A DNA stretch of 64,000 nucleotides. Origin: a phage. A program made the translations under genes and the position numbers. Under the pieces are notes generated by a model. The model made no database searches, was not told where the DNA came from, and worked only from the letters and a program-made list of their open reading frames with translations. Positions 1-64,000 of the stretch are shown here, piece by piece (position 1 is the first letter of the stretch; each line of letters opens with the position of its first letter). The stretch lies in sequence record OZ336096.1; one strand, 5' to 3'.

Positions 1-1602
1 ATGGACTTAAATGCTGTTAAGCAGAAGCGAGTGGAAGATGTTAGGAAAGTCCTAGCTGGAGAGTTGGGGCTTTCTGATGAAGTAAAAGAAATTATCAAGT
101 CATTCGGTAAAGACCCCTCTAAATTCCTTCCAACTCAAATTCTGACTTTATTAAGATACACACCAGACCAAGTTCGCCTTATCTTTAAATTGATGACTGA
201 TAAGAACTATGTAGCCCCTCAACCGGGTTCTCAAGAGGTCTTTTTAAATACTAATGCTGACTTGGTTCTCTATGGTGGTGCTGCTGGTGCTGGTAAGACT
301 GCCGCATTGTTAATGGACTCTTTAAGATTTATTGAAGACCCTAACTATAATGCTGTATATTTCCGTCGAAACACAACACAGTTACAAGGTGGTTTATGGC
401 CTGCTGCAAAGAAACTATTTGGTAAGTTTGGTGGGATTCCTCACGAGCAGAAAATGACTATCACGTTCCCTTCTGGGGCAACTATCAAGTTTACCTACCT
501 AGAACTTGAAAAGCACGCTGAAGGTCATCAGGGTATTGAATACTCAGCTATCTACTTTGACGAAGGTACACACTTCTCTGCTTCACAGATTTCATACCTA
601 CAAACCCGTCTACGTTCTGGTGCTGAAGGCGATTCATACATGAAGATTTCCATGAACCCAGATAGAGACCACTTTATTTACGATTGGGTAGAACCATTCT
701 TAGACGAAGAAGGTTATCCAGACCCTGAAAAGTGTGGTCGTATTCGTTGGTATGTTATGAACGATGGTGTGATGGTTTCTGATTGGGAGAGAGACAAGAT
801 TCTTGAAATGTTCCCTCTTGAGATTCCTCAAACATACACATTCATCTCTGGTACGATTGATGATAACCCAATTCTTGACTTCTTAGAACCTAAATATCGT
901 GGTAAGTTGGAAAACAACACACCTGTAAACGTTGCAAGACTTCGTTTCGGTAACTGGAAGGCTCGTGCAGAAGGTTCAAATTATTGGCAAAGACAATGGT
1001 GTGAGATTGTTGATTCACTCCCAGAAGATGTGTTTGATGTCAGAGCATGGGACTTAGCAGCAACTTTACCATCTGAGATTAACCCTAATCCAGACTGGAC
1101 AGCAGGTGTTAAGATGGGTAAATCTAAAAAAGACGGTTGCTATTATATCATTGATGTAGTAAGATTTAGAGATAGACCCTCTGGAGTCGAAACACAAATT
1201 AATTTGACTGCTGAAAGTGACGGTAAGCGAACTGGTATTTTTATCCCTCAAGACCCAGGCGCTGCTGGTAAATCCTACGCAACATCCCTCATCAGGAAAC
1301 TTGCCGAGAAAGGCTATCGTGCAAGAGCTAAACCAACAAATAAAGATAAAGTTACCCGATTTGCGGGGTTTTCTGCTGCTTCTGAAGCTGGACTTGTAAA
1401 AGTCTTGAGAGGTAGTTGGAATGAAGCTTACTTCCAAGAGCTTGAAGGCTTTTGTGGTGATGGCAAAACTAAAGATGACCAAGTGGATGCTACCAGTGAT
1501 GCTTTCAACAGTCTTAACGAAGTTAAATTATTCAAGCCACCATCAATGGGTGCTCACACAGACTTAGTGAGAGGGAACCCATATGAGGGGCTTAGACGTT
1601 GA
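1..1602 (+). CDS. terL: terminase large subunit
   Basis: 533-aa ORF with Walker-A-like motif GGAAGAGKT near N-terminus; immediately upstream of portal gene; begins at window position 1 so N-terminus may be incomplete. Confidence 0.85.
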   Translation: MDLNAVKQKRVEDVRKVLAGELGLSDEVKEIIKSFGKDPSKFLPTQILTLLRYTPDQVRLIFKLMTDKNYVAPQPGSQEVFLNTNADLVLYGGAAGAGKTAALLMDSLRFIEDPNYNAVYFRRNTTQLQGGLWPAAKKLFGKFGGIPHEQKMTITFPSGATIKFTYLELEKHAEGHQGIEYSAIYFDEGTHFSASQISYLQTRLRSGAEGDSYMKISMNPDRDHFIYDWVEPFLDEEGYPDPEKCGRIRWYVMNDGVMVSDWERDKILEMFPLEIPQTYTFISGTIDDNPILDFLEPKYRGKLENNTPVNVARLRFGNWKARAEGSNYWQRQWCEIVDSLPEDVFDVRAWDLAATLPSEINPNPDWTAGVKMGKSKKDGCYYIIDVVRFRDRPSGVETQINLTAESDGKRTGIFIPQDPGAAGKSYATSLIRKLAEKGYRARAKPTNKDKVTRFAGFSAASEAGLVKVLRGSWNEAYFQELEGFCGDGKTKDDQVDATSDAFNSLNEVKLFKPPSMGAHTDLVRGNPYEGLRR

Positions 1603-1609
1603 TAGCTAG

Positions 1610-3085
1610 GTGAGAAGAATGGCAGATATTACAGAAACACAAGAAAGCTTACCACCATTTAGAATGGGTGAAGTAGGTTCTTTGGGTCTGAAGGTTAAGA
1701 ATGGAAGAATCTATGAAGAACCTCGTCAGGCACTAAGGTTCCCTGAAAGTATTAAAACTTTTCAATTAATGATGCGTGACCCTGCTGTAGCAGCATCTGT
1801 GAATATTATTAAGATGTTTGTCAGAAAAGTCAACTGGAGATTTGTACCTCCAAAGGGAAAAGAGCAAGACCCTAAAATGCTTGAAAGAGCAGACTTCTTT
1901 AATTCTTTAATGGATGACATGGAGCATGATTGGGCAGATTTTATTAACTCTGTAATGTCATTCTGCACTTATGGGTTCTGTGTTAACGAAAAAGTTTATA
2001 AGAAGCGACAGGGTAAAAAAGGAAAGTACCAGTCTAAGTTTGATGATGGTCTAATTGGGTGGGCTAAATTACCAATCAGAAACCAATCAACACTTGATAA
2101 GTGGTATTTTGACGAAGACTTTAGAAAAGTTACTGGTGTTAGACAGAATCTGAGAAATGTTTCACATATTGCTGGAGCAATTAATCTTGGGGAAAGACCT
2201 CTAACAAGAAAACTCCCACGAGCTAAATTCATGCTGTTTAAGTATGATGATGAATATGGAAATCCAGAAGGTCGTTCACCATTACTTAATGCTTATGTAC
2301 CGTGGAAATATAAAGTACAGATTGAAGAGTACGAAGCTGTTGGTGTTTCAAGAGACTTGGTAGGTATGCCAAAGATTGGTTTACCACCAGATTATCTGGA
2401 TGAAAATGCAGAACCTGAAAAGAAAGCTTTCGTACAATACTGCAAAACTGTTGTTAACGATATGATTGCTAATGATAGAGCAGGTTTAATCTGGCCTAGA
2501 TATATCGACCCAGATACTAAAGAGGATATTTTTGAGTTCTCATTAGTTTCTAGACAGGGTGCTAAAGCATACGATACAGGTTCTATTATTGACAGATATT
2601 CCAAGCAGATTATGATGGCATTTATGTCAGATGTTCTTGCTATGGGTCAGTCAAAATACGGTTCATTCTCTCTTGCAGATTCTAAGACAAGCTTACTAGC
2701 AATGTCGGTAGATATCCTGCTGAAGCAAATTAAGAACGTAATTAACCGTGATTTAGTTGCACAGACTTATGCTCTTAATATGTGGGACGATGAAGAACAT
2801 GTACAAATCACATATGATGATATCGAAACTCCAGACCTTGAAGCAATTGGTTCTTATATCCAGAAGACTGTTGCAGTAGGTGCTTTGGAAGTTGACAAAG
2901 AACTATCTAATAAGCTTAGAGAGCATATTGGTCTTCCTCCTGCTGATGAGTCTCAGCCAGTATCTGAAAAGCTTTCTCCAAATAGCCAAAGCCGTTCAGG
3001 AGATGGTTACAAGACCGCTGGAGAAGGTACTGCAAAGACACCTTCAGCGAAAGACCCAAGCACAGCAAATAAGGCAAATAAATAA
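1610..3085 (+). CDS. portal protein
   Basis: 491-aa ORF directly downstream of terL and upstream of prohead protease; size and synteny typical of portal. Confidence 0.7.
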   Translation: MRRMADITETQESLPPFRMGEVGSLGLKVKNGRIYEEPRQALRFPESIKTFQLMMRDPAVAASVNIIKMFVRKVNWRFVPPKGKEQDPKMLERADFFNSLMDDMEHDWADFINSVMSFCTYGFCVNEKVYKKRQGKKGKYQSKFDDGLIGWAKLPIRNQSTLDKWYFDEDFRKVTGVRQNLRNVSHIAGAINLGERPLTRKLPRAKFMLFKYDDEYGNPEGRSPLLNAYVPWKYKVQIEEYEAVGVSRDLVGMPKIGLPPDYLDENAEPEKKAFVQYCKTVVNDMIANDRAGLIWPRYIDPDTKEDIFEFSLVSRQGAKAYDTGSIIDRYSKQIMMAFMSDVLAMGQSKYGSFSLADSKTSLLAMSVDILLKQIKNVINRDLVAQTYALNMWDDEEHVQITYDDIETPDLEAIGSYIQKTVAVGALEVDKELSNKLREHIGLPPADESQPVSEKLSPNSQSRSGDGYKTAGEGTAKTPSAKDPSTANKANK

Positions 3086-3585
3086 TGGCTGAAGTTATCT
3101 CTATTTCAAATGCTACACGAGTGCATTCGTATAGAGGTGTTCTTATCATTACTGACAAGTTATCTGTAGAGGCTGGCTCAAGGGTCAGCCTTTCAGGTTA
3201 TGTAAGTGATGGTGGAACCTCTGACGTTTTCACTATTTGCAGGTTACTTGATGCTCCAATGAGTGGAAAACCGTTTATTTCAGGAAATTGTAGTGAAATT
3301 GTTAAAATTCCATTTGACAGTTCATGCCTTTTGGGTGTAAAGTTATATAACTGCGAGAATAAACGTATCAATGTTAATAGCATTGAATCCGCTTTCATTA
3401 CCCTCGACACTGCATTTCAATCTCCAATGACAGTTAATAAAGAAACAAACAGACTTGAATACATTTTTTCACAAAATGATTACAAAGTACTTGTCAAAGG
3501 TAAAGTATATGATATGATTGTAAATGTGGTAGATGAATCTGGTAACCATTCAACAGTCCTTAAACAAAAAGTAAGGTTTAATTAA
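3085..3585 (+). CDS. hypothetical protein (head module)
   Basis: 166-aa ORF tightly packed between portal and protease genes. Confidence 0.4.
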   Translation: MAEVISISNATRVHSYRGVLIITDKLSVEAGSRVSLSGYVSDGGTSDVFTICRLLDAPMSGKPFISGNCSEIVKIPFDSSCLLGVKLYNCENKRINVNSIESAFITLDTAFQSPMTVNKETNRLEYIFSQNDYKVLVKGKVYDMIVNVVDESGNHSTVLKQKVRFN

Positions 3586-3917
3586 TGGGAACATTAACTA
3601 TTGATGGTAAGAATAAAATCCTCGCCACGCTAACCCCAACGACTATTATTTTACACAATGTAGACCCAACGGCAGACCCTACAGCAAATAAGGTTACTCA
3701 GCCAGTGGCTATTTATTTTTCTGAACCGGATAATGGCTTAATTGCCTCAGAAGATACAGTTAATATTACTGTTCCAGCTTCTGCAACGGTCTCACACTAT
3801 AGCTTGTGGGATGCTAACGATAAATGCGTGGCAACTGGTGCTCTTAGCAAACCTCAATTCTTCGCTGAAGAAGGTATCTATGTTATCTCTTCAGTCTCTG
3901 TAGATTTAAACAAATAG
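3585..3917 (+). CDS. hypothetical protein (head module)
   Basis: 110-aa ORF, start overlaps stop of upstream ORF (ATGA-type coupling). Confidence 0.4.
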   Translation: MGTLTIDGKNKILATLTPTTIILHNVDPTADPTANKVTQPVAIYFSEPDNGLIASEDTVNITVPASATVSHYSLWDANDKCVATGALSKPQFFAEEGIYVISSVSVDLNK

Positions 3918-3928
3918 GGTGAGTAAAA

Positions 3929-5275
3929 ATGAGTTCGAATATCTTCAGACTTGCTGATAGATTATTCAACCAACCTTTACTAGCCACTGAATCATTAGCT
4001 CACTCAGCAGCAACTTATGTGAATAACAGATTGCTGGGTGATGTCCAAGCAGCAGTAAACTTTGATAAACCCAAAGGTGAAGCAAGAAGTCTTTTAAAAG
4101 TGAAAGATGACATTGCTATTATCCCTATTATGGGTGGCTTAACCCATCGTATGACATTCATTGATGCAATGTGTACAGGTGGATTAAGCTCTTATGAAGG
4201 TTTGCGTAGAGGCTTTGACGAAGCTTTAGCAGATGAGTCAATTAAGACTATCGTTCTGCATATTGATTCCGGTGGTGGTGAAGCTTCAGGTTGCTTTGAA
4301 TTAGCACGTCACATTATGGCTTCAAGAGGCCAAAAGAAAATTATTGCCTATGTAGATGAGTTCGCTTGTTCCGCTGCATATGCTCTTGCATCTTCTGCTG
4401 AAGAAATTATTGCATCACCAGATGCAGATGTTGGTTCTATTGGTGTAATTATGGTTCATCAGGAATTAACTAAGGCATTTGAAAAGAATGGCGTAACAAT
4501 TAACGTCATCAAAGCTGGTGAGTTTAAAGGTATGGGTTCACCATTCCAAGCACTCTCAGAAGAAAGCAAAGAAAGACTTCAAAAGAGAATTAATGATACC
4601 TACGCAACCTTTACAGGTTTTGTAGCCGAATCTCGTAATCTCTCTGAAGAAGCTGTAAAGAATACTGAGGCGAATGTTTATTCTGCTCAGGAAGCTCTTG
4701 AACTTGGTTTAATTAACTCAATCATGTCTCAAGATGATTTCTTAAATTACTTACAAGGTTCTGAAGAGGCTCCTGTAAGTTTAAACGTTAACAATTCAGG
4801 TGAAGAAATGACTGAACAAGAAAAGCAAGAACTAGAAGCTTTGCGTCTTCAGGTTGCTCAAATGAAAGCTAAAGAACAGGAAGCTGCTTTGTCAGATTTG
4901 ACTAATAAGATTTCTGCTTCTGCTGAAGCTTTTGGGTTTGATGCAAAAGAAGCTGCAACGACTATTTTAGGTGCTGGTCTTGACAACCCTCTGAGTGTTC
5001 TGTTTATGAATGCTATGGAAGGTGCTAACCAGAAACTTAATGAAACTATCGCGTCCCATGCTTCCGCAATGGAAGAAAAAGAATCAGAAATTACCAAGCT
5101 GAAAGAAACTGCTGGTGCTGTTCTTGAACATTCCAACGCTATGGAAGAAGTGGGTAATGACGGCGAAGCTGATTTGGTTGAAGAAGAAAAAGAACCAGCT
5201 AAGAATGCTTCCGAAGACACTGCTGAACAACGCAAACTGGCTCTCCAGAATGCTCTAAAATCTCTTATCAAATAA
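3929..5275 (+). CDS. prohead protease (S49/ClpP-like) with C-terminal coiled-coil scaffold-like domain
   Basis: N-terminal half resembles SppA/S49 peptidase (HIDSGGGEASG; VDEFACSAAYALASSA); C-terminal third is E/K/A-rich coiled coil; sits between portal and capsid genes. Confidence 0.75.
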   Translation: MSSNIFRLADRLFNQPLLATESLAHSAATYVNNRLLGDVQAAVNFDKPKGEARSLLKVKDDIAIIPIMGGLTHRMTFIDAMCTGGLSSYEGLRRGFDEALADESIKTIVLHIDSGGGEASGCFELARHIMASRGQKKIIAYVDEFACSAAYALASSAEEIIASPDADVGSIGVIMVHQELTKAFEKNGVTINVIKAGEFKGMGSPFQALSEESKERLQKRINDTYATFTGFVAESRNLSEEAVKNTEANVYSAQEALELGLINSIMSQDDFLNYLQGSEEAPVSLNVNNSGEEMTEQEKQELEALRLQVAQMKAKEQEAALSDLTNKISASAEAFGFDAKEAATTILGAGLDNPLSVLFMNAMEGANQKLNETIASHASAMEEKESEITKLKETAGAVLEHSNAMEEVGNDGEADLVEEEKEPAKNASEDTAEQRKLALQNALKSLIK

Positions 5276-5286
5276 GGAACACAATA

Positions 5287-5664
5287 ATGGCATATCAAGG
5301 TTTTACTAAGTTAGGTAAAAGAGAACCTCTGAATGATATCATTCTTTGGGAACAGGTTACCCCAACAGGCCACTCTCGTAAAGAGTACACCCCACAGGCA
5401 TCTACAGAATATCGTGTAGGTGAAGTTCTGAAAGCAGACGGTACTAAGGTTACAGCAGGGCAAGAAGCTCAGGCTGATTCAGTATGTATCGTTAACTTTT
5501 ATGCAGACCTGCAACTGTCTTATCATGGTCAGTTGAAAGTTGTTGGTATCCACCGTGATGCAGAACTAAAAGACCTGCTAATTCTTGAATCAAGCGTTAA
5601 TGCTGATGAAGTCAAGAAAGCTCTGGCTGCTAAAGGCATTGATTTCGTACCAACTGGCCTGTAA
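5287..5664 (+). CDS. hypothetical head protein (possible decoration protein)
   Basis: 125-aa ORF immediately upstream of major capsid gene. Confidence 0.35.
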   Translation: MAYQGFTKLGKREPLNDIILWEQVTPTGHSRKEYTPQASTEYRVGEVLKADGTKVTAGQEAQADSVCIVNFYADLQLSYHGQLKVVGIHRDAELKDLLILESSVNADEVKKALAAKGIDFVPTGL

Positions 5665-5697
5665 TAACAATAATAAGACATTCTGGAGAATTTTACA

Positions 5698-6804
5698 ATG
5701 TTGACTAATTCTGAAAAAAGCAGATTTTTCCTTGCTGACCTGACTGGTGAAGTCCAGTCTATCCCAAATACTTATGGGTATATTTCCAACTTAGGTCTGT
5801 TCCGTTCAGCACCAATCACCCAAACTACTTTCCTGATGGACTTGACTGATTGGGATGTTAGCTTGCTTGATGCGGTAGACCGTGATAGCCGTAAAGCAGA
5901 GACTAGCGCACCTGAGCGTGTTCGTCAAATCAGCTTCCCAATGATGTACTTCAAAGAAGTTGAAAGCATTACTCCTGATGAGATTCAGGGTGTACGTCAG
6001 CCAGGCACTGCAAATGAACTGACTACTGAAGCTGTAGTACGTGCTAAGAAGCTGATGAAGATTCGTACCAAGTTCGATATTACTCGTGAGTTCCTGTTTA
6101 TGCAAGCTCTGAAGGGTAAAGTTGTTGACGCTCGTGGTACTCTGTACGCTGACCTGTACAAGCAGTTCGACGTTGAGAAGAAGACTGTTTACTTCGACCT
6201 TGACAATCCGAACTCTGATATTGATGCTCACATCGAAGAACTACGTATGCACATGGAAGACGAAGCTAAGACTGGTACTGTAATCAACGGTGAAGAGATT
6301 CACGTAGTTGTTGACAGAACTTTCTTCAGTAAACTTACCAAGCATCCGAAGATTCGTGACGCATACCTTGCACAGCAGACTCCGCTGGCATGGCAACAGA
6401 TTACTGGCTCTCTGAGAACTGGTGGTTCTGATGGTGTTCAGGCTCATATGAACACTTTCTACTACGGTGGTGTTAAGTTTGTCCAGTACAACGGTAAGTT
6501 CAAAGACAAGCGTGGTAATGTTCACACTCTGGTGAGCATTGATAGTGTAGCAGCAACTGTTGGTGTAGGTCATGCTTTCCCTAACGTTTCTATGCTGGGT
6601 GAAGCTAACAACATCTTCGAAGTGGCATATGGCCCATGTCCTAAGATGGGTTACGCAAATACACTTGGTCAGGAACTATACGTATTCGAATACGAAAAAG
6701 ACCGTGACGAAGGTATCGACTTTGAAGCTCACTCTTACATGCTGCCATACTGTACTCGTCCTCAGTTGCTGGTAGATGTTCGCGCTGACGCTCAAGGTGG
6801 CTAA
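5698..6804 (+). CDS. major capsid protein
   Basis: 368-aa ORF following protease and small head protein; size and synteny typical of HK97-fold capsid; no motif check possible. Confidence 0.7.
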   Translation: MLTNSEKSRFFLADLTGEVQSIPNTYGYISNLGLFRSAPITQTTFLMDLTDWDVSLLDAVDRDSRKAETSAPERVRQISFPMMYFKEVESITPDEIQGVRQPGTANELTTEAVVRAKKLMKIRTKFDITREFLFMQALKGKVVDARGTLYADLYKQFDVEKKTVYFDLDNPNSDIDAHIEELRMHMEDEAKTGTVINGEEIHVVVDRTFFSKLTKHPKIRDAYLAQQTPLAWQQITGSLRTGGSDGVQAHMNTFYYGGVKFVQYNGKFKDKRGNVHTLVSIDSVAATVGVGHAFPNVSMLGEANNIFEVAYGPCPKMGYANTLGQELYVFEYEKDRDEGIDFEAHSYMLPYCTRPQLLVDVRADAQGG

Positions 6805-6824
6805 TAAACTTAGGAGGGTTATGA

Positions 6825-7274
6825 ATGTGTTATACAGGCGACCCAGCCAATAACCCTCTTGATAGAGTAAGAATCCTCTGCACAGACACTAATAATGATG
6901 AAATTCTTATTGAGCAGTCTGTGCTAGAGTGGTTCTATCTAGAATCTGGAAAGGATGAAAAGAAAGCAGCCATCAAAGCTCTTAAATATTTACTCTTTCA
7001 AGTAGCCAAGATGGGAGATGAGAAGGTTGGTGGTGTTTATTTACGTAACTCTTCCAGATTCAAGTCTCTGAAAGCTGTTTATGACGACCTTGTTAAAAGC
7101 TCTGTTTCAGGACTACCCTATGCAGGTGGTATTAATCAGTGTGATATTGACATGCGTCGTCAAAATCCTTGCTCTGTCAAGAAATACACAGAATATGGTG
7201 ATGCTGCCAGATACGAAGGCAGAGATTACTGCAACCGTGTTAATGGCGTATTTATTATCGAGCGAGATGAATAA
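6825..7274 (+). CDS. head-tail connector region protein
   Basis: 149-aa ORF in the capsid-to-tail joining block. Confidence 0.4.
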   Translation: MCYTGDPANNPLDRVRILCTDTNNDEILIEQSVLEWFYLESGKDEKKAAIKALKYLLFQVAKMGDEKVGGVYLRNSSRFKSLKAVYDDLVKSSVSGLPYAGGINQCDIDMRRQNPCSVKKYTEYGDAARYEGRDYCNRVNGVFIIERDE

Positions 7275-7756
7275 TGGTTAAAAGGGTTATTCACCCCGCT
7301 AGAGCAAAATTAGTCGGGGCTATGAAGAACTTGCAAACGGCTAATGCTCAAGTTGGGTATTTTCAAGAACAAGGTCAACATAGCTCTGGTTTTTCTTATC
7401 CTGCTTTAATGTATTTACAAGAAGTTATTGGGGTTCCTTCAGCTTCTGGTAAAGTATATCGTAGGTTGTTTGAAATCACTATGATGCTAAACAAACAGAC
7501 CTTGTTAGAGCAGACTAAGAAGAATCTATATAAGCAACTTAGCAGTCTCAACACAGACCCTTCAGATACCTTAGAAGCATTTGCAAAGAATGCTCAAAAG
7601 GCAATTAAAAGGGGCTTTGGTAACTCTGCTATCCTCCCTCCTAACGCACCTTCCACAGTCAAGAAAAAAGGCTTTAACGCACCTCTTGTTGAGACAGGTG
7701 ACTTAAGAGATAACCTTGCTTATAAAATTTCTACTAAGAAGGGTATTAAGAAATGA
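7274..7756 (+). CDS. head-tail connector region protein
   Basis: 160-aa ORF, translationally coupled to neighbours. Confidence 0.4.
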   Translation: MVKRVIHPARAKLVGAMKNLQTANAQVGYFQEQGQHSSGFSYPALMYLQEVIGVPSASGKVYRRLFEITMMLNKQTLLEQTKKNLYKQLSSLNTDPSDTLEAFAKNAQKAIKRGFGNSAILPPNAPSTVKKKGFNAPLVETGDLRDNLAYKISTKKGIKK

Positions 7757-8154
7757 GGCTCTTAAACAGACACAGCTTTGTAGTAAAGCGTAAAGTCTCT
7801 GAAGACGGTTATTATAATGATGATGGTGATTGGGTAGCTTCACAAGATGTTGTAGAGGTTAACTGTAAAGGTAATATCCAGCCATATATCAAAGGTTCTG
7901 TAAAGAATGGTACACAGATTGCTTTACCGGAAGGTATCAGGCTTACCGATACAAGAATCCTGTATACCACATATAAACTTAGAACTTCAGATGATGTAGA
8001 GTGGAATGAGTCTGATATTGTTATGATTGATGGTCATGAGTATGAAGTATTTATGACTATGGATTGGTCACAGCAATTAGCCCATACGTCCCATTATGAA
8101 TATATCATTATTAGAAGGGATAAAATGAATGCAGTTAGAAACAGCAGAACTTGA
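7753..8154 (+). CDS. head-tail connector region protein
   Basis: 133-aa ORF, overlapping start and stop with neighbours. Confidence 0.4.
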   Translation: MRLLNRHSFVVKRKVSEDGYYNDDGDWVASQDVVEVNCKGNIQPYIKGSVKNGTQIALPEGIRLTDTRILYTTYKLRTSDDVEWNESDIVMIDGHEYEVFMTMDWSQQLAHTSHYEYIIIRRDKMNAVRNSRT

Positions 8155-8728
8155 AAAAGGTCTAGTTAGAACCTTAGTGGATGTTATTGGTCACAGACTA
8201 GCTCGTGATAAAAATAATAGACCAAACGTAATTAGAGCTTACCCTTCTGATAACTCAAATGACAAAGGTTTAAAACCTGACCAGCCATTTATTACCGTAT
8301 ATTGTCAAGATGCCGCAACACCTTATGGTTGGGTTCTTGATAAGTTTGTTGAGGATGATGTAGTTTGCTACAGAATTGCTTTTCAGATTCCTGTATTGAT
8401 TACGGTAAATGGTAAAGGTGCTCACAGTATTATGCTTGAGCTTAAACAACGATTAGAGATGAGTTCAGTCAGAGATTTAATTCTTGAAGAGACAGGAGCT
8501 ACAGTACTAGACACTGGAGCCATCCCAAATGACTATACTTATCTCAATACAGATTTCGAAAATTCTGCGCCTCTTGTTGTAACTCTTGTAAAAAACTCAG
8601 TCCTGAAGGATGAACGTGGAAGTATTATTGAGCGTGTCATTGTTGATGGTGAGTTGGTTTATGAAGAAGGACAAGAGTCACCAGAATATACTATCCATCT
8701 AGATGTAGACTCCAAAGGGGTAAAATAA
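8129..8728 (+). CDS. tail completion / connector protein
   Basis: 199-aa ORF immediately upstream of the putative sheath gene. Confidence 0.4.
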   Translation: MQLETAELEKGLVRTLVDVIGHRLARDKNNRPNVIRAYPSDNSNDKGLKPDQPFITVYCQDAATPYGWVLDKFVEDDVVCYRIAFQIPVLITVNGKGAHSIMLELKQRLEMSSVRDLILEETGATVLDTGAIPNDYTYLNTDFENSAPLVVTLVKNSVLKDERGSIIERVIVDGELVYEEGQESPEYTIHLDVDSKGVK

Positions 8729-10081
8729 ATGTGGAATCCAATTGTTAATGTAGATATTACATTGAACACCGCAGGAACTACAAGAGAAGGTTTTGGCTTG
8801 CCACTATTCTTAGCTTCAACAGACAACTTTGAAGAAAGAGTACGTGGCTACACTTCCTTAACTGAAGTTGCTGAAGATTTCGATGAGAATACTGCTGCAT
8901 ATAAGGCTGCTAAACAACTTTGGAGTCAGACTCCTAAAGTAACTCAGCTTTATATTGGTAGACGTACTATGCAGTACACTGTATCAATTCCTAATACTGT
9001 TACCGAAAGTACAGACTACTCAATTACTGTAGCTGTTGGTGGTGGAATTTCTCAACCATATCAGTACACATCAAAAAGCTCAGATACTGCTGAGAAAGTT
9101 TTGCAACAGCTTAAAACACAGATTGAAGCTGACCCAACAATCAAAGATAAGGTTTCTGTGAACGTAACTGGTAGTGGTGCTTCTGCCACAATGATTATTA
9201 CCAAAGCTGGTGATAATGACTTTGTGAAAGTAACAACCACAGCACAGACTGTATATATTGCAAGTACAACTGCCGATACAGCATCAACTGCTCTGGCAGC
9301 TATCGAAGCTTACTCTACTGACTGGTATTTCATTGCAGCAGAAGACAGAACTCAACAGTTTGTCTTAGCAATGGCTTCTGAGATTCAGGCTCGCAAGAAA
9401 ATCTTCTTTACAGCTAACTCCGATGTATCAGCACTACAAGGCACAGAATTAAACAGTGCAAACGATGTTCCAGCACAGCTTGCTAAGAGTATGTATACTC
9501 GCACAGTTTGCTTGTGGCATCACACAGCAGCAGAAGACTATCCAGAGATGGCATACATTGCTTATGGTGCTCCATACGATGCAGGGTCAATTGCTTGGGG
9601 TAATGCTCAGTTGACTGGTGTAGCTGCTTCTCTACAGCCAGCTAATAAGAGACCTCTGACAAGTATTCAGAAGTCTGCTTTAGATGCACGTCACTGTAAC
9701 TTTATTGACCTTGATGGTGGTGTTCCAGTGGTTCGTAGAGGGATTACTTCTGGTGGGGAATGGATTGATATCATCCGTGGTGTTGACTGGTTAGAATCAG
9801 ACCTGAAAACTTCTCTGAGAGACTTGCTAATTAATCAGAAGGGTGGTAAGATTACTTATGATGATACTGGTATTACCCGTATTCGTCAAGTCATTGAAAC
9901 CTCTCTGCAAAGAGCAGTCAACAGAAACTTCCTGTCATCTTACACAGTTAATGTTCCTAAAGCCTCTCAAGTTGCTTTAGCAGACAAGAAAGCGCGTATC
10001 CTGAAAGACGTCACCTTCGCAGGTGTCTTAGCAGGGGCTATCTTGGATGTTGACTTGAAAGGTACAGTGGCTTACGAATAA
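8729..10081 (+). CDS. tail sheath protein
   Basis: 450-aa ORF directly followed by a 148-aa tube-sized ORF; canonical myovirus sheath-tube order. Confidence 0.6.
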   Translation: MWNPIVNVDITLNTAGTTREGFGLPLFLASTDNFEERVRGYTSLTEVAEDFDENTAAYKAAKQLWSQTPKVTQLYIGRRTMQYTVSIPNTVTESTDYSITVAVGGGISQPYQYTSKSSDTAEKVLQQLKTQIEADPTIKDKVSVNVTGSGASATMIITKAGDNDFVKVTTTAQTVYIASTTADTASTALAAIEAYSTDWYFIAAEDRTQQFVLAMASEIQARKKIFFTANSDVSALQGTELNSANDVPAQLAKSMYTRTVCLWHHTAAEDYPEMAYIAYGAPYDAGSIAWGNAQLTGVAASLQPANKRPLTSIQKSALDARHCNFIDLDGGVPVVRRGITSGGEWIDIIRGVDWLESDLKTSLRDLLINQKGGKITYDDTGITRIRQVIETSLQRAVNRNFLSSYTVNVPKASQVALADKKARILKDVTFAGVLAGAILDVDLKGTVAYE

Positions 10082-10096
10082 TAGAGGTAAATTGGA

Positions 10097-10543
10097 ATGG
10101 CTATGTATCAGCAATATTCCCCTAAAGACGTTGTATGTAGCTGGAATGGTATTGCCATTGAAGGCTTTGCCCCAGACTCATTCTTACGTCTACAGAGAAC
10201 ATCACCACTTGTGACACCAGTTGTTGGTGCAGGTGGTCAGGTTGCTCTGACAAGAAATGCAGACAAGACAGGTACTATTGAGATTGAGTTAATGCAGACC
10301 TCTCTCTCTAACCAGATGCTTTCTGCAATTCAAGCTAAACAAGACAATATGGAACTTGAAGAAGATATCTCTTCTAACTTCGTAATCTACGACCCATCAG
10401 GCTCTGTTCTGGCAACTGGTATCAATGCTTGGTTGCAGGAATTACCACAGGTTGAACTTGGTCGTGACCAGAACTCTAAAACTTGGATTTTTGGTTGTGA
10501 GAAGCTAGACTACACTTCTACAATTCCAGCGTCAAGTGTTTAA
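10097..10543 (+). CDS. tail tube protein
   Basis: 148-aa ORF after sheath, followed by a rho-independent terminator. Confidence 0.6.
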   Translation: MAMYQQYSPKDVVCSWNGIAIEGFAPDSFLRLQRTSPLVTPVVGAGGQVALTRNADKTGTIEIELMQTSLSNQMLSAIQAKQDNMELEEDISSNFVIYDPSGSVLATGINAWLQELPQVELGRDQNSKTWIFGCEKLDYTSTIPASSV

Positions 10544-10555
10544 TAAATCCTATAA

Positions 10556-10590
10556 GGGGGAGACTTTAAAAGGTCTTCCCCTTTTTTGTT
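10556..10590 (+). terminator. rho-independent terminator after tail tube gene
   Basis: GGGGAGAC...GTCTTCCCC stem followed by TTTTTTGTTTCTTTTT. Confidence 0.7.
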
Positions 10591-10617
10591 TCTTTTTAAA
10601 AGTATTAAGGAATCACA

Positions 10618-11016
10618 ATGAAAACAGAATCTAGAGTAATTAATGGCAAGAAAGTAAATATCGTTCTGCTTGGGGCAAGAGATGGTATTAAGATGTCTAT
10701 GAAGTTGGGTAAAATTGTTGTTCCAACTTTTGCACAGATGCTGTCAAGTCTGACTGACAAGGGTAAGAAGGAAGCTCCAACGGTTCCATTTAAAGAACTT
10801 GTTGAAGCTTGTTTTGACAGAATTGAAGAAATTAACCTTGAAGAAATGGCTACCCTGTTATTTCAAGGGGCAACTGTTGATGACTTCCCACTTAATATTG
10901 ATACGTACTTCCAAGCAAACTATGGTGAATTTATTGATTACTTAGCATTTGCGCTGGAGGCAAACTTCGGAAGTTTTTTCGAAGCAAGCATTTTCAAAAG
11001 CCTAACTTCTCAGTAA
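10618..11016 (+). CDS. tail assembly chaperone
   Basis: 132-aa ORF between tube and tape-measure genes. Confidence 0.45.
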   Translation: MKTESRVINGKKVNIVLLGARDGIKMSMKLGKIVVPTFAQMLSSLTDKGKKEAPTVPFKELVEACFDRIEEINLEEMATLLFQGATVDDFPLNIDTYFQANYGEFIDYLAFALEANFGSFFEASIFKSLTSQ

Positions 11017-11018
11017 AC

Positions 11019-11257
11019 ATGGGTAACACTCTACAGACACCACTAACTGATGCTGCTGTAGAGGCAACCTATGAAGAAGCAGACGAGATGAAATTTGTGC
11101 TTGCTATTTATGGTATGGAAGGGTGTAAAGAAACACTTGACCAACTCTTTGCTATGACATTCTCTGATTTATTATCATTGAGACAATTTCTTGAGATTCA
11201 GAGGTCGTATAAAGAGGAAATTGCTTACAACGAACTTAGAAGAGCAGGAAAAATGTA

Positions 11258-11258
<1 letters not shown>
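11019..11258 (+). CDS. tail assembly chaperone-associated small protein
   Basis: 79-aa ORF immediately upstream of tape measure; has its own ATG. Confidence 0.4.
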
Positions 11259-19253
<7,995 letters not shown>

Positions 19254-19255
19254 TA

Positions 19256-20428
19256 ATGGCAGTAGGTGAAATTCAAATTAGTGCCTTGCCTCAAGCAGCC
19301 TTACCAATTGAACTTAGTGATATCTTCCATCTTAAGCAGGGTATTGAGGATAAGAGATGTACTCTTGAGCAATTACTTGCTCCACACTCAAGCCTAAGAA
19401 ATAACCCTCATGGTGTTACTAAAACACAAATTGGTTTAGATAATGTTATTAACGCTCTTCAGTTAGTTGCTGCAAATAACTTATCAGATATTGTTAATGT
19501 AGCTGAGGCAAGAGCAAATCTACAGATTATGTCTTCAGAAGAGGTTAATAACCTTGTTCAACAGCATATTAATGATAAGAGTAACCCACACAATACAACT
19601 AAGGCACAGGTAGGGTTGAGTAATGTTCAGAACTGGACAACGTCGAACCTTTATAACGAAGATGCAGATAAGTATGCTACAGCAAGAGCAGTAAATAACT
19701 TGTACAAGGCTGTTCAGGCTTCTTATCCAGTAGGTACTATCCATCTCTCTATGAATCCTGCAAACCCTTCTACATATTTAATTTGTGGAGGAACTTGGGA
19801 GTTAGTTTCAAAGGGTAGAGCGTTGGTTGGTTATGACTCTGATACAAGACCAGCAGGTTCTGTATTTGGTGCTTCAACTGTCACTTTGTCAGTTAATAAT
19901 ATGCCTCAACACTCTCACTCTGTATCTCTTAGTGGTGGTGGTCATACCCATAATGCAACTGTGTCAATTTCAGCTTTTGACTATGGAACTAAGACTACCA
20001 ACTCTTTTGACTATGGAACAAAGGATACTAATACAACGGGTAACCATACGCACAACGTATCAGGTAACACAAGTACAAATGGTACTCACAACCACGATGT
20101 GTACCCTAGAGAAAATGATGGTACTGGTAATGCTGTAGCTGACTCCGATGGTGGTGGTGCAAGAAGAACATCAAGGACATCTAGTGATGGTGCACACTCA
20201 CATAGCTTTAATGTTACATCTGGTGCATCCGGTGACCACAGCCACACAGTCGGTATTGGTGCTCACAGCCACACAGTTGGTATTGGTTCACATACACACA
20301 GTGGTACTGTGACAGTTTCTTCTTCTGAGCATACACATAGTGGTAATACGAATAGTGTTGGTGGAGGTCAGGCAGTTAATATTGAACAGCCATCCTTTGT
20401 ACTGTATGTATGGCAGAGAACAGCTTAA
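19256..20428 (+). CDS. tail fibre protein with His-rich HxH tip
   Basis: 390-aa ORF; C-terminal region rich in HSHS/HTHN/GAHSHTVGIGAHSHTV repeats like T4 gp37/gp12-type metal-binding fibre tips; followed by terminator. Confidence 0.7.
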   Translation: MAVGEIQISALPQAALPIELSDIFHLKQGIEDKRCTLEQLLAPHSSLRNNPHGVTKTQIGLDNVINALQLVAANNLSDIVNVAEARANLQIMSSEEVNNLVQQHINDKSNPHNTTKAQVGLSNVQNWTTSNLYNEDADKYATARAVNNLYKAVQASYPVGTIHLSMNPANPSTYLICGGTWELVSKGRALVGYDSDTRPAGSVFGASTVTLSVNNMPQHSHSVSLSGGGHTHNATVSISAFDYGTKTTNSFDYGTKDTNTTGNHTHNVSGNTSTNGTHNHDVYPRENDGTGNAVADSDGGGARRTSRTSSDGAHSHSFNVTSGASGDHSHTVGIGAHSHTVGIGSHTHSGTVTVSSSEHTHSGNTNSVGGGQAVNIEQPSFVLYVWQRTA

Positions 20429-20437
20429 TTTCTTTAC

Positions 20438-20460
20438 AGGGGCTTGAAAGCCCCTTTTTA
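20438..20460 (+). terminator. rho-independent terminator after first tail-fibre gene
   Basis: Perfect 8-bp stem AGGGGCTT/AAGCCCCT followed by TTTTT. Confidence 0.8.
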
Positions 20461-20474
20461 GAGGAAAATTTATA

Positions 20475-22829
20475 ATGGCAGATTACAAGTTGAGTGAATT
20501 AAACTCAATCGACACAATCCGTTCAGATGACCTTCTTCATGTCAGAGTTAAAAAGAGACCTGAAATGCTGGGTGATGAAGACCGTCGAATGACCTATCAA
20601 GATTTCTTAGCATCTTTTAAACTTGAAAGATTTGTTCAGATTGCTGGTAGTACTATGACAGGTGACTTAGGGATTGTTAAGTTACTTTATGGTGGTAAGG
20701 TAGTATTTAACCCGACAGGCTCTTCTGAGATTAATATTGGGGATGTTTTAAAGACTTTTAAAATTAACGCAAATGGTCTTAAACTAACTATTGCAGATGC
20801 TTCAAGGTCGGCAACTGTTTATCATACTCTTAATAAACCAAGCCCTAATGAACTTGGGATGCGAACTAATGAAGAGAATGATGCAAGATACTCAAGATTA
20901 GCTGTAAATAACACATTTAGAGGTACTCAAGCTATTCTCTCTGACAATGAAGCTCTTATTGCTAAGAATATTACACAAGGAATGCCACTGTATATTCGTG
21001 GTCAAGATGCAGATGGTACTAATAGGTGGTATCTAGGTAATGATAATAGAGGAACAGACAACCTTGTTTTAAAAAACGTTAAATCTGGTGCATACGTAGC
21101 GATTTTAGCTAACCTAATCTCTGTGAACAAATCAATCCAAATCACTGGTCAAGTTAAACCTTCTGACTTCTCTAACTTAGATGCTAGATACTTTACTCAG
21201 ACAGCAGCTAATCAGAGATTTGCTCAGTTAACTGGTAATAACACATTTAGTGGCTCTAACACTTTCACTAATTTTGTTATTAAGAAGAATGCTAATGCTA
21301 TTACTATTCAAAATGTAGATACAACTACGGCTTTGTATATCCAAGCAAGAAAGTCAGATGGAACTAATAAATGGTACATTGGTAATGATGGTCGTGAAGA
21401 CATTGTAAACATCTATAACTATTTAGCAAAAACACAAATCTCACTAGGCGACACCATTACTATGAGTAGAACAGTCCAAATTGGTGGTCAAGTTCAACCT
21501 TCTGATTGGGCTAATATTGACTCTAGATATATTCCAGCAGCTACTTTGAATAATCTTCCTAAACTTAATGTGGCAAATACTTTTACAAATGTGCAGACTA
21601 TTGTATCTAACAATGAAGGTCTAGTATTGAGGAACTTAACACAGGGGCTTCCACAATATATCCGTGGTGTTGATACTGCGAATGTATCTAGGTGGTGGGT
21701 AGGTGTAGGTGGCGCAAACTCTAATGATGTAGCCTTAAACAACAGCTACTCTGGGACTCAAATTACTCTTATGCCTTCAGCGGTTAAGGCTAATAAGAAT
21801 CTAATCATTACTGGTCAAGTTCAACCTTCTGACTTCTCTAACTTAGATGCTAGATACTATACCCAAGCTGCCGCAAACTCAAGATATATGCTTGCAAGCA
21901 TCACTGGTTCGGCTTCTGAAGCAGATGGTGGTGATGGTGTTGCATGGGATGCAAAAACAGGTCTTTATAAGGTTACTAACACCACTGGACAGTCTTCTTC
22001 ACTTGTATATCACATGTTTTTAGGGGCTAGTTCTACACCATCTGCACAATTAAAGTTTTCGTTTAAAAATGGTGGGATGTGGTATAGAACATCAAGAGAT
22101 GCCTATGGCTTCGAAGTTAATTGGTCTAAAGTTTACACGGAAGCACAAAAACCAACCCCTTCAGAGATTGGTGCATACACTAAAGCTGAAACTGACCAGA
22201 AAATTGCAACAGCAATTAGTGACTCTACAGACCTTAACAAAATCTATCCAGTTGGTATTGTAACGTGGTTTAACAGTAATGTTGACCCTAATACAGCACT
22301 TCCTGGGTTGACTTGGACGTACCTGAACAATGGTGTTGGCAGAACTATCAGAATCGCAGCAGCAAACGGTTCAGATGTTGCTACAACTGGTGGTTCAGAT
22401 TCTGTGACGTTAGCTGTTGGTAACTTACCGTCACACACCCATAGTTTCTCTGCTACCACTTCATCTTTTGATTATGGTACGAAGAACACTAATAGCACTG
22501 GTGCGCACACCCACTCAGTTAGTGGTACTGCTGCATCTGCTGGACAACACGCGCACAAGATTTCACAGGGTGATAACGCTAACGTTCCATCAGGTAGAGT
22601 CGCGTCTTCAAACTCTAGACAGACCCATGTTGGTTGGACTGAAAATGATGGTGCACACACTCACTCAGTTAGTGGTACTGCTGCATCTGCTGGTGCTCAC
22701 ACTCACTCTGTAGGTATTGGTGCTCACAGCCACACAGTTAGTGGTAACACTGGTGGTACAGGTTCTGGTTCAGCATTTAGTGTTACTAACCAGTTCTACA
22801 AGTTAATGGCTTGGGTAAGAACTGCTTAA
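20475..22829 (+). CDS. long tail fibre protein
   Basis: 784-aa ORF with three internal ~110-aa repeats (ITGQV(K/Q)PSDFSNLDARY...) and the same C-terminal HxH region and ...W(V/Q)RTA ending as the upstream fibre gene. Confidence 0.75.
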   Translation: MADYKLSELNSIDTIRSDDLLHVRVKKRPEMLGDEDRRMTYQDFLASFKLERFVQIAGSTMTGDLGIVKLLYGGKVVFNPTGSSEINIGDVLKTFKINANGLKLTIADASRSATVYHTLNKPSPNELGMRTNEENDARYSRLAVNNTFRGTQAILSDNEALIAKNITQGMPLYIRGQDADGTNRWYLGNDNRGTDNLVLKNVKSGAYVAILANLISVNKSIQITGQVKPSDFSNLDARYFTQTAANQRFAQLTGNNTFSGSNTFTNFVIKKNANAITIQNVDTTTALYIQARKSDGTNKWYIGNDGREDIVNIYNYLAKTQISLGDTITMSRTVQIGGQVQPSDWANIDSRYIPAATLNNLPKLNVANTFTNVQTIVSNNEGLVLRNLTQGLPQYIRGVDTANVSRWWVGVGGANSNDVALNNSYSGTQITLMPSAVKANKNLIITGQVQPSDFSNLDARYYTQAAANSRYMLASITGSASEADGGDGVAWDAKTGLYKVTNTTGQSSSLVYHMFLGASSTPSAQLKFSFKNGGMWYRTSRDAYGFEVNWSKVYTEAQKPTPSEIGAYTKAETDQKIATAISDSTDLNKIYPVGIVTWFNSNVDPNTALPGLTWTYLNNGVGRTIRIAAANGSDVATTGGSDSVTLAVGNLPSHTHSFSATTSSFDYGTKNTNSTGAHTHSVSGTAASAGQHAHKISQGDNANVPSGRVASSNSRQTHVGWTENDGAHTHSVSGTAASAGAHTHSVGIGAHSHTVSGNTGGTGSGSAFSVTNQFYKLMAWVRTA
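21141..21200 (+). repeat. intragenic direct repeat in long tail-fibre gene (unit 1)
   Basis: ACTGGTCAAGTTAAACCTTCTGACTTCTCTAACTTAGATGCTAGATAC recurs near-identically at ~21810; coordinates approximate. Confidence 0.7.
21807..21866 (+). repeat. intragenic direct repeat in long tail-fibre gene (unit 2)
   Basis: Near-identical to 21141-21200; a more diverged third unit lies near 21481. Confidence 0.7.
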
Positions 22830-22836
22830 TCCCTTA

Positions 22837-22865
22837 TTGACTGATTGTTAAGATGGTGTTAATAT
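22837..22865 (+). promoter_or_regulatory. sigma70-like promoter (TTGACT-17-TAATAT)
   Basis: -35 at 22837-22842, 17-bp spacer, -10 at 22860-22865; upstream of 22908 gene. Confidence 0.5.
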
Positions 22866-22907
22866 TCTTTAGGGTATTCTCACCATCTTGGCTGATGAGG
22901 TGATTAA

Positions 22908-23102
22908 ATGCCTACAATCCTAGCAATTCTTCTAAAAAATCTAGGTAGCTTCTTCTGGAAACTCATTTTATCCCTTCTAAGTGAATACATGATTGAGAAA
23001 GTGTTCTTTAGGCTTGCAAGATACCTTGCGAGTAAGACAGACACACCTATTGATGATGAGTTCGTAGATAACTTAGAAAAAGCTTTTAAGGGGGAGAAAT
23101 AA
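22908..23102 (+). CDS. small hydrophobic protein
   Basis: 64-aa ORF with hydrophobic N-terminus; preceded by TTGACT-17-TAATAT promoter-like element. Confidence 0.35.
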   Translation: MPTILAILLKNLGSFFWKLILSLLSEYMIEKVFFRLARYLASKTDTPIDDEFVDNLEKAFKGEK

Positions 23103-23474
23103 ATGAAGTGGCTAGAGGAGGCTTTTAAAAATAATATTGGTGCAATTGTAGTTGGTATTTTTAGTGTTATTGGGATGTATACCACCATGCAAGTCTCGGA
23201 TGGTAAGCAAGAAGTGTCTATCACAACAAAGTTACAGCAGTTAGATAATTATTCCAAAAGTAATTATTCAGCTATTCGTGATTTACAGTCTGATATGAGG
23301 CTGCTTCAGCTAGGGATGGAGAACCAGAAAGTTCAGTTAGAGAATGTTAAGGGAGAGAACGCAAAACTTACTAAGACTCTTGATAAATTCTCTGATAGTG
23401 TGAACAATCTGGCTCAATCAGTATCAGCCCTCCAAGCTATTACTGAAAAGAACACAAAGAATACTGAAAAGTAA
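23103..23474 (+). CDS. membrane-anchored coiled-coil protein
   Basis: 123-aa ORF with N-terminal hydrophobic helix (IGAIVVGIFSVIGMY) and Q/L/N-rich coiled coil; followed by terminator. Confidence 0.4.
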   Translation: MKWLEEAFKNNIGAIVVGIFSVIGMYTTMQVSDGKQEVSITTKLQQLDNYSKSNYSAIRDLQSDMRLLQLGMENQKVQLENVKGENAKLTKTLDKFSDSVNNLAQSVSALQAITEKNTKNTEK

Positions 23475-23479
23475 AGTTT

Positions 23480-23512
23480 AAGGCTCCTTTTTACGGGAGC
23501 CTTTTTGTTTTA
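23480..23512. terminator. bidirectional rho-independent terminator between convergent blocks
   Basis: AAGGCTCC-loop-GGAGCCTT followed by T-run on + strand, A/T-rich on the other side; lies between + gene ending 23474 and thyA ending 23510. Confidence 0.8.
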
Positions 23513-24409
23513 TTTACCTACTGACAAAGGTGCTTCAATCTTTCCTGCATGTTGGTAATTGTTAATACCACCAATAAAGTCACTTGCAGTGAGATGTTTT
23601 AAGTCACTTAAAGTGTTAAGTGGGATACCAATCTCAAAAGTTGGTGCATGGAACTCTTCATTGTTCATCAGTTCATAAACCTGCTTCATATGATTATGAT
23701 AAATCTGAGTATCTCCAAAGACACCTATCAAGTACCGTGGAGTGTATCCAGTCATCTTACAAAGAACTTCCAGAATAAAACCATAAGATGCAATATTAAA
23801 CGGAAGTCCTAAAAAGGTGTCTACTGAACGCTGATACCATTGTAAGTCAACTTCACCCTCGTTAGTAATATAAATCTGAAACAGAACATGACAAGGTGCT
23901 AGAGCCATTGAGTTTGCTGCAATATCTGCTGCATTCCAAGCATTAACAAGCATGTAACGGTCTGTGATATCACCCTTCATCTTCGTTACTAAGGTTTCTA
24001 ACTGGTCTACAACACAACCATTATGACCTTCAAAGTTTCTCCACTGAACTCCGTAGATTCTTCCACCTGCATCCTCTAACCAATCTTGTTCAGAAGAATA
24101 ATTAGAGCTTAACCAGCGTTTAAAATCATCTGACCAGATAGTCCAGCGGTCTCCGTCATTTTCACCCCAAGTACGGTAACGAAGTTCACCCAGTTTATTC
24201 TCACCATTCAGGAACCATAAAGCTTCCCCGATAACTTGCCGTGTAAACACCTGTTTAGATGTTAAGAGTGGGAAACCAGTTCTCATATCAAAACGAAACT
24301 GTGGTGGAGCAAATGCAGAGATAACATCTCCAGTTCGTGTAGTACGCAGTTCACCAACGGATAAAACATGGTTCAGGATATTTTTGTAACTTGAATCTGC
24401 TTGTGACAT
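23510..24409 (-). CDS. thyA: thymidylate synthase
   Basis: 299-aa translation matches ThyA hallmarks (RTGTG-like RTTRTGD, FPLLTSK, EALWFLNGE); intact, no intron. Confidence 0.9.
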   Translation of the reverse strand: MSQADSSYKNILNHVLSVGELRTTRTGDVISAFAPPQFRFDMRTGFPLLTSKQVFTRQVIGEALWFLNGENKLGELRYRTWGENDGDRWTIWSDDFKRWLSSNYSSEQDWLEDAGGRIYGVQWRNFEGHNGCVVDQLETLVTKMKGDITDRYMLVNAWNAADIAANSMALAPCHVLFQIYITNEGEVDLQWYQRSVDTFLGLPFNIASYGFILEVLCKMTGYTPRYLIGVFGDTQIYHNHMKQVYELMNNEEFHAPTFEIGIPLNTLSDLKHLTASDFIGGINNYQHAGKIEAPLSVGK

Positions 24410-24410
24410 A

Positions 24411-24956
24411 TCAAAAGTGTCCTTTTACTTGTGGAACATAAATTTCAAAGGTTGCTTTACCATCATCTGAGGGTCTTGACTGCACCTTTGCAAATACACG
24501 GCTATCATACAACTTATCGAAGAAGTTTTCAAAAGGTAAATGCACAGTGGCCTCTTCAGTTACTTTATGGAAGACTGTGTGGAACACTACATCAGCATAC
24601 GGTAAAGCATTTACAAGGACACCTACACCACCAATTACAAAGACATCTTCATCAATAGAGCTATCAAGATACTTCAAAAATGCTCCAAAGGATTCTTTAC
24701 TGGCCTTAGCATACATTACATCATCTTTGTCAAAGTCTATACCTAAATATGGTACAGAGTTTGTTAAGACGAGGTTTGTACGTTCTGGTAAAGGTTTACT
24801 ACCCAGAGTCTTAAAAGTTTCATTACCCATGACTACTAAGTTGTCTTTAGTGAGTCTCTTAAACTCTTGCATATCCTGTTTATGTCGAGGCCACGGCATA
24901 CCAGTTGGAGTACCAAACTCCCCATTTTCACCACTTGCAAAGATTAATTTAATCAT
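24411..24956 (-). CDS. folA: dihydrofolate reductase
   Basis: 181-aa translation with DHFR pattern (MIKLIFA...GMPWP...VVMGNETFKTLG...PLPERTNLVLT); adjacent to thyA. Confidence 0.85.
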   Translation of the reverse strand: MIKLIFASGENGEFGTPTGMPWPRHKQDMQEFKRLTKDNLVVMGNETFKTLGSKPLPERTNLVLTNSVPYLGIDFDKDDVMYAKASKESFGAFLKYLDSSIDEDVFVIGGVGVLVNALPYADVVFHTVFHKVTEEATVHLPFENFFDKLYDSRVFAKVQSRPSDDGKATFEIYVPQVKGHF

Positions 24957-25213
24957 TTTGTAAATCCTTTCTTAATGAACCAGTTGATAACATTCTTCAC
25001 AGCTTTATTGCTATGGTAGATTAAGTGTGGTGTAGGTTGGTATGCACCATAAGCCCAGAAAGCAATGATTTCATTACACCCTGTACACCTTGTGCTCTCT
25101 TCAGCGATATGACCGTTGACTATTTCACTTACCTCACCTTGTAAGTCTGTACACCCACAATGTGGACATCGGATAGGTGTTCCATCAGACTCATAGCAGT
25201 GTTCAATTTTCAT
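24953..25213 (-). CDS. zinc-ribbon protein
   Basis: 86-aa ORF with CPHCGC ... CTGCN cysteine pairs. Confidence 0.5.
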   Translation of the reverse strand: MKIEHCYESDGTPIRCPHCGCTDLQGEVSEIVNGHIAEESTRCTGCNEIIAFWAYGAYQPTPHLIYHSNKAVKNVINWFIKKGFTK

Positions 25214-25735
25214 TTATTTAACCTCAAAAACTGGCTCAAGAACCAATATAAAGTCTACACAGTCATCTTCTTCATCCAGAATACCATCAAAGTTCTTAGG
25301 AACGAAGTCGAAGAGGCTCATAACAAAACAGTCAGAAGTGACCCTGATAGTCCCTCCAATATTCTCTACAGTTAACACTGTACGACTTTCTTTTACCTCC
25401 CTCAGAAGATTATCCACAAAGTCATCTAAGAAGTACTTCATCAGTGACTTAAAACCTTTAGGGTAATCTGTACCAGAGTATGTTTCAATCTGAGGCACAA
25501 GCTTAACATTTATACTAGTCTTTGTTAAGAACGTGTTAGAGAACATACTATCAGGTAACTTACAAACAGTCTTTCCAGTACCTTCATGTTCAATCTCAAC
25601 AAAACCAGCTTCGTCACCACATGTAGCTATTTTAAAAGATGCCTCATTCTCATACTGTGAAGCCATAAACTTTTTAAGCATTTCTTTAAGGAAATCTGCA
25701 TGAGCATCTTGTAAGTAGATATCAATCATAATCAA
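25214..25735 (-). CDS. hypothetical protein
   Basis: 173-aa ORF in leftward early block. Confidence 0.45.
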   Translation of the reverse strand: MIMIDIYLQDAHADFLKEMLKKFMASQYENEASFKIATCGDEAGFVEIEHEGTGKTVCKLPDSMFSNTFLTKTSINVKLVPQIETYSGTDYPKGFKSLMKYFLDDFVDNLLREVKESRTVLTVENIGGTIRVTSDCFVMSLFDFVPKNFDGILDEEDDCVDFILVLEPVFEVK

Positions 25736-25742
25736 TCACCTA

Positions 25743-26102
25743 TTATGGGAACAAGCACTTAATGTCATCGTTTTTGAAAACGAAGCTTGTGTAGTTATGA
25801 CCGTCAACATCCAGCCAAACAGCCTGAACATCTACACCATCAAGGTTGTGGTAAAGCTCTTTGATGAAGTGGTCTTTCACAATCTGACTGCTAGTAGTTT
25901 CCAGCTTAATGTTCGAGATTGCTGAACCTACAGCCATGTAGCCCATGACACGTTTCTTCTCAGTATGCTTAATCTTTCCATCTTTGTAAGCCATAATGAG
26001 ATTGGAAAGAATTTTTACACCATAATACTTTTCAAGGTGAGTAGGTACACCATAAAAGCCTAATGCGAAGTTTTCAGAGTGGATAATGTTTTCACGTTTC
26101 AT
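25743..26102 (-). CDS. hypothetical protein
   Basis: 119-aa ORF. Confidence 0.45.
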   Translation of the reverse strand: MKRENIIHSENFALGFYGVPTHLEKYYGVKILSNLIMAYKDGKIKHTEKKRVMGYMAVGSAISNIKLETTSSQIVKDHFIKELYHNLDGVDVQAVWLDVDGHNYTSFVFKNDDIKCLFP

Positions 26103-26103
26103 G

Positions 26104-26433
26104 TTAATCTGCCAACCTTAAATTGAAATTAACACCAAATTTTTCACATACTTCCAACATATACTCAAGGGAGACGTTACCAGTGAGATGGATTATGTTG
26201 GATACACGAGCCTGAGAGATACCACAAATTTTAGCGACTTGCTCTTGAGAAAGACCTCTGGATTTAATCTCTCTCTTAAAACGATGTGCAACGAAATCTC
26301 TCATTTCGTCTACATCCATTGGACAGATGTAATTTTCCATTTCAGCCTCTCTATCAGCCTCCCAATCATCTTGTGGAGCATAAGGGTCAAAAACCTCATT
26401 CATCTTTCTTCTTCCGTTTGCGTGAAGCATCAA
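26104..26433 (-). CDS. HTH (XRE-family-like) DNA-binding protein
   Basis: Contains LSQEQVAKICGISQARVSNI helix-turn-helix signature; real start may be the internal ATG near 26403. Confidence 0.55.
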   Translation of the reverse strand: MMLHANGRRKMNEVFDPYAPQDDWEADREAEMENYICPMDVDEMRDFVAHRFKREIKSRGLSQEQVAKICGISQARVSNIIHLTGNVSLEYMLEVCEKFGVNFNLRLAD

Positions 26434-26608
26434 TCAATGAATCTATGTTTGTAGCTCTAACCTTTTCACGTTCATCGTTAAGATAATCATCAAGAGCCTT
26501 TTCAATCTGTGAATCATCTTGACAGATAACTGTAAAGACTGTAAAGCCGTCTGTATCGTCAATTATCTTACCATAACCGCTTCTGGGATGTAACTTTTTA
26601 AGAGCCAT
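26396..26608 (-). CDS. hypothetical protein
   Basis: 70-aa ORF with basic C-terminus (RKRKKKDE). Confidence 0.4.
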   Translation of the reverse strand: MALKKLHPRSGYGKIIDDTDGFTVFTVICQDDSQIEKALDDYLNDEREKVRATNIDSLIDASRKRKKKDE

Positions 26609-26609
26609 A

Positions 26610-26993
26610 TTAGATACCTGTACAGCTTCTGTTTTCTAAGAAATACTCAACACCATACATAGCTTTTTGCATCAAATCTTCTTTAAACTGGATACGATGA
26701 TTGAGCATAGCCTGTACATCAATATCATCATGGTGTTTCTCTTTAATATTTGCAGATTGCAGGAAATACTCTGCAAGAACACGATATTGATAGTCAGTAA
26801 CCTTATCAGTCATCTCTGTTAAAGACTCTTCAGAGATTGGTTTAAGTAACTCACCATTAGCCAGAGCAACACCTTTTACAATCTGGCAAGTGTCTTCTGG
26901 AACACCTGATAAGTCCACATTTGGAAGTTCTGTTGCATTGACTGGTAAATTCATTGCCATAACCATTGCAGCAGCTAATAAAATCTTTTTCAT
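26610..26993 (-). CDS. secreted protein (signal peptide)
   Basis: 127-aa ORF starting MKKILLAAAMVMAMNLPVNA, a typical Sec signal peptide. Confidence 0.5.
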   Translation of the reverse strand: MKKILLAAAMVMAMNLPVNATELPNVDLSGVPEDTCQIVKGVALANGELLKPISEESLTEMTDKVTDYQYRVLAEYFLQSANIKEKHHDDIDVQAMLNHRIQFKEDLMQKAMYGVEYFLENRSCTGI

Positions 26994-27037
26994 AATGACC
27001 TCAAAGTTATATTAAATTTTGTATTACATTGAGTATA

Positions 27038-27084
27038 AAAATAAGCTATAACACCTGACTTGTCAACAGATTTTATAGCTTATT
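27038..27084. promoter_or_regulatory. 13-bp perfect inverted repeat flanking a TTGACA-containing 21-bp loop
   Basis: AAATAAGCTATAA ... TTATAGCTTATTT; on the - strand the hairpin is followed by a T-rich tract (possible ligase terminator) and encloses a -35-like TTGACA. Confidence 0.4.
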
Positions 27085-27426
27085 TGGCAGATTTTTTATA
27101 AGGCTACTGCCATCCTTCCATACCAGACTACACCATGCCAGACCAGACTTCACATCACCCTACCGTGCAATACATTACTTAAAAAACCTCTTAGAAAGAC
27201 TCTTAAGTGATGCTGGTGAGTACCCGTTGGTTTATGCTGCTCAGTATACTCACCAAATTTTCTATGTCAACAACTTTTATATAAAAGTCCTGATAGCTAT
27301 ATGTGTTACAAAACAGAAGATTGTGAACAAAACACCCATTGCAAAAGATGTGTCCAAAAGCTTACTTGCAATGTATGACAATACAAAGACAACCAGTATA
27401 AACAGAATGACTGTACTGAACATAGT

Positions 27427-28527
27427 TTACTCATAATCCCTAATAACTAGCCCTACAGGAAACTGTAAAGAACCCTTACGAGTCATCTTCTGGAACTGAA
27501 CAGTTAAAGGTTTCCCGATAAACTCTTCAGGATGCTCAGCAAGATACTGTTTCTTCTCATGAGTAGTCTTCCATGATACATCTACAAAGACGTTAGGAAG
27601 AGTCTCTACAACGAACTTGCCATGACCACGCTTATCAGTCTTTACACCAGTCACTTTAAACTCTTCAGTGTGCATCTTCTTGTGCTTAATCAAGAAGTAT
27701 GAACGGTGACAGCACTCATAGAAGGAGTCTTCAGAGATTGAACGGTACATTGCACCTTCAAACTGAGCTTCAACCCACTTATCATGGGCTTCATCAAACT
27801 CTTCCCAAGAATTTACACGGATAGTCTGTACAGGAACCACTCTACAGGTATCCCCAAGCTCAACAATAGGTGAACTATCAATAACTTCACGACGCTCAGG
27901 CCAAGATTTTGAATTGTCACAGATATCATACCAGTAGAATTTAAGAAGGTGACGGTCTGGATTGTCAGCATTCTTAATCATAGACACAATATCTTCTAAG
28001 TCCTGCCCATGAGCATAAATCTCACCATCAAAGTCTTCAACTTGTGGATGTAATTTAAGCAACAAAAGCAAATCTGGAATTAGTTCTGCTGGAACGTTGT
28101 AAACAGTATTCTCACGAGAATAAGCTGTGAAACTAACTGTATCAGCATCTCTTGAAATTCTACAACGTACACCATCAAGTTTTGGTTGAGCATCAGCAGG
28201 GAACTTCAAATACTTTGCATGGCTAACCTTTGCAGCATCATGAGCAAGCTGTACACCTACCTTCTCAGTATTCTGTGCAGACTCTTTTGTATAAGCATAA
28301 CCTTTACGGTCAACTTGCTTTTTATACTTAGCAGCAACTTCAAAGAGAGCTTGCTGTTCAGCGTTACGCTCATTCTTTTTACCGATGTTTTTAGGTTCTG
28401 CTGTATACTCTTCAAACATCATCTTGCCATTTTCTTTACCGTAGGTTGTAATAACTTTGTCACCTACAGCAACACATGACCAAACGTTAAAAGAGCCATC
28501 TTTATTTTGTTTGTACAGTATTGTCAT
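27427..28527 (-). CDS. ATP-dependent DNA ligase
   Basis: 366-aa ORF containing the ligase adenylation motif KLDG (PKLDGVRC). Confidence 0.85.
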   Translation of the reverse strand: MTILYKQNKDGSFNVWSCVAVGDKVITTYGKENGKMMFEEYTAEPKNIGKKNERNAEQQALFEVAAKYKKQVDRKGYAYTKESAQNTEKVGVQLAHDAAKVSHAKYLKFPADAQPKLDGVRCRISRDADTVSFTAYSRENTVYNVPAELIPDLLLLLKLHPQVEDFDGEIYAHGQDLEDIVSMIKNADNPDRHLLKFYWYDICDNSKSWPERREVIDSSPIVELGDTCRVVPVQTIRVNSWEEFDEAHDKWVEAQFEGAMYRSISEDSFYECCHRSYFLIKHKKMHTEEFKVTGVKTDKRGHGKFVVETLPNVFVDVSWKTTHEKKQYLAEHPEEFIGKPLTVQFQKMTRKGSLQFPVGLVIRDYE

Positions 28528-28730
28528 TTTCTCTTACCACCAATTTCTACGTCAATAACTTGAACATCACCAGCAACATCAAACTTATGAATGATGCTTT
28601 CCACAGTGTAAGTCCAACCATCAATGCGAACAAGCTCACCTTCTCGTGGGACTATTGGATTACGTTGAGCTACCGTTGTAGTAGAGTGAACAACATCATA
28701 ACGGTAGATATAGTTTACTAGGACTTCCAT
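28524..28730 (-). CDS. hypothetical protein
   Basis: Listed ORF 28524..28829 overlaps the lipoprotein gene; internal ATG at 28730 gives a 68-aa non-overlapping product. Confidence 0.3.
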   Translation of the reverse strand: MEVLVNYIYRYDVVHSTTTVAQRNPIVPREGELVRIDGWTYTVESIIHKFDVAGDVQVIDVEIGGKRK

Positions 28731-28740
28731 CGTGAAAACC

Positions 28741-28998
28741 TCACTCAATAACCGTAGTATGTGATTGACCATTTTTGCCGTAGCTATAAGATGTTGTTGT
28801 TTGAGAGTTTGGACATCTGACAACAACAATATCCCTACTTATAGCGTCACCATTGAGTTTGTAGATTTTGCAGTCTTGCATCTCTGGAGGGAGGCTATAA
28901 GAGGTATCTTTGTTTTCATAAGATGGGTTACAGCCAGCCAGAAAAATTACTCCAAGTGCAACCATTGCTTTCACACAACTCTTAACCTTATTGTTCAC
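28741..28998 (-). CDS. lipoprotein
   Basis: 85-aa ORF with signal peptide and lipobox (VIFLAGC). Confidence 0.55.
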   Translation of the reverse strand: MNNKVKSCVKAMVALGVIFLAGCNPSYENKDTSYSLPPEMQDCKIYKLNGDAISRDIVVVRCPNSQTTTSYSYGKNGQSHTTVIE

Positions 28999-29130
28999 GA
29001 TAGTCTACCTCTCTGTATGTTTTTAAATAGTGAGTGATGAGTTCTGGTAATTCACTACGTTTAACGTTTGAACGAAGAAGTGTCCAGTCAAAACCTTTAC
29101 CAACCCTTCCCCAGAGACTGTACATTTTCT

Positions 29131-29349
29131 TCATAGCAACTCCAGAATATCAATACGTTCACCCTTAAGGACTCCGGTGCGGTCTCTTGCAATCTTACCG
29201 TCAACGATAAGGATATGCGCGACCTTTAAAGCCTCACGATTAAAACCTTTTAAGAACTTACTAGGCATCACCACAATAAGCATCTCTTGAATCAACTCTG
29301 GAGTATAGCAGTTGTCGTGAAGTTGCTGAATAACGTCTGCAAGTGTCAT
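29131..29349 (-). CDS. hypothetical protein
   Basis: 72-aa ORF. Confidence 0.4.
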   Translation of the reverse strand: MTLADVIQQLHDNCYTPELIQEMLIVVMPSKFLKGFNREALKVAHILIVDGKIARDRTGVLKGERIDILELL

Positions 29350-29400
29350 ATAACCTCCTATATAAGATACAGTATAAGGTACTCTTCCCTGAGCACCTTG

Positions 29401-29934
29401 TCAACTTAGTTTTGCAAACTCTCCGTGGAGTTTAATAGCAGCTTCACAGTAAGCTTTATGGGCTTCTTCAGGGGTGTCATGGTGACCTAAAAACATCTTC
29501 TTACCTTTATAACTTATCTGTGCGACCCACTTACCAGACTTCTTCTTAAGACTTACACCCTTGTACCCAGATTTATTGGTGACTGGTTTACCTTTATTCC
29601 AAGCACTTTGAAAATCATCTGCTTCCCTTAAGTTTACAATCCTGTTGTCAAGCGAGTCTCCGTTGATATGGTCAATGATACCTTTTGGCATCTTGCCATA
29701 CACGTAAAGCCATGCGAGTCTGTGTGCTTTATGTGCTTTCTTGTCAAAATAGATACTAATCTGTTTATGACCACTTGAATCAGTCTGGATATTACCTGCC
29801 ACCTTTCCTGCATAATTACTGTTAAAAACACTAACAGCTCTTGATTTACCTTCTCTACGAAGCCAAGTAAAGACCCCTGTTTCGGGGTCATAGTGCAGCA
29901 GCTCCTTTAAACGTTTTTGTAAAATTAAGTCCAT
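29401..29934 (-). CDS. HNH-AP2 homing endonuclease (free-standing)
   Basis: HNH motif (IDHINGDSLDNRIVNLR) followed by AP2-type DNA-binding domain (YKGVS...KWVAQISYKGKKMFLGHHDTPEEAHKAY); sits immediately 3' of DNA polymerase exon 2. Confidence 0.8.
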   Translation of the reverse strand: MDLILQKRLKELLHYDPETGVFTWLRREGKSRAVSVFNSNYAGKVAGNIQTDSSGHKQISIYFDKKAHKAHRLAWLYVYGKMPKGIIDHINGDSLDNRIVNLREADDFQSAWNKGKPVTNKSGYKGVSLKKKSGKWVAQISYKGKKMFLGHHDTPEEAHKAYCEAAIKLHGEFAKLS

Positions 29935-29937
29935 TAA

Positions 29938-30494
29938 TCAATGTACCTCATACCAGCTCTTACCAACCTTTGCTGTACCAGTTACAAGTGTTTCTTTCCT
30001 CAAACCTAAGTTTTTTGAAGCTTGTCCATACATCCAGTCAGCAATTGCTTTCATATCCTGTGTCATACCCTCTGGACATTCCCAACTATTTTCATCGTGA
30101 TATGCCAGAAGTAACCTTGCTCCGATAGCTGGTTTTCGAGCATTCAGTTTTGTCAGGCCATCTTCACAGGCTTTTCTTGCTGCTAGGTTGATGGCCTCAT
30201 TCTGAATCTGTGCTTCCGAACTCATCAGGAGGTAGTTCAGTAGTTTATGTGGAGATTTGCACCATATCCATGCTCCAGCGACCCTGATATAACCACCTTT
30301 AGCAATTGAAGAATTCTTCCCAAAAACCTCTTCCAGAGCCTTTTTAGACGCCTTAAAATCGGCTTCTAAGCTATCAAGTAACTTCTTAATCTTTGGCAGA
30401 CGCATATAGTAAGTTTGTTTAGTCAATGCACCTTCTTCCGTAGATGATGCTTTGATAGTTTTTGCAAACTTCTCGTCACCTGCACCGAACAATA
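29938..30494 (-). CDS. DNA polymerase (family A, T7-like), exon 2
   Basis: Begins inside motif B (..LFGAGDEKFAK, cf. T7 FLYGAGDEKIG), contains HDE motif C and T7-like C-terminus (KSWYEVH); listed ORF starts with TTG, consistent with an exon rather than an independent gene. Confidence 0.8.
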
Positions 30495-30762
30495 CATCTG
30501 GTCAATACACTCGCAAGGTGTACCAGTTCTCTTATGAACTTCTCCGCATTTCTACGGAGTGTCGGACTATATCACGTAGTAGTAATACTACCGTTGCACT
30601 TGGGAATGGTCATTAGCTTACCACCCTACTCTACTCAGTTCATACATTAAGTATGCTTTTCGATAGTCTCTGAACGTTCCTCTTAAGAGGCTTCGCTGCT
30701 GATTACCATATCTTTTAAGACTTAGGCTTCCAGCAATTCACAACGTTTTACATGCGCCACTG
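30495..30762 (-). ncRNA. group I self-splicing intron (ORF-less) in DNA polymerase gene
   Basis: Conserved group I elements read on the sense strand in order P (AATTGCTGGAA; + coords 30728-30738), Q (AATCAGCAG; 30696-30704), R (GTTCAGAGACTATCG; 30661-30675), S (GATATAGTCC; 30564-30573); proposed boundaries put U at the 5' exon end, G at the intron end, and restore motif B as IYALLFGAGDEK; exact splice sites are inferred. Confidence 0.7.
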
Positions 30763-32935
30763 ACGCATAGATGCCATTTTTGCTCTTCTTACGACCTTTT
30801 GTAATCTCGTGAAGAAGTTCCTCATCCTGTGTCTCCCTACAACGAACAATATCTTCTTCCTTGTTCAGACCAAAGTAAATACTGTTCAGTGTATGCGCAT
30901 CAGTCCCTGTGTAGACTTCATAGAGGTCGTTCTCAGCATCATAACGAAGATACTTGTCAGTTTCTGGATTAAGATACTTATCGAGATGCTTGCAATAGTA
31001 TCTTCCATCCTCTTGCTTAGTGAACTCTACTGACTCTTTACCCTCAGTTACTGCTTTAGTGAAGTCTTCATCACCCATAAAGTTACAAAGAAGAACTAGC
31101 TGGGCTGAGTTCTGGTCAACGGAAACGATGTTAGTCCCCTCCTCACAAATCCACACCTCCCTCATAGGTGCTCCATAGACAGCAGCACCAGACGGTACGT
31201 TTACAATACCATATTGCGTCATACGTCCAGTTGAAGTACCAAACACCATTGCACCAGCACTAAGGCGACCATCTGGACGAATCTGGTTCAACCAACCTTT
31301 TTCATCATCCTTTGAGTTCTCAATAGTCCTGCGTCGGTGCATCAAAGTATAGTACTTAGCAATCTTCTGTCCAAGCTCACCTTCAATCGTATCATAAGAT
31401 GATTCAGTAAGTTTTGGTGAAGTACGGATTAAGCAAGGCTCAAGCAAATCTGTGTACTTCTTCACAGACCAGTTATGTTCAATGTACTGGACACCTTCAT
31501 GTTCAACATAACTCAAGCCGCACCGTTCAACCATCTCCTGCCACTTAGGATGCTTTGTAATCATCTTTTTGTTGTCTTTGAAACGACAAACTTTGACAGG
31601 GCGACCATCTGAATCTTTCTTGTAGTTCCAGTCATCTGGAATCCAGCCAACTGATTTCAAGTAGTCTTTAACAACTGCTACTTGAGTCATACGAGAAACT
31701 TCAAACTCAATTGGTGTATATGGTGCATCAATCAATCCTGTGTAGCGACTTGACTCCAGTCCAAAGTGGTTAACAACATGACTGTTATAGTACTTCACAG
31801 TTTTAACTGTTTTTACTGGCTTCCAGTCTTTGCATTTCTTACCAATCTTTGCGTTCAACTCATTGCAAATTGCACGAGCATCCTTCATTGCTACAAAACC
31901 CTCCTTGTACTCTTCACCAGTTACAGAGTTGGTTGGCGTATAGCAATTTCTCTTTTCAATGTTAAAAATCTTTGTAGTTGGCTTACCAAATGGTTTGATT
32001 TCGTATGTCTGCATCTCACCGTTACGTACCTGCTGACGATACTTTGTCTTAGGGTACTTGGTAATCCTCTTCAGTCCATCTGCATGACCAAATGTTTCAA
32101 CATACTCATTCCAAGCTTTTGCAAACTCTTCTCCAGTGACTTTACCTTTGGTCTTAATAGTTGGAGGAAGATGTGGTTCAACCTCTGAAGCAAGCTCATT
32201 AGTCAACTTGTCAAGTTCCTTTACATGGAACTCCATAAGTTCTTTATCAGCTTTCCAACCATTGATAGCTTGTTGACTCATCCAGAAAGATGTTTCTTTA
32301 GCTCGCATGTAGGTTTCATAAGTGTCTATGCCACACTTCTTAAGCTTGAGATACTCATTATCAAGTGCCCGTTTAGTTTTGGCGTTAATACGGATATCTT
32401 CTACAACACGAGTGAAGATTTCTGCATTCCACACACCCCAATGTTCAATCTCTGGTTTACGAACACCAACACGAGCACCCCATGCAGCCAAACCATGAGC
32501 ACCTTTATAACCCTTTGGAGTTGGTCTATCCATCCACTGAACACGAGACTGGATAAGAGAATCCTGAAAGAAGTTACTCCACGGTTTACACTTTGGATTA
32601 TCAAAGTTCCATAAATCAGGTGCAATGTGGTTGAAAACCCACCAGTCATAACCGAGACCATTATGGATGCAAAGACGTTTTGCCTTTAACGCAAACTCAA
32701 CACCTTCACGCAAACCACCCTTAATGTACTTGGTATACTTGTGACCGAGGATAGGCTCGTCTGTAAAGACCCATACAGGTGGCTCTTCATCGTCAGATTT
32801 ATAGTCTGCAAAGGCCATTACGTGAACTTTAGTGAACTCAAGGAGTAAACCATCAGTTTCTGTATCACCAACCAAATGTAAGTTTTTAAAATCTACGTTT
32901 TCCATTTTTACTCCCTCTAAAATCATTAACCACAT
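30763..32935 (-). CDS. DNA polymerase (family A, T7-like), exon 1
   Basis: 3'-5' exonuclease Exo I motif DTETDG near N-terminus; ends in first half of motif B (RKKSKNGIYA); probable true start at the ATG for MENVDFK (~32905); the listed ORF's last 13 codons are read-through into the intron. Confidence 0.85.
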
Positions 32936-32965
32936 ACATTACTGCAAAAAATTATAAAAAGCAAG

Positions 32966-32995
32966 TTGACAATACACTTGACAAGGTGTTAATCT
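32966..32995 (+). promoter_or_regulatory. putative sigma70-like promoter (TTGACA-18-TAATCT)
   Basis: In the AT-rich divergent intergenic region between the DNA polymerase start and the 33163 gene; -10 is weak; a second TTGACA lies at 32978. Confidence 0.4.
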
Positions 32996-33100
32996 TTGCG
33001 AAGTGGGTTTTTACTTAAAAGGTTACTTAACAGTTTAACTATACAGATACTTTAAAACTCTTAAAAGATTATTTAATAGCTTTTAAAAAGCTTTAAAGTA

Positions 33101-33119
33101 TAACGTATAGAATACGTTA
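33101..33119. promoter_or_regulatory. operator-like inverted repeat
   Basis: TAACGTAT-AGA-ATACGTTA, perfect 8-bp arms, in the divergent intergenic region. Confidence 0.3.
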
Positions 33120-33162
33120 AGATAAAAGATTAAAACTTAATAGTTACTTAAAAGAGGCTTAC

Positions 33163-33585
33163 ATGCAGAAAATGTTTGTTCACCCAGACATAGCTGACTT
33201 TGTTAGAGCTTTGCAGAAGTTGGAAGAACTTGACATTGCTGCTCAACGGGAATATGCTCACCATCACAGGAGAATGGTTGATATACAACATGAAATAGAG
33301 TTGTCTGAAAACTATGAAGATGACTTAAAATGCTCTGTATTTGAGCATATGAAAGATGTTGCTACAGCAAGACGTAAAGCTAAAGACACAGTTGCTTTAC
33401 TAGATTCTCTTAAAAAGAGGTTGCAAAGTGGTACAGACCTGTGTAACCTAGCGTCACTGATTAACGATGTTGAAACTTCTTGGGATAGGCACTATTATCC
33501 ACGTTCTGAAAAGACACTTGACTTTTCTTCATCCGAAAACTTAAAATGTTCTAGAAAGAAACTTAACCAACTGAGAGAGAAATAG
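33163..33585 (+). CDS. hypothetical protein
   Basis: 140-aa ORF, first gene of rightward block after AT-rich divergent intergenic region. Confidence 0.45.
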   Translation: MQKMFVHPDIADFVRALQKLEELDIAAQREYAHHHRRMVDIQHEIELSENYEDDLKCSVFEHMKDVATARRKAKDTVALLDSLKKRLQSGTDLCNLASLINDVETSWDRHYYPRSEKTLDFSSSENLKCSRKKLNQLREK

Positions 33586-33586
33586 T

Positions 33587-34387
33587 ATGAATATCGATGT
33601 AGAAAAGATGCTTGAAGAAAAAGGTGTTGACGAAGCGTTCTTAATCAATGCCGTAGAAAGCATGGCTATGATTCTTCGTGGCAACAACTACACAGAACAG
33701 TTTATGCCTGCAAGCTATAACTTGCCTGAAGACAAGTCTGATAACGGTGCTTTTGCAGAACAGGTTAACATAATGCTTTGCGACAAAACGCTTGCTTTAG
33801 CATCTATCGTTGTAGGTGTTGATGCTCTTGCAGAGTTCATTTTTCATAAGATGCAGAAAAATGACTATATTGCCATGACCACTGAAGAAAAAGACTTGCT
33901 ACTACTCGCAGGTAATGATGAACTAATTGACCTGTTAATTTCATCAACAAGTGCTGTTATGGCTGTTCTTGAGAAGCGAATGGAAGAGAAGTTGTCACGA
34001 TATGAAAAACTTGATTGGGGCGTAGAAGAATTAAACCCACGAATCAAAGAGATTATCCAGCAAACTAAAGAGTCTTTGGAAGAAGCTGTCGAAAATGACT
34101 CTGTAGCTGATATAGAACCACTTCAGGTGAAAGTTGCACTGATGATTCCAGCTATCTCTACGATGATGAATATCGTTGCACTAATCCAACTGTCACAGAT
34201 GATGGGTGTGAGTATGGAGTTCATTGAGGAGATGACTGGTGGTGTCAGTATGCAAGCAATCAATGATGTTTTGGTGAACATTGGTGCTTCAATCATTGAA
34301 GAGAAACTACGCATTAATTTCGGTGATGATTTTGTGAAGCAAATCTCAGCTATGGCTGAAAAAGAGTATGCTGACAAACTGCACTAA
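33587..34387 (+). CDS. hypothetical protein
   Basis: 266-aa acidic ORF followed by a terminator-like hairpin. Confidence 0.45.
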   Translation: MNIDVEKMLEEKGVDEAFLINAVESMAMILRGNNYTEQFMPASYNLPEDKSDNGAFAEQVNIMLCDKTLALASIVVGVDALAEFIFHKMQKNDYIAMTTEEKDLLLLAGNDELIDLLISSTSAVMAVLEKRMEEKLSRYEKLDWGVEELNPRIKEIIQQTKESLEEAVENDSVADIEPLQVKVALMIPAISTMMNIVALIQLSQMMGVSMEFIEEMTGGVSMQAINDVLVNIGASIIEEKLRINFGDDFVKQISAMAEKEYADKLH

Positions 34388-34404
34388 GTCTTTATAAATC
34401 TTAC

Positions 34405-34430
34405 AAGCCTCCTTAGTTGGGGGCTTTTTA
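34405..34430 (+). terminator. rho-independent terminator
   Basis: AGCCTCC...GGGGGCT stem (one G-U pair) followed by TTTTT. Confidence 0.6.
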
Positions 34431-34433
34431 GTA

Positions 34434-35192
34434 ATGAAGGGAGATAAAATGAGTAATATTATTGCATTTACTGGAAAGGCACGTTCTGGAAAAGACACCT
34501 CATGTTCTATTGTGAAGAACATCTTAGAGGATGAGTACGGCTACAATGTTGCAGTAATGGCCTATGCAGACAACCTTAAACTATCTGCATCAAAGATATT
34601 TGACCTGACTTGGAATGACCTGTATGGTGAAACTAAAGAGACTCCACAGGTTTTTGATTTATCATATCCTGAACTGTTGTTCAAAGTTACAGAAGCTATG
34701 GAGTTTACCTTCAAAGATGAACGTTACCATATGGATTTTAAGCTTATGTCAGAACTAACCGGACGATTAATCATGGAGCTTAAGAAGATTGCTAAACCGA
34801 CCTTGTTAACACGTCTGGGATTTAGTAACAAGTATAAATTCTCATCAAGACAAATTCAACAGATTTGGGGCACTGAAGTTGTCCGTAAAGTTCTGGGTGA
34901 CAAGTTCTGGGCTAAAGACCTCGAAAAACGAATGGTAAATTTCTTTGATGTTTGCTCGCTTAGAAATCAAGAAGGCGTTGTTTTAATCAGTGATTTAAGA
35001 TTTGACTCTGAAGCTGAGTGGCTGAGTAGATTTGCACACCAAACTATTGAAGTAAAAAGAGACAATGTGGACAAAGTTTCATCACATGTTTCAGAAAATG
35101 GCATTTCTACAAAATATGAGCGTGACATTATTCATAATAATGGTACTCTTGCAGACCTTGAGAGCAAGCTAAGAGCTATCCTGAAGATTTAA
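34434..35192 (+). CDS. deoxynucleoside monophosphate kinase
   Basis: P-loop at N-terminus (IIAFTGKARSGKDT) resembling T4 gp1 dNMP kinase (FLSGVKRSGKDT). Confidence 0.65.
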   Translation: MKGDKMSNIIAFTGKARSGKDTSCSIVKNILEDEYGYNVAVMAYADNLKLSASKIFDLTWNDLYGETKETPQVFDLSYPELLFKVTEAMEFTFKDERYHMDFKLMSELTGRLIMELKKIAKPTLLTRLGFSNKYKFSSRQIQQIWGTEVVRKVLGDKFWAKDLEKRMVNFFDVCSLRNQEGVVLISDLRFDSEAEWLSRFAHQTIEVKRDNVDKVSSHVSENGISTKYERDIIHNNGTLADLESKLRAILKI

Positions 35193-35200
35193 AAGAGAGA

Positions 35201-35401
35201 ATGAAGATGAGAGTAAAAGACAATTTTAAAGTTATTGACCACCGTTTAGTGGAACTCTCATCTCTTTCCAATGATGTAATGATTGAACGTCTTAAGAGAG
35301 TTGAATCACGAAGGAAAGAGATTGCAGATGAAATTCATGAACTGGACAAGATTGAGAATGGATTGAAGGCAGAACTACAACGAAGAGGTGCTAATGTCTA
35401 A
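35201..35401 (+). CDS. small coiled-coil protein
   Basis: 66-aa ORF overlapping start of primase-helicase. Confidence 0.35.
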   Translation: MKMRVKDNFKVIDHRLVELSSLSNDVMIERLKRVESRRKEIADEIHELDKIENGLKAELQRRGANV

Positions 35402-37379
35402 AGGTCGTAAATTGAAAGAGGCTGGGCAGTTTATTGGTCATTGTGCATGTCCACGTTGTGGTTCATCAGATGCTGGTTCAATCTATCATCATGACGATGA
35501 TTCTTATTCGATGACTTGCTTTAGTTGTAACAAAGGTTTCCCAGAGTGGGATTTTGATAAAGGACAAATCGTGAGCACTTATTCTACTGGTTCAGACAAT
35601 AAAAACCGTACTTTCCGTGGAATGGATTTAGACGATGTAAAAGAAAACCTTGAAGCAATGGACTTAAAGGACAGGAAGATTCCTGCAAAAGTTCTTGAGC
35701 GTTTGGGTATCAAGGTTGACATTGACAGTGACGGTGAAATTGATGCGCATTTCTATCCAACTTACAAACGTAATGAAGATGGTAAGCTAGAGCACGTTGG
35801 CTACCGTGTACGTCATCGCTATCCAGAAGACCACCCAAAAGAGCACCTACGTGGTAAGTTAAAAGACTTCTCAGGTGGTGTTGGAGACATTAAAGGCGAA
35901 CTGGCAATGTTCGGTTCATGGATTGCTCCAGAAGGTGGTAACCGTCTATTCATCTGGGAAGGTGAGATGGAATGTGCGACAGCAATCTATATGACTTCTC
36001 TTGCGATTAAGGATAAATCTCGTCGTAAGAATTACTGTCACGTATCTGTTCCATCGGGTGCAAACATTAAGTCTATCAAAGACAACTATCAGTACATCAC
36101 ATCATTTGACGAGATTTACTTGTGCTTTGATAACGATGAAGCAGGTGCTAAAGCTACCAAAGAGGCTGCTGGTATCCTCCCTATTGAGAAGGTTCGTTTA
36201 TTCCAGTATCCAGAGGGTGTAAAAGACCTTAATGAATGGTGGACAAAGTTCTATAAAGAGAAAGACACAGTTCTGGAAGGATTTAAACAGCGTATCTACA
36301 ACGCACCTCGTTACTGCCCTGCTGGTATCAAGAACTTCGCAGATGGTTTTGAGGCAATGAAGAATCGTGGTCAGATTCCATTGATTCCTTTCCCAGAATC
36401 TTTCGGAGATTTGAACAGGCTTACTTATGGCGGCTATGGTTTAGGTGAGATTACAACTCTGGCAGCACCATCTTCAGTGGGTAAATCAGCATATACTCGT
36501 GAGATGATTTACTCAGCTTGGAAAGAAACTGATTATAATATCGGTGTAATTCCTGTAGAAGATACCTATGAAGAGTTGATGGAGATGCTCTGTGCAATCC
36601 ACCTGAGCAAGCAGATTTCTGAGATTCCTTATGATGAACGGGATTGGGATGAATTAAAAGGAGCACACGCAGAACTATCTAAAGGCCGTCGTATCCATAT
36701 CGTTGACCATCAAGGGGCAATTGACCAAGATAACCTGCTAGAGTTTGTTGACTATCTTGTTAACAGTTTAGACTGTAAGATTATCATTCTTGACCCTATC
36801 ACGTTAGCCCTGTCACGTTCTGATACGGATGAAGAAGAAGTTTTGTCTGAGCTATTGCGTCGTTGCAAACGCTACCAGTATGCACAGGTAAACGTATGTC
36901 ACGTTCGTAAGAGTGCAGGTGGTCAGAAAGCTAACTCTGAAGGTGGGGATATCTCTGAAGAGGATATCAAGGGTTCTGGTGCGTATTTCCAGATTTCCAT
37001 GAATAATATTTTGTTAATGCGTAACAAGGTTGACCCAGACCCTGTTAAGAAAAACTTGACAAAAATCAAGCTAACTAAATGTCGTCGTCACGGTAAGTCA
37101 ACAGGTATTGCTGGTCATACTTGGTACAATCCAGATACAGGACGTCTCATTAAAGCCTCTGGTTGTGGAGTTGACATTGATGGTGCAGCAGAAAATATTC
37201 GCCAACAGTTTGGTATTGGTGAAGCTGAAGACCATTACGATGACTCTTTGCCACATTATGAGGATGAAGTGTTTGACCGTAATACTGGTGAAGTCTATAC
37301 TGAAGAGCAGCGTCAAAGCTCAACGATTCCACCTGTATTAAGTGAGGATGCAGATGACTGCCCATTCGAAACTGAGTGA
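35388..37379 (+). CDS. DNA primase-helicase (T7 gp4-like)
   Basis: N-terminal Cys4 zinc ribbon (CACPRCG...CFSCNKG), central TOPRIM-like acidic region (CFDNDEAG), C-terminal DnaB-type Walker A (AAPSSVGKSAYT). Confidence 0.85.
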   Translation: MLMSKGRKLKEAGQFIGHCACPRCGSSDAGSIYHHDDDSYSMTCFSCNKGFPEWDFDKGQIVSTYSTGSDNKNRTFRGMDLDDVKENLEAMDLKDRKIPAKVLERLGIKVDIDSDGEIDAHFYPTYKRNEDGKLEHVGYRVRHRYPEDHPKEHLRGKLKDFSGGVGDIKGELAMFGSWIAPEGGNRLFIWEGEMECATAIYMTSLAIKDKSRRKNYCHVSVPSGANIKSIKDNYQYITSFDEIYLCFDNDEAGAKATKEAAGILPIEKVRLFQYPEGVKDLNEWWTKFYKEKDTVLEGFKQRIYNAPRYCPAGIKNFADGFEAMKNRGQIPLIPFPESFGDLNRLTYGGYGLGEITTLAAPSSVGKSAYTREMIYSAWKETDYNIGVIPVEDTYEELMEMLCAIHLSKQISEIPYDERDWDELKGAHAELSKGRRIHIVDHQGAIDQDNLLEFVDYLVNSLDCKIIILDPITLALSRSDTDEEEVLSELLRRCKRYQYAQVNVCHVRKSAGGQKANSEGGDISEEDIKGSGAYFQISMNNILLMRNKVDPDPVKKNLTKIKLTKCRRHGKSTGIAGHTWYNPDTGRLIKASGCGVDIDGAAENIRQQFGIGEAEDHYDDSLPHYEDEVFDRNTGEVYTEEQRQSSTIPPVLSEDADDCPFETE

Positions 37380-37788
37380 TAGTTATAAAAGAGAGGGGTT
37401 CACACCCTTCTTTGAAGAAAAAAGTTTAAATAAATTTCAGGATGAGTGTTTGACAAAGATTGATAGGTTCTATAGAATGCTCTACATGAAATGTGATGGG
37501 GGCGTTGAGGTAGAAGAAAAGTTCCATCACAGTATTATTACAGTCACTATTACTATACCTCAGCATAATATTGGTTGGCTGTTTATAATGAAAGAGAATG
37601 TGTTTGAATATCAAGTATATCGGAGAATAGCATGAAACACTCTAAAGCATTTGAAAAAGTTTTTGGGGATTCCTTAAAATCCACTGCTGGAAAACCAGCA
37701 AAATACTATGAAGAAAAACGTGTAAGAACTGGAAAAACTGCACGTAAAGCAGCTTCTAAAGATAAGCACAACTTCCAGTAATTAGTAT

Positions 37789-37817
37789 TTGACAATAGAG
37801 TATCAACAAATTAGAAT
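37789..37817 (+). promoter_or_regulatory. sigma70-like promoter (TTGACA-17-TAGAAT)
   Basis: Consensus -35, 17-bp spacer, 5/6 -10, about 36 bp upstream of the SSB-like gene start. Confidence 0.6.
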
Positions 37818-37853
37818 TGGTACTCTTCATAAATTGAGATAGAGGTTTAAATA

Positions 37854-38711
37854 ATGTCTAAAGTTGTTAAAATGAAAGCTCCGGTAGAGAAGTACAACGG
37901 TACTGAACGTCAAACTCTGCGTTACCTGCTGAAAGATGTCTGGTTTTATTACCTGAACACTTCACCACGCCCGGGAAAAGGTAAGTCTATTGATAAGAAA
38001 TTCCCAGGAAAAGATTGTAACTACAGCGTATCAATTCTGGCAGAAGACGGTAACAAGCTCTTTAAAGAGTTTACTAAGTCTAAGAAAAATCCAGAAGGCT
38101 GGGATAAAGTCACTACTGAAGCAGTTGATGCAGACGACTTCGAAGAGAAGTTTGGTTGTAAACCACCTTTTGAAGCAGACACTTACTACATCTTGAAAGT
38201 AAGTCGTGCAGCAGCTTATAAAGATGGTGCTGTATGGACAGCTAAACAGTCATTCCCTGTTATGCTTATTGAAGAAGTAAATGGTAAGCGTGTAGCTGTT
38301 AAACAGCCAATGAAGAAAATCAAAGCTCAAGCATCTGATAAACATGAAGATGACAAGAACTATGATGTAATTCACCCAGATATTGCAGTTGGTAACGGTT
38401 CTTTTGGTAGTGTGATTCTTTCTACTCACTTCTACACTTTTGAGAACAATGTTCTGACAAAACCTATTCAGGAACAGTTTATCATTGATACTCTTGTACC
38501 TTACACTGGTGGTAACGGTGCTAATGGTGAACCTGAACTGGATGAAGATGAACTGGCTATGCTTGGTCTTGATGGTGTTGAAGATAATGGTGAAATCACT
38601 GAAGAAGACGCAAAAGACCACAAACCTTCGAATGATTCTGATGATGGTGACGATGAAGACTTGCCAGACCCAGATGACGAAGAAGATGAAGACTTCGATA
38701 CAGAAGACTAA
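37854..38711 (+). CDS. single-stranded DNA-binding protein-like (acidic C-terminal tail)
   Basis: 285-aa ORF ending in a strongly acidic tail (DDGDDEDLPDPDDEEDEDFDTED) as in T7 gp2.5-type SSBs; preceded by strong sigma70-like promoter. Confidence 0.5.
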   Translation: MSKVVKMKAPVEKYNGTERQTLRYLLKDVWFYYLNTSPRPGKGKSIDKKFPGKDCNYSVSILAEDGNKLFKEFTKSKKNPEGWDKVTTEAVDADDFEEKFGCKPPFEADTYYILKVSRAAAYKDGAVWTAKQSFPVMLIEEVNGKRVAVKQPMKKIKAQASDKHEDDKNYDVIHPDIAVGNGSFGSVILSTHFYTFENNVLTKPIQEQFIIDTLVPYTGGNGANGEPELDEDELAMLGLDGVEDNGEITEEDAKDHKPSNDSDDGDDEDLPDPDDEEDEDFDTED

Positions 38712-38728
38712 TCTCTAAAAGTTACTTT

Positions 38729-38757
38729 AAAGCCCTGTACTTAGTATGGGGCTTTTT
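38729..38757 (+). terminator. rho-independent terminator after SSB-like gene
   Basis: AAAGCCC-loop-GGGCTTT followed by TTTC. Confidence 0.65.
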
Positions 38758-38773
38758 CATATGGAGAGCCATA

Positions 38774-39814
38774 ATGGAGAAGTACACATTAACAAAACTT
38801 CCCGATTCAGTTACACATGTTTTTATTGACTCTGACAGTATTGCCTATAAAGGTGCTTGTGTAGTTGAGAAAGCAAAATATAAATATGTCAATAAACTCA
38901 CAGCAGAAGAATCTGAACCATTTGATAATGCGAAAGATGCTGCAAGATGGTTAGCAGACCAGAGAATCCTTGTGGAAGAACTTGGCCTGACATTTGATGA
39001 AGATGAATGGGAAAGACAGACTTGGAAAGAAGCTAAGAGTGAAAAAGAAGCTATCATGGCTACTCAACAGGTGCTTCAGGAATGGCTTAAGGTTGTTGGT
39101 AAAGAGAGAACTTGGGTAGGTTACTTAACAGAGAAAGGTGTGCATAAGCATAAAGACATTAAAGGTCTTGAGCACCAATATCAAGGTAACCGCAAAGATG
39201 CTGTCACACCAACACACTTAGTTGCTTGTCGTGAGTATCTTCTGTCAAGACCAGAGTTCAAACTAATTCTTGATGGATTTGAAGCCGATTCAATCGTAAT
39301 TGCTAAAGCTGAAAAGATGGGTAAGAAAGCTGCCTTAATGAGTATTGATAAAGACCTTCGCCAAGCTGAAGGAACTTATTGTATTGATATGACTTATGAG
39401 AAGTCACCTTTGATTTTCATTGCTGACAACAACGTAGGTGAAATTTGGGATTGCCCAATAAAATCAACACCAAAAGCTAAGAAGACAGTTGGTGTAGGTT
39501 TTAAATTCCTTTGTTATCAAGCTGTGGCTGGTGACAATGCTGATAATTATTTTGGTTTAAAGGGCGTTGGTAAGGCTACTGTAATGAAAGCCCTTGAAGG
39601 TAAAAATACTTATAAAGAGTGTCTTGATGCAATTTATGAGCTTTATGCTAAGAAAGAGTCATACACTTATGTCTCGTGGGATGGTCAAACAATTACCAGA
39701 ACACCTTTAGAGTTAATGCAGCAACACTTTTTCTTAGCTTATCAGGAAAGAAACAAGAAAGACGATTTCACTTTTAAGAAATATAATTGGGAGCCATGTA
39801 TGAATGAAGATTAA
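38774..39814 (+). CDS. 5'-3' exonuclease / flap endonuclease
   Basis: FEN-family motifs: VFIDSDSIAYKG, EADSIVIA, SIDKDLRQ, and helix-hairpin-helix region GDNADNYFGLKGVGKATVMKAL. Confidence 0.75.
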   Translation: MEKYTLTKLPDSVTHVFIDSDSIAYKGACVVEKAKYKYVNKLTAEESEPFDNAKDAARWLADQRILVEELGLTFDEDEWERQTWKEAKSEKEAIMATQQVLQEWLKVVGKERTWVGYLTEKGVHKHKDIKGLEHQYQGNRKDAVTPTHLVACREYLLSRPEFKLILDGFEADSIVIAKAEKMGKKAALMSIDKDLRQAEGTYCIDMTYEKSPLIFIADNNVGEIWDCPIKSTPKAKKTVGVGFKFLCYQAVAGDNADNYFGLKGVGKATVMKALEGKNTYKECLDAIYELYAKKESYTYVSWDGQTITRTPLELMQQHFFLAYQERNKKDDFTFKKYNWEPCMNED

Positions 39815-40301
39815 AGGATTTGGCAATTGCCCTACCTATGGTCATTGGGTATCTTTATGTGGGGAAGTTGACCCCACTAAACATTTTGGCTTTGTCTATT
39901 TAGTACACTGTAAGAAAACCGGACAATATTATATAGGAAAAAAACAGTTTAACAGTGTTACCAAAAGAAAAGTTGCTGGGAAGACTCGTAAGAAGATAGT
40001 CACTAAGGAAAGTGATTGGATGACTTACGAGACTTCTTCTGAGTATATTAAAAAAGATATTGAGAGCTTTGGAAAGGAGTCTTTTGACTTTTACATTATT
40101 CAAACCTACTACACAAAAGGTGGCCTAGTTTATGGTGAAGCAAACCTTCAACATAAATTCGATGTAATGACAAAAAGGATTGACTCGAAGCTCAGACTCT
40201 TCTACAATGCCAATATTGCAGCAATTAAGTTTATTACTAAAGAAACTTATGAAGACGCTGAAAAAAGAATCCATAAAGTAATGAAAGCAAATTGTGCTTG
40301 A
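39804..40301 (+). CDS. putative GIY-YIG-like endonuclease
   Basis: N-terminal FGFVYLVHCKKTGQYYIGKK resembles the GIY...YIG signature; rest of domain not verified. Confidence 0.35.
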   Translation: MKIKGFGNCPTYGHWVSLCGEVDPTKHFGFVYLVHCKKTGQYYIGKKQFNSVTKRKVAGKTRKKIVTKESDWMTYETSSEYIKKDIESFGKESFDFYIIQTYYTKGGLVYGEANLQHKFDVMTKRIDSKLRLFYNANIAAIKFITKETYEDAEKRIHKVMKANCA

Positions 40302-40307
40302 CAACTA

Positions 40308-40571
40308 TTGAGAGAGAATAAAATGTTTAACAAAAGCAAAGCTGTGAGTCATGTAGCAAAAGTTGACAGCAAGATTGAAGAACTTGGGCGCATCCTTGCA
40401 AATGCTAGAGAATCAATAATTAAAGAAGTCGAAGCTGTTGAATCACAAATGCAGCACCTAATGCTTAAACGTCAAGAGCTACGTGAGCATTTAGAATATA
40501 TTGAAACACGAGAGCTAAAAGTTAACAGATATTTTAAGGAGTCCAAATGTTTAACTCAAGAGAATCAGTAA
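40308..40571 (+). CDS. small coiled-coil protein
   Basis: 87-aa ORF. Confidence 0.4.
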   Translation: MRENKMFNKSKAVSHVAKVDSKIEELGRILANARESIIKEVEAVESQMQHLMLKRQELREHLEYIETRELKVNRYFKESKCLTQENQ

Positions 40572-41302
40572 AAAACTGGAACCTTCGTTGTGGAAACACT
40601 CAAAAGCAACCTTACAGTGATGAGTATTGGGAATCTTTAAAATCTCAATCTCTGTGTATGCTTGAAGAAGCAAAAGAGCTTGTAAAAGCAATTGAAGAGA
40701 AAGACCCCATTGAGACACTGGATGCTCAGGCGGATTTGCAATATGTTCTTGACGGGTTGATTTACCTGTCACAACATGACCATAACGGTGCTATGAAAGC
40801 CGTTTGCCATAATAATGACCTGAAGTACACAGATGACTATGAAGAAGCTTTAAAACGTCTTGCAGACATTGAAAAGCGTACTGGTCAAGAGTGTATTATC
40901 AGAATGTCAGTAGTTGATGGTAAAGAATGGTATGCCATTGTTCGTGTAGCAGATGGGAAGATTATGAAACAATCGAATCTCCCTAAAGTACAGCTTGGTG
41001 AATACATTGTAGAACTTGAAAGCCAAGAACTTTTTGTGGTAGTATCTGAGACATGCGTTATCTGCAAAGGTATTGTAGGTAGCTTAAAGGATTTGGGTGT
41101 AGATGGTTTTGTAGAAGTTAATCCAATTACCTCTAAAGCAGATAAAGACTTCTGTAAAGAGAATGGACTATGGATTGCAGATATTGTCTACTATGATGGT
41201 GAGCAGTTCCATGTAACCTCATACCCGAAACTGAATTATGATGCTAATAACCTGAAGTGCTGGTTAAAAGGGGTTGGTTATAATGGATTCACAGAACATT
41301 AA
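40547..41302 (+). CDS. hypothetical protein with MazG-like N-terminal region
   Basis: N-terminal EEAKELVKAIEEKDPIETLDAQADLQYVLDGLIY resembles MazG/NTP-pyrophosphohydrolase helices; weak. Confidence 0.3.
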   Translation: MFNSRESVKNWNLRCGNTQKQPYSDEYWESLKSQSLCMLEEAKELVKAIEEKDPIETLDAQADLQYVLDGLIYLSQHDHNGAMKAVCHNNDLKYTDDYEEALKRLADIEKRTGQECIIRMSVVDGKEWYAIVRVADGKIMKQSNLPKVQLGEYIVELESQELFVVVSETCVICKGIVGSLKDLGVDGFVEVNPITSKADKDFCKENGLWIADIVYYDGEQFHVTSYPKLNYDANNLKCWLKGVGYNGFTEH

Positions 41303-41606
41303 TAAAGAAGGTGTGGCTCAGAAGAGCCACTTCTCAAACTATAATATTTCTATGACGGTGTTTATGAATGACCCGTTACTTGAAAAGTATGGTGAGACTC
41401 CAGATACACTTCTGGATAATGAACAAGTTTTAAAAGCAGTCCTGTACAAATACGGGATTGACATTGAGAAAGAGTATTCTTTTGAAATCTGCCAACACAG
41501 GAATACTTTCGGTAAAGTTGTGATGGCTCCACTCTTTATGGGTGTAGAAAGGACTGACTATGGTTGGTTGTATCTAAAAAGAAACTTGGAGAAATACCGT
41601 GTCTAA
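41274..41606 (+). CDS. hypothetical protein
   Basis: 110-aa ORF. Confidence 0.4.
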   Translation: MVIMDSQNINKEGVAQKSHFSNYNISMTVFMNDPLLEKYGETPDTLLDNEQVLKAVLYKYGIDIEKEYSFEICQHRNTFGKVVMAPLFMGVERTDYGWLYLKRNLEKYRV

Positions 41607-41934
41607 AGCAAAAAAGCTATCTTATGATGACATTATCTCAGGTGCTAAATTAGGTGTTGATAGTATCGGACAAGATGTTAAGCACGGGGACACAGTTATG
41701 TACTGTGATGACCGAAGAGGCAGAAGTGCAATATTGTTTGGAAGAATTGTTTGCAAGATGCGAGGCAATTATGTTGTTGCAGACATGGATGAGAGCACTG
41801 CACAAGAGCTTGAAGCAATTATGAATGGTAATACACCATCGTGGTTCCTGAACTGTATGCACACTTCTTCAGTCACAAAGGTAAGTGATAAGTTTTACGA
41901 TATGTGGCAGAATGAGCAAATTTTCAAGATTTAA
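41599..41934 (+). CDS. hypothetical protein
   Basis: 111-aa ORF followed by GC-rich hairpin terminator. Confidence 0.4.
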   Translation: MSKAKKLSYDDIISGAKLGVDSIGQDVKHGDTVMYCDDRRGRSAILFGRIVCKMRGNYVVADMDESTAQELEAIMNGNTPSWFLNCMHTSSVTKVSDKFYDMWQNEQIFKI

Positions 41935-41939
41935 ACTAC

Positions 41940-41965
41940 GGAGCCTCTTCGGAGGCTCTTTTCAC
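41940..41965 (+). terminator. rho-independent terminator upstream of nrdA
   Basis: GAGCCTC-TTCG-GAGGCTC followed by TTTTC. Confidence 0.8.
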
Positions 41966-41980
41966 CTGTAGGATTCAAAA

Positions 41981-44215
41981 ATGATTAAGACAATTAAAAA
42001 ATCAAACGGTACAGTAGTAAGCTTTGACCCAGAAAGACTGAATAAGTGGGCATCATGGGCAGATAAACGTGGAATTATCTGGTCAGAAGTCACTATGGAA
42101 GCTATGAAACGTGTCTATGAGGGTTGCACTACAAAAGAGATGCACCAAGCCATGATTGATGTTTGTGTTGATAAGCAAACTCAAGAGTACTCAGATATGG
42201 CTGGACGACTACTTCTGGGTATTATCTACAAAGAAGCCTTTGGAGGCTTTACTAAGGTTCCTACACTTATTACCTTCGTTAAAAATATGGAGAGAGCAGG
42301 ACTTTGGGAGAAGATGGATTATTCACAGGAAGAGCTTGAATACCTGCAAGGTTACATCGTGCACTCAAAAGATATCTCTTACGGTTATGCAGTATTGAAA
42401 CAGTTCAGAGACAAGTATGGTATCCGTGATATTAAAACAGGAAGACTTTTTGAGTCACCACAATTTATGTTTATGGGTATGGCTATGAAAGCCTTTGAGA
42501 AGCAACCAAAGCACCGTAGACTGCAAGATGTTATCAAGCTGTACACTTACCTATCTGACCTGAAGATTAACGCTCCTACGCCTTATTTAAATGGTTTAAG
42601 AGCCACCAAGTCAGGCTATGCGTCATGCTGTTTGATTAAGGCAAATGACACTGCCGAATCTCTCGGTATTGCTGCAAAGGTTGCTTATGATATGACTACA
42701 AAGCAAGCCGGTATTGGTATGCTGATGGAGACACGTACTATTGGTGATGGTATCCGTCAAAACACGATTGAGCACATGGGTAAGCTACCTTATTACAAGC
42801 TTGTACGTTCATCTGTAGAGGCAAACAAACAGAAGAGTCGTGGTGGTTCAGCTAATAACTTCTACACTGCTCTAGACCCTCAGATTGAAGATTTACTGCG
42901 TTTGAAGCACCCTACAACGGTTCCTTCTAAACGTATTAACGAGATGGACTACTCATTCGGCACAAACGATTATTTCTGGCAGTGTGTTCAGTATGATACA
43001 GATTGGTTGCTGTTCTCTTACAAAGATGCACCAAAACTCTATGACATGTTCTACACAGCATCTGCTGATGAGTTTGCTATGGCAGTTGGTCACGCAGTAC
43101 ATTCAGGAGTTAAGCACAGACGAGTCAAGGCTCGTGAAATTGCTAAGCTGTTTATTCAACAGCGTTATGCTACAGGTCGTGTGTATCCATTCTTCACTAA
43201 CAATGCAAACACACATACACCATTTAAAGAACCATTGAAGATGTCAAACCTTTGCATGGAAATTGTATTACCAGTGTATGGGTTTGAGAAAGAGACAGAC
43301 CTTTACAGAGACGATGCTGTGAAAGAGGATGGTGAGGTGGCTCTTTGCTTCCTAGCTAGTTTGGTTGCAGGGAGAATTTCAGAAGATGAATACGCTGACG
43401 TTGCTTATTATGCTCTTGCAATGGTTGACTCCGTTATTGACCTTATGGATTATCCGTATCCGTCGATGCGTAACCATGTTCAGAAGCGTCGTTCTGTTGG
43501 GATTGGCCTTACAAATGTGGCTCATTACCTTGCGAAGAACTACGTGAACTACTCTTCACGAGCAGGTAAAACGAAACTTCATGAACTTGCAGAGATGCAC
43601 TCTTACTATCTGCATGAAGCTTCTCTGAGACTTGCTAAAGAGCGTGGCGTTCCAGAGTACATGAAGTTCACTAAGTATCCTGAAGGCTGGGTTCCCCCAA
43701 AGACAGCTAACAAGAAGATTGATGAAAAGCATGATGCAAAACTACGATATGATTGGGATGACTTAGCACAACGTATCAAAGAAAATGGTGGAATCCGAAA
43801 CTCTGTATTAGAAGCTTACATGCCTAATGAGAGTTCCTCACTAGCAACTAATACGACAAATGGCTTGTACCCAATTCGTGACTTTATTTTAACTAAAAAG
43901 TCTGCAACTGGTAACGTACTGTTTATTGTTCCAGATTACGAAGAGTTGAAGTATGTCTATGAGATTGCTTGGGATATTGACACCTTTGATATGATTGATT
44001 GTTATGCAATTGTTCAAAAGTTCACTGGTCAAGCTATCTCTTCAGACTTCTATGTTGACTATGCAAAAGCTAAGAAGGTATCATTGGCTCAAGCTTTGAA
44101 GTACATGATTTATGCCAACTCAGTAGGTATGAAAACCATGTACTACCTTAACAGTCGCATCGGTGTAGGTAAATCTGCACTGCAAGATGCTTATTGCGAG
44201 GGTTGTGGTGTTTAG
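41981..44215 (+). CDS. nrdA: ribonucleotide reductase class Ia, large subunit
   Basis: 744-aa ORF with N-terminal ATP-cone-like region and active-site motif SNLCMEI; followed by nrdB. Confidence 0.9.
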   Translation: MIKTIKKSNGTVVSFDPERLNKWASWADKRGIIWSEVTMEAMKRVYEGCTTKEMHQAMIDVCVDKQTQEYSDMAGRLLLGIIYKEAFGGFTKVPTLITFVKNMERAGLWEKMDYSQEELEYLQGYIVHSKDISYGYAVLKQFRDKYGIRDIKTGRLFESPQFMFMGMAMKAFEKQPKHRRLQDVIKLYTYLSDLKINAPTPYLNGLRATKSGYASCCLIKANDTAESLGIAAKVAYDMTTKQAGIGMLMETRTIGDGIRQNTIEHMGKLPYYKLVRSSVEANKQKSRGGSANNFYTALDPQIEDLLRLKHPTTVPSKRINEMDYSFGTNDYFWQCVQYDTDWLLFSYKDAPKLYDMFYTASADEFAMAVGHAVHSGVKHRRVKAREIAKLFIQQRYATGRVYPFFTNNANTHTPFKEPLKMSNLCMEIVLPVYGFEKETDLYRDDAVKEDGEVALCFLASLVAGRISEDEYADVAYYALAMVDSVIDLMDYPYPSMRNHVQKRRSVGIGLTNVAHYLAKNYVNYSSRAGKTKLHELAEMHSYYLHEASLRLAKERGVPEYMKFTKYPEGWVPPKTANKKIDEKHDAKLRYDWDDLAQRIKENGGIRNSVLEAYMPNESSSLATNTTNGLYPIRDFILTKKSATGNVLFIVPDYEELKYVYEIAWDIDTFDMIDCYAIVQKFTGQAISSDFYVDYAKAKKVSLAQALKYMIYANSVGMKTMYYLNSRIGVGKSALQDAYCEGCGV

Positions 44216-44270
44216 TTTTAATAACTATGAGGGTCGTAAAAGACCCTCTAAAATTAACTTTGGAGAAACT

Positions 44271-44528
44271 ATGAAAGACCTAATAGAAAAACATGAGAGA
44301 CCAATATACTTGTTCTACAAACCCCGCAAAACATTATACTACGTGAGCAGCACAGGCATCATGATAAAGCAGAATGATGACTTATGGGTAACTGGAGCCT
44401 CTTACATCTCTACAGCAGATGGTAAAATCTACGCAAGACCTTACGAGATGTTCAATGAAGAAAATTGGGAAGTTTTAGACAGAAAACAAGCCTTAGAGAT
44501 GATAAAGAAAGGAGAAATCACACTATGA
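44271..44528 (+). CDS. hypothetical protein
   Basis: ATG at 44271 with GGAG-containing RBS region; stop overlaps nrdB start (ATGA). Confidence 0.4.
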   Translation: MKDLIEKHERPIYLFYKPRKTLYYVSSTGIMIKQNDDLWVTGASYISTADGKIYARPYEMFNEENWEVLDRKQALEMIKKGEITL

Positions 44529-45598
44529 TTAACCAACACCCAATCTTTTTAGGTGGTGAAAGAAAAACATTTGACTCCCTTAATAAACACTACCCAAAAA
44601 TCTTTGAGCTATACAAACAACAAAAAGCGCAAGACTGGTCAGAAGATGAGTTCCCTTTTGAACAATCACGTCTTGATTTTGAGAGTGTGCCAGCATCAAT
44701 GTCAGGTGTAATGCTTGAGATTCTTAAGTGGCAGTGGGAAGCAGATACCCAAGTTGCTAAGAGTTTAGCGTTTGCCTTTGCACCATTTATCTCTGATGAC
44801 ATTTATGCAACTGCAATTATGAAGCAGTCTGAGATTGAAAACCTACATGCTCTCACTTACTCGGAGATTGTAAGGCAATGTATTAAAAACCCTGAAACAA
44901 TCTTAGATGAGATTAACCAGAATATTGCTGTGCAAGACCGATTAAAAACTGTGAATCGTGTTCTTGAAGAATTGCTGGACGAAGGTATAAACTATCGGCT
45001 GAGTTATGTCCGTGACTCACTTCTGGACAAAGACCCTTTACACTTCCATAAAGTGATTTTAAAAGGTCTATTTGCAGTGACTGCACTTGAAGGTATATCT
45101 TTTATGGCATCCTTTGCGTGTACTTTTGCACTTGATGCTCAAGATAAATTTCAAGGTATTGCTCAAGCTGTCCAGAAGATTATGCTTGATGAAATCCTTC
45201 ACACTAAAATTGATATTGAAGTTTTAAAAGAAACTTTAAGAGATGATGAGTGGCAGAAAGCTTTTCAACAAATTCTTCCAGAGATTAAAGTAATCTTAGA
45301 TGAAGTAGTTGAAAGTGAAGAGAAATGGTCGTATTATATCTTCTCCGAAGGACGTGCTGTAGTTGGCTTAAATACAAAGCTTCTTCATGAGTGGGTTTAC
45401 TATAATGCTGCCCCATTGTATGATATGTTTGGCATTCCCAGAGATTTTGTAGCTCCTAAAGAACCACCTTTAAAGTACATGATTAAGAAGATGGAAATTG
45501 ATAAAGAGCAGAATGCTAATCAGGAGCAACAGAACGGTGCGTACCTATTGAATACTGTTGTAGATGATTTGAATAGTGGATTTTTAGAGGTTCCTTAA
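44525..45598 (+). CDS. nrdB: ribonucleotide reductase class Ia, small subunit
   Basis: Size and position consistent with NrdB; probable start at ATG 44525 (MINQHPIF); motif not verified by eye. Confidence 0.8.
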   Translation: MINQHPIFLGGERKTFDSLNKHYPKIFELYKQQKAQDWSEDEFPFEQSRLDFESVPASMSGVMLEILKWQWEADTQVAKSLAFAFAPFISDDIYATAIMKQSEIENLHALTYSEIVRQCIKNPETILDEINQNIAVQDRLKTVNRVLEELLDEGINYRLSYVRDSLLDKDPLHFHKVILKGLFAVTALEGISFMASFACTFALDAQDKFQGIAQAVQKIMLDEILHTKIDIEVLKETLRDDEWQKAFQQILPEIKVILDEVVESEEKWSYYIFSEGRAVVGLNTKLLHEWVYYNAAPLYDMFGIPRDFVAPKEPPLKYMIKKMEIDKEQNANQEQQNGAYLLNTVVDDLNSGFLEVP

Positions 45599-45840
45599 TG
45601 ACTTATGTAATTTACTCCAAAACTGGATGCCCTCAGTGTGAGACTGCAAAGAATTTTGCAAAAGCTCGTGGTATTGACCATGTTGTGAGAATGTTAGGGC
45701 AGGACTATGAACTATCAGACCTGATGGATATTGCACAGATGCCAGTTCGTCAGATGCCGTTCATCATGAAAACTGATGGACAAAACCTAAAACCTGTTGG
45801 GACGCTACAGAATTTTATGGCAGAGGTGAATAATGCTTAA
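45598..45840 (+). CDS. glutaredoxin/NrdH-like redoxin
   Basis: 80-aa ORF with CPQC active-site motif (YSKTGCPQCE), immediately after nrdB. Confidence 0.7.
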   Translation: MTYVIYSKTGCPQCETAKNFAKARGIDHVVRMLGQDYELSDLMDIAQMPVRQMPFIMKTDGQNLKPVGTLQNFMAEVNNA

Positions 45841-46039
45841 ACGCATTTGGGAAGGTTTGGTTGTTGATGCACCAGCTATTGTGATTGGTATGCTTATTGT
45901 TAACCTATTTACTGACTTTGAACAAGGTTTGTTGTTTGGAGTCATGTTACTATGGGTTATATTTGAAATCCTAGAGATACATCTGGGCATCACCGAAAAG
46001 TTAAGAAAACTCTTTGTGAAGTTTTCTAAAAAGATTTAA
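45833..46039 (+). CDS. small membrane protein
   Basis: 68-aa hydrophobic ORF; followed by terminator. Confidence 0.35.
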   Translation: MLKRIWEGLVVDAPAIVIGMLIVNLFTDFEQGLLFGVMLLWVIFEILEIHLGITEKLRKLFVKFSKKI

Positions 46040-46045
46040 AATGAA

Positions 46046-46068
46046 AGGGTCTCTTCGGAGACCTTTTT
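46046..46068 (+). terminator. rho-independent terminator upstream of nrdD
   Basis: GGGTCTC-TTCG-GAGACCT followed by TTTTT. Confidence 0.75.
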
Positions 46069-46087
46069 AGCATGTAAAGGGGCAATA

Positions 46088-47284
46088 ATGAACAAAGTAC
46101 AAATTATTAAAAAGAATGGCTCACTTGAAGAACCGGATATCAAAAAAGTTTTAGTAGCAGTCACAAAGTCAGCTAACAGGGTTGGTTATAAAGAGCTTCC
46201 ACCAGATGTTACTCAAGCCCTTGAGTCAGCATTTATGAGGATTCTGGTAAAATCTACTAAGCAGAATAATTTACTCGTTTCAGTAAATGATATTCACAGT
46301 ATTGTTGAAGGTGCTTTGGCAGAGGTCAATCACGAGATTTATGAGTCTTACTCAACATACAGAAATTACCGTAAAGAGGTTGCTCAAAATTGGGACGAAC
46401 TCTACCAGAAGACTAAAGATACACTCTTCTTAGGTGACCGTGAAAATGCTAACTTTGACAGCAGTTTAATTTCTACGAAAGGTTCAATTATCCGTGGTTA
46501 CCTGACTAAAGAAATCTTTAAACAGTATCATCTAACACCAGAGGAACTTGAAGCCATTGAGAAAGGCTTTATCTATATCCACGATTTGAGAGACCTGATT
46601 TTTGGTGGTATTAACTGTTGCCTGTTTGACATTGGTAAAGTACTAAAAGGTGGCTTTGAAATGTCCGGCATTGAGTACTGTGAACCTAAATCTGTACTGT
46701 CAGCGTTGCAGGTTATCGGTGACGTAGTACTTTCAGCAACTGCACAGCAATTTGGTGGATTTACTTTAGCAGAGATTGATAAGGTACTTGTACCGTATGC
46801 TAAGAAGTCTCTACGCTATCATGCTGAGAAAGCAGCATCTTACGGTATTCCTAAAGAACATTACCATAATTATGTCATGGAGCAGCTACAGATTGAATTA
46901 ACTCAAGGTTTCCAGTCACTAGAGATGAAGCTAAATACTGTACCTTGTAGCCGTGGTGATTTCGCATTCACAACTTTAACATTTGGTTTACTTGACTCAG
47001 ACATGTCTAATGAAGACAACCGACTACAATACATGATTGCAAACACCATTCTTGATGTTCGCATGAATGGACAAGGTAAGAGCAAGAAGCCTGTTGTATT
47101 CCCTAAACTGGTTTATATTCATGACCAGAAGAGACACGATGAGAATATCTGTCAAGGTCAACTGTACAGTAAAGCTATTGAGTGTTGCTCTAAAGCTATG
47201 TATCCAGATTTCTTAAGTGTATCTGGTCATGGTGCTGTAGCAGAGGCTTTTGAGCGTTCTGGCAAGGTAATTTCACCGATGGGT
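46088..47284 (+). CDS. nrdD: anaerobic ribonucleotide reductase (class III), exon 1
   Basis: Class III RNR N-terminal region by overall resemblance; ends ...VISPMG just before the intron. Confidence 0.8.
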
Positions 47285-47600
47285 TAACAGGCTCTATAGC
47301 TCATCTAAAACGTGCCTAAACAGGGAAACTCTACAGATGTAGACAATCCTGTGCTAAATGATGTACGATGTAAGAAACTATACAACATAGGAGTCTTACA
47401 TGCCAAATAACTTCGAATATGAGTTTGAATACATCTAAATGCCGAACGACTAACCGTGATGAATGTAGCGGTGTAGGGTCAAGCGACTCGAAATGGTACG
47501 CTACTTAGAAATAAGTAGAAGATATAGTCTGGACTTACTGGCGACAGTAAGCAGCTTGAATAAAGCGGGGTAAGCTTAGCGAACTTACCTGAACAACAAG
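47285..47600 (+). ncRNA. group I self-splicing intron (ORF-less) in nrdD
   Basis: Exon 1 ends in U, intron ends in G; joining gives PMG-CRAFLSP, recalled as conserved in NrdD; intron holds P-like (AAACAGGGAAA, 47318-47328), Q-like (AATCCTGTG, 47345-47353), R-like (GAACGACTAAC, 47444-47454) and S (AGAAGATATAGTCT, 47517-47530) elements in canonical order; no long ORF. Confidence 0.75.
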
Positions 47601-48548
47601 TGTAGAGCGTTTTTATCACCATACCATAACGAATATGGTGAAGAGTTTTATGTAGGTCGTGCTAATATTGGTGCTGTATCTTTGAACTTACCAATGATTT
47701 ACCAGTATTCTAAAGAGAATGGTTTAGATTTCTGGAAAGAGCTTGATAAGTACCTAGAGATGATTCGCAGCTTCCACAAGAAACGCTACGAAATGATTGC
47801 TAATATGCCAGCAAGTTCTAACCCTCTTGCATTTACACAAGGTGGTCTGTACAAAGGGACTAAGAAACCTACTGATAAGGTTGGCTGGGATATTGTGAAG
47901 TCCTTCACAGCTTCTTTTGGGGTTACTGCACTAGACGAGCTATCTGTTCTTGCTGAAGGTAAGCGACTTCATGAAGTTGGAAGCTGTAGTTTTGCATATG
48001 ATGTTCTGGAATATATCAACATAAAGACTGAAGAGTTTAAAAATGAAGATGGTTTCTTATATGCAGTCTATGGCACTCCAGCAGAATCACTTTGTGGAAC
48101 TCAGCTAAAACAGTTCAGAGATATGTTTGGCGTTATCAAAGGTGTTTCTGATAAAGAATACTTTACAAATAGTTTCCATATGAATGTTGCAGCAGACATT
48201 ACACCATTTGAGAAGCAGGACTTAGAAGAACCTTTCTTCCATATCTGTAGAGGTGGCAGAATCCAGTATGTAAGGGTAGCTAACCCAGAAAACTTACCAG
48301 CACTTAAAAGTTGTATTACAAGAGGGATGTTGAAAGGTTTCTATCAGGGACTTAACTTTGACTTAGCAATCTGTGAACATTGTGGTAACAGACCAAAGGC
48401 TGATGTTGAAGAATGTGAGGTTTGCCATTCACACGATATCTCTGTGATTAACAGGGTGTGTGGGTACTTGTCATTCACAAAAATTAAAGGTCAGTCTCGA
48501 ATGAATGACGCTAAGATGGCAGAAATTAAGGATAGGGTTTCTATGTAA
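47601..48548 (+). CDS. nrdD: anaerobic ribonucleotide reductase (class III), exon 2
   Basis: Reading frame open from 47601 (CRAFLSPYHNEYGEEFYVGRANIG...); Cys cluster and C-terminal glycyl-radical motif RVCGYL. Confidence 0.8.
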   Translation, partial: CRAFLSPYHNEYGEEFYVGRANIGAVSLNLPMIYQYSKENGLDFWKELDKYLEMIRSFHKKRYEMIANMPASSNPLAFTQGGLYKGTKKPTDKVGWDIVKSFTASFGVTALDELSVLAEGKRLHEVGSCSFAYDVLEYINIKTEEFKNEDGFLYAVYGTPAESLCGTQLKQFRDMFGVIKGVSDKEYFTNSFHMNVAADITPFEKQDLEEPFFHICRGGRIQYVRVANPENLPALKSCITRGMLKGFYQGLNFDLAICEHCGNRPKADVEECEVCHSHDISVINRVCGYLSFTKIKGQSRMNDAKMAEIKDRVSM

Positions 48549-48610
48549 AACTTGACAAGGTGATGTGGGTCTTGATAGGCTTGCATCACCTTTTTATTTG
48601 GAGTTACACT

Positions 48611-48946
48611 ATGGACTTGTGGCTTTATGTAGCAGTTTGTGGGATTGCATGTCTGATAATCTTATTTATTCTTGGAGTAATGCGATTTAGAGACATCATA
48701 CAGTCAGATTTTTTGCCTGAGTTTGCCATGATAGTTGGGGTTATTATACTTTGTGTCTTGGCGGTGTTCTATTCGTACAAAACTGTGATATGGATGGATG
48801 CAAACAATTGTGTAAAAACTCATCAACATCGTGAGGTTACTTATTTTGTAAGTGTACTTAGTGGGAACACCACTATACTTGTCCCACAAACTTCTGTAGA
48901 GTATCTTTACACATGTGATAATGGTAAAACTATATGGTGGAATTAA
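48611..48946 (+). CDS. membrane protein
   Basis: Two hydrophobic helices (LWLYVAVCGIACLIILFILGV; FAMIVGVIILCVLAVFY); start taken at ATG 48611. Confidence 0.4.
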   Translation: MDLWLYVAVCGIACLIILFILGVMRFRDIIQSDFLPEFAMIVGVIILCVLAVFYSYKTVIWMDANNCVKTHQHREVTYFVSVLSGNTTILVPQTSVEYLYTCDNGKTIWWN

Positions 48947-49149
48947 CAATGACAACACTCTTGAAAGCATTGACACCCATACTACATATAGCAGTCTTCT
49001 TCTTTGGGGTTAGTGTTATGGTATGGGGTTTTTCAGACCCACAATGGAGTTTCTCATATCATGGTCAGATGGATTTATGGTCATGTTTCAAACCATTTTT
49101 AGGGTTAGCTATAGCATTCAGTGCATTACCAACTAAGGTGAAATTATGA
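48934..49149 (+). CDS. small membrane protein
   Basis: 71-aa ORF with two hydrophobic segments. Confidence 0.35.
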   Translation: MVELTMTTLLKALTPILHIAVFFFGVSVMVWGFSDPQWSFSYHGQMDLWSCFKPFLGLAIAFSALPTKVKL

Positions 49150-49541
49150 TTAAGTTGAACCAAAAACAGTTAGAGTGGATTAAAGATTATGCCTCAGAGT
49201 GTGGCTCTTGCGAAAAGAGTCACGTAAGATACTCAACATTCCACACGGTATTCACACTGTATGTCAGCGACAACGTTCTAAGTGATTCTGTAGAAGATGG
49301 TGTAGCATTGCCTAATGAATTGCTTGACAAATTAGCTGTAGTTACTGGAACGTGGAGTGAAGAAGATGGTCACGAGCTATCTGACGATGTTGTCTTCTAC
49401 AGTCTTGAAAACATTATGAATCCAGAGTACATTATGCTAATGACTTGTGCACAAGATTTTGTACCATTACAAAACTTCATTAAAGAGCACTGTGAAGAGT
49501 TTATTACTAAACAGGTTCCTTGTCAGGTGGTGTTTGAATGA
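49146..49541 (+). CDS. hypothetical protein
   Basis: 131-aa ORF. Confidence 0.4.
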   Translation: MIKLNQKQLEWIKDYASECGSCEKSHVRYSTFHTVFTLYVSDNVLSDSVEDGVALPNELLDKLAVVTGTWSEEDGHELSDDVVFYSLENIMNPEYIMLMTCAQDFVPLQNFIKEHCEEFITKQVPCQVVFE

Positions 49542-49837
49542 GTAAAACAATTCGAAGAAAAGGTTTAAAGAACGTTCATGGACTCTATGAGTGGAGAAAT
49601 AAGGTACGTAACAGAGAAAATGCTTCAGAGGTCTACTACCACTCTGATATGATGTCCAGAAAAGGTGGCTCTTACGACTTCACAAGTCAGCCTTGTAGAG
49701 AGATTAAGAAGGCTACTAAACGTCTTACAAGAACACAAATCAGGCAGCTTCCTAAGACATCCTTCTTAGATGAAGACTTTGACATTGATAGCAAGTCTCC
49801 AAAGAAAGCTGCTAAGAACACTTATATGTATTGGTGA
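49538..49837 (+). CDS. hypothetical basic protein
   Basis: 99-aa Arg/Lys-rich ORF. Confidence 0.4.
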   Translation: MSKTIRRKGLKNVHGLYEWRNKVRNRENASEVYYHSDMMSRKGGSYDFTSQPCREIKKATKRLTRTQIRQLPKTSFLDEDFDIDSKSPKKAAKNTYMYW

Positions 49838-49846
49838 GGTAACTAG

Positions 49847-50332
49847 ATGAATTACATGGAGATTAGACCATTTGACACAGCTAATGGTGAAGGGGTTCGT
49901 GTAAGCCTCTTCGTAGCTGGTTGTAAGCATCACTGTGAAGGCTGCTTTAACAGGGAGTCTTGGAAGTTTAATGCTGGTAAAGAGTTTACTTATGCAAACC
50001 TCTACGGAATCATCCAACTAATGGGTGATAATGCTGTCAGTGGTTTGTCAATACTTGGTGGAGAACCTCTGGATGATAGAAATATTCAAGAGGTTACCAA
50101 TATATGTAAACGTATTAAAACTGTTTACCCAGAGAAGTCTATCTGGCTCTGGACAGGTTTTCAGTTACACGAAAAGATTCACTTAGATGTGATGAAATAT
50201 GTTGACGTGGTGATTGATGGTAAGTATGATTCATCTAAACCAACAGTTAAACCATATCGTGGTTCTAATAACCAAAACCTCTGGAGAAAAGAGTATGGGT
50301 GGCAAGGTGATTGTCAGTGGAGAGCCGAGTAA
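49847..50332 (+). CDS. nrdG: anaerobic ribonucleotide reductase activating protein (radical SAM)
   Basis: 161-aa ORF with radical-SAM-type Cys cluster CKHHCEGCFN; size matches NrdG; near nrdD. Confidence 0.85.
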   Translation: MNYMEIRPFDTANGEGVRVSLFVAGCKHHCEGCFNRESWKFNAGKEFTYANLYGIIQLMGDNAVSGLSILGGEPLDDRNIQEVTNICKRIKTVYPEKSIWLWTGFQLHEKIHLDVMKYVDVVIDGKYDSSKPTVKPYRGSNNQNLWRKEYGWQGDCQWRAE

Positions 50333-50672
50333 GTCTCGTCGTAAAGTAGGTTACGGAAAAGGTGAAATAATGGTTCTTTCTTTTAACAGTGCTTTATTAG
50401 GTACTTACAAAGTTAAGACCGAACTACTTGATGAATGGAGAAAGTATACAAACTCACTTTTCGGTAATGTTGGAATGGAAGCCTTAGCAGAGATTGAGAA
50501 GGCTGGAACCTTTGAAGTTGTTGGTAAAGGTCACTACACAATGTTCTACAAAACAAATTTAAACGTTGGTGACAGTATTGTTGGTGTCACTGAAGAAGAA
50601 CTTAAAACATTTTGTGCAAAGATTGAGAGAGATATCAAATGGGAATCTGGAACAGTTTTAAATCAAAAGTAA
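50295..50672 (+). CDS. hypothetical protein
   Basis: ATG at 50295 within the listed ORF; alternative start at 50371 (MVLSF); overlaps nrdG 3' end. Confidence 0.35.
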   Translation: MGGKVIVSGEPSKSRRKVGYGKGEIMVLSFNSALLGTYKVKTELLDEWRKYTNSLFGNVGMEALAEIEKAGTFEVVGKGHYTMFYKTNLNVGDSIVGVTEEELKTFCAKIERDIKWESGTVLNQK

Positions 50673-50896
50673 AAGCAGCATTGGCATCACTAGGTATGCT
50701 CACTGGTGTTGACGTTACTCATCTCATGCAGAACTTCAAGATGGATGAGAAACTAGCTAATGAGATTATGAAAAGCATCTATGTAGGTCGTGGAAAAGGT
50801 GGTAAAAAACAAGCACATCGACCAACTGGTGCAGCAGCAATTAAACGTGCAGCTAAAAAAGCTCGTAACCGTAAACGTAATAAGAAGGCTAAATAA
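50639..50896 (+). CDS. hypothetical basic protein
   Basis: 85-aa ORF with Lys/Arg-rich C-terminus (KKARNRKRNKKAK). Confidence 0.35.
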   Translation: MGIWNSFKSKVKAALASLGMLTGVDVTHLMQNFKMDEKLANEIMKSIYVGRGKGGKKQAHRPTGAAAIKRAAKKARNRKRNKKAK

Positions 50897-50898
50897 TC

Positions 50899-51219
50899 AT
50901 GAGCAAAGTTTATAACACTCGTAAATTACAGATTTTCGTACTGTGCCAGTTTATGGCTAAAGAGTATAACTGCTACTATTGCGGTACAGGGTTCATCAGT
51001 GATAATGACGGCTCATATCTACCATTCAAAGAAGCTGTAAAACTCTTTAATGAAGAGAAAAGCTCTAAGAAAGATATTGAAAAGGTTAAACTAACCTACA
51101 GCAAGAAAGATAAGAAGATTATCTGCCTAGATAACTTTGTGAAAGTTACTGGAGAAGCAAAAGAGTTTATGGATGAGAGTGAGATTTCATTCACAAGCAT
51201 CTTGAAAGTAGCTCAGTAA
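50899..51219 (+). CDS. hypothetical protein
   Basis: 106-aa ORF followed by terminator. Confidence 0.4.
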   Translation: MSKVYNTRKLQIFVLCQFMAKEYNCYYCGTGFISDNDGSYLPFKEAVKLFNEEKSSKKDIEKVKLTYSKKDKKIICLDNFVKVTGEAKEFMDESEISFTSILKVAQ

Positions 51220-51231
51220 ACAGATACTATA

Positions 51232-51257
51232 AGGGGACTGTAAAGGTTCCCTTTTTA
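51232..51257 (+). terminator. rho-independent terminator
   Basis: GGGGAC-loop-GTTCCC stem (one G-U) followed by TTTTTATTTT. Confidence 0.6.
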
Positions 51258-51270
51258 TTTTGGAGATAAT

Positions 51271-51786
51271 ATGTATCTGTCAAACCTAAAACGTTCTGCT
51301 GCAATGTCAGTGCTAAGACTCAGCTTTGAGGAACGTCAAGAGTTCATTGACTCCCACCAATACGACCCCTCAAACTCCAATCACATGATTCTCTGGAATC
51401 GTGAAAGTACTCGTGAAAGAGCACTATTCCGTTATTACCCACACTACACTATAGATAACCTGTATGAATGTTTTGTTGTGAAGAACACCATTACAGTACT
51501 CAATAAACTTTGCAGATACACAGGTAGTCAATCCTTCACATTAGGCCACCACAAACCTGTTACAAAGGGTGGTGAGCATCACTGTGCAAACTGGTTTATC
51601 CAGACTAAACTTGATAACCAGAAGCAGGGAGATAACCTTCTAAGCACACCTAAGATGACCTACGAAGAACAAGAGAAATATATCAAAAATAATATGCCAG
51701 ATGTGCTTGACAACAACTATACAGATTTGGCAATATCTCTCCTGTTGAAGTTCGAGACAGTTTATAGGGCAACTTACAATGGCTAA
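51271..51786 (+). CDS. HNH endonuclease (free-standing)
   Basis: HNH-type motif LGHHKPVTKGGEHHCANWFIQTKLDNQKQG. Confidence 0.6.
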   Translation: MYLSNLKRSAAMSVLRLSFEERQEFIDSHQYDPSNSNHMILWNRESTRERALFRYYPHYTIDNLYECFVVKNTITVLNKLCRYTGSQSFTLGHHKPVTKGGEHHCANWFIQTKLDNQKQGDNLLSTPKMTYEEQEKYIKNNMPDVLDNNYTDLAISLLLKFETVYRATYNG

Positions 51787-52057
51787 AGAAAAGTGGGAGA
51801 TTTTACCATTAGTCAGTGAAGGTGGTAATGGTTGTGAGATGTACATGATACGTGGTCATGTTCCAGAACCAATTGCACTTGAGATGGTAAACAACTTTAC
51901 AGATGGTTCTTACAAAGACTTAGGAGAGCCAACTATAAAGCATCAATGGGTAAAACCTGTACCAGACAGCACAGGTAACTGTAGTGTACTTTACCACGTT
52001 GTAGACCCTGTAAAATGCAAATCTGCAATGGCAGTAACAAACGTAACTTTTGATTGA
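51779..52057 (+). CDS. hypothetical protein
   Basis: 92-aa ORF. Confidence 0.4.
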   Translation: MAKEKWEILPLVSEGGNGCEMYMIRGHVPEPIALEMVNNFTDGSYKDLGEPTIKHQWVKPVPDSTGNCSVLYHVVDPVKCKSAMAVTNVTFD

Positions 52058-52066
52058 GAGAAAATT

Positions 52067-52522
52067 ATGATTTTTTGCAGCTTCCAAAAAAGAATTATTG
52101 AGATTCTATACAATAAGTTTGGGACAGATAACACATTTGACTCAAATGAAGCTATTGAAGCCCTACAAGAAGGAAGTGATTACATCAAAAAACAGCCAAT
52201 AGCAAACATCAGGTACTACTTGACTCAGATGAGAAAGTGGGGTGTGCTCATCGTGGTAGGACAGATTAAGCAACAAGGGAGGATGCTCATCAACCAATTA
52301 AATAGAGGTTTTATTGAGAAGCACATTCAGCTAGACTATTTACTTAAAGAGCCACGAAACCAACGTGAAGAGCAGCAAAAAGACTTAAGTGGTGGTGTAG
52401 GTGTGTCTCCAGACATAAAATTCTTTATTGGTGAGTTGATGTTTGATACACTCCAAGATGCTGTTGAACACTGCAAAAAGTATGTTATCAAAGTAAAACG
52501 TGCAAAAATTATTTGGGAGTAA
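52067..52522 (+). CDS. paralog family protein, copy 1 (A-type)
   Basis: 151 aa; shares N-terminal MIFC.(F/L)QK..IEILY..FGT.NTFDSNEAI.AL and C-terminal A(V/I)EHCKK..IKVK.AK(I/V)IWE with copy 3. Confidence 0.6.
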   Translation: MIFCSFQKRIIEILYNKFGTDNTFDSNEAIEALQEGSDYIKKQPIANIRYYLTQMRKWGVLIVVGQIKQQGRMLINQLNRGFIEKHIQLDYLLKEPRNQREEQQKDLSGGVGVSPDIKFFIGELMFDTLQDAVEHCKKYVIKVKRAKIIWE

Positions 52523-52526
52523 TAAC

Positions 52527-52922
52527 ATGTTTGAGCTTCTGAAGGTTCTGTATATAAATTTTGGCTATGATAAAACATTTTCTGGCTCACAACTAACTAA
52601 GGTTTTTAATAAGTATCTACCACATGCTTCAATCAGGGATAAAGCTAATTGGTCTCACAGATTACGTAAAAGTGGGTATATTAGCGTTGTTGGAGCGACA
52701 GGCTTTAATAATGAGTATCTTATGAGAATCAATGAAGGCAAAGCTAAAAATGTGCTTTTAAATTGTAATGACCATCAACAAAAGGATGAAGAGGTTAGTG
52801 TAGGTGAAGTAGGGTACTTTATAGGTGACATGCACTTTACCAGTATGGAGGCAGCAGTTGAGCATTGTAAGAGAACGGTTATCCAAACAAAAAGAAAGCG
52901 TATTGTTTGGGAAGAAGTTTAA
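52527..52922 (+). CDS. paralog family protein, copy 2 (B-type)
   Basis: 131 aa from ATG 52527; shares M(F/I)ELLKVLY..FGYDKTF and C-terminal EA(A)VE(H/Y)CK..(V/I)IQ.KR.(R/K)(I/V)(V/I)WE with copy 4. Confidence 0.6.
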   Translation: MFELLKVLYINFGYDKTFSGSQLTKVFNKYLPHASIRDKANWSHRLRKSGYISVVGATGFNNEYLMRINEGKAKNVLLNCNDHQQKDEEVSVGEVGYFIGDMHFTSMEAAVEHCKRTVIQTKRKRIVWEEV

Positions 52923-52943
52923 ACATTTGATTAGGAATACACT

Positions 52944-53408
52944 ATGATTTTTTGCAATTTACAGAAGCACGTAATAGAGATTTTATACAAAACCTTCGGG
53001 ACAGAAAACACTTTTGACTCTAACGAAGCAATTGACGCATTAAGAGAGAATAGCCTTTTTATACGAGGCCAGTCAATCAGTAATACCCGTGGGTATCTAA
53101 CAATGTTAAGACAGTCTGGTGTACTGCTGACTGTAGGGCAGGTAAAAAGCAAAGGTAGACTAAGTATTAATCAATTAAATCGAGCCTTTATGGAGAAGCA
53201 CATACAACTGTCAAGGATGCTAGATAATACGCGTGAAGAGTTGGGGAGTTCACAAAAAGCAAGTTCATCTGATGTTAAAGAGGTGGATGTACAACCTGAC
53301 GTAAGATACTTTATTGCTGATGTTATGTTTAAAACACTCGATGAAGCTATTGAGCACTGCAAAAAGCATCTTATTAAAGTTAAATATGCAAAAGTTATTT
53401 GGGAGTGA
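52944..53408 (+). CDS. paralog family protein, copy 3 (A-type)
   Basis: 154 aa; clear paralog of copy 1. Confidence 0.6.
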   Translation: MIFCNLQKHVIEILYKTFGTENTFDSNEAIDALRENSLFIRGQSISNTRGYLTMLRQSGVLLTVGQVKSKGRLSINQLNRAFMEKHIQLSRMLDNTREELGSSQKASSSDVKEVDVQPDVRYFIADVMFKTLDEAIEHCKKHLIKVKYAKVIWE

Positions 53409-53412
53409 TGCT

Positions 53413-53793
53413 ATGATTGAACTGTTAAAAGTCCTGTATAATGAGTTTGGTTATGATAAAACTTTTACTTGTTCACAGATACGTAGTATCCATGATAAGG
53501 AATTTCCAAATGTATCCAAGACAAACAAGTCAACTCGGTTCAATCGTCTTCGCCAGAGGGGTTACATTAAAATAGTTGGATACAAGAATAACTCTTTCGA
53601 GTATGTAATGCAGATTAACAGAGAAGTATCAAGTAAAATACTTGAAGAGCCAACAGCCGAAGAACAAAAGATACAAGACGGTGAAGTTCGCTTCTTTGTG
53701 GAGAAGGAAAGTTTTGGGTCAATAGATGAAGCTGTCGAATATTGTAAAAAGAACATTATTCAGATAAAGCGTAGAAAGGTTATTTGGGAATAA
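53413..53793 (+). CDS. paralog family protein, copy 4 (B-type)
   Basis: 126 aa from ATG 53413; clear paralog of copy 2. Confidence 0.6.
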   Translation: MIELLKVLYNEFGYDKTFTCSQIRSIHDKEFPNVSKTNKSTRFNRLRQRGYIKIVGYKNNSFEYVMQINREVSSKILEEPTAEEQKIQDGEVRFFVEKESFGSIDEAVEYCKKNIIQIKRRKVIWE

Positions 53794-53808
53794 AGAGAGA
53801 GAGAAGCT

Positions 53809-54690
53809 ATGAAAACATCTATCCGTGTTACAGTTCATTCACCGACTAAAGGGACTCACGAAGAAGAGTTTAACATTATCCAATTCCCTTCTGGTGAGAT
53901 TGGTGGACACTTTTCACAAGAGCTTGTTGATTTCACTGCTTATGCAGCATCATCCATCAACAATGTGATTATGATTGTAAAGGGTTACGATAAGGATACC
54001 TTGTTTGCCCTAGCACTTGCTAAAGAGGTGGTGGATGACTTAGTACCTCATAAGTTTGCTATGAAGACTGTTATCTTTTACTATTTGCCAAATGCACGTT
54101 ACGACCGTCACATGTTTAAAGGTGATGCAGCAGCTTTGAAAGTGTTTGCACAACAGGTTAATGCAATGGGTTTTGATGCAGTCTGTGCAGTTGACCCTCA
54201 CAGCTATGTACCAGATAACCTGTTTAACTGCTTCCAGAGTATTCCTCAAAAGGAAATTGCAGTTCACTATGCAAATGACCCTCTGATTGATTACTTAGTA
54301 GCCCCAGATGCAGGTGCTGCTAAGAAGATTGCAGAGACTGCTAAAGAGGTGGATAAACCATATATCACAATGTCTAAAGTACGCAACCTTAAGACTGGTG
54401 AAATTACTGGTATGCGAATCCTTGATGATGTTGATTTGACAGATAAAACCGTCATGATTCTGGATGATATCTGTGATGGTGGTCGAACCTTCATAGAAGC
54501 AGCGAAACATCTTCGTGAAGCAGGTGCAAAACGTGTGGAACTATATGTAACACATGGTATCTTCTCTAAAGATGTTGAAAACCTTCTTGACAACGGTATC
54601 GACCATATTTACACTACAAACTCTTTAGGCGAAGCTAAAGACCGTGGCTTAACACATTATAGCCAAGTTACTGTAGCAAACCTTGATTGA
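53809..54690 (+). CDS. prs: ribose-phosphate pyrophosphokinase (PRPP synthetase)
   Basis: 293-aa ORF with PRPP-binding motif (VMILDDICDGGRT) and DPH motif; followed by terminator. Confidence 0.85.
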   Translation: MKTSIRVTVHSPTKGTHEEEFNIIQFPSGEIGGHFSQELVDFTAYAASSINNVIMIVKGYDKDTLFALALAKEVVDDLVPHKFAMKTVIFYYLPNARYDRHMFKGDAAALKVFAQQVNAMGFDAVCAVDPHSYVPDNLFNCFQSIPQKEIAVHYANDPLIDYLVAPDAGAAKKIAETAKEVDKPYITMSKVRNLKTGEITGMRILDDVDLTDKTVMILDDICDGGRTFIEAAKHLREAGAKRVELYVTHGIFSKDVENLLDNGIDHIYTTNSLGEAKDRGLTHYSQVTVANLD

Positions 54691-54699
54691 AAGTTTATA

Positions 54700-54720
54700 G
54701 GGGCTTAAAAGCCCCATTTT
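54700..54720 (+). terminator. rho-independent terminator after prs
   Basis: GGGGCTT-AA-AAGCCCC followed by ATTTT. Confidence 0.75.
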
Positions 54721-55077
54721 GAGAGAGATTAAAAGATGACTAAATCACTTTATGCAGTACCAGCAGGTTTAAACGCAGATGCTTACAAGTCATCGCATAT
54801 ATATCAGTATCCAGATGCTACACAGTATCTTATGCTGAACCTGACGCCACGTAGTGACAAATGGTTTAACAGCCCCTTAGCAATTGATGGTGTAGTAGCT
54901 TTTGGTATTCAACGTTTCGTTAAAGATTACTTGATAGACCACTGGAACGCCACTTTCTTTGAACGTGATAAAAAAGAAGCAATTGACGAAATCTTAGAAG
55001 TCATGAACGGTGTTCTGGGCAAAGATGCTATTGGTCGAGAGCATTGGGAAGCACTTCACGACTTAGGTTATCTGCCA

Positions 55078-55960
55078 GTCGAAGTATACGCTGTAGAAGA
55101 AGGCACAGTTGTTCCAATGCGTGTCCCAATGATTGTCTTCCAGAACACTGTTTCAGGCTTCCATTGGGTAGCAGGTTATCTGGAAGACGCTTTCTCTGCT
55201 GAGATTTGGAAGGCTTGTACCATTGCAACTATTGCATTGCACTACAAACGTATCTGTAAGAAGTGGGCTGACCTTACTTGTGACAACGACTTGCATTTAC
55301 CTTATCAGTGCCATGACTTTGCTATGCGTGGTATGTCCGGCTTTACTGATGACGCATTTAACGCTGTAGGCCACTTAACCAGCTTTAAAGGAACTGATAG
55401 CTTCCCTGCTGTATATACAGCTAAACGCATCTACGGGCAGTCTTACCCAATCTCTGATATTGGTGGTTCTGTACCAGCCACTGAACACTCTGTAATGTGT
55501 GCAAACATTGCTTGGGAAGGTGGTAATGAATTGATTGAAGAAGAAAGACGCTTCAAAGGTGAGTTGCAAACCTTCCGTCGCTTCTTAACAGAGACTTACC
55601 CAACTGGTATTGCAAGTGTTGTTTCAGACACTTATAACTTCTGGAGAACTGTGTCAGAAATCTTACCAGCACTCCGTAAAGAGATTATGGAACGTGATGG
55701 CAAACTGGTAATTCGTCCTGACTCTGGAGACCCTGTACATATTGTCACAGGTTATAAAGCAATCCACTTAGAGTGTGCTAAAAAGGCTTATTACGAGCAC
55801 CTAAGCAAGCTAGAGGCAGGTGATACAATGCTGAGCACCGTCCTGAACATGAAGCTTGAAGATATTAACTATGTTATGGCTGGGTGGTTACGTGCAGAAG
55901 GCTATGAAATGGTGGTTGACAGAGAAGACTTTGAAGTAGCCGATACAGTGTTGCTGAAAG
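55078..55960 (+). repeat. tandem duplication, copy 1 (883 bp)
   Basis: Identical to 55998..56880 at 920-bp offset wherever checked by eye. Confidence 0.85.
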
Positions 55961-55997
55961 CTTCATGTTCAGGACGGTGCTCAGCATTGTATCACCT
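55961..55997 (+). repeat. inverted 37-bp junction segment
   Basis: Exact reverse complement of 55818..55854; abuts the palindromic AAGCTT at the end of copy 1. Confidence 0.85.
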
Positions 55998-56880
55998 GTC
56001 GAAGTATACGCTGTAGAAGAAGGCACAGTTGTTCCAATGCGTGTCCCAATGATTGTCTTCCAGAACACTGTTTCAGGCTTCCATTGGGTAGCAGGTTATC
56101 TGGAAGACGCTTTCTCTGCTGAGATTTGGAAGGCTTGTACCATTGCAACTATTGCATTGCACTACAAACGTATCTGTAAGAAGTGGGCTGACCTTACTTG
56201 TGACAACGACTTGCATTTACCTTATCAGTGCCATGACTTTGCTATGCGTGGTATGTCCGGCTTTACTGATGACGCATTTAACGCTGTAGGCCACTTAACC
56301 AGCTTTAAAGGAACTGATAGCTTCCCTGCTGTATATACAGCTAAACGCATCTACGGGCAGTCTTACCCAATCTCTGATATTGGTGGTTCTGTACCAGCCA
56401 CTGAACACTCTGTAATGTGTGCAAACATTGCTTGGGAAGGTGGTAATGAATTGATTGAAGAAGAAAGACGCTTCAAAGGTGAGTTGCAAACCTTCCGTCG
56501 CTTCTTAACAGAGACTTACCCAACTGGTATTGCAAGTGTTGTTTCAGACACTTATAACTTCTGGAGAACTGTGTCAGAAATCTTACCAGCACTCCGTAAA
56601 GAGATTATGGAACGTGATGGCAAACTGGTAATTCGTCCTGACTCTGGAGACCCTGTACATATTGTCACAGGTTATAAAGCAATCCACTTAGAGTGTGCTA
56701 AAAAGGCTTATTACGAGCACCTAAGCAAGCTAGAGGCAGGTGATACAATGCTGAGCACCGTCCTGAACATGAAGCTTGAAGATATTAACTATGTTATGGC
56801 TGGGTGGTTACGTGCAGAAGGCTATGAAATGGTGGTTGACAGAGAAGACTTTGAAGTAGCCGATACAGTGTTGCTGAAAG
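55998..56880 (+). repeat. tandem duplication, copy 2 (883 bp)
   Basis: Identical to 55078..55960. Confidence 0.85.
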
Positions 56881-57450
56881 ATGCTTACATCAACGGCTCT
56901 GCAAACGTTGTAACACGTCCTGTAGCGGAGATTGATGGAGCTATCAAGACACTGTATAACATCTTTGGGGGAACTATTAACTCTAAAGGGTTTAAGGTAC
57001 TGGATGAGCACATCGGCCTTATCTATGGTGACTCTATCACACTGGAACGTGCAAACGAAATCCTGAAGCGTCTGTATGAAATGGGTTTTGCAAGCTCTAA
57101 CGTGGTGTTTGGTGTAGGTTCTTACACTTACCAGTACATGACTCGTGACACCTTTGCATTTGCTGTCAAAGCAACTCTTGCAAGCATTGGTGGTAAAGAG
57201 ATTATGCTTGCAAAAGACCCTAAAACAGATAGTGGTGTTAAAAAATCTGCCTTTGGTGGTGTAGCACCTATGTGGGATGGTGATAAGCTGAAAGCTGTAG
57301 ATGGCTATGGATTCCAGAGTTTTGCGGATGTACTTGACCACCCAGCTTGTGCTTTACGTTTAGTCTTTAGTGACTCTGAGCAGTTCGGTTACACAACTCT
57401 TGGTGATATTCGAAATAATATTGACAAGCAGCTTTAAAAGTATATGATAA

Positions 57451-57476
57451 GAGGCTCCTACGGGAGCCTTTTTAAT
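57451..57476 (+). terminator. rho-independent terminator after nadV
   Basis: AGGCTCC-TACG-GGAGCCT followed by TTTTTAATTT. Confidence 0.8.
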
Positions 57477-57490
57477 TTCTGGAGAAAACT

Positions 57491-57826
57491 ATGAAAATCA
57501 AAGAGATGAACATCAACATTGTCTTAGAAGAACGTTGGGAGAACATTAAGAAACCTGAAGATGGTAAAAAGTTCCTTAACAAAATTTTAGTAGCAGCTAA
57601 AGAAGAACTGACTGGCAAGATTGCAGCAGCAATCACAATAAAAGTCTGTGTAAAAGGTCTTCCAGACAACCACCAATTTGCGCTTGACGAGTTTAAAGAA
57701 AGCTTCTACAATCCAAACAAACAGATGCTTGAAAGTAACTTTGCAGTATCTACAAGTATCGTCCATGACAGAAGCTTTATCCTTTACAAAAATATGAGAG
57801 GTGAGTCATGCAAGCATATTGGATAG
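57491..57826 (+). CDS. hypothetical protein
   Basis: 111-aa ORF after terminator. Confidence 0.4.
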   Translation: MKIKEMNINIVLEERWENIKKPEDGKKFLNKILVAAKEELTGKIAAAITIKVCVKGLPDNHQFALDEFKESFYNPNKQMLESNFAVSTSIVHDRSFILYKNMRGESCKHIG

Positions 57827-57984
57827 AAATTTTACTGTCACTTGGTAGCGTAGCAGTACTTGTTTACCTTCTTTGTAAGTACTTTGCAGAACACAAGAAG
57901 TGTGATTACTGCAACGGGGAAGGGTATACAAGAGCAGGTTGTTGCCCTATGTGTGGCGGTTCTGGTAAAATGTTTAATAAGTAA
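57808..57984 (+). CDS. small membrane protein with C-terminal zinc ribbon
   Basis: 58-aa ORF absent from the supplied track (<60 aa): MQAYWIEILLSLGSVAVLVYLLCKYFAEHKKCDYCNGEGYTRAGCCPMCGGSGKMFNK; hydrophobic helix plus CxxCxGxG...CxxCxGxG; purine-rich RBS-like stretch (GAGAGGTGAG) upstream. Confidence 0.4.
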   Translation: MQAYWIEILLSLGSVAVLVYLLCKYFAEHKKCDYCNGEGYTRAGCCPMCGGSGKMFNK

Positions 57985-58012
57985 TTTAACAGTAAACTAA
58001 GAGGAAAGTATT

Positions 58013-60379
58013 ATGCGCATGGTAAACGACCACGCAGAAGTGATTAAGAGTTCAACTTCTTTAGAGACGTCTCAAGCACAGATTACAATGACACCTGAAA
58101 TGTTCAGCCTTTTGAGTTCTGGTGTATATACCTTTAAAGAAAGGGCAGTGATTCGTGAACTGTCATGTAACGCAGTAGATGCTCAGAAAGAAGCTGGAAA
58201 AGAGAATATTCCGTTCCATGTGCATTTACCTACTCGTTTTGAACCTTACTTTGAAGTCCGTGATTTTGGAACTGGATTGACTCATGATAAAGTTATGAGT
58301 TTGTACCTAAACTACGGGGCTTCTACGAAGAATGACTCTAATGACTACATTGGTGCAATGGGTATCGGCTCAAAATCTCCATTTGCAATTGCTCAGTCAT
58401 TCACAGTGTCTAGCTATGTTGACGGTGTTGTTAATAAGTATTCTGTTTATCTTGAGAATGGTATCCCTCAAGTAACTAAGCTGACCACTAACCCAACAAA
58501 AGAACCTAACGGTTTAGCTGTACGTGTGGCAGTTGCTGACCACCGTATTTCAAAGTTCTTTGAAGAGGCTGGTAATGTATACTCATACTTTGCTGTAAAA
58601 CCAGAGAGTAATGTGGAGTATAATGATATATTAGCAGATATGGATGTGATTGCTCGTGAAGAAGGTGTCTATGATGCCATGACTCATAAGCATAGCTGGC
58701 GTTCAAGCAGCAATAGAACAGAGTTTAACGTGGTTATGGGTAATATTGCCTACCCAGTTAATATGGAGGCATTACTTGGTGATGATTTCTTCAAAGTCTT
58801 GCCAGAATTTTTCCGTAGGAGCGTAGACCTTGTAAACATCTACATGCCTATTGGCTCAGTTGCTATTGCAGCTTCTCGTGAAGCATTGCAGATGAATGAT
58901 ACGACAAAAAATGTTATCATTGAGGCTACTAAAAAGATAACTGAAGCGATTACAAAGGATGTTATCAAGAAAGTTAATAGTCAACCTACACTCATGGATG
59001 CTGCACAGGCTTATGCTGAGTTACGCTTGAACTCACGAGAGATGTTTAATGCTGTGTGTCCAAAGCTAGAGTGGGGAGGTGTTAAGCTTGATTCTCTGGA
59101 AGAAGAATTACTAAACATTCGTCGTGGAATTATCTACGCAGAAGACGGCTCAGTCATTTACGAACGTGACGGTAAAGGCAATATTAAGGTTGATAGGAAC
59201 GGGAACAATATACCTAAAGTAGACTACCTTTATGACCCAGTTGCTTATGTCAAGTTCAACTCTTTAGAGAGTAAGATTCGTGCAACATCGCTTTCCTACA
59301 CTCAAGAGGCAAGTATGTTCAATATCTTTGGCGCAATGCGTAAAAGCCAAATTGAACAGTTTTTGTTTGTTATAAACGACCGTCGCAATAAAAATGGTAC
59401 TGAGAAGACTGTAGGACGCAATCAGATTCTGCGTGGTGCATGTCGAGACTATGCCAGTGAGTCTAGTCTGTTTCACAGATACAACGGTATCGTCTTTGTA
59501 TTCTCGACTGAAAAAGAGTTAGACAACCTAATCAATCTGCACAAACTTGATAAAAGCTTGTTAAAGATTGTGAAGATGTCTGATAAGGAACATCATTATC
59601 AGCGTAAAGAAGCTGTAAGAGGTGTTGTAAAACTTTGGAAAGCTGTTCCAGCAGAAGGTGTAGCTTCATACAAAGAGGTGTCAGAAGACTTAGATACGAT
59701 TGAAGAGCCTCAGCTTTATATTAAGGCAGTAGGCGACACAGTTGATGGCGAATGTTTTTGCTCATCTCCAGAAGATGTAGCTAAGTCAGTTGCCAATGTC
59801 ATTGGAAAGACAGTATATGTTTTCCGAAAAGCAAATTGGAAAAAGATACCAGAAGACTGGATTGAAGTAGATGAGAAGCTCTTGAACGACAGCTTAACTG
59901 ATGTTCATTGGATTAATCATAACAGATATATGACACGTATCTATATGAATGGTGTCCTCGACCTTACAAGCAGTTGGATTATTGCCAGAAACTTTACGTT
60001 CAATAACAGAAAGATTTCTCGTGGCTATTGCTATTCACGAGACACAAACAAAACCATCTTCTTAGAAGGTAATGAAGATGCTGTTGAGGCAATGTTTGGT
60101 AAAATCCAATACGTTGCTGCACCGTTTGCATACACTTATACTATTAGTAGATTGCAAACTTTGAAAGAATGTCTTGACAACGATACAAAGCTGTACAAGA
60201 AAATCAAGAAAGCTGGTGACCGTATGGTCATTAAGGTGACAAACTACCTTTCAAAAAGAAAACAAGAAAACTTCTTGCTTTCTCATTTAGATTGGAATAA
60301 AGTGTCACCCATCGAAGTGAGTAAGTTCTTGGGCTTTGATGTGAAGTGTGTTCCAGAAGGGACTACAATTTACGATTAA
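58013..60379 (+). CDS. rIIA: rIIA-like protein with GHKL (Bergerat-fold) ATPase domain
   Basis: 788-aa ORF; N-terminus carries GHKL boxes (ELSCNAVDA; DFGTGL; GAMGIGSKSPFA) as in T4 rIIA; rIIA assignment is by domain and size only. Confidence 0.5.
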   Translation: MRMVNDHAEVIKSSTSLETSQAQITMTPEMFSLLSSGVYTFKERAVIRELSCNAVDAQKEAGKENIPFHVHLPTRFEPYFEVRDFGTGLTHDKVMSLYLNYGASTKNDSNDYIGAMGIGSKSPFAIAQSFTVSSYVDGVVNKYSVYLENGIPQVTKLTTNPTKEPNGLAVRVAVADHRISKFFEEAGNVYSYFAVKPESNVEYNDILADMDVIAREEGVYDAMTHKHSWRSSSNRTEFNVVMGNIAYPVNMEALLGDDFFKVLPEFFRRSVDLVNIYMPIGSVAIAASREALQMNDTTKNVIIEATKKITEAITKDVIKKVNSQPTLMDAAQAYAELRLNSREMFNAVCPKLEWGGVKLDSLEEELLNIRRGIIYAEDGSVIYERDGKGNIKVDRNGNNIPKVDYLYDPVAYVKFNSLESKIRATSLSYTQEASMFNIFGAMRKSQIEQFLFVINDRRNKNGTEKTVGRNQILRGACRDYASESSLFHRYNGIVFVFSTEKELDNLINLHKLDKSLLKIVKMSDKEHHYQRKEAVRGVVKLWKAVPAEGVASYKEVSEDLDTIEEPQLYIKAVGDTVDGECFCSSPEDVAKSVANVIGKTVYVFRKANWKKIPEDWIEVDEKLLNDSLTDVHWINHNRYMTRIYMNGVLDLTSSWIIARNFTFNNRKISRGYCYSRDTNKTIFLEGNEDAVEAMFGKIQYVAAPFAYTYTISRLQTLKECLDNDTKLYKKIKKAGDRMVIKVTNYLSKRKQENFLLSHLDWNKVSPIEVSKFLGFDVKCVPEGTTIYD

Positions 60380-60384
60380 AGTAT

Positions 60385-60414
60385 TTGACAAGGGGCTTTG
60401 AAGCCCCTTAGAAT
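60385..60414 (+). promoter_or_regulatory. sigma70-like promoter with palindromic spacer (TTGACA-18-TAGAAT)
   Basis: The 18-bp spacer is itself a perfect hairpin (AGGGGCTT-TG-AAGCCCCT); upstream of the 60459 gene. Confidence 0.45.
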
Positions 60415-60458
60415 AACCTCACAAAATGATTTATTAACTAACAAGAGAGAGTAACAAG

Positions 60459-61568
60459 ATGACTACTAAAACTAAAGCACAGATTGACGCAGAAATTTAC
60501 AAACTGGTTAAAGAAGGCAAGCTGACTAAAACAGCTATTGCACAGAAGTTCAATACTTCAACCCGTTCAGTTGGTCGTGCTGTAGAGCGCCATGAAGCAA
60601 CCTTAAAGGGTAAGAAAAAGATAGCTTCTAAACCAGCTACGAAGACTTTGAAGCAAGTTGCTAAATCAGTTAAAAAGAAAACTGGAAAACCAGTTGAAAA
60701 GGCCGTTAAAGACACTGTACAAAAGGCTCCGGTAAATAAACTGCATGAAGCTATGCAGAAAGATAACAAGATTGAGTACATGATTACTGGTGACTCTGTA
60801 ATTATGACTTACGGTTCAGAATCTGAAATTGTTGAGTCTACTCATCCGAACTATCAAGAGATTGTAGTTCATGTTGTGAAAGGTGAGTTCAAGAAAGCTT
60901 TCGAACTGATGAACATTCGTAAATCTATCGAAAACTTCACTCAGGGTACTATCACAATCAAAGGTGACAAGTTATTCTACGGTGCTGTTGAGATGCGTTC
61001 TACTCTGGTTGACCGTATTCTTCACATGATGAAGACTGGTGATAAAGGTTTTGAACGACTTGTAATGTTCTTCGAAAAACTGATGGAAAACCCATCTAAA
61101 GACTCTGTAGAACAACTTTGGGGATTTGTATCTCACCTTGATGTTGAAATTGATGAAGAAGGCTACATCATTGGTTGGAAGAAAGTCTCTACTCGTGAAG
61201 GCAAGCTGGTTGACTCTCACACCTACAAAGTACCTAATGATTTGGGTAACATTGTAGAAATGCCACGTTGGATGGTTGATAACAACCGTAACGTGACTTG
61301 CTCTCAGGGTCTTCATGTTGGTGCTTGGGACTATGTCCGTTGCTTCTCAGGTGATACAATCCTGAAGGTTCGTGTCAATCCACGAGATGTTGTATCTGTT
61401 CCGACTGATTACAACGATATGAAGATGCGTTCATCCCGTTATGAAGTTGCAGCAATCGTTGATAATCAACGTAAAGTGCTGAAAGCATGGGATGGTAAGA
61501 CTGAGGCTTTGCATGTCATCGTTGGCACTGATGGCGAACTCATCTCTCAACGTAAGCGTGAAATCTAA
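60459..61568 (+). CDS. hypothetical protein (possible rIIB-like partner)
   Basis: 369-aa ORF immediately downstream of the rIIA-like gene; no diagnostic motif recognised. Confidence 0.3.
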   Translation: MTTKTKAQIDAEIYKLVKEGKLTKTAIAQKFNTSTRSVGRAVERHEATLKGKKKIASKPATKTLKQVAKSVKKKTGKPVEKAVKDTVQKAPVNKLHEAMQKDNKIEYMITGDSVIMTYGSESEIVESTHPNYQEIVVHVVKGEFKKAFELMNIRKSIENFTQGTITIKGDKLFYGAVEMRSTLVDRILHMMKTGDKGFERLVMFFEKLMENPSKDSVEQLWGFVSHLDVEIDEEGYIIGWKKVSTREGKLVDSHTYKVPNDLGNIVEMPRWMVDNNRNVTCSQGLHVGAWDYVRCFSGDTILKVRVNPRDVVSVPTDYNDMKMRSSRYEVAAIVDNQRKVLKAWDGKTEALHVIVGTDGELISQRKREI

Positions 61569-61584
61569 TAAGTAATTTCTTAAA

Positions 61585-61612
61585 AGGCTGCTTCGGCGGC
61601 CTTTTTTATTTG
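61585..61612 (+). terminator. rho-independent terminator
   Basis: AGGCTGC-TTCG-GCGGCCT followed by TTTTTTATTT. Confidence 0.75.
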
Positions 61613-61668
61613 TATTTTGTGCAGAGTGCTGTATAATTGTTGTCACGATAAACTAAACAGGAGAACCA

Positions 61669-62217
61669 ATGAAGAAATTGATTCTAGGTTTGTGCTTAAT
61701 GTTTACAGCACACTTATCTTATGCAGTTGACTGCCCAGAGCTATCAATTAGCCAAAAAGTAAACATGTTAAAAGCTTACCAGTATGGTGAGAACAACATG
61801 GGTAAAGGTTGGGGTATCACTCTAGCTGCTATAGCCTTACAAGAGTCAGAGTTAGGTCTGAAGGTAGAGAATAAAAAGACACATGATTATGGTATTTTCC
61901 AGAATCACTTGAAGACTGTTGTAAAGCGTAACAAAATTAGTCCTAATGTGGCTAAAAAGAAACTCTTAAAAGACTTTAACTATGCTGCGAAGGAAACTCA
62001 CAAAGAGCTTGAGTTTTGGACAAAGGTGCATGGTCAGCCAAAGTCAAAGAAGACTTTACAAAAAGTTTTAGCATCATATAATGCTGGGTATTCGTACAAA
62101 ATCCCTAAAGCTAAGAAATATTCTCAAGATGTCTATAACAACATGAAAGTCATTGCTCAATGTGAATTTGCAACAAACATTTCTAAGGTAAACCATGAAA
62201 AAATTAAAAAAGTCTGA
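61669..62217 (+). CDS. secreted lytic transglycosylase-like protein (candidate endolysin)
   Basis: Signal peptide (MKKLILGLCLMFTAHLSYA) plus Slt-family-like motifs (ALQESELG, GIFQNH, SYNAGYS). Confidence 0.55.
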   Translation: MKKLILGLCLMFTAHLSYAVDCPELSISQKVNMLKAYQYGENNMGKGWGITLAAIALQESELGLKVENKKTHDYGIFQNHLKTVVKRNKISPNVAKKKLLKDFNYAAKETHKELEFWTKVHGQPKSKKTLQKVLASYNAGYSYKIPKAKKYSQDVYNNMKVIAQCEFATNISKVNHEKIKKV

Positions 62218-62890
62218 TGAAGTACTGTGTCATGCTTACGACTTACATCCTCATGAGTTAGGTCTTGATTCCTGTGTATGGACTCCAGAACAGTGTAGGG
62301 ATTTTGAAGACACTGCAAGAGAAGTTGTATGTTCACTCGAAGAGTTCCACACATCAGAGCCAATTGTGAATGTTGTAGATAAAGAGACTGGACAAACTAT
62401 AGGTGTAAGTCGTGATAGCTTAGTCATAGTCAATAAAGACCTTGTAGAAAAAGGTAACCTCATCTTAGCAGATATTGATGGTGTTCTTACAAATTTTAAT
62501 CACGAAGATTGCTCAACGGAATTGACTGATGGGTCATTCTCACAGTACACTAATCTTCTTGACTCTGTAAGAGCAAAACCAACGTATGTCTTTAGTATTA
62601 TTGATGCAATTGCTAATCATGCTGCTGTTGGACTCTTGACAGCGAGAGGTGAATCTCAGAGAATACCTACTGAGATGTTTTTAAGGCATAACACAGAGCA
62701 TGGCTACATGCTTTTTATGCGTGGTTTTGGGACTAACTCTATAAGTGCAGAAAGTTTGAAAGTGAGGATGATTCAGTCTTGCATTCTGCCTTACTTTAAT
62801 ATAGTATGTTTTATAGAAGACACAGAGAAGAATGTGCAGAAGGTGAACAGAATCCTTCCACACATCAAAACCATGTTAGTTAAACATTGA
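62195..62890 (+). CDS. HAD-superfamily phosphatase-like protein
   Basis: HAD motif I (LILADIDGVL), motif II-like (VGLLTARG) and C-terminal FIEDTEKN; start may be an internal ATG. Confidence 0.45.
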   Translation: MKKLKKSDEVLCHAYDLHPHELGLDSCVWTPEQCRDFEDTAREVVCSLEEFHTSEPIVNVVDKETGQTIGVSRDSLVIVNKDLVEKGNLILADIDGVLTNFNHEDCSTELTDGSFSQYTNLLDSVRAKPTYVFSIIDAIANHAAVGLLTARGESQRIPTEMFLRHNTEHGYMLFMRGFGTNSISAESLKVRMIQSCILPYFNIVCFIEDTEKNVQKVNRILPHIKTMLVKH

Positions 62891-62900
62891 GAGAAAACTT

Positions 62901-63365
62901 ATGAACAATATCATTACGGTAGCACTGGACGTTACGGCAAACAAATCTGAAGTAGTTCGTAACATTATCAAGAGCAACTTTGAGGGTAAAATTTTCCGTG
63001 CTGTCAACGTAAAAGCAGACGGTAACATCCGAGAGTATCGTGCTCTTTTGAATGTTAAGAAACACGTAAAAGGTTCTGGCTCAACTACAGCACACAAAGA
63101 AAACCTGATGACTATCTATGATATGGGTATGGCTTCAGAATTAGGTGCTGAAGGTATCGTTAAAGAAGGTGCTCCGTATCGCTCTTTCAATCTGGAAACT
63201 GCTCTTATGCTTTCCTTCACAAGTGGTTCTAAAACAACTACTTACCTCTTTACTGATGCTGCAACGGTATCTGCTATCAAGGATAGCACTGTCAAAGCTG
63301 GGGTAGCTGCTGCTGCAAAAGCTTCTTCGATGGCTGCAAATGTCCTTGCTAAAGTCCTCGGTTAA
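62901..63365 (+). CDS. hypothetical protein
   Basis: 154-aa ORF followed by terminator. Confidence 0.4.
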   Translation: MNNIITVALDVTANKSEVVRNIIKSNFEGKIFRAVNVKADGNIREYRALLNVKKHVKGSGSTTAHKENLMTIYDMGMASELGAEGIVKEGAPYRSFNLETALMLSFTSGSKTTTYLFTDAATVSAIKDSTVKAGVAAAAKASSMAANVLAKVLG

Positions 63366-63376
63366 GGTTAAGATAC

Positions 63377-63400
63377 AGGCTCCTTCGGGAGCCTTTTTCA
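63377..63400 (+). terminator. rho-independent terminator
   Basis: AGGCTCC-TTCG-GGAGCCT followed by TTTTTC. Confidence 0.8.
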
Positions 63401-63417
63401 TTTCAGGAGATTGTTAA

Positions 63418-63765
63418 ATGACATTTAAAGAGTTCTGCCAAGCTACTTTCATAATTGTTTTCTTAGTTGGAGCAGGTGTCTGGGGAGGATACTCTTACAG
63501 AGACTACCAAGTTGCTGAAGCTGAGCTAAATAATGAGAAACTAATAAGTGTTGCTAAAGATGCTTATCAGGAAGGTTTAGCCACACTCAGCACCAATTAC
63601 AAAAATGATTTGAAAGACGTGCTTGCTAAGAATAAGCACACAAAAGAGGTACTAACATATGAAAAGACTAAGCCAGAGTTTTATAATGTTTGTGTTACTG
63701 ATAATTATGTCAGGGTGTTCAACGAACAAAGTGAACAGTACATTCAAAAACTCCCAAGTAAGTGA
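63418..63765 (+). CDS. i-spanin-like protein (Rz-like)
   Basis: N-terminal transmembrane helix (ATFIIVFLVGAGVWGG) followed by charged helical periplasmic-type domain; contains an embedded out-of-frame lipoprotein ORF. Confidence 0.5.
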   Translation: MTFKEFCQATFIIVFLVGAGVWGGYSYRDYQVAEAELNNEKLISVAKDAYQEGLATLSTNYKNDLKDVLAKNKHTKEVLTYEKTKPEFYNVCVTDNYVRVFNEQSEQYIQKLPSK

Positions 63766-63928
63766 GAGTGACAAGTACACTCAAGAAGAGTCAAGATTCA
63801 CTGTCAAAGGTAATACTGGTAGTGATGTGGCAGCAGCCCTTGAGTTTTATCGTGATGGTTTTTACCAGTGCACAATCAAAGCTAATAACCTTATTGACAT
63901 GATTTTATTAGGGAACAAACAGCAATGA
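63659..63928 (+). CDS. o-spanin-like lipoprotein (Rz1-like), embedded/overlapping
   Basis: Starts inside the Rz-like gene in another frame; signal peptide with lipobox (LLIIMSGC). Confidence 0.5.
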   Translation: MKRLSQSFIMFVLLIIMSGCSTNKVNSTFKNSQVSESDKYTQEESRFTVKGNTGSDVAAALEFYRDGFYQCTIKANNLIDMILLGNKQQ

Positions 63929-64000
63929 CAGAGAATGAAGACACTTTCTATGTAGAAGGGTACTTACTGCTACCACGACCAAAAGAAACTTATATGCGGG
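63925..64000 (+). CDS. hypothetical protein (5' fragment, runs off window)
   Basis: ATG at 63925 overlapping upstream stop (ATGA); open to window end. Confidence 0.3.
   Translation, partial: MTENEDTFYVEGYLLLPRPKETYMR

Follow-up and report, generated by a model that had tools for sequence, protein, structure and literature searches.

Introduction

Elements that combine an early promoter with a stem-loop are known from T4-type phages, where they are called promoter-early stem-loops (PeSLs). In RB49/phi1, PST and nt-1 they consist of an early sigma-70-like promoter with a stem-loop situated either between the −35 and −10 boxes or over the −10, and promoter and terminator activities as well as mini-circles have been shown experimentally (Arbiol et al. 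2010, PMC2839356; Comeau et al. 2014, PMC4122927). We found no report of PeSLs in the Ounavirinae; in the literature searched, the seven papers that mention PeSLs together with phages cover, by their titles, T4-type, KVP40-type and cyano-phages, a jumbo-phage review and unrelated work on Yersinia LPS, and none deals with Felix O1-like phages. Coupled promoter/terminator sites have also been described in bacteria (bioRxiv 10.64898/2026.08.19.745784). A second point of comparison is phage T4 itself, in which rIIB has its own promoters, PrIIB1 and PrIIB2 (Hinton 2010, PMC2988021, Table 1).

According to the Felix O1 genome paper, neither the timing of transcription nor the way in which it gets past the numerous terminators is known; five promoters are named, with no rIIB site among them, and neither a phage RNA polymerase nor sigma-modifying factors are reported (PMC3185647). 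Here we describe a site between rIIA and rIIB in which a predicted sigma-70-type promoter has a stem-loop fitted exactly between its −35 and −10 boxes, and which we relate to a family of repeated cassettes in the Ounavirinae that resemble PeSLs. This link appears to be unreported.

The rIIA–rIIB junction

The 64-kb window (the whole stretch of DNA analysed) makes up the greater part of the genome of a myovirus that resembles Felix O1 and belongs to the genus Felixounavirus (Ounavirinae). The 4 kb surrounding the site have matches in 276 phage records, the closest relative being Phage NBEco005 (97.5% identity), and the neighbouring genes are annotated in matching records as rIIA (58013–60379; no Pfam match) and rIIB (60459–61568), with the site in the 79-bp gap between them (Table 1). 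The initial annotation had described a TTGACA-18-TAGAAT arrangement at 60385–60414 with a wholly palindromic spacer, and this is exact; the hexamers match the sigma-70 consensus at 11 of 12 positions. One extra base pair, formed between A60390 (−35) and T60409 (−10), extends the palindrome. A loop of only 2 nt cannot form for steric reasons, so the fold is one of 8 bp with a 4-nt loop (60390–60397 paired with 60402–60409). Predicted energies are −14.2 kcal/mol for the RNA, folded within 51 nt of context (z = −2.8), and −8.2 kcal/mol for the DNA.

The palindrome is not a chance occurrence. By simple arithmetic, a perfect 8-bp inverted repeat is expected in a given spacer with a probability of about 4^-8 (1.5e-5), so that the 184 promoter-like sites in the window should yield about 0.003 of them. 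Its core, GGGGCTT-NN-AAGCCCC, is present in three copies in the window (20439, 54700 and 60392; expected 0.00), and the upstream motif (A)TAAAGTAT is common to the repeated cassettes described below and to promoters at 37445 and 37784. Rfam 15 has nothing for the site, whether the window is scanned at the gathering score or 60250–60550 at E <= 1, and the matches returned are at chance level (16–19 bits against cut-offs of 39–55).

Table 1. Coordinates of features at the rIIA–rIIB junction and at related sites in the window.
Feature	Coordinates	Strand	Basis
rIIA stop TAA (60377–60379) followed by AGTAT, forming the upstream motif (A)TAAAGTAT	60377–60384	+	sequence
−35 hexamer TTGACA	60385–60390	+	sequence, conservation, existing promoter annotation
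Promoter spacer AGGGGCTT-TG-AAGCCCCT, 18 nt, perfect 8+2+8 palindrome	60391–60408	+	sequence
Predicted stem-loop AAGGGGCU-UUGA-AGCCCCUU	60390–60409	+	folding; stem conserved, loop variable
−10 hexamer TAGAAT (TAAAAT in some relatives)	60409–60414	+	sequence
Predicted transcription start, an A, 7 nt past the −10	60421	+	inferred from standard sigma-70 geometry
Shine-Dalgarno-like GAGAGAG and rIIB start ATG at 60459	60445–60461	+	sequence
Sister copy TTTACA-GGGGCTT-GA-AAGCCCC, then TTTTT; terminator-like; between tail protein and tail fibre genes	20433–20462	+	
Sister copy TTTATA-GGGGCTT-AA-AAGCCCC-ATTTTG	54694–54722	+	sequence, profile match
AGTGTTTGACAA-N17-TAGAAT, promoter-like; same class as the next site, without hairpin	37450–37478	+	
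AGTATTTGACAA-N17-TAGAAT, promoter-like; −10 (37812–37817) in loop of hairpin 37797–37826	37789–37826	+	
TTGACAAGGTG site after nrdD: TTGACA, 18-nt spacer, TGa-TAGGCT (48573–48581) in loop of 16-bp hairpin 48557–48592, T-run	48552–48600	+	
TTGACAAGGTG site: TTGACA, 17-nt spacer, TACCTT in 3′ arm of hairpin 29399–29376	29376–29404	−	
TTGACA-16-TATGAT abutting terminator hairpin 57449–57472; composite promoter/terminator upstream of the rIIA block	57421–57472	+	

A predicted promoter for rIIB

The proposal that this element serves as a promoter for the gene at 60459 is borne out, at the level of a predicted promoter, by its conservation and by the predictions of others. The comparison drew on the junctions of 30 contigs from IMG/VR and of six relatives from GenBank, which cover Felixounavirus, Suspvirus and Mooglevirus and have 76–97% identity in the rIIB protein. 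Among the 17 distinct junction sequences from these three genera, the best-conserved part of the gap is the block from −35 to −10, and its variants (TTGACT in one relative, TAAAAT, and a 17-nt spacer in Susp- and Mooglevirus) are all compatible with a promoter; the rIIB 5′UTR, in contrast, diverges freely. A regulatory feature of GenBank MZ726792 (2298..2327) covers the same 30 bp and is annotated as a promoter, and Table S1 for UAB_Phi87 lists the same promoter, TTGACA/CCTTAGAAT, at position 27,984 (PMC4837284). Both entries thus agree with the site at 60385 in the 30 bp, the hexamers and the gene pair, but they are pattern-match predictions that are silent on the palindromic spacer, the hairpin and the cassette family. 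As a promoter the site has already been annotated by others and is hence not new; taken alone it is an ordinary one, and what is added here is its cassette context.

Expression data from Felix O1 are in keeping with this assignment. By RT-PCR, ORF2 (rIIB) peaks at 10 min and ORF1 (rIIA) at 25 min (PMC3185647), a timing that fits a separate rIIB promoter, although these are end-point gels and are only suggestive. The literature searched, partly by poorly targeted queries, yielded no study that mapped the 5′ or 3′ ends of transcripts for any Felix O1-like phage. T4 and the Felix O1-like phage would thus be alike in having a promoter of its own for rIIB, downstream of rIIA; the T4 promoters, however, are of the MotA/AsiA-dependent middle type, with a MotA box replacing the −35, whereas the site at 60385 has a consensus −35. 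We consider it likely that 60385–60414 is a host sigma-70-type promoter of rIIB.

Conservation of the hairpin and the question of termination

The hairpin had also been suggested to act in a terminator-like manner on upstream transcripts. It is real and conserved, and its 8-bp GC-rich stem has the stability expected of an intrinsic terminator, but its 3′ tail, UAGAAUAA, contains 2 U in 8 and forms no U-tract. Canonical rho-independent terminators have such a tract, as do the sister copies at 20433 and 48552. The site hairpin is called neither by a terminator scan of the sequence, nor in the TransTermHP/WebGeSTer annotation (MZ726792), nor in Table 2 of the Felix O1 paper (PMC3185647), and all three of these sources call the U-tract terminator just after rIIB. 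Given the tail and these omissions, the hairpin would be at best an attenuator or a stabiliser of RNA ends. It is probably not a canonical terminator, and any termination that it causes may be negligible. The bacterial coupled sites (bioRxiv 10.64898/2026.08.19.745784) offer a lead: those sites, together with canonical terminators, are like the present one in that a GC-rich hairpin at a gene end overlaps the next promoter.

Comparison across lineages indicates what is retained. The stem is kept in three genera while the loop changes, being TG or CA in Felixounavirus and GCAA or GAAA in Susp- and Mooglevirus; the stem is invariant within the three genera taken together, with no covariation, apart from a G-to-A mismatch in the 3′ arm that is tolerated in two relatives (L008 and L029). 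In Kolesnikvirus the same junction has GGGCUG-GAAA-CAGCCC, with other but paired arms and a GNRA-type loop; TTGACA is absent, and a TTAATG-17-TACAAT lies upstream instead. In L030, a contig from further afield, TTGACA-17-TCTAAT is combined with another hairpin that covers the −10, and a Hafnia phage has neither promoter element nor hairpin at this junction. Since the stem is kept as the loop varies, and a U-tract is lacking in every one of these lineages, it seems to be in RNA that the structure matters, though not as an efficient terminator. We conclude from these comparisons that the predicted stem-loop is under selection; that it has a role in RNA is about as likely as not.

The TG and CA loops of Felixounavirus (60399–60400 here; L003, L007, L010, L017 and others) correspond to two alleles of the 18-nt spacer, each the exact reverse complement of the other, a sign of palindrome-mediated inversion or template switching.

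A family of repeated cassettes in the Ounavirinae

In SUSP1 and NBEco005, a cassette of about 90 bp is repeated before almost every small hypothetical gene in the region just past the end of the window. Its general form is ATAAAGTAcTTtACA-n-GGGGCTTA...TAnnnT-AAGCCCC, the arms enclosing the spacer and the −10. There are two types. Type 1 is ATAAAGTACTTTACA-n-GGGGCTTA-N8-TAnnnT-AAGCCCC-AGATAAAGAGC...SD-ATG. In type 2 the −35 is followed, after a 17-nt spacer, by TAAATT or TAAAGT with ACTNATCAAC, and then by a GGGGAGG...CCTCCCC hairpin. NBEco005 has 6+5 copies, SUSP1 seven and one Mooglevirus contig ten.

Several observations relate the rIIB site to type 1. The site can be written TAAAGTATTTGACA-A-GGGGCTT-TG-AAGCCCC-TTAGAAT, and type 1 has the same 3′ arm and, two mismatches aside, the same 22 nt at the 5′ end; in the site the loop is collapsed and the −10 is placed past the stem. 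A profile built from 38 type-1 copies, all from other phages, has its best match in the window at 60375–60405 (E = 0.0014), followed by 20427–20450 and then 54698–54717. The latter two are the sister copies of Table 1, both of which are followed by T-runs. At 60392, 20439 and 54700 the same arms are 2 nt apart, against 13 nt in the cassettes.

The conservation of the cassettes resembles that of sigma-70 promoters. In 41 unique type-1 copies from 12 loci, TTTACA, the 17-nt spacer and the first, second and sixth positions of the −10 are all invariant, and the −10 appears as TAAGAT, TAAAGT, TATCTT, TAGTAT, TAGGAT, TATAGT or TACAGT; fixation of T1, A2 and T6 with free middle bases is the textbook sigma-70 pattern. 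The cassette arms are paired in 97% of cells. At one arm position, 11 of the 22 distinct sequences have U.G and 10 have C-G, and the U.G combination can pair on the + strand only. The gap-free alignment contains no double-sided compensatory change, and the shuffle control carries no information because most pairs never vary, so covariation support for the cassette hairpin is not claimed. What is left in support of the predicted hairpin is the strand-specific U.G/C-G alternation, register-shifted variants of the arms and, at 37797, a single compensatory difference that separates the window from SUSP1.

Members of this family have been recorded before in another guise. Felix O1 has a 57-bp repeat, CTTTACATGGGGCTTAAAAGTCTGTAAAGTAAGCCCCAGATAAAGAGC..., and a 39-bp repeat, TTGACACTGG...TTAAATTACACATCAAC, both listed as direct repeats (Whichard et al. 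2010, PMC3185647). The 57-bp repeat is the present cassette family and the 39-bp repeat its second type; they were listed with no promoter or hairpin reading and with no tie to the rIIB site. Felix O1 genes 16, 20 and 21, which lie downstream of repeats, peak at 5 min (PMC3185647).

A further repeat, ...TTTCATTTTCAAnnTGTGCAGnT..., occurs in several copies in 500–600 bp of non-coding sequence before the ORFan block (L039 6581–7215 in NBEco005; L038 20695–21198 in SUSP1), and the NBEco005 stretch also holds a duplicated promoter-like unit, TTGACT-...-TAATAT.

Gene gain and loss at cassettes and comparison with PeSLs

Alignment of related phages places gene differences at the cassettes. In NBEco005, a gene at L039 7981–8238 lies between two type-1 cassettes and is absent from L193, which has a single chimeric cassette at the junction; similarly, three genes between two type-2 cassettes (L039 10513–11677) are absent from L223, where a chimeric cassette is left. 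As judged by alignment, the cassettes bound differences in gene presence and absence.

These arrangements closely parallel those of PeSLs. In both, a sigma-70-type early promoter and a GC-rich stem-loop share one short intergenic element (seen here at the site and in the 41 copies), the element is repeated many times before small ORFan genes in a variable region, and recombination between copies would add or remove a gene and leave one chimeric cassette, as at the indel junctions above. They differ in that the cassettes belong to the Ounavirinae and not to the lineage of the T4-type PeSLs, their sequence is unrelated and specific to the Ounavirinae, and their activities are here predicted from sequence. 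With lineage and sequence different, a cassette may be said to work like a PeSL but not to be a member of that group. The rIIB copy departs further from PeSLs, since it lies between two conserved genes with no shuffling and is not itself one of many copies beside ORFans.

It may be that the Ounavirinae have their own independent PeSL-like mobile family which drives the gain and loss of small early genes, the elements at rIIB, 20433 and 54694 being domesticated derivatives; we see the case for this as standing at about even. If true, the stem-loop would be a general insulator, with each early gene on its own promoter and read-through RNA attenuated or trimmed, and recombination hot spots formed by promoters and stem-loops would not be peculiar to T4-type phages. 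The family offers concrete and testable candidates for early promoters with insulating stem-loops in a phage group widely used in typing and biocontrol. For the engineering of Felix O1-like phages, the cassettes mark natural points of insertion and deletion and would supply ready-made expression signals.

Proposed role of the rIIB element and alternative readings

We propose that host RNA polymerase with sigma-70 starts a separate rIIB transcript near 60421. The stem-loop, fitted exactly between the −35 and −10 boxes, lies upstream of this start and would form only in read-through RNA from rIIA; rIIB's own transcripts would be free of it. In read-through RNA it may cause the polymerase to pause or, in part, to stop; it may instead define or protect the 3′ end of rIIA mRNA after processing, and in either case expression of rIIB would be uncoupled from that of rIIA. 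The rIIB element would then be a compact, fixed copy of the Ounavirinae promoter-plus-stem-loop cassette. As a whole, this combination of a rIIB sigma-70 promoter, a stem-loop acting on read-through and a compact copy of a PeSL-like cassette is the explanation that, on balance, we favour.

The promoter component could be questioned on the grounds that a consensus scan of 18 kb returns 54 promoter-like sites against 44 ± 7.6 in shuffled sequence, that an 18-nt GC-rich spacer is suboptimal for sigma-70, and that the start site is a predicted one; the site would then be an inactive look-alike, with rIIB made only through read-through from upstream promoters such as that at 57421. We think this improbable, as the 60385 site is one of just three 11/12 matches in those 18 kb, its hexamers and spacing are kept across genera while adjacent bases drift, the cassette family shows the TAnnnT conservation described above, and rIIA and rIIB of Felix O1 peak at separate times. 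Little credence can likewise be given to the opposite extreme, an efficient intrinsic terminator of rIIA transcripts that leaves rIIB wholly reliant on the embedded promoter. The stem is GC-rich and stable, an identical stem followed by TTTTT at 20439–20459 resembles a true terminator, and the stem-loop of a T4-type PeSL equalled rrnB T1 in a reporter (PMC2839356; PMC4122927). The tail of the site hairpin and its omission from three terminator predictions speak against such efficiency, however, and no lineage has gained a U-tract, even Kolesnikvirus and L030, whose hairpins are free of the −10 constraint at that position.

Other readings place the function of the palindrome in DNA. The hairpin could be the leftover of a mobile cassette, with no function in RNA, that serves as a DNA recombination substrate (as proposed for PeSLs) and is kept along with the promoter. 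Family copies do bound gene indels, the U-tract is absent and a stem mismatch is tolerated in two relatives, and the reverse-complement loop alleles point to palindrome-driven DNA events; we nevertheless regard this as unlikely, because the rIIA–rIIB pair is fixed, with no mosaicism at the junction in 30+ genomes, and the stem survives in three genera as its flanks diverge. Kolesnikvirus, too, retains a hairpin at the same junction even though its arms differ, its loop is of GNRA type and TTGACA is missing, so that selection would act on the structure as such. A perfect 8+2+8 inverted repeat between −35 and −10 is also in the classic position for the duplex operator of a dimeric repressor, its half-sites recur at 20439 and 54700, and the repressor might even be rIIB, residues 10–45 of which have a weak helix-turn-helix match (PF13542, E = 0.0014). 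That match, at 18.5 bits, is under the Pfam threshold of 27.4, and the difference in arm spacing between the three compact sites and the cassettes favours a hairpin over a protein operator of fixed spacing. Moreover, half of the distinct cassettes have a T.G pair, which makes sense only if the + strand is present as single-stranded nucleic acid, and GNRA-type loops occur in three genera, so that an operator seems very improbable. Promoters for the virion RNA polymerase of coliphage N4, a phage-encoded enzyme, are extruded single-stranded hairpins that have no −35 or −10 boxes. The site at 60385 is similar to these in having a short hairpin within a promoter but differs in its near-consensus sigma-70 boxes, and an N4-type hairpin promoter was ruled out because no phage RNA polymerase is reported for Felix O1 (PMC3185647).

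The TTGACAAGG word and its other sites

The initial annotation had further noted that the word TTGACAAGG recurs at 32978, 48552 and 60385, and had suggested a shared promoter class. These three copies are present, but a fourth, on the minus strand at 29404–29396, had been missed; four copies compare with 0.75 expected, and none of 100 shuffles reached four. An 11-mer, TTGACAAGGTG, accounts for three of them (29394–29404 on the − strand, 32978–32988 and 48552–48562 on the + strand; expected 0.06) and is not found at 60385. The word therefore lumps two sub-families, TTGACAAGGTG and TT(G/T)A(C/T)A-GGGGCTT, the latter represented at 60385, 20433 and 54694. It recurs because the −35 box butts against a stem starting AAGG, which pairs with a CCTT leading into a T-run or −10. 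TTGACAAGGTG is conserved in other genera and two of its copies start hairpins; a shared role in binding some factor is possible.

The suggestion of a promoter class survives in part. At 48552 and 29404(−), TTGACA abuts the 5′ arm of a hairpin and a weak TAnnnT lies at 17–18 nt. The site at 32978 was ruled out as a promoter of the same class, having no −10 at 16–18 nt and no comparable hairpin, and the true sequence relatives of 60385 are of two other kinds: cassettes of the form TT(T/G)ACA-n-GGGGCTT and, at 37450 and 37789, promoters of the form AGTrTTTGACAA-N17-TAGAAT. Within the window, AGTrTTTGACAA-N17/18-TAGAAT, at 37450, 37789 and 60385, is a better class for the rIIB site. The SUSP1 homologue of the 37789 site keeps its architecture, with compensatory changes in the arms.

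The 32978 copy itself sits in a conserved stretch of tandem TTGACA hexamers in the divergent intergenic region at the DNA polymerase gene. Upstream of it, the TTGACA at 32966 is followed at a distance of 18 nt by TAATCT, and SUSP1 conserves the entire stretch.

The two remaining TTGACAAGGTG sites differ in their distribution. Across 20 distinct relatives the loop of the 48552 hairpin, CTTGATAGGCTT, never changes, whereas the stem does so in a compensated manner. This cassette is kept across three genera and is followed in different phages by at least four unrelated genes (loci L041–L067), which marks it as a mosaic junction; in other phages a homing-endonuclease-like gene replaces it. The ORF that precedes it in the window (47682–48548) was considered as a homing endonuclease and ruled out, as tblastn identifies it as nrdD exon 2. 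At 29404(−), a 9-bp hairpin abuts TTGACA, and the TACCTT in its 3′ arm is TACCAT in one relative; the upstream context of this cassette takes two different forms, and other phages lack the cassette. A TATACT located 22 nt from this TTGACA was rejected as the −10 since relatives have TATACA.

Promoter-like sites abutting terminators and additional features

At two positions a promoter-like sequence (51202–51230 and 57421–57448) has a −10 that stops precisely 1 nt short of a terminator hairpin with a U-tract, the composites spanning 51202–51253 and 57421–57472; the 57421 site is also listed as a UAB_Phi87 promoter (PMC4837284). A transcript started at either would be without most of the 5′ arm and would therefore escape termination. 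Overall, 4 of 18 + strand hairpins have promoter-like sites beside them where about 1.3 would be expected, which is marginal, and only the two cases with 1-nt spacing stand out.

Two group I introns (RF00028) are present in the window. One, at 30542–30774 (−; 64.5 bits), splits the DNA polymerase gene into exons at 32935–30764 and 30495–29938; the other, at 47201–47551 (+; 52.7 bits), splits nrdD into exons at 46088–~47290 and 47601–48548. Both genes are uninterrupted in SUSP1.

A tandem direct repeat at 55075–56914, with 920 nt from start to start and at least 300 nt at 100% identity, lies within a nicotinamide phosphoribosyltransferase gene, which it splits into two overlapping ORFs (residues 1–427 and 114–606 of the SUSP1 protein). 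The repeat may be a genuine duplication or may have arisen during assembly.

Finally, the short repeated words CTTAAAAG, CTATAAAG and TTGTTAG/TTGTTAA crowd the divergent intergenic region at 32936–33162 and a region of NBEco005 past its last ORFan (L039 13150–14273). The latter overlaps the published terminal-repeat sequence of UAB_Phi87, and the words are possibly replication or packaging signals.

Follow-up and report, generated by a model that had tools for sequence, protein, structure and literature searches.

The segment that runs from the rIIA and rIIB homologues through a vs.1-like gene and a pseT-like gene to a spanin pair very probably combines an overlapped two-component spanin with an accessory orthologue of the T4 Vs.1 protein, the endolysin of the phage being a GH24 lysozyme encoded beyond the window. 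The window is the whole stretch of DNA analysed here, 64,000 nucleotides of the phage sequence record OZ336096.1. It belongs to a Felixounavirus (Felix O1-like myovirus) and is 96-98% identical to many sequenced E. coli and Salmonella phages. The region was matched by 258 records, 156 at 95-99% identity, almost all Felixounavirus. The segment is a conserved part of a virulent myovirus of the Felix O1 type and would hold two functionally separate things, with an intrinsic terminator between them. The five open reading frames named in a preliminary description of this DNA are all present where it had placed them. The features of the segment are:

58013-60379, plus strand: rIIA homologue, given as context (phrog_612 RIIA, E 1.2e-189; annotated rIIA in relatives)
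60459-61568, plus strand: rIIB homologue, given as context (phrog_609 RIIB, E 1.6e-89; same annotation in relatives)
61582-61605, plus strand: intrinsic terminator 3' of rIIB (10-bp stem, UUCG loop, T-run)
61610-61637, plus strand: weak sigma-70-like promoter candidate, TTGTAT-16 nt-TATAAT, read by eye
61669-62217, plus strand: Vs.1 orthologue, 182 aa (homology, motifs, signal peptide, AF2 model)
62195-62890, plus strand: PseT-like HAD 3'-phosphatase domain protein, 231 aa (phrog_3970, E 2.9e-133)
62901-63365, plus strand: conserved 154-aa protein (phrog_2267; syntenic in all Ounavirinae examined)
63377-63394, plus strand: intrinsic terminator just 5' of the i-spanin RBS (7-bp GC-rich stem, UUCG loop, T-run)
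63418-63765, plus strand: predicted i-spanin, 115 aa (phrog_1152 Rz-like spanin, E 8.9e-42; N-terminal TMD)
63659-63928, plus strand, +1 frame: predicted o-spanin lipoprotein precursor, 89 aa (phrog_4180, E 8.7e-51; phrog_456 Rz-like spanin, E 6.1e-5)

The terminator after rIIB has an annotated counterpart at this position in phages Meda and Michonne, as does that before the i-spanin gene in Meda, Michonne and phiEa21-4. Since the second terminator abuts the i-spanin gene and leaves no room for a promoter, expression of the spanins would have to rely on read-through. The promoter candidate at 61610-61637 was missed by the promoter scan because its -35 hexamer matches just 3 of 6 positions. The Vs.1-like gene overlaps the next gene by 23 nt. 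The product of this next gene, correctly described before as HAD-like, carries a HAD motif, DIDGV, at residue 93; it is named 'polynucleotide kinase' in GenBank, and the Michonne record notes that it 'contains HAD-like domain'. We considered that it could be a full PseT, with a P-loop kinase and a HAD phosphatase. However, the kinase P-loop (Walker A) is absent, and the protein covers only positions 158-282 of the 295 in the phrog_505 profile, which correspond to the phosphatase half. With the kinase half missing, it was classified as a HAD phosphatase relative. Pfam and NCBIfam searches with the 154-aa protein encoded downstream gave zero matches.

The spanin assignment is based on several features. 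The i-spanin carries a single predicted TMD (approximately aa 6-24, Kyte-Doolittle 1.75), as expected for a type II inner-membrane protein. The o-spanin begins with the lipoprotein signal MKRLSQSFIMFVLLIIMSGC, followed by ST, in which the lipobox is MSGC and Cys20 is encoded at 63716-63718. Because the +2 residue is Ser, not Asp, this protein is predicted to be sorted to the outer membrane. Moreover, the o-spanin gene has its own RBS, GAGG, located 9 nt upstream (an RBS is also annotated in Meda), and the records of Meda, Bas63, SUSP1 and Michonne label its product an o-spanin. Pfam and NCBIfam searches with both subunits yielded nothing meaningful, just sub-threshold coiled-coil or lipoprotein noise. 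The TMD, the lipobox and the phrog_1152 match support the previous proposal that this Rz/Rz1-type pair, with its MSGC lipoprotein, is a genuine two-component spanin, and on this basis we infer a spanin function for the proteins encoded at 63418-63928. The i-spanin would be anchored in the inner membrane through its N-terminal TMD, while the o-spanin lipoprotein would go to the outer membrane; binding of their periplasmic C-terminal parts would generate a complex that crosses the periplasm. After destruction of the peptidoglycan, the final step of lysis would follow, in which these complexes fuse or disrupt the outer membrane.

The o-spanin ORF, in the +1 frame, begins 107 nt ahead of the i-spanin stop and ends 163 nt after it. 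Since the o-spanin gene extends past the i-spanin stop, the architecture is 'overlapped' and not 'embedded'. The 'classic embedded Rz/Rz1 architecture' proposed in the preliminary description must therefore be corrected, because with this overhang the o-spanin gene is not contained entirely within that of the i-spanin. Kongari et al. 2018 (PMC6139136) define the overlapped class (P2 LysB/LysC) and the embedded class (lambda Rz/Rz1), and their JH2 overlapped i-spanin family includes Felix01, wV8, EC6 and phiEco32.

The overlapped lipoprotein ORF could be accidental, the Rz-like gene alone being real, and some records annotate just the i-spanin. We regard this possibility as negligible. The preliminary description had proposed that lack of in-frame conservation in relatives would argue against the lipoprotein ORF. 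In contrast, the +1-frame ORF and the i-spanin gene are retained together in 11 phages that represent seven genera (Felixounavirus, Suspvirus, Mooglevirus, Kolesnikvirus, Kuravirus and two Peduoviridae genera), and the o-spanin frame and lipobox are kept even though i-spanin identity among those phages drops to about 26-27%. The lipobox is followed by an invariant CST in the o-spanin alignment; i-spanin Cys92 and o-spanin Cys71, both periplasmic, are invariant in four-way alignments and may form intermolecular disulfides. Moreover, 63659-63928 is the only ORF of at least 50 aa with a lipoprotein signal in the six frames of the 64-kb window, and the chance expectation, obtained from 30 first-order Markov random sequences, is 0.03 per window. 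The GAGG RBS of the o-spanin gene also argues against an accident.

The spanins of Felix O1, ORF6/ORF7, are of equal length (115 and 89 aa), their genes also overlap by 107 nt in the +1 frame, and the lipobox is likewise MSGC; they differ from the window pair by a few amino-acid substitutions and nothing substantial. In the Felixounavirus relatives Meda, CL1 and Bas63, the i-spanin is 97-100% identical. As occurs with P2 LysB/LysC and lambda Rz/Rz1, the pair comprises a type II inner-membrane subunit and a +1-frame lipoprotein, each with a periplasmic Cys. However, sequence similarity to those two systems was not detected, and the window genes lie outside a lysis cassette. In addition, lambda Rz1 is shorter than the window o-spanin, which, unlike Rz1, has no proline.

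The preliminary description had proposed that the lysis genes are dispersed, and this is confirmed: neither a holin gene nor an endolysin gene was found close to the spanin pair, which is therefore not part of a lysis cassette, and in relatives the GH24 gene lies beyond the window. In vB_YenM_324 and SI7 (P2-like), a homologous spanin pair is located directly 3' of the holin and endolysin genes. Note that cassette linkage is usual but not obligatory for spanins, T4 being an example. As in the window, the genes of the T4 spanins PseT.3/PseT.2 adjoin one of pseT type within an early/middle region that is remote from the endolysin and holin genes; both phages carry rIIA and rIIB, and the T4 lysis genes e, t, rI and rIII are dispersed. 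The same comparison with T4 was drawn by Whichard 2010. The arrangements differ in that the T4 spanin genes belong to the 'separated' class (PMC6139136), their annotated CDSs abutting with a 4-nt overlap, and lie upstream of pseT, whereas the window pair is overlapped and lies downstream of the pseT-like gene.

The protein encoded at 61669-62217 begins with the signal-like sequence MKKLILGLCLMFTAHLSYA, followed by VD; the signal peptide, aa 1-19, corresponds to 61669-61725. The protein is 32% identical to T4 Vs.1 over 172 columns (E 3e-16) and 44% identical to the 'Vs.1' of phiEa21-4, and the record of Felix O1 ORF3 bears the note 'protein in vs-regB intergenic region'. It is homologous to T4 Vs.1 over its full length and of like size (182 vs 180 aa), and both proteins have an N-terminal signal peptide and ES, GxFQ and YNxG motifs, which places the window protein in the Vs.1 family. 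They differ in that T4 Vs.1 lacks the Cys22/Cys165 pair, and in their gene neighbours, which are regB and vs in T4 and rIIB and the pseT-like gene in the window. The protein matches 2141 phage records, T4-like and Vi1-like phages among these, and its PHROG family, phrog_600, has no functional label. A homologue from 'Campylobacter coli', P0020, was considered as a sign of a cellular secretion-system origin; this idea was discarded, since its contig carries a chimallin gene and is therefore probably phage DNA.

In the Pfam SLT family (PF01464), T4 Vs.1 scores 25.1 bits, above the gathering cut-off of 21.3 bits, and the window protein scores 18.9 bits. Because this score is under the cut-off, 'Slt-like' is valid at the superfamily level only. 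Of the 'secreted Slt-like transglycosylase' previously reported, the predicted secretion and the SLT-like superfamily are retained, but membership in the Pfam family is not. The SLT catalytic motifs E-S, G-x-x-Q and A/S-Y-N-x-G are present; among 14 homologues, E59, Q78 and Y137-N138-x-G140 do not vary and S60 hardly does, the putative catalytic Glu59 being encoded at 61843-61845. Both Cys22 and Cys165 are found in 10 of these 14 proteins and neither in the other 4, a pattern suggesting that they probably form a disulfide that would stabilise the enzyme. The AF2 model (pLDDT 84.7) predicts a lysozyme-like alpha-helical fold, and its top Foldseek matches were g-type lysozymes, MltF, Slt70, MltE and Cj0843 (probability 0.96-1.0, TM about 0.5, with modest E-values, the best being 3e-3). 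A PDB profile search ranked EtgA first (E 2.4e-4). EtgA-type specialised lytic transglycosylases are likewise small (about 150-190 aa), each with a signal peptide and just one GH23 domain. However, the similarity is weak, and the window gene is phage-encoded and has no secretion-system partner. Other specialised lytic transglycosylases of secretion systems are IagB, IpgF, P19 and VirB1. These data point to a GH23/SLT-like muramidase or lytic transglycosylase that would be exported by Sec, have its signal cleaved and be active in the periplasm, where it would perform accessory cell-wall remodelling and not act as the lysis endolysin.

The preliminary description had favoured a different reading, in which the SLT-like enzyme is itself the endolysin, delivered through a signal-peptide or SAR route and triggered by a pinholin whose gene lies elsewhere, for instance at 22908-23474. 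The N-terminal export signal and the conserved GH23 catalytic motifs fit this model, as do the 'putative lysin' label in some GenBank records and the spanins lacking an adjoining holin. Moreover, RT-PCR of Felix O1 showed that ORF3 peaks at 25 min along with ORF6 and the lysin ORF35; little weight was given to this shared peak because the data are noisy, the capsid genes falling in the 5-min class. Nevertheless, we consider this model very unlikely. SAR domains are long and Gly/Ala-rich. By composition rules, which were used to decide between a SAR domain and a cleavable signal, the N-terminus is unlike this: its h-region, LILGLCLMFTAHL, is a short, Leu-rich stretch of 13 residues, 62% of which are L/I/V/F/M, followed by a signal-peptidase site between SYA and V, and G/A/S/T account for 31% of residues 4-19. 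The protein is also an orthologue of T4 Vs.1, besides which T4 encodes an endolysin, a holin and spanins; in T4, mutants in e or t do not lyse even though they retain an intact vs.1. Furthermore, a gene for a soluble GH24 lysozyme (Phage_lysozyme PF00959, E 2e-40) occurs in 238 records of relatives, about 14 kb past the position where the window ends, and is annotated in Meda and warpig. CPT phage-lysis annotators put just 'lysozyme-like domain' on the Vs.1-like gene and the endolysin label on the GH24 gene, and the lysin of CL1/C600M2, once purified, proved lytic in vitro (PMC9156722). Since a tblastn search of the window with the Meda GH24 endolysin found no match (best E 3.5), the endolysin is not hidden in the window. 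Judging from its relatives, therefore, this phage would encode its endolysin, a soluble GH24 lysozyme, beyond the window.

Two other readings take the Vs.1-like enzyme away from lysis altogether. It could be a virion-borne enzyme that digests peptidoglycan at DNA injection, an option raised in the preliminary description; virion-associated GH23 domains are common in tailed phages. This is extremely unlikely, and the candidate was rejected: a cleavable Sec signal would send the protein into the periplasm and not to the cytoplasm, where virions are assembled, Felix O1 ORF3 is not one of the 17 virion proteins that mass spectrometry detected, and the gene is not part of the structural module. Alternatively, and this is a reasonable though tentative proposal, the enzyme may play no part in lysis from within and act in the periplasm to another end, for instance superinfection exclusion, protection against lysis from without, muropeptide turnover or the creation of space in the sacculus as the infected cell enlarges. 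The gene lies in an early/middle-type block with rIIA/rIIB and the pseT-like gene, and a terminator precedes the spanins. Moreover, it is conserved in T4-like, Vi1-like and Felix O1-like phages and occurs on the chimallin-encoding contig, all of these having separate endolysins, and the best solved-structure match, EtgA, is a 'specialised' secretion-system transglycosylase that opens local gaps and causes no cell lysis.

A soluble GH24 endolysin implies a canonical large-hole holin. No small TMD protein was seen within the spanin/transglycosylase region, which agrees with the previous observation that no holin is nearby. Two small ORFs are located elsewhere in the window:

22908-23102, plus strand: 64-aa protein, N-terminus amphipathic or hydrophobic, encoded 5' of the holin candidate (phrog_402, no functional label)
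23103-23474, plus strand: holin candidate, equivalent of Felix O1 gp79 (TMD aa 12-29; 'holin' label in many GenBank records)

The second protein has one N-terminal TMD and a charged coiled-coil tail, and its gene is the final one of the late tail-fibre operon. It matches phrog_4038, which has no functional label; Pfam and NCBIfam searches with both ORFs gave sub-threshold noise only, the Pfam coiled-coil matches of 23103-23474 included. A BLASTP comparison of 23103-23474 with the T4 holin T detected no similarity (E 41); the T4 t gene is also at the end of the tail-fibre operon, so that the likeness is positional alone. Whichard 2010 lists the gp79 equivalent as a holin candidate. The earlier suggestion of a possible holin at 22908-23474 agrees, for 23103-23474, with the label in many records, a label that has neither family nor experimental support, and we take 23103-23474 to be the best holin candidate in the window.

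For Felix O1-like phages, the overlapped spanin pair, the dispersal of the lysis genes and the lack of an identified holin have all been published; the last two were reported for the genus in 2010, 2015 and 2019. The searchable literature yielded no experiments on any Vs.1 homologue, on this spanin pair or on any Felixounavirus holin candidate. Since the spanin pair was already catalogued and the real endolysin lies outside the window, the finding is an ordinary one and carries little weight as a discovery: the features are real, were partly mis-described before and have been published. It does call for caution on two points, namely that a 64-kb window can conceal the true endolysin, and that 'embedded' and 'overlapped' spanin architectures should be kept apart.

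Finally, the Vs.1-family enzyme could represent a second, holin-independent muralytic arm, delivered by Sec in mid-infection, that pre-weakens or remodels the sacculus. We consider this speculative and unlikely. In Felix O1-like, T4-like and Vi1-like myoviruses, the enzyme would then set the kinetics of lysis or free caged spanin complexes. If true, this would provide a function for a gene present in more than 2000 phage genomes, which has stood unexplained since the annotation of the T4 genome.

The 2.5 kb around this region have matches in 258 phage records (95-99% nucleotide identity in 156); almost all are Felixounavirus, Felix O1-like myoviruses that infect Escherichia, Salmonella and Shigella. 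Mapped on Salmonella phage Meda, the window starts with the terminase gene, takes in the structural and replication modules and ends with rIIA, rIIB and the spanin genes. All the ORFs named in the preliminary description were found, with two terminators, as follows:

Features of the region (slash, predicted cleavage)
61582-61605: strong intrinsic terminator, after rIIB
61669-62217: Vs.1-like protein, 182 aa; N-terminus MKKLILGLCLMFTAHLSYA/VD
62195-62890: HAD-like gene, 231 aa; HAD motif DIDGV at residue 93, no P-loop
62901-63365: 154-aa protein, phrog_2267; no known domain; Ala-rich amphipathic C-terminus
63377-63394: strong intrinsic terminator, after the 154-aa gene
63418-63765: i-spanin, 115 aa, single N-terminal TMD; PHROG 1152 (Rz-like spanin), E 8.9e-42
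63659-63928: o-spanin, 89 aa, +1 frame; lipobox MSGC, Cys20

The spanin pair is real and not a product of chance. Exactly one lipoprotein signal, that of ORF 63659-63928, was found in a six-frame scan of the 64-kb window, and the chance expectation for such an ORF is 0.03 in random sequences with the same dinucleotide make-up. The pair had been described as embedded Rz/Rz1; the pair stands, and the embedded architecture does not, since the lipoprotein gene passes the Rz-like stop. The two genes overlap by 107 nt and the o-spanin gene runs 163 nt beyond the i-spanin stop, so the architecture is overlapped under the definitions of Kongari et al. 2018 (PMC6139136). That catalogue includes a 'JH2' overlapped family comprising Felix01, wV8, EC6, Moogle, Mushroom, UAB_Phi87 and the phiEco32-like phages. 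The lipoprotein ORF, whose loss from relatives had been named as the result against this reading, is kept in the window and in ten other phages (Meda, warpig, Bas63, Felix O1, SUSP1, Michonne, phiEa21-4, one Kuravirus podophage and two P2-like Peduoviridae), always in the +1 frame, overlapped and with a lipobox, while i-spanin identity to that of the window falls to ~26-27% in the most distant of them. Alignment of the homologues showed conservation of the CST directly after the o-spanin lipobox, of a C-terminal LE[FYW][YW]xD...C...N.L motif, and of one periplasmic Cys per spanin subunit. In the two Peduoviridae, the homologous pair lies directly 3' of annotated holin and endolysin genes, and this context ties the spanin family to lysis. 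Both spanins are already annotated in GenBank records of relatives.

Note that in several of these records, for example warpig (5160-5429, annotated 5208-5429), the o-spanin CDS starts 48 nt late, at a Met within the lipobox, so that the signal sequence is lost. The bumzen and PHB11 records carry no o-spanin annotation at all, nor, according to PMC8300805, does vB_Si_DR094. Within the spanin overlap, 68 nt (window 63658-63725) are 79-85% identical to the spanin gene of phiEco32-like podophages (in Kuravirus CHD5UKE1, locus L009, 2679-2794). Over the 35 residues that the overlap contributes to the i-spanin, identity to the Kuravirus protein is 63%, compared to 11-13% for the rest of the i-spanin, a difference that points to dual-coding constraint or module exchange. 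Felix O1-like and phiEco32-like phages share one i-spanin family (Kongari et al. 2018, PMC6139136).

Both terminators are annotated at equivalent places in relatives. Thus, the Vs.1-like, HAD phosphatase and 154-aa genes form one unit and the spanin genes open the next. The gap from the second terminator to the i-spanin start is just 23 nt, space for an RBS alone, so the spanins would be transcribed by terminator read-through or from a promoter within the upstream gene. The spanin genes have a pseT-type gene as neighbour and are remote from the endolysin and holin genes, an arrangement shared with T4. The 'HAD-like' naming of this gene was borne out by its DIDGV motif and, the P-loop being absent, it is truer than the GenBank label 'polynucleotide kinase': compared to T4 PseT, only the HAD 3'-phosphatase half is present and the kinase P-loop is wanting. 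The first ~85 residues of the product gave no match, and in phage Meda the counterpart is split into two ORFs. In every Felixounavirus, Suspvirus and Mooglevirus genome examined, the 154-aa gene occupies the space between the pseT-like gene and the spanin pair; Kolesnikvirus also has it, with three more genes between it and the spanins. Upstream, the 79-nt gap between rIIA and rIIB holds a near-consensus sigma-70 promoter-like site (60385-60414, TTGACA-18 nt-TAGAAT, 11/12 matches).

The product of 61669-62217 had been described as a secreted Slt-like transglycosylase. It scores 18.9 bits against Pfam SLT, under the 21.3-bit threshold. The family-1 transglycosylase/GH23 signature is invariant in an alignment of 14 homologues (E59 in E-S, Q78 in G-x-F-Q, Y137-N138-x-G140), and a profile search of solved structures returned EtgA, a T3SS-associated transglycosylase, at the top (E 2.4e-4), followed by goose-type lysozymes. 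Its AlphaFold model (pLDDT 84.7, first 19 residues disordered) matches g-type lysozymes, Slt70, MltE and MltF. Cys22 and Cys165 are both present in 10 of the 14 homologues and both absent from the other four, a pattern that fits a predicted periplasmic disulfide. By tblastn, 2141 phage records contain homologues; T4-like and Vi1-like phages are among them, and there the gene is named vs.1. T4 Vs.1 (180 aa, 32% identity, E 3e-16) also has its own signal peptide and, unlike the window protein, scores above the Pfam SLT threshold. In the Felix O1 record, ORF3 already carries the note 'protein in vs-regB intergenic region', and the phiEa21-4 copy is labelled Vs.1; Nolan et al. 2006 described vs.1 as a marginal SLT match without settling its function. 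The sole 'bacterial' homologue (6001-6582 of a 214.8-kb 'Campylobacter coli' contig, GCA_053226485.1, locus L019) lies 1.4 kb from a gene (8019-9953) with a Chimallin_Phikzvirus domain (phage-nucleus shell), so this contig of the Campylobacter assembly probably represents a nucleus-forming jumbo phage.

The Vs.1-like protein is probably not the endolysin. The SAR-endolysin route suggested for it is not supported by its N-terminus, which has two Lys, a 13-residue Leu-rich core and an S-Y-A/V site; by composition rules this is a predicted cleavable Sec signal pattern rather than a long Gly/Ala-rich SAR helix. T4 has vs.1 in addition to a distinct endolysin (e), a holin (t) and spanins; since mutants in e and t fail to lyse, Vs.1 is not sufficient for lysis there. 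Relatives encode a soluble 154-aa Phage_lysozyme (PF00959, E 2e-40), whose gene lies ~14 kb past the window's end; this GH24 gene is present in 238 records and absent from the 64-kb window. The lysin of the close relatives CL1 and C600M2 was purified and shown to be lytic (PMC9156722). A soluble endolysin implies a canonical holin, not a pinholin. Another possibility, that the Vs.1-like protein is a virion enzyme, is unsupported: Felix O1 ORF3 is not among the 17 virion proteins identified by mass spectrometry (Whichard 2010). Two genes downstream of the GH24 gene in warpig, warpig_77 (locus L005, 13959-14363, 134 aa, outside the window) is annotated 'D-alanyl-D-alanine carboxypeptidase', a label left unsupported by a Pfam search (no match at E <= 0.01); it could be a candidate lysis-associated gene.

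In agreement with the preliminary description, no small membrane protein lies close to the spanins. Five small TMD proteins are encoded in the window (23103-23474, 45833-46039, 48560-48946, 48934-49149 and 57808-57984) and, by count and position, they appear to be the five candidates of Whichard et al. 2010, with only the match of 23103-23474 to gp79 confirmed. This gene closes the late tail-fibre operon and is named 'holin' in many records, among them the CPT-annotated Mordin. Searches with it gave neither a holin-family match nor similarity to T4 T; its likeness to T4 t is in position only. The records of 'Staphylococcus phage SA1' (147 kb; GU169904.1 86439-87330) and 'Campylobacter phage A132' (MG065664.1 28012-28380) contain Felixounavirus DNA that matches the 22908-23474 region at ~98% nucleotide and 98-100% protein identity, and the taxonomy line of vB_EcoM_P54 (PV390658.1) reads Tequatrovirus; all three look chimeric, contaminated or mislabelled.

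The dispersal of the lysis genes restates published knowledge: 'Holin-lysin cassettes absent' in Felix O1, which is likened to T4 (Whichard 2010); an endolysin, the two spanins and a putative holin of Felix O1-like phages, lysis proteins that are 'scattered around the genome' (Moogle 2015); and 'Lysis genes distributed... a holin was not identified' (Meda 2019). Thus, the features of the region are real but already known, and the preliminary description erred once, on the architecture, and made one mechanistic guess that is not supported. The region raises two modest, testable questions: the identity of the holin and the role of the Vs.1-type exported enzyme.
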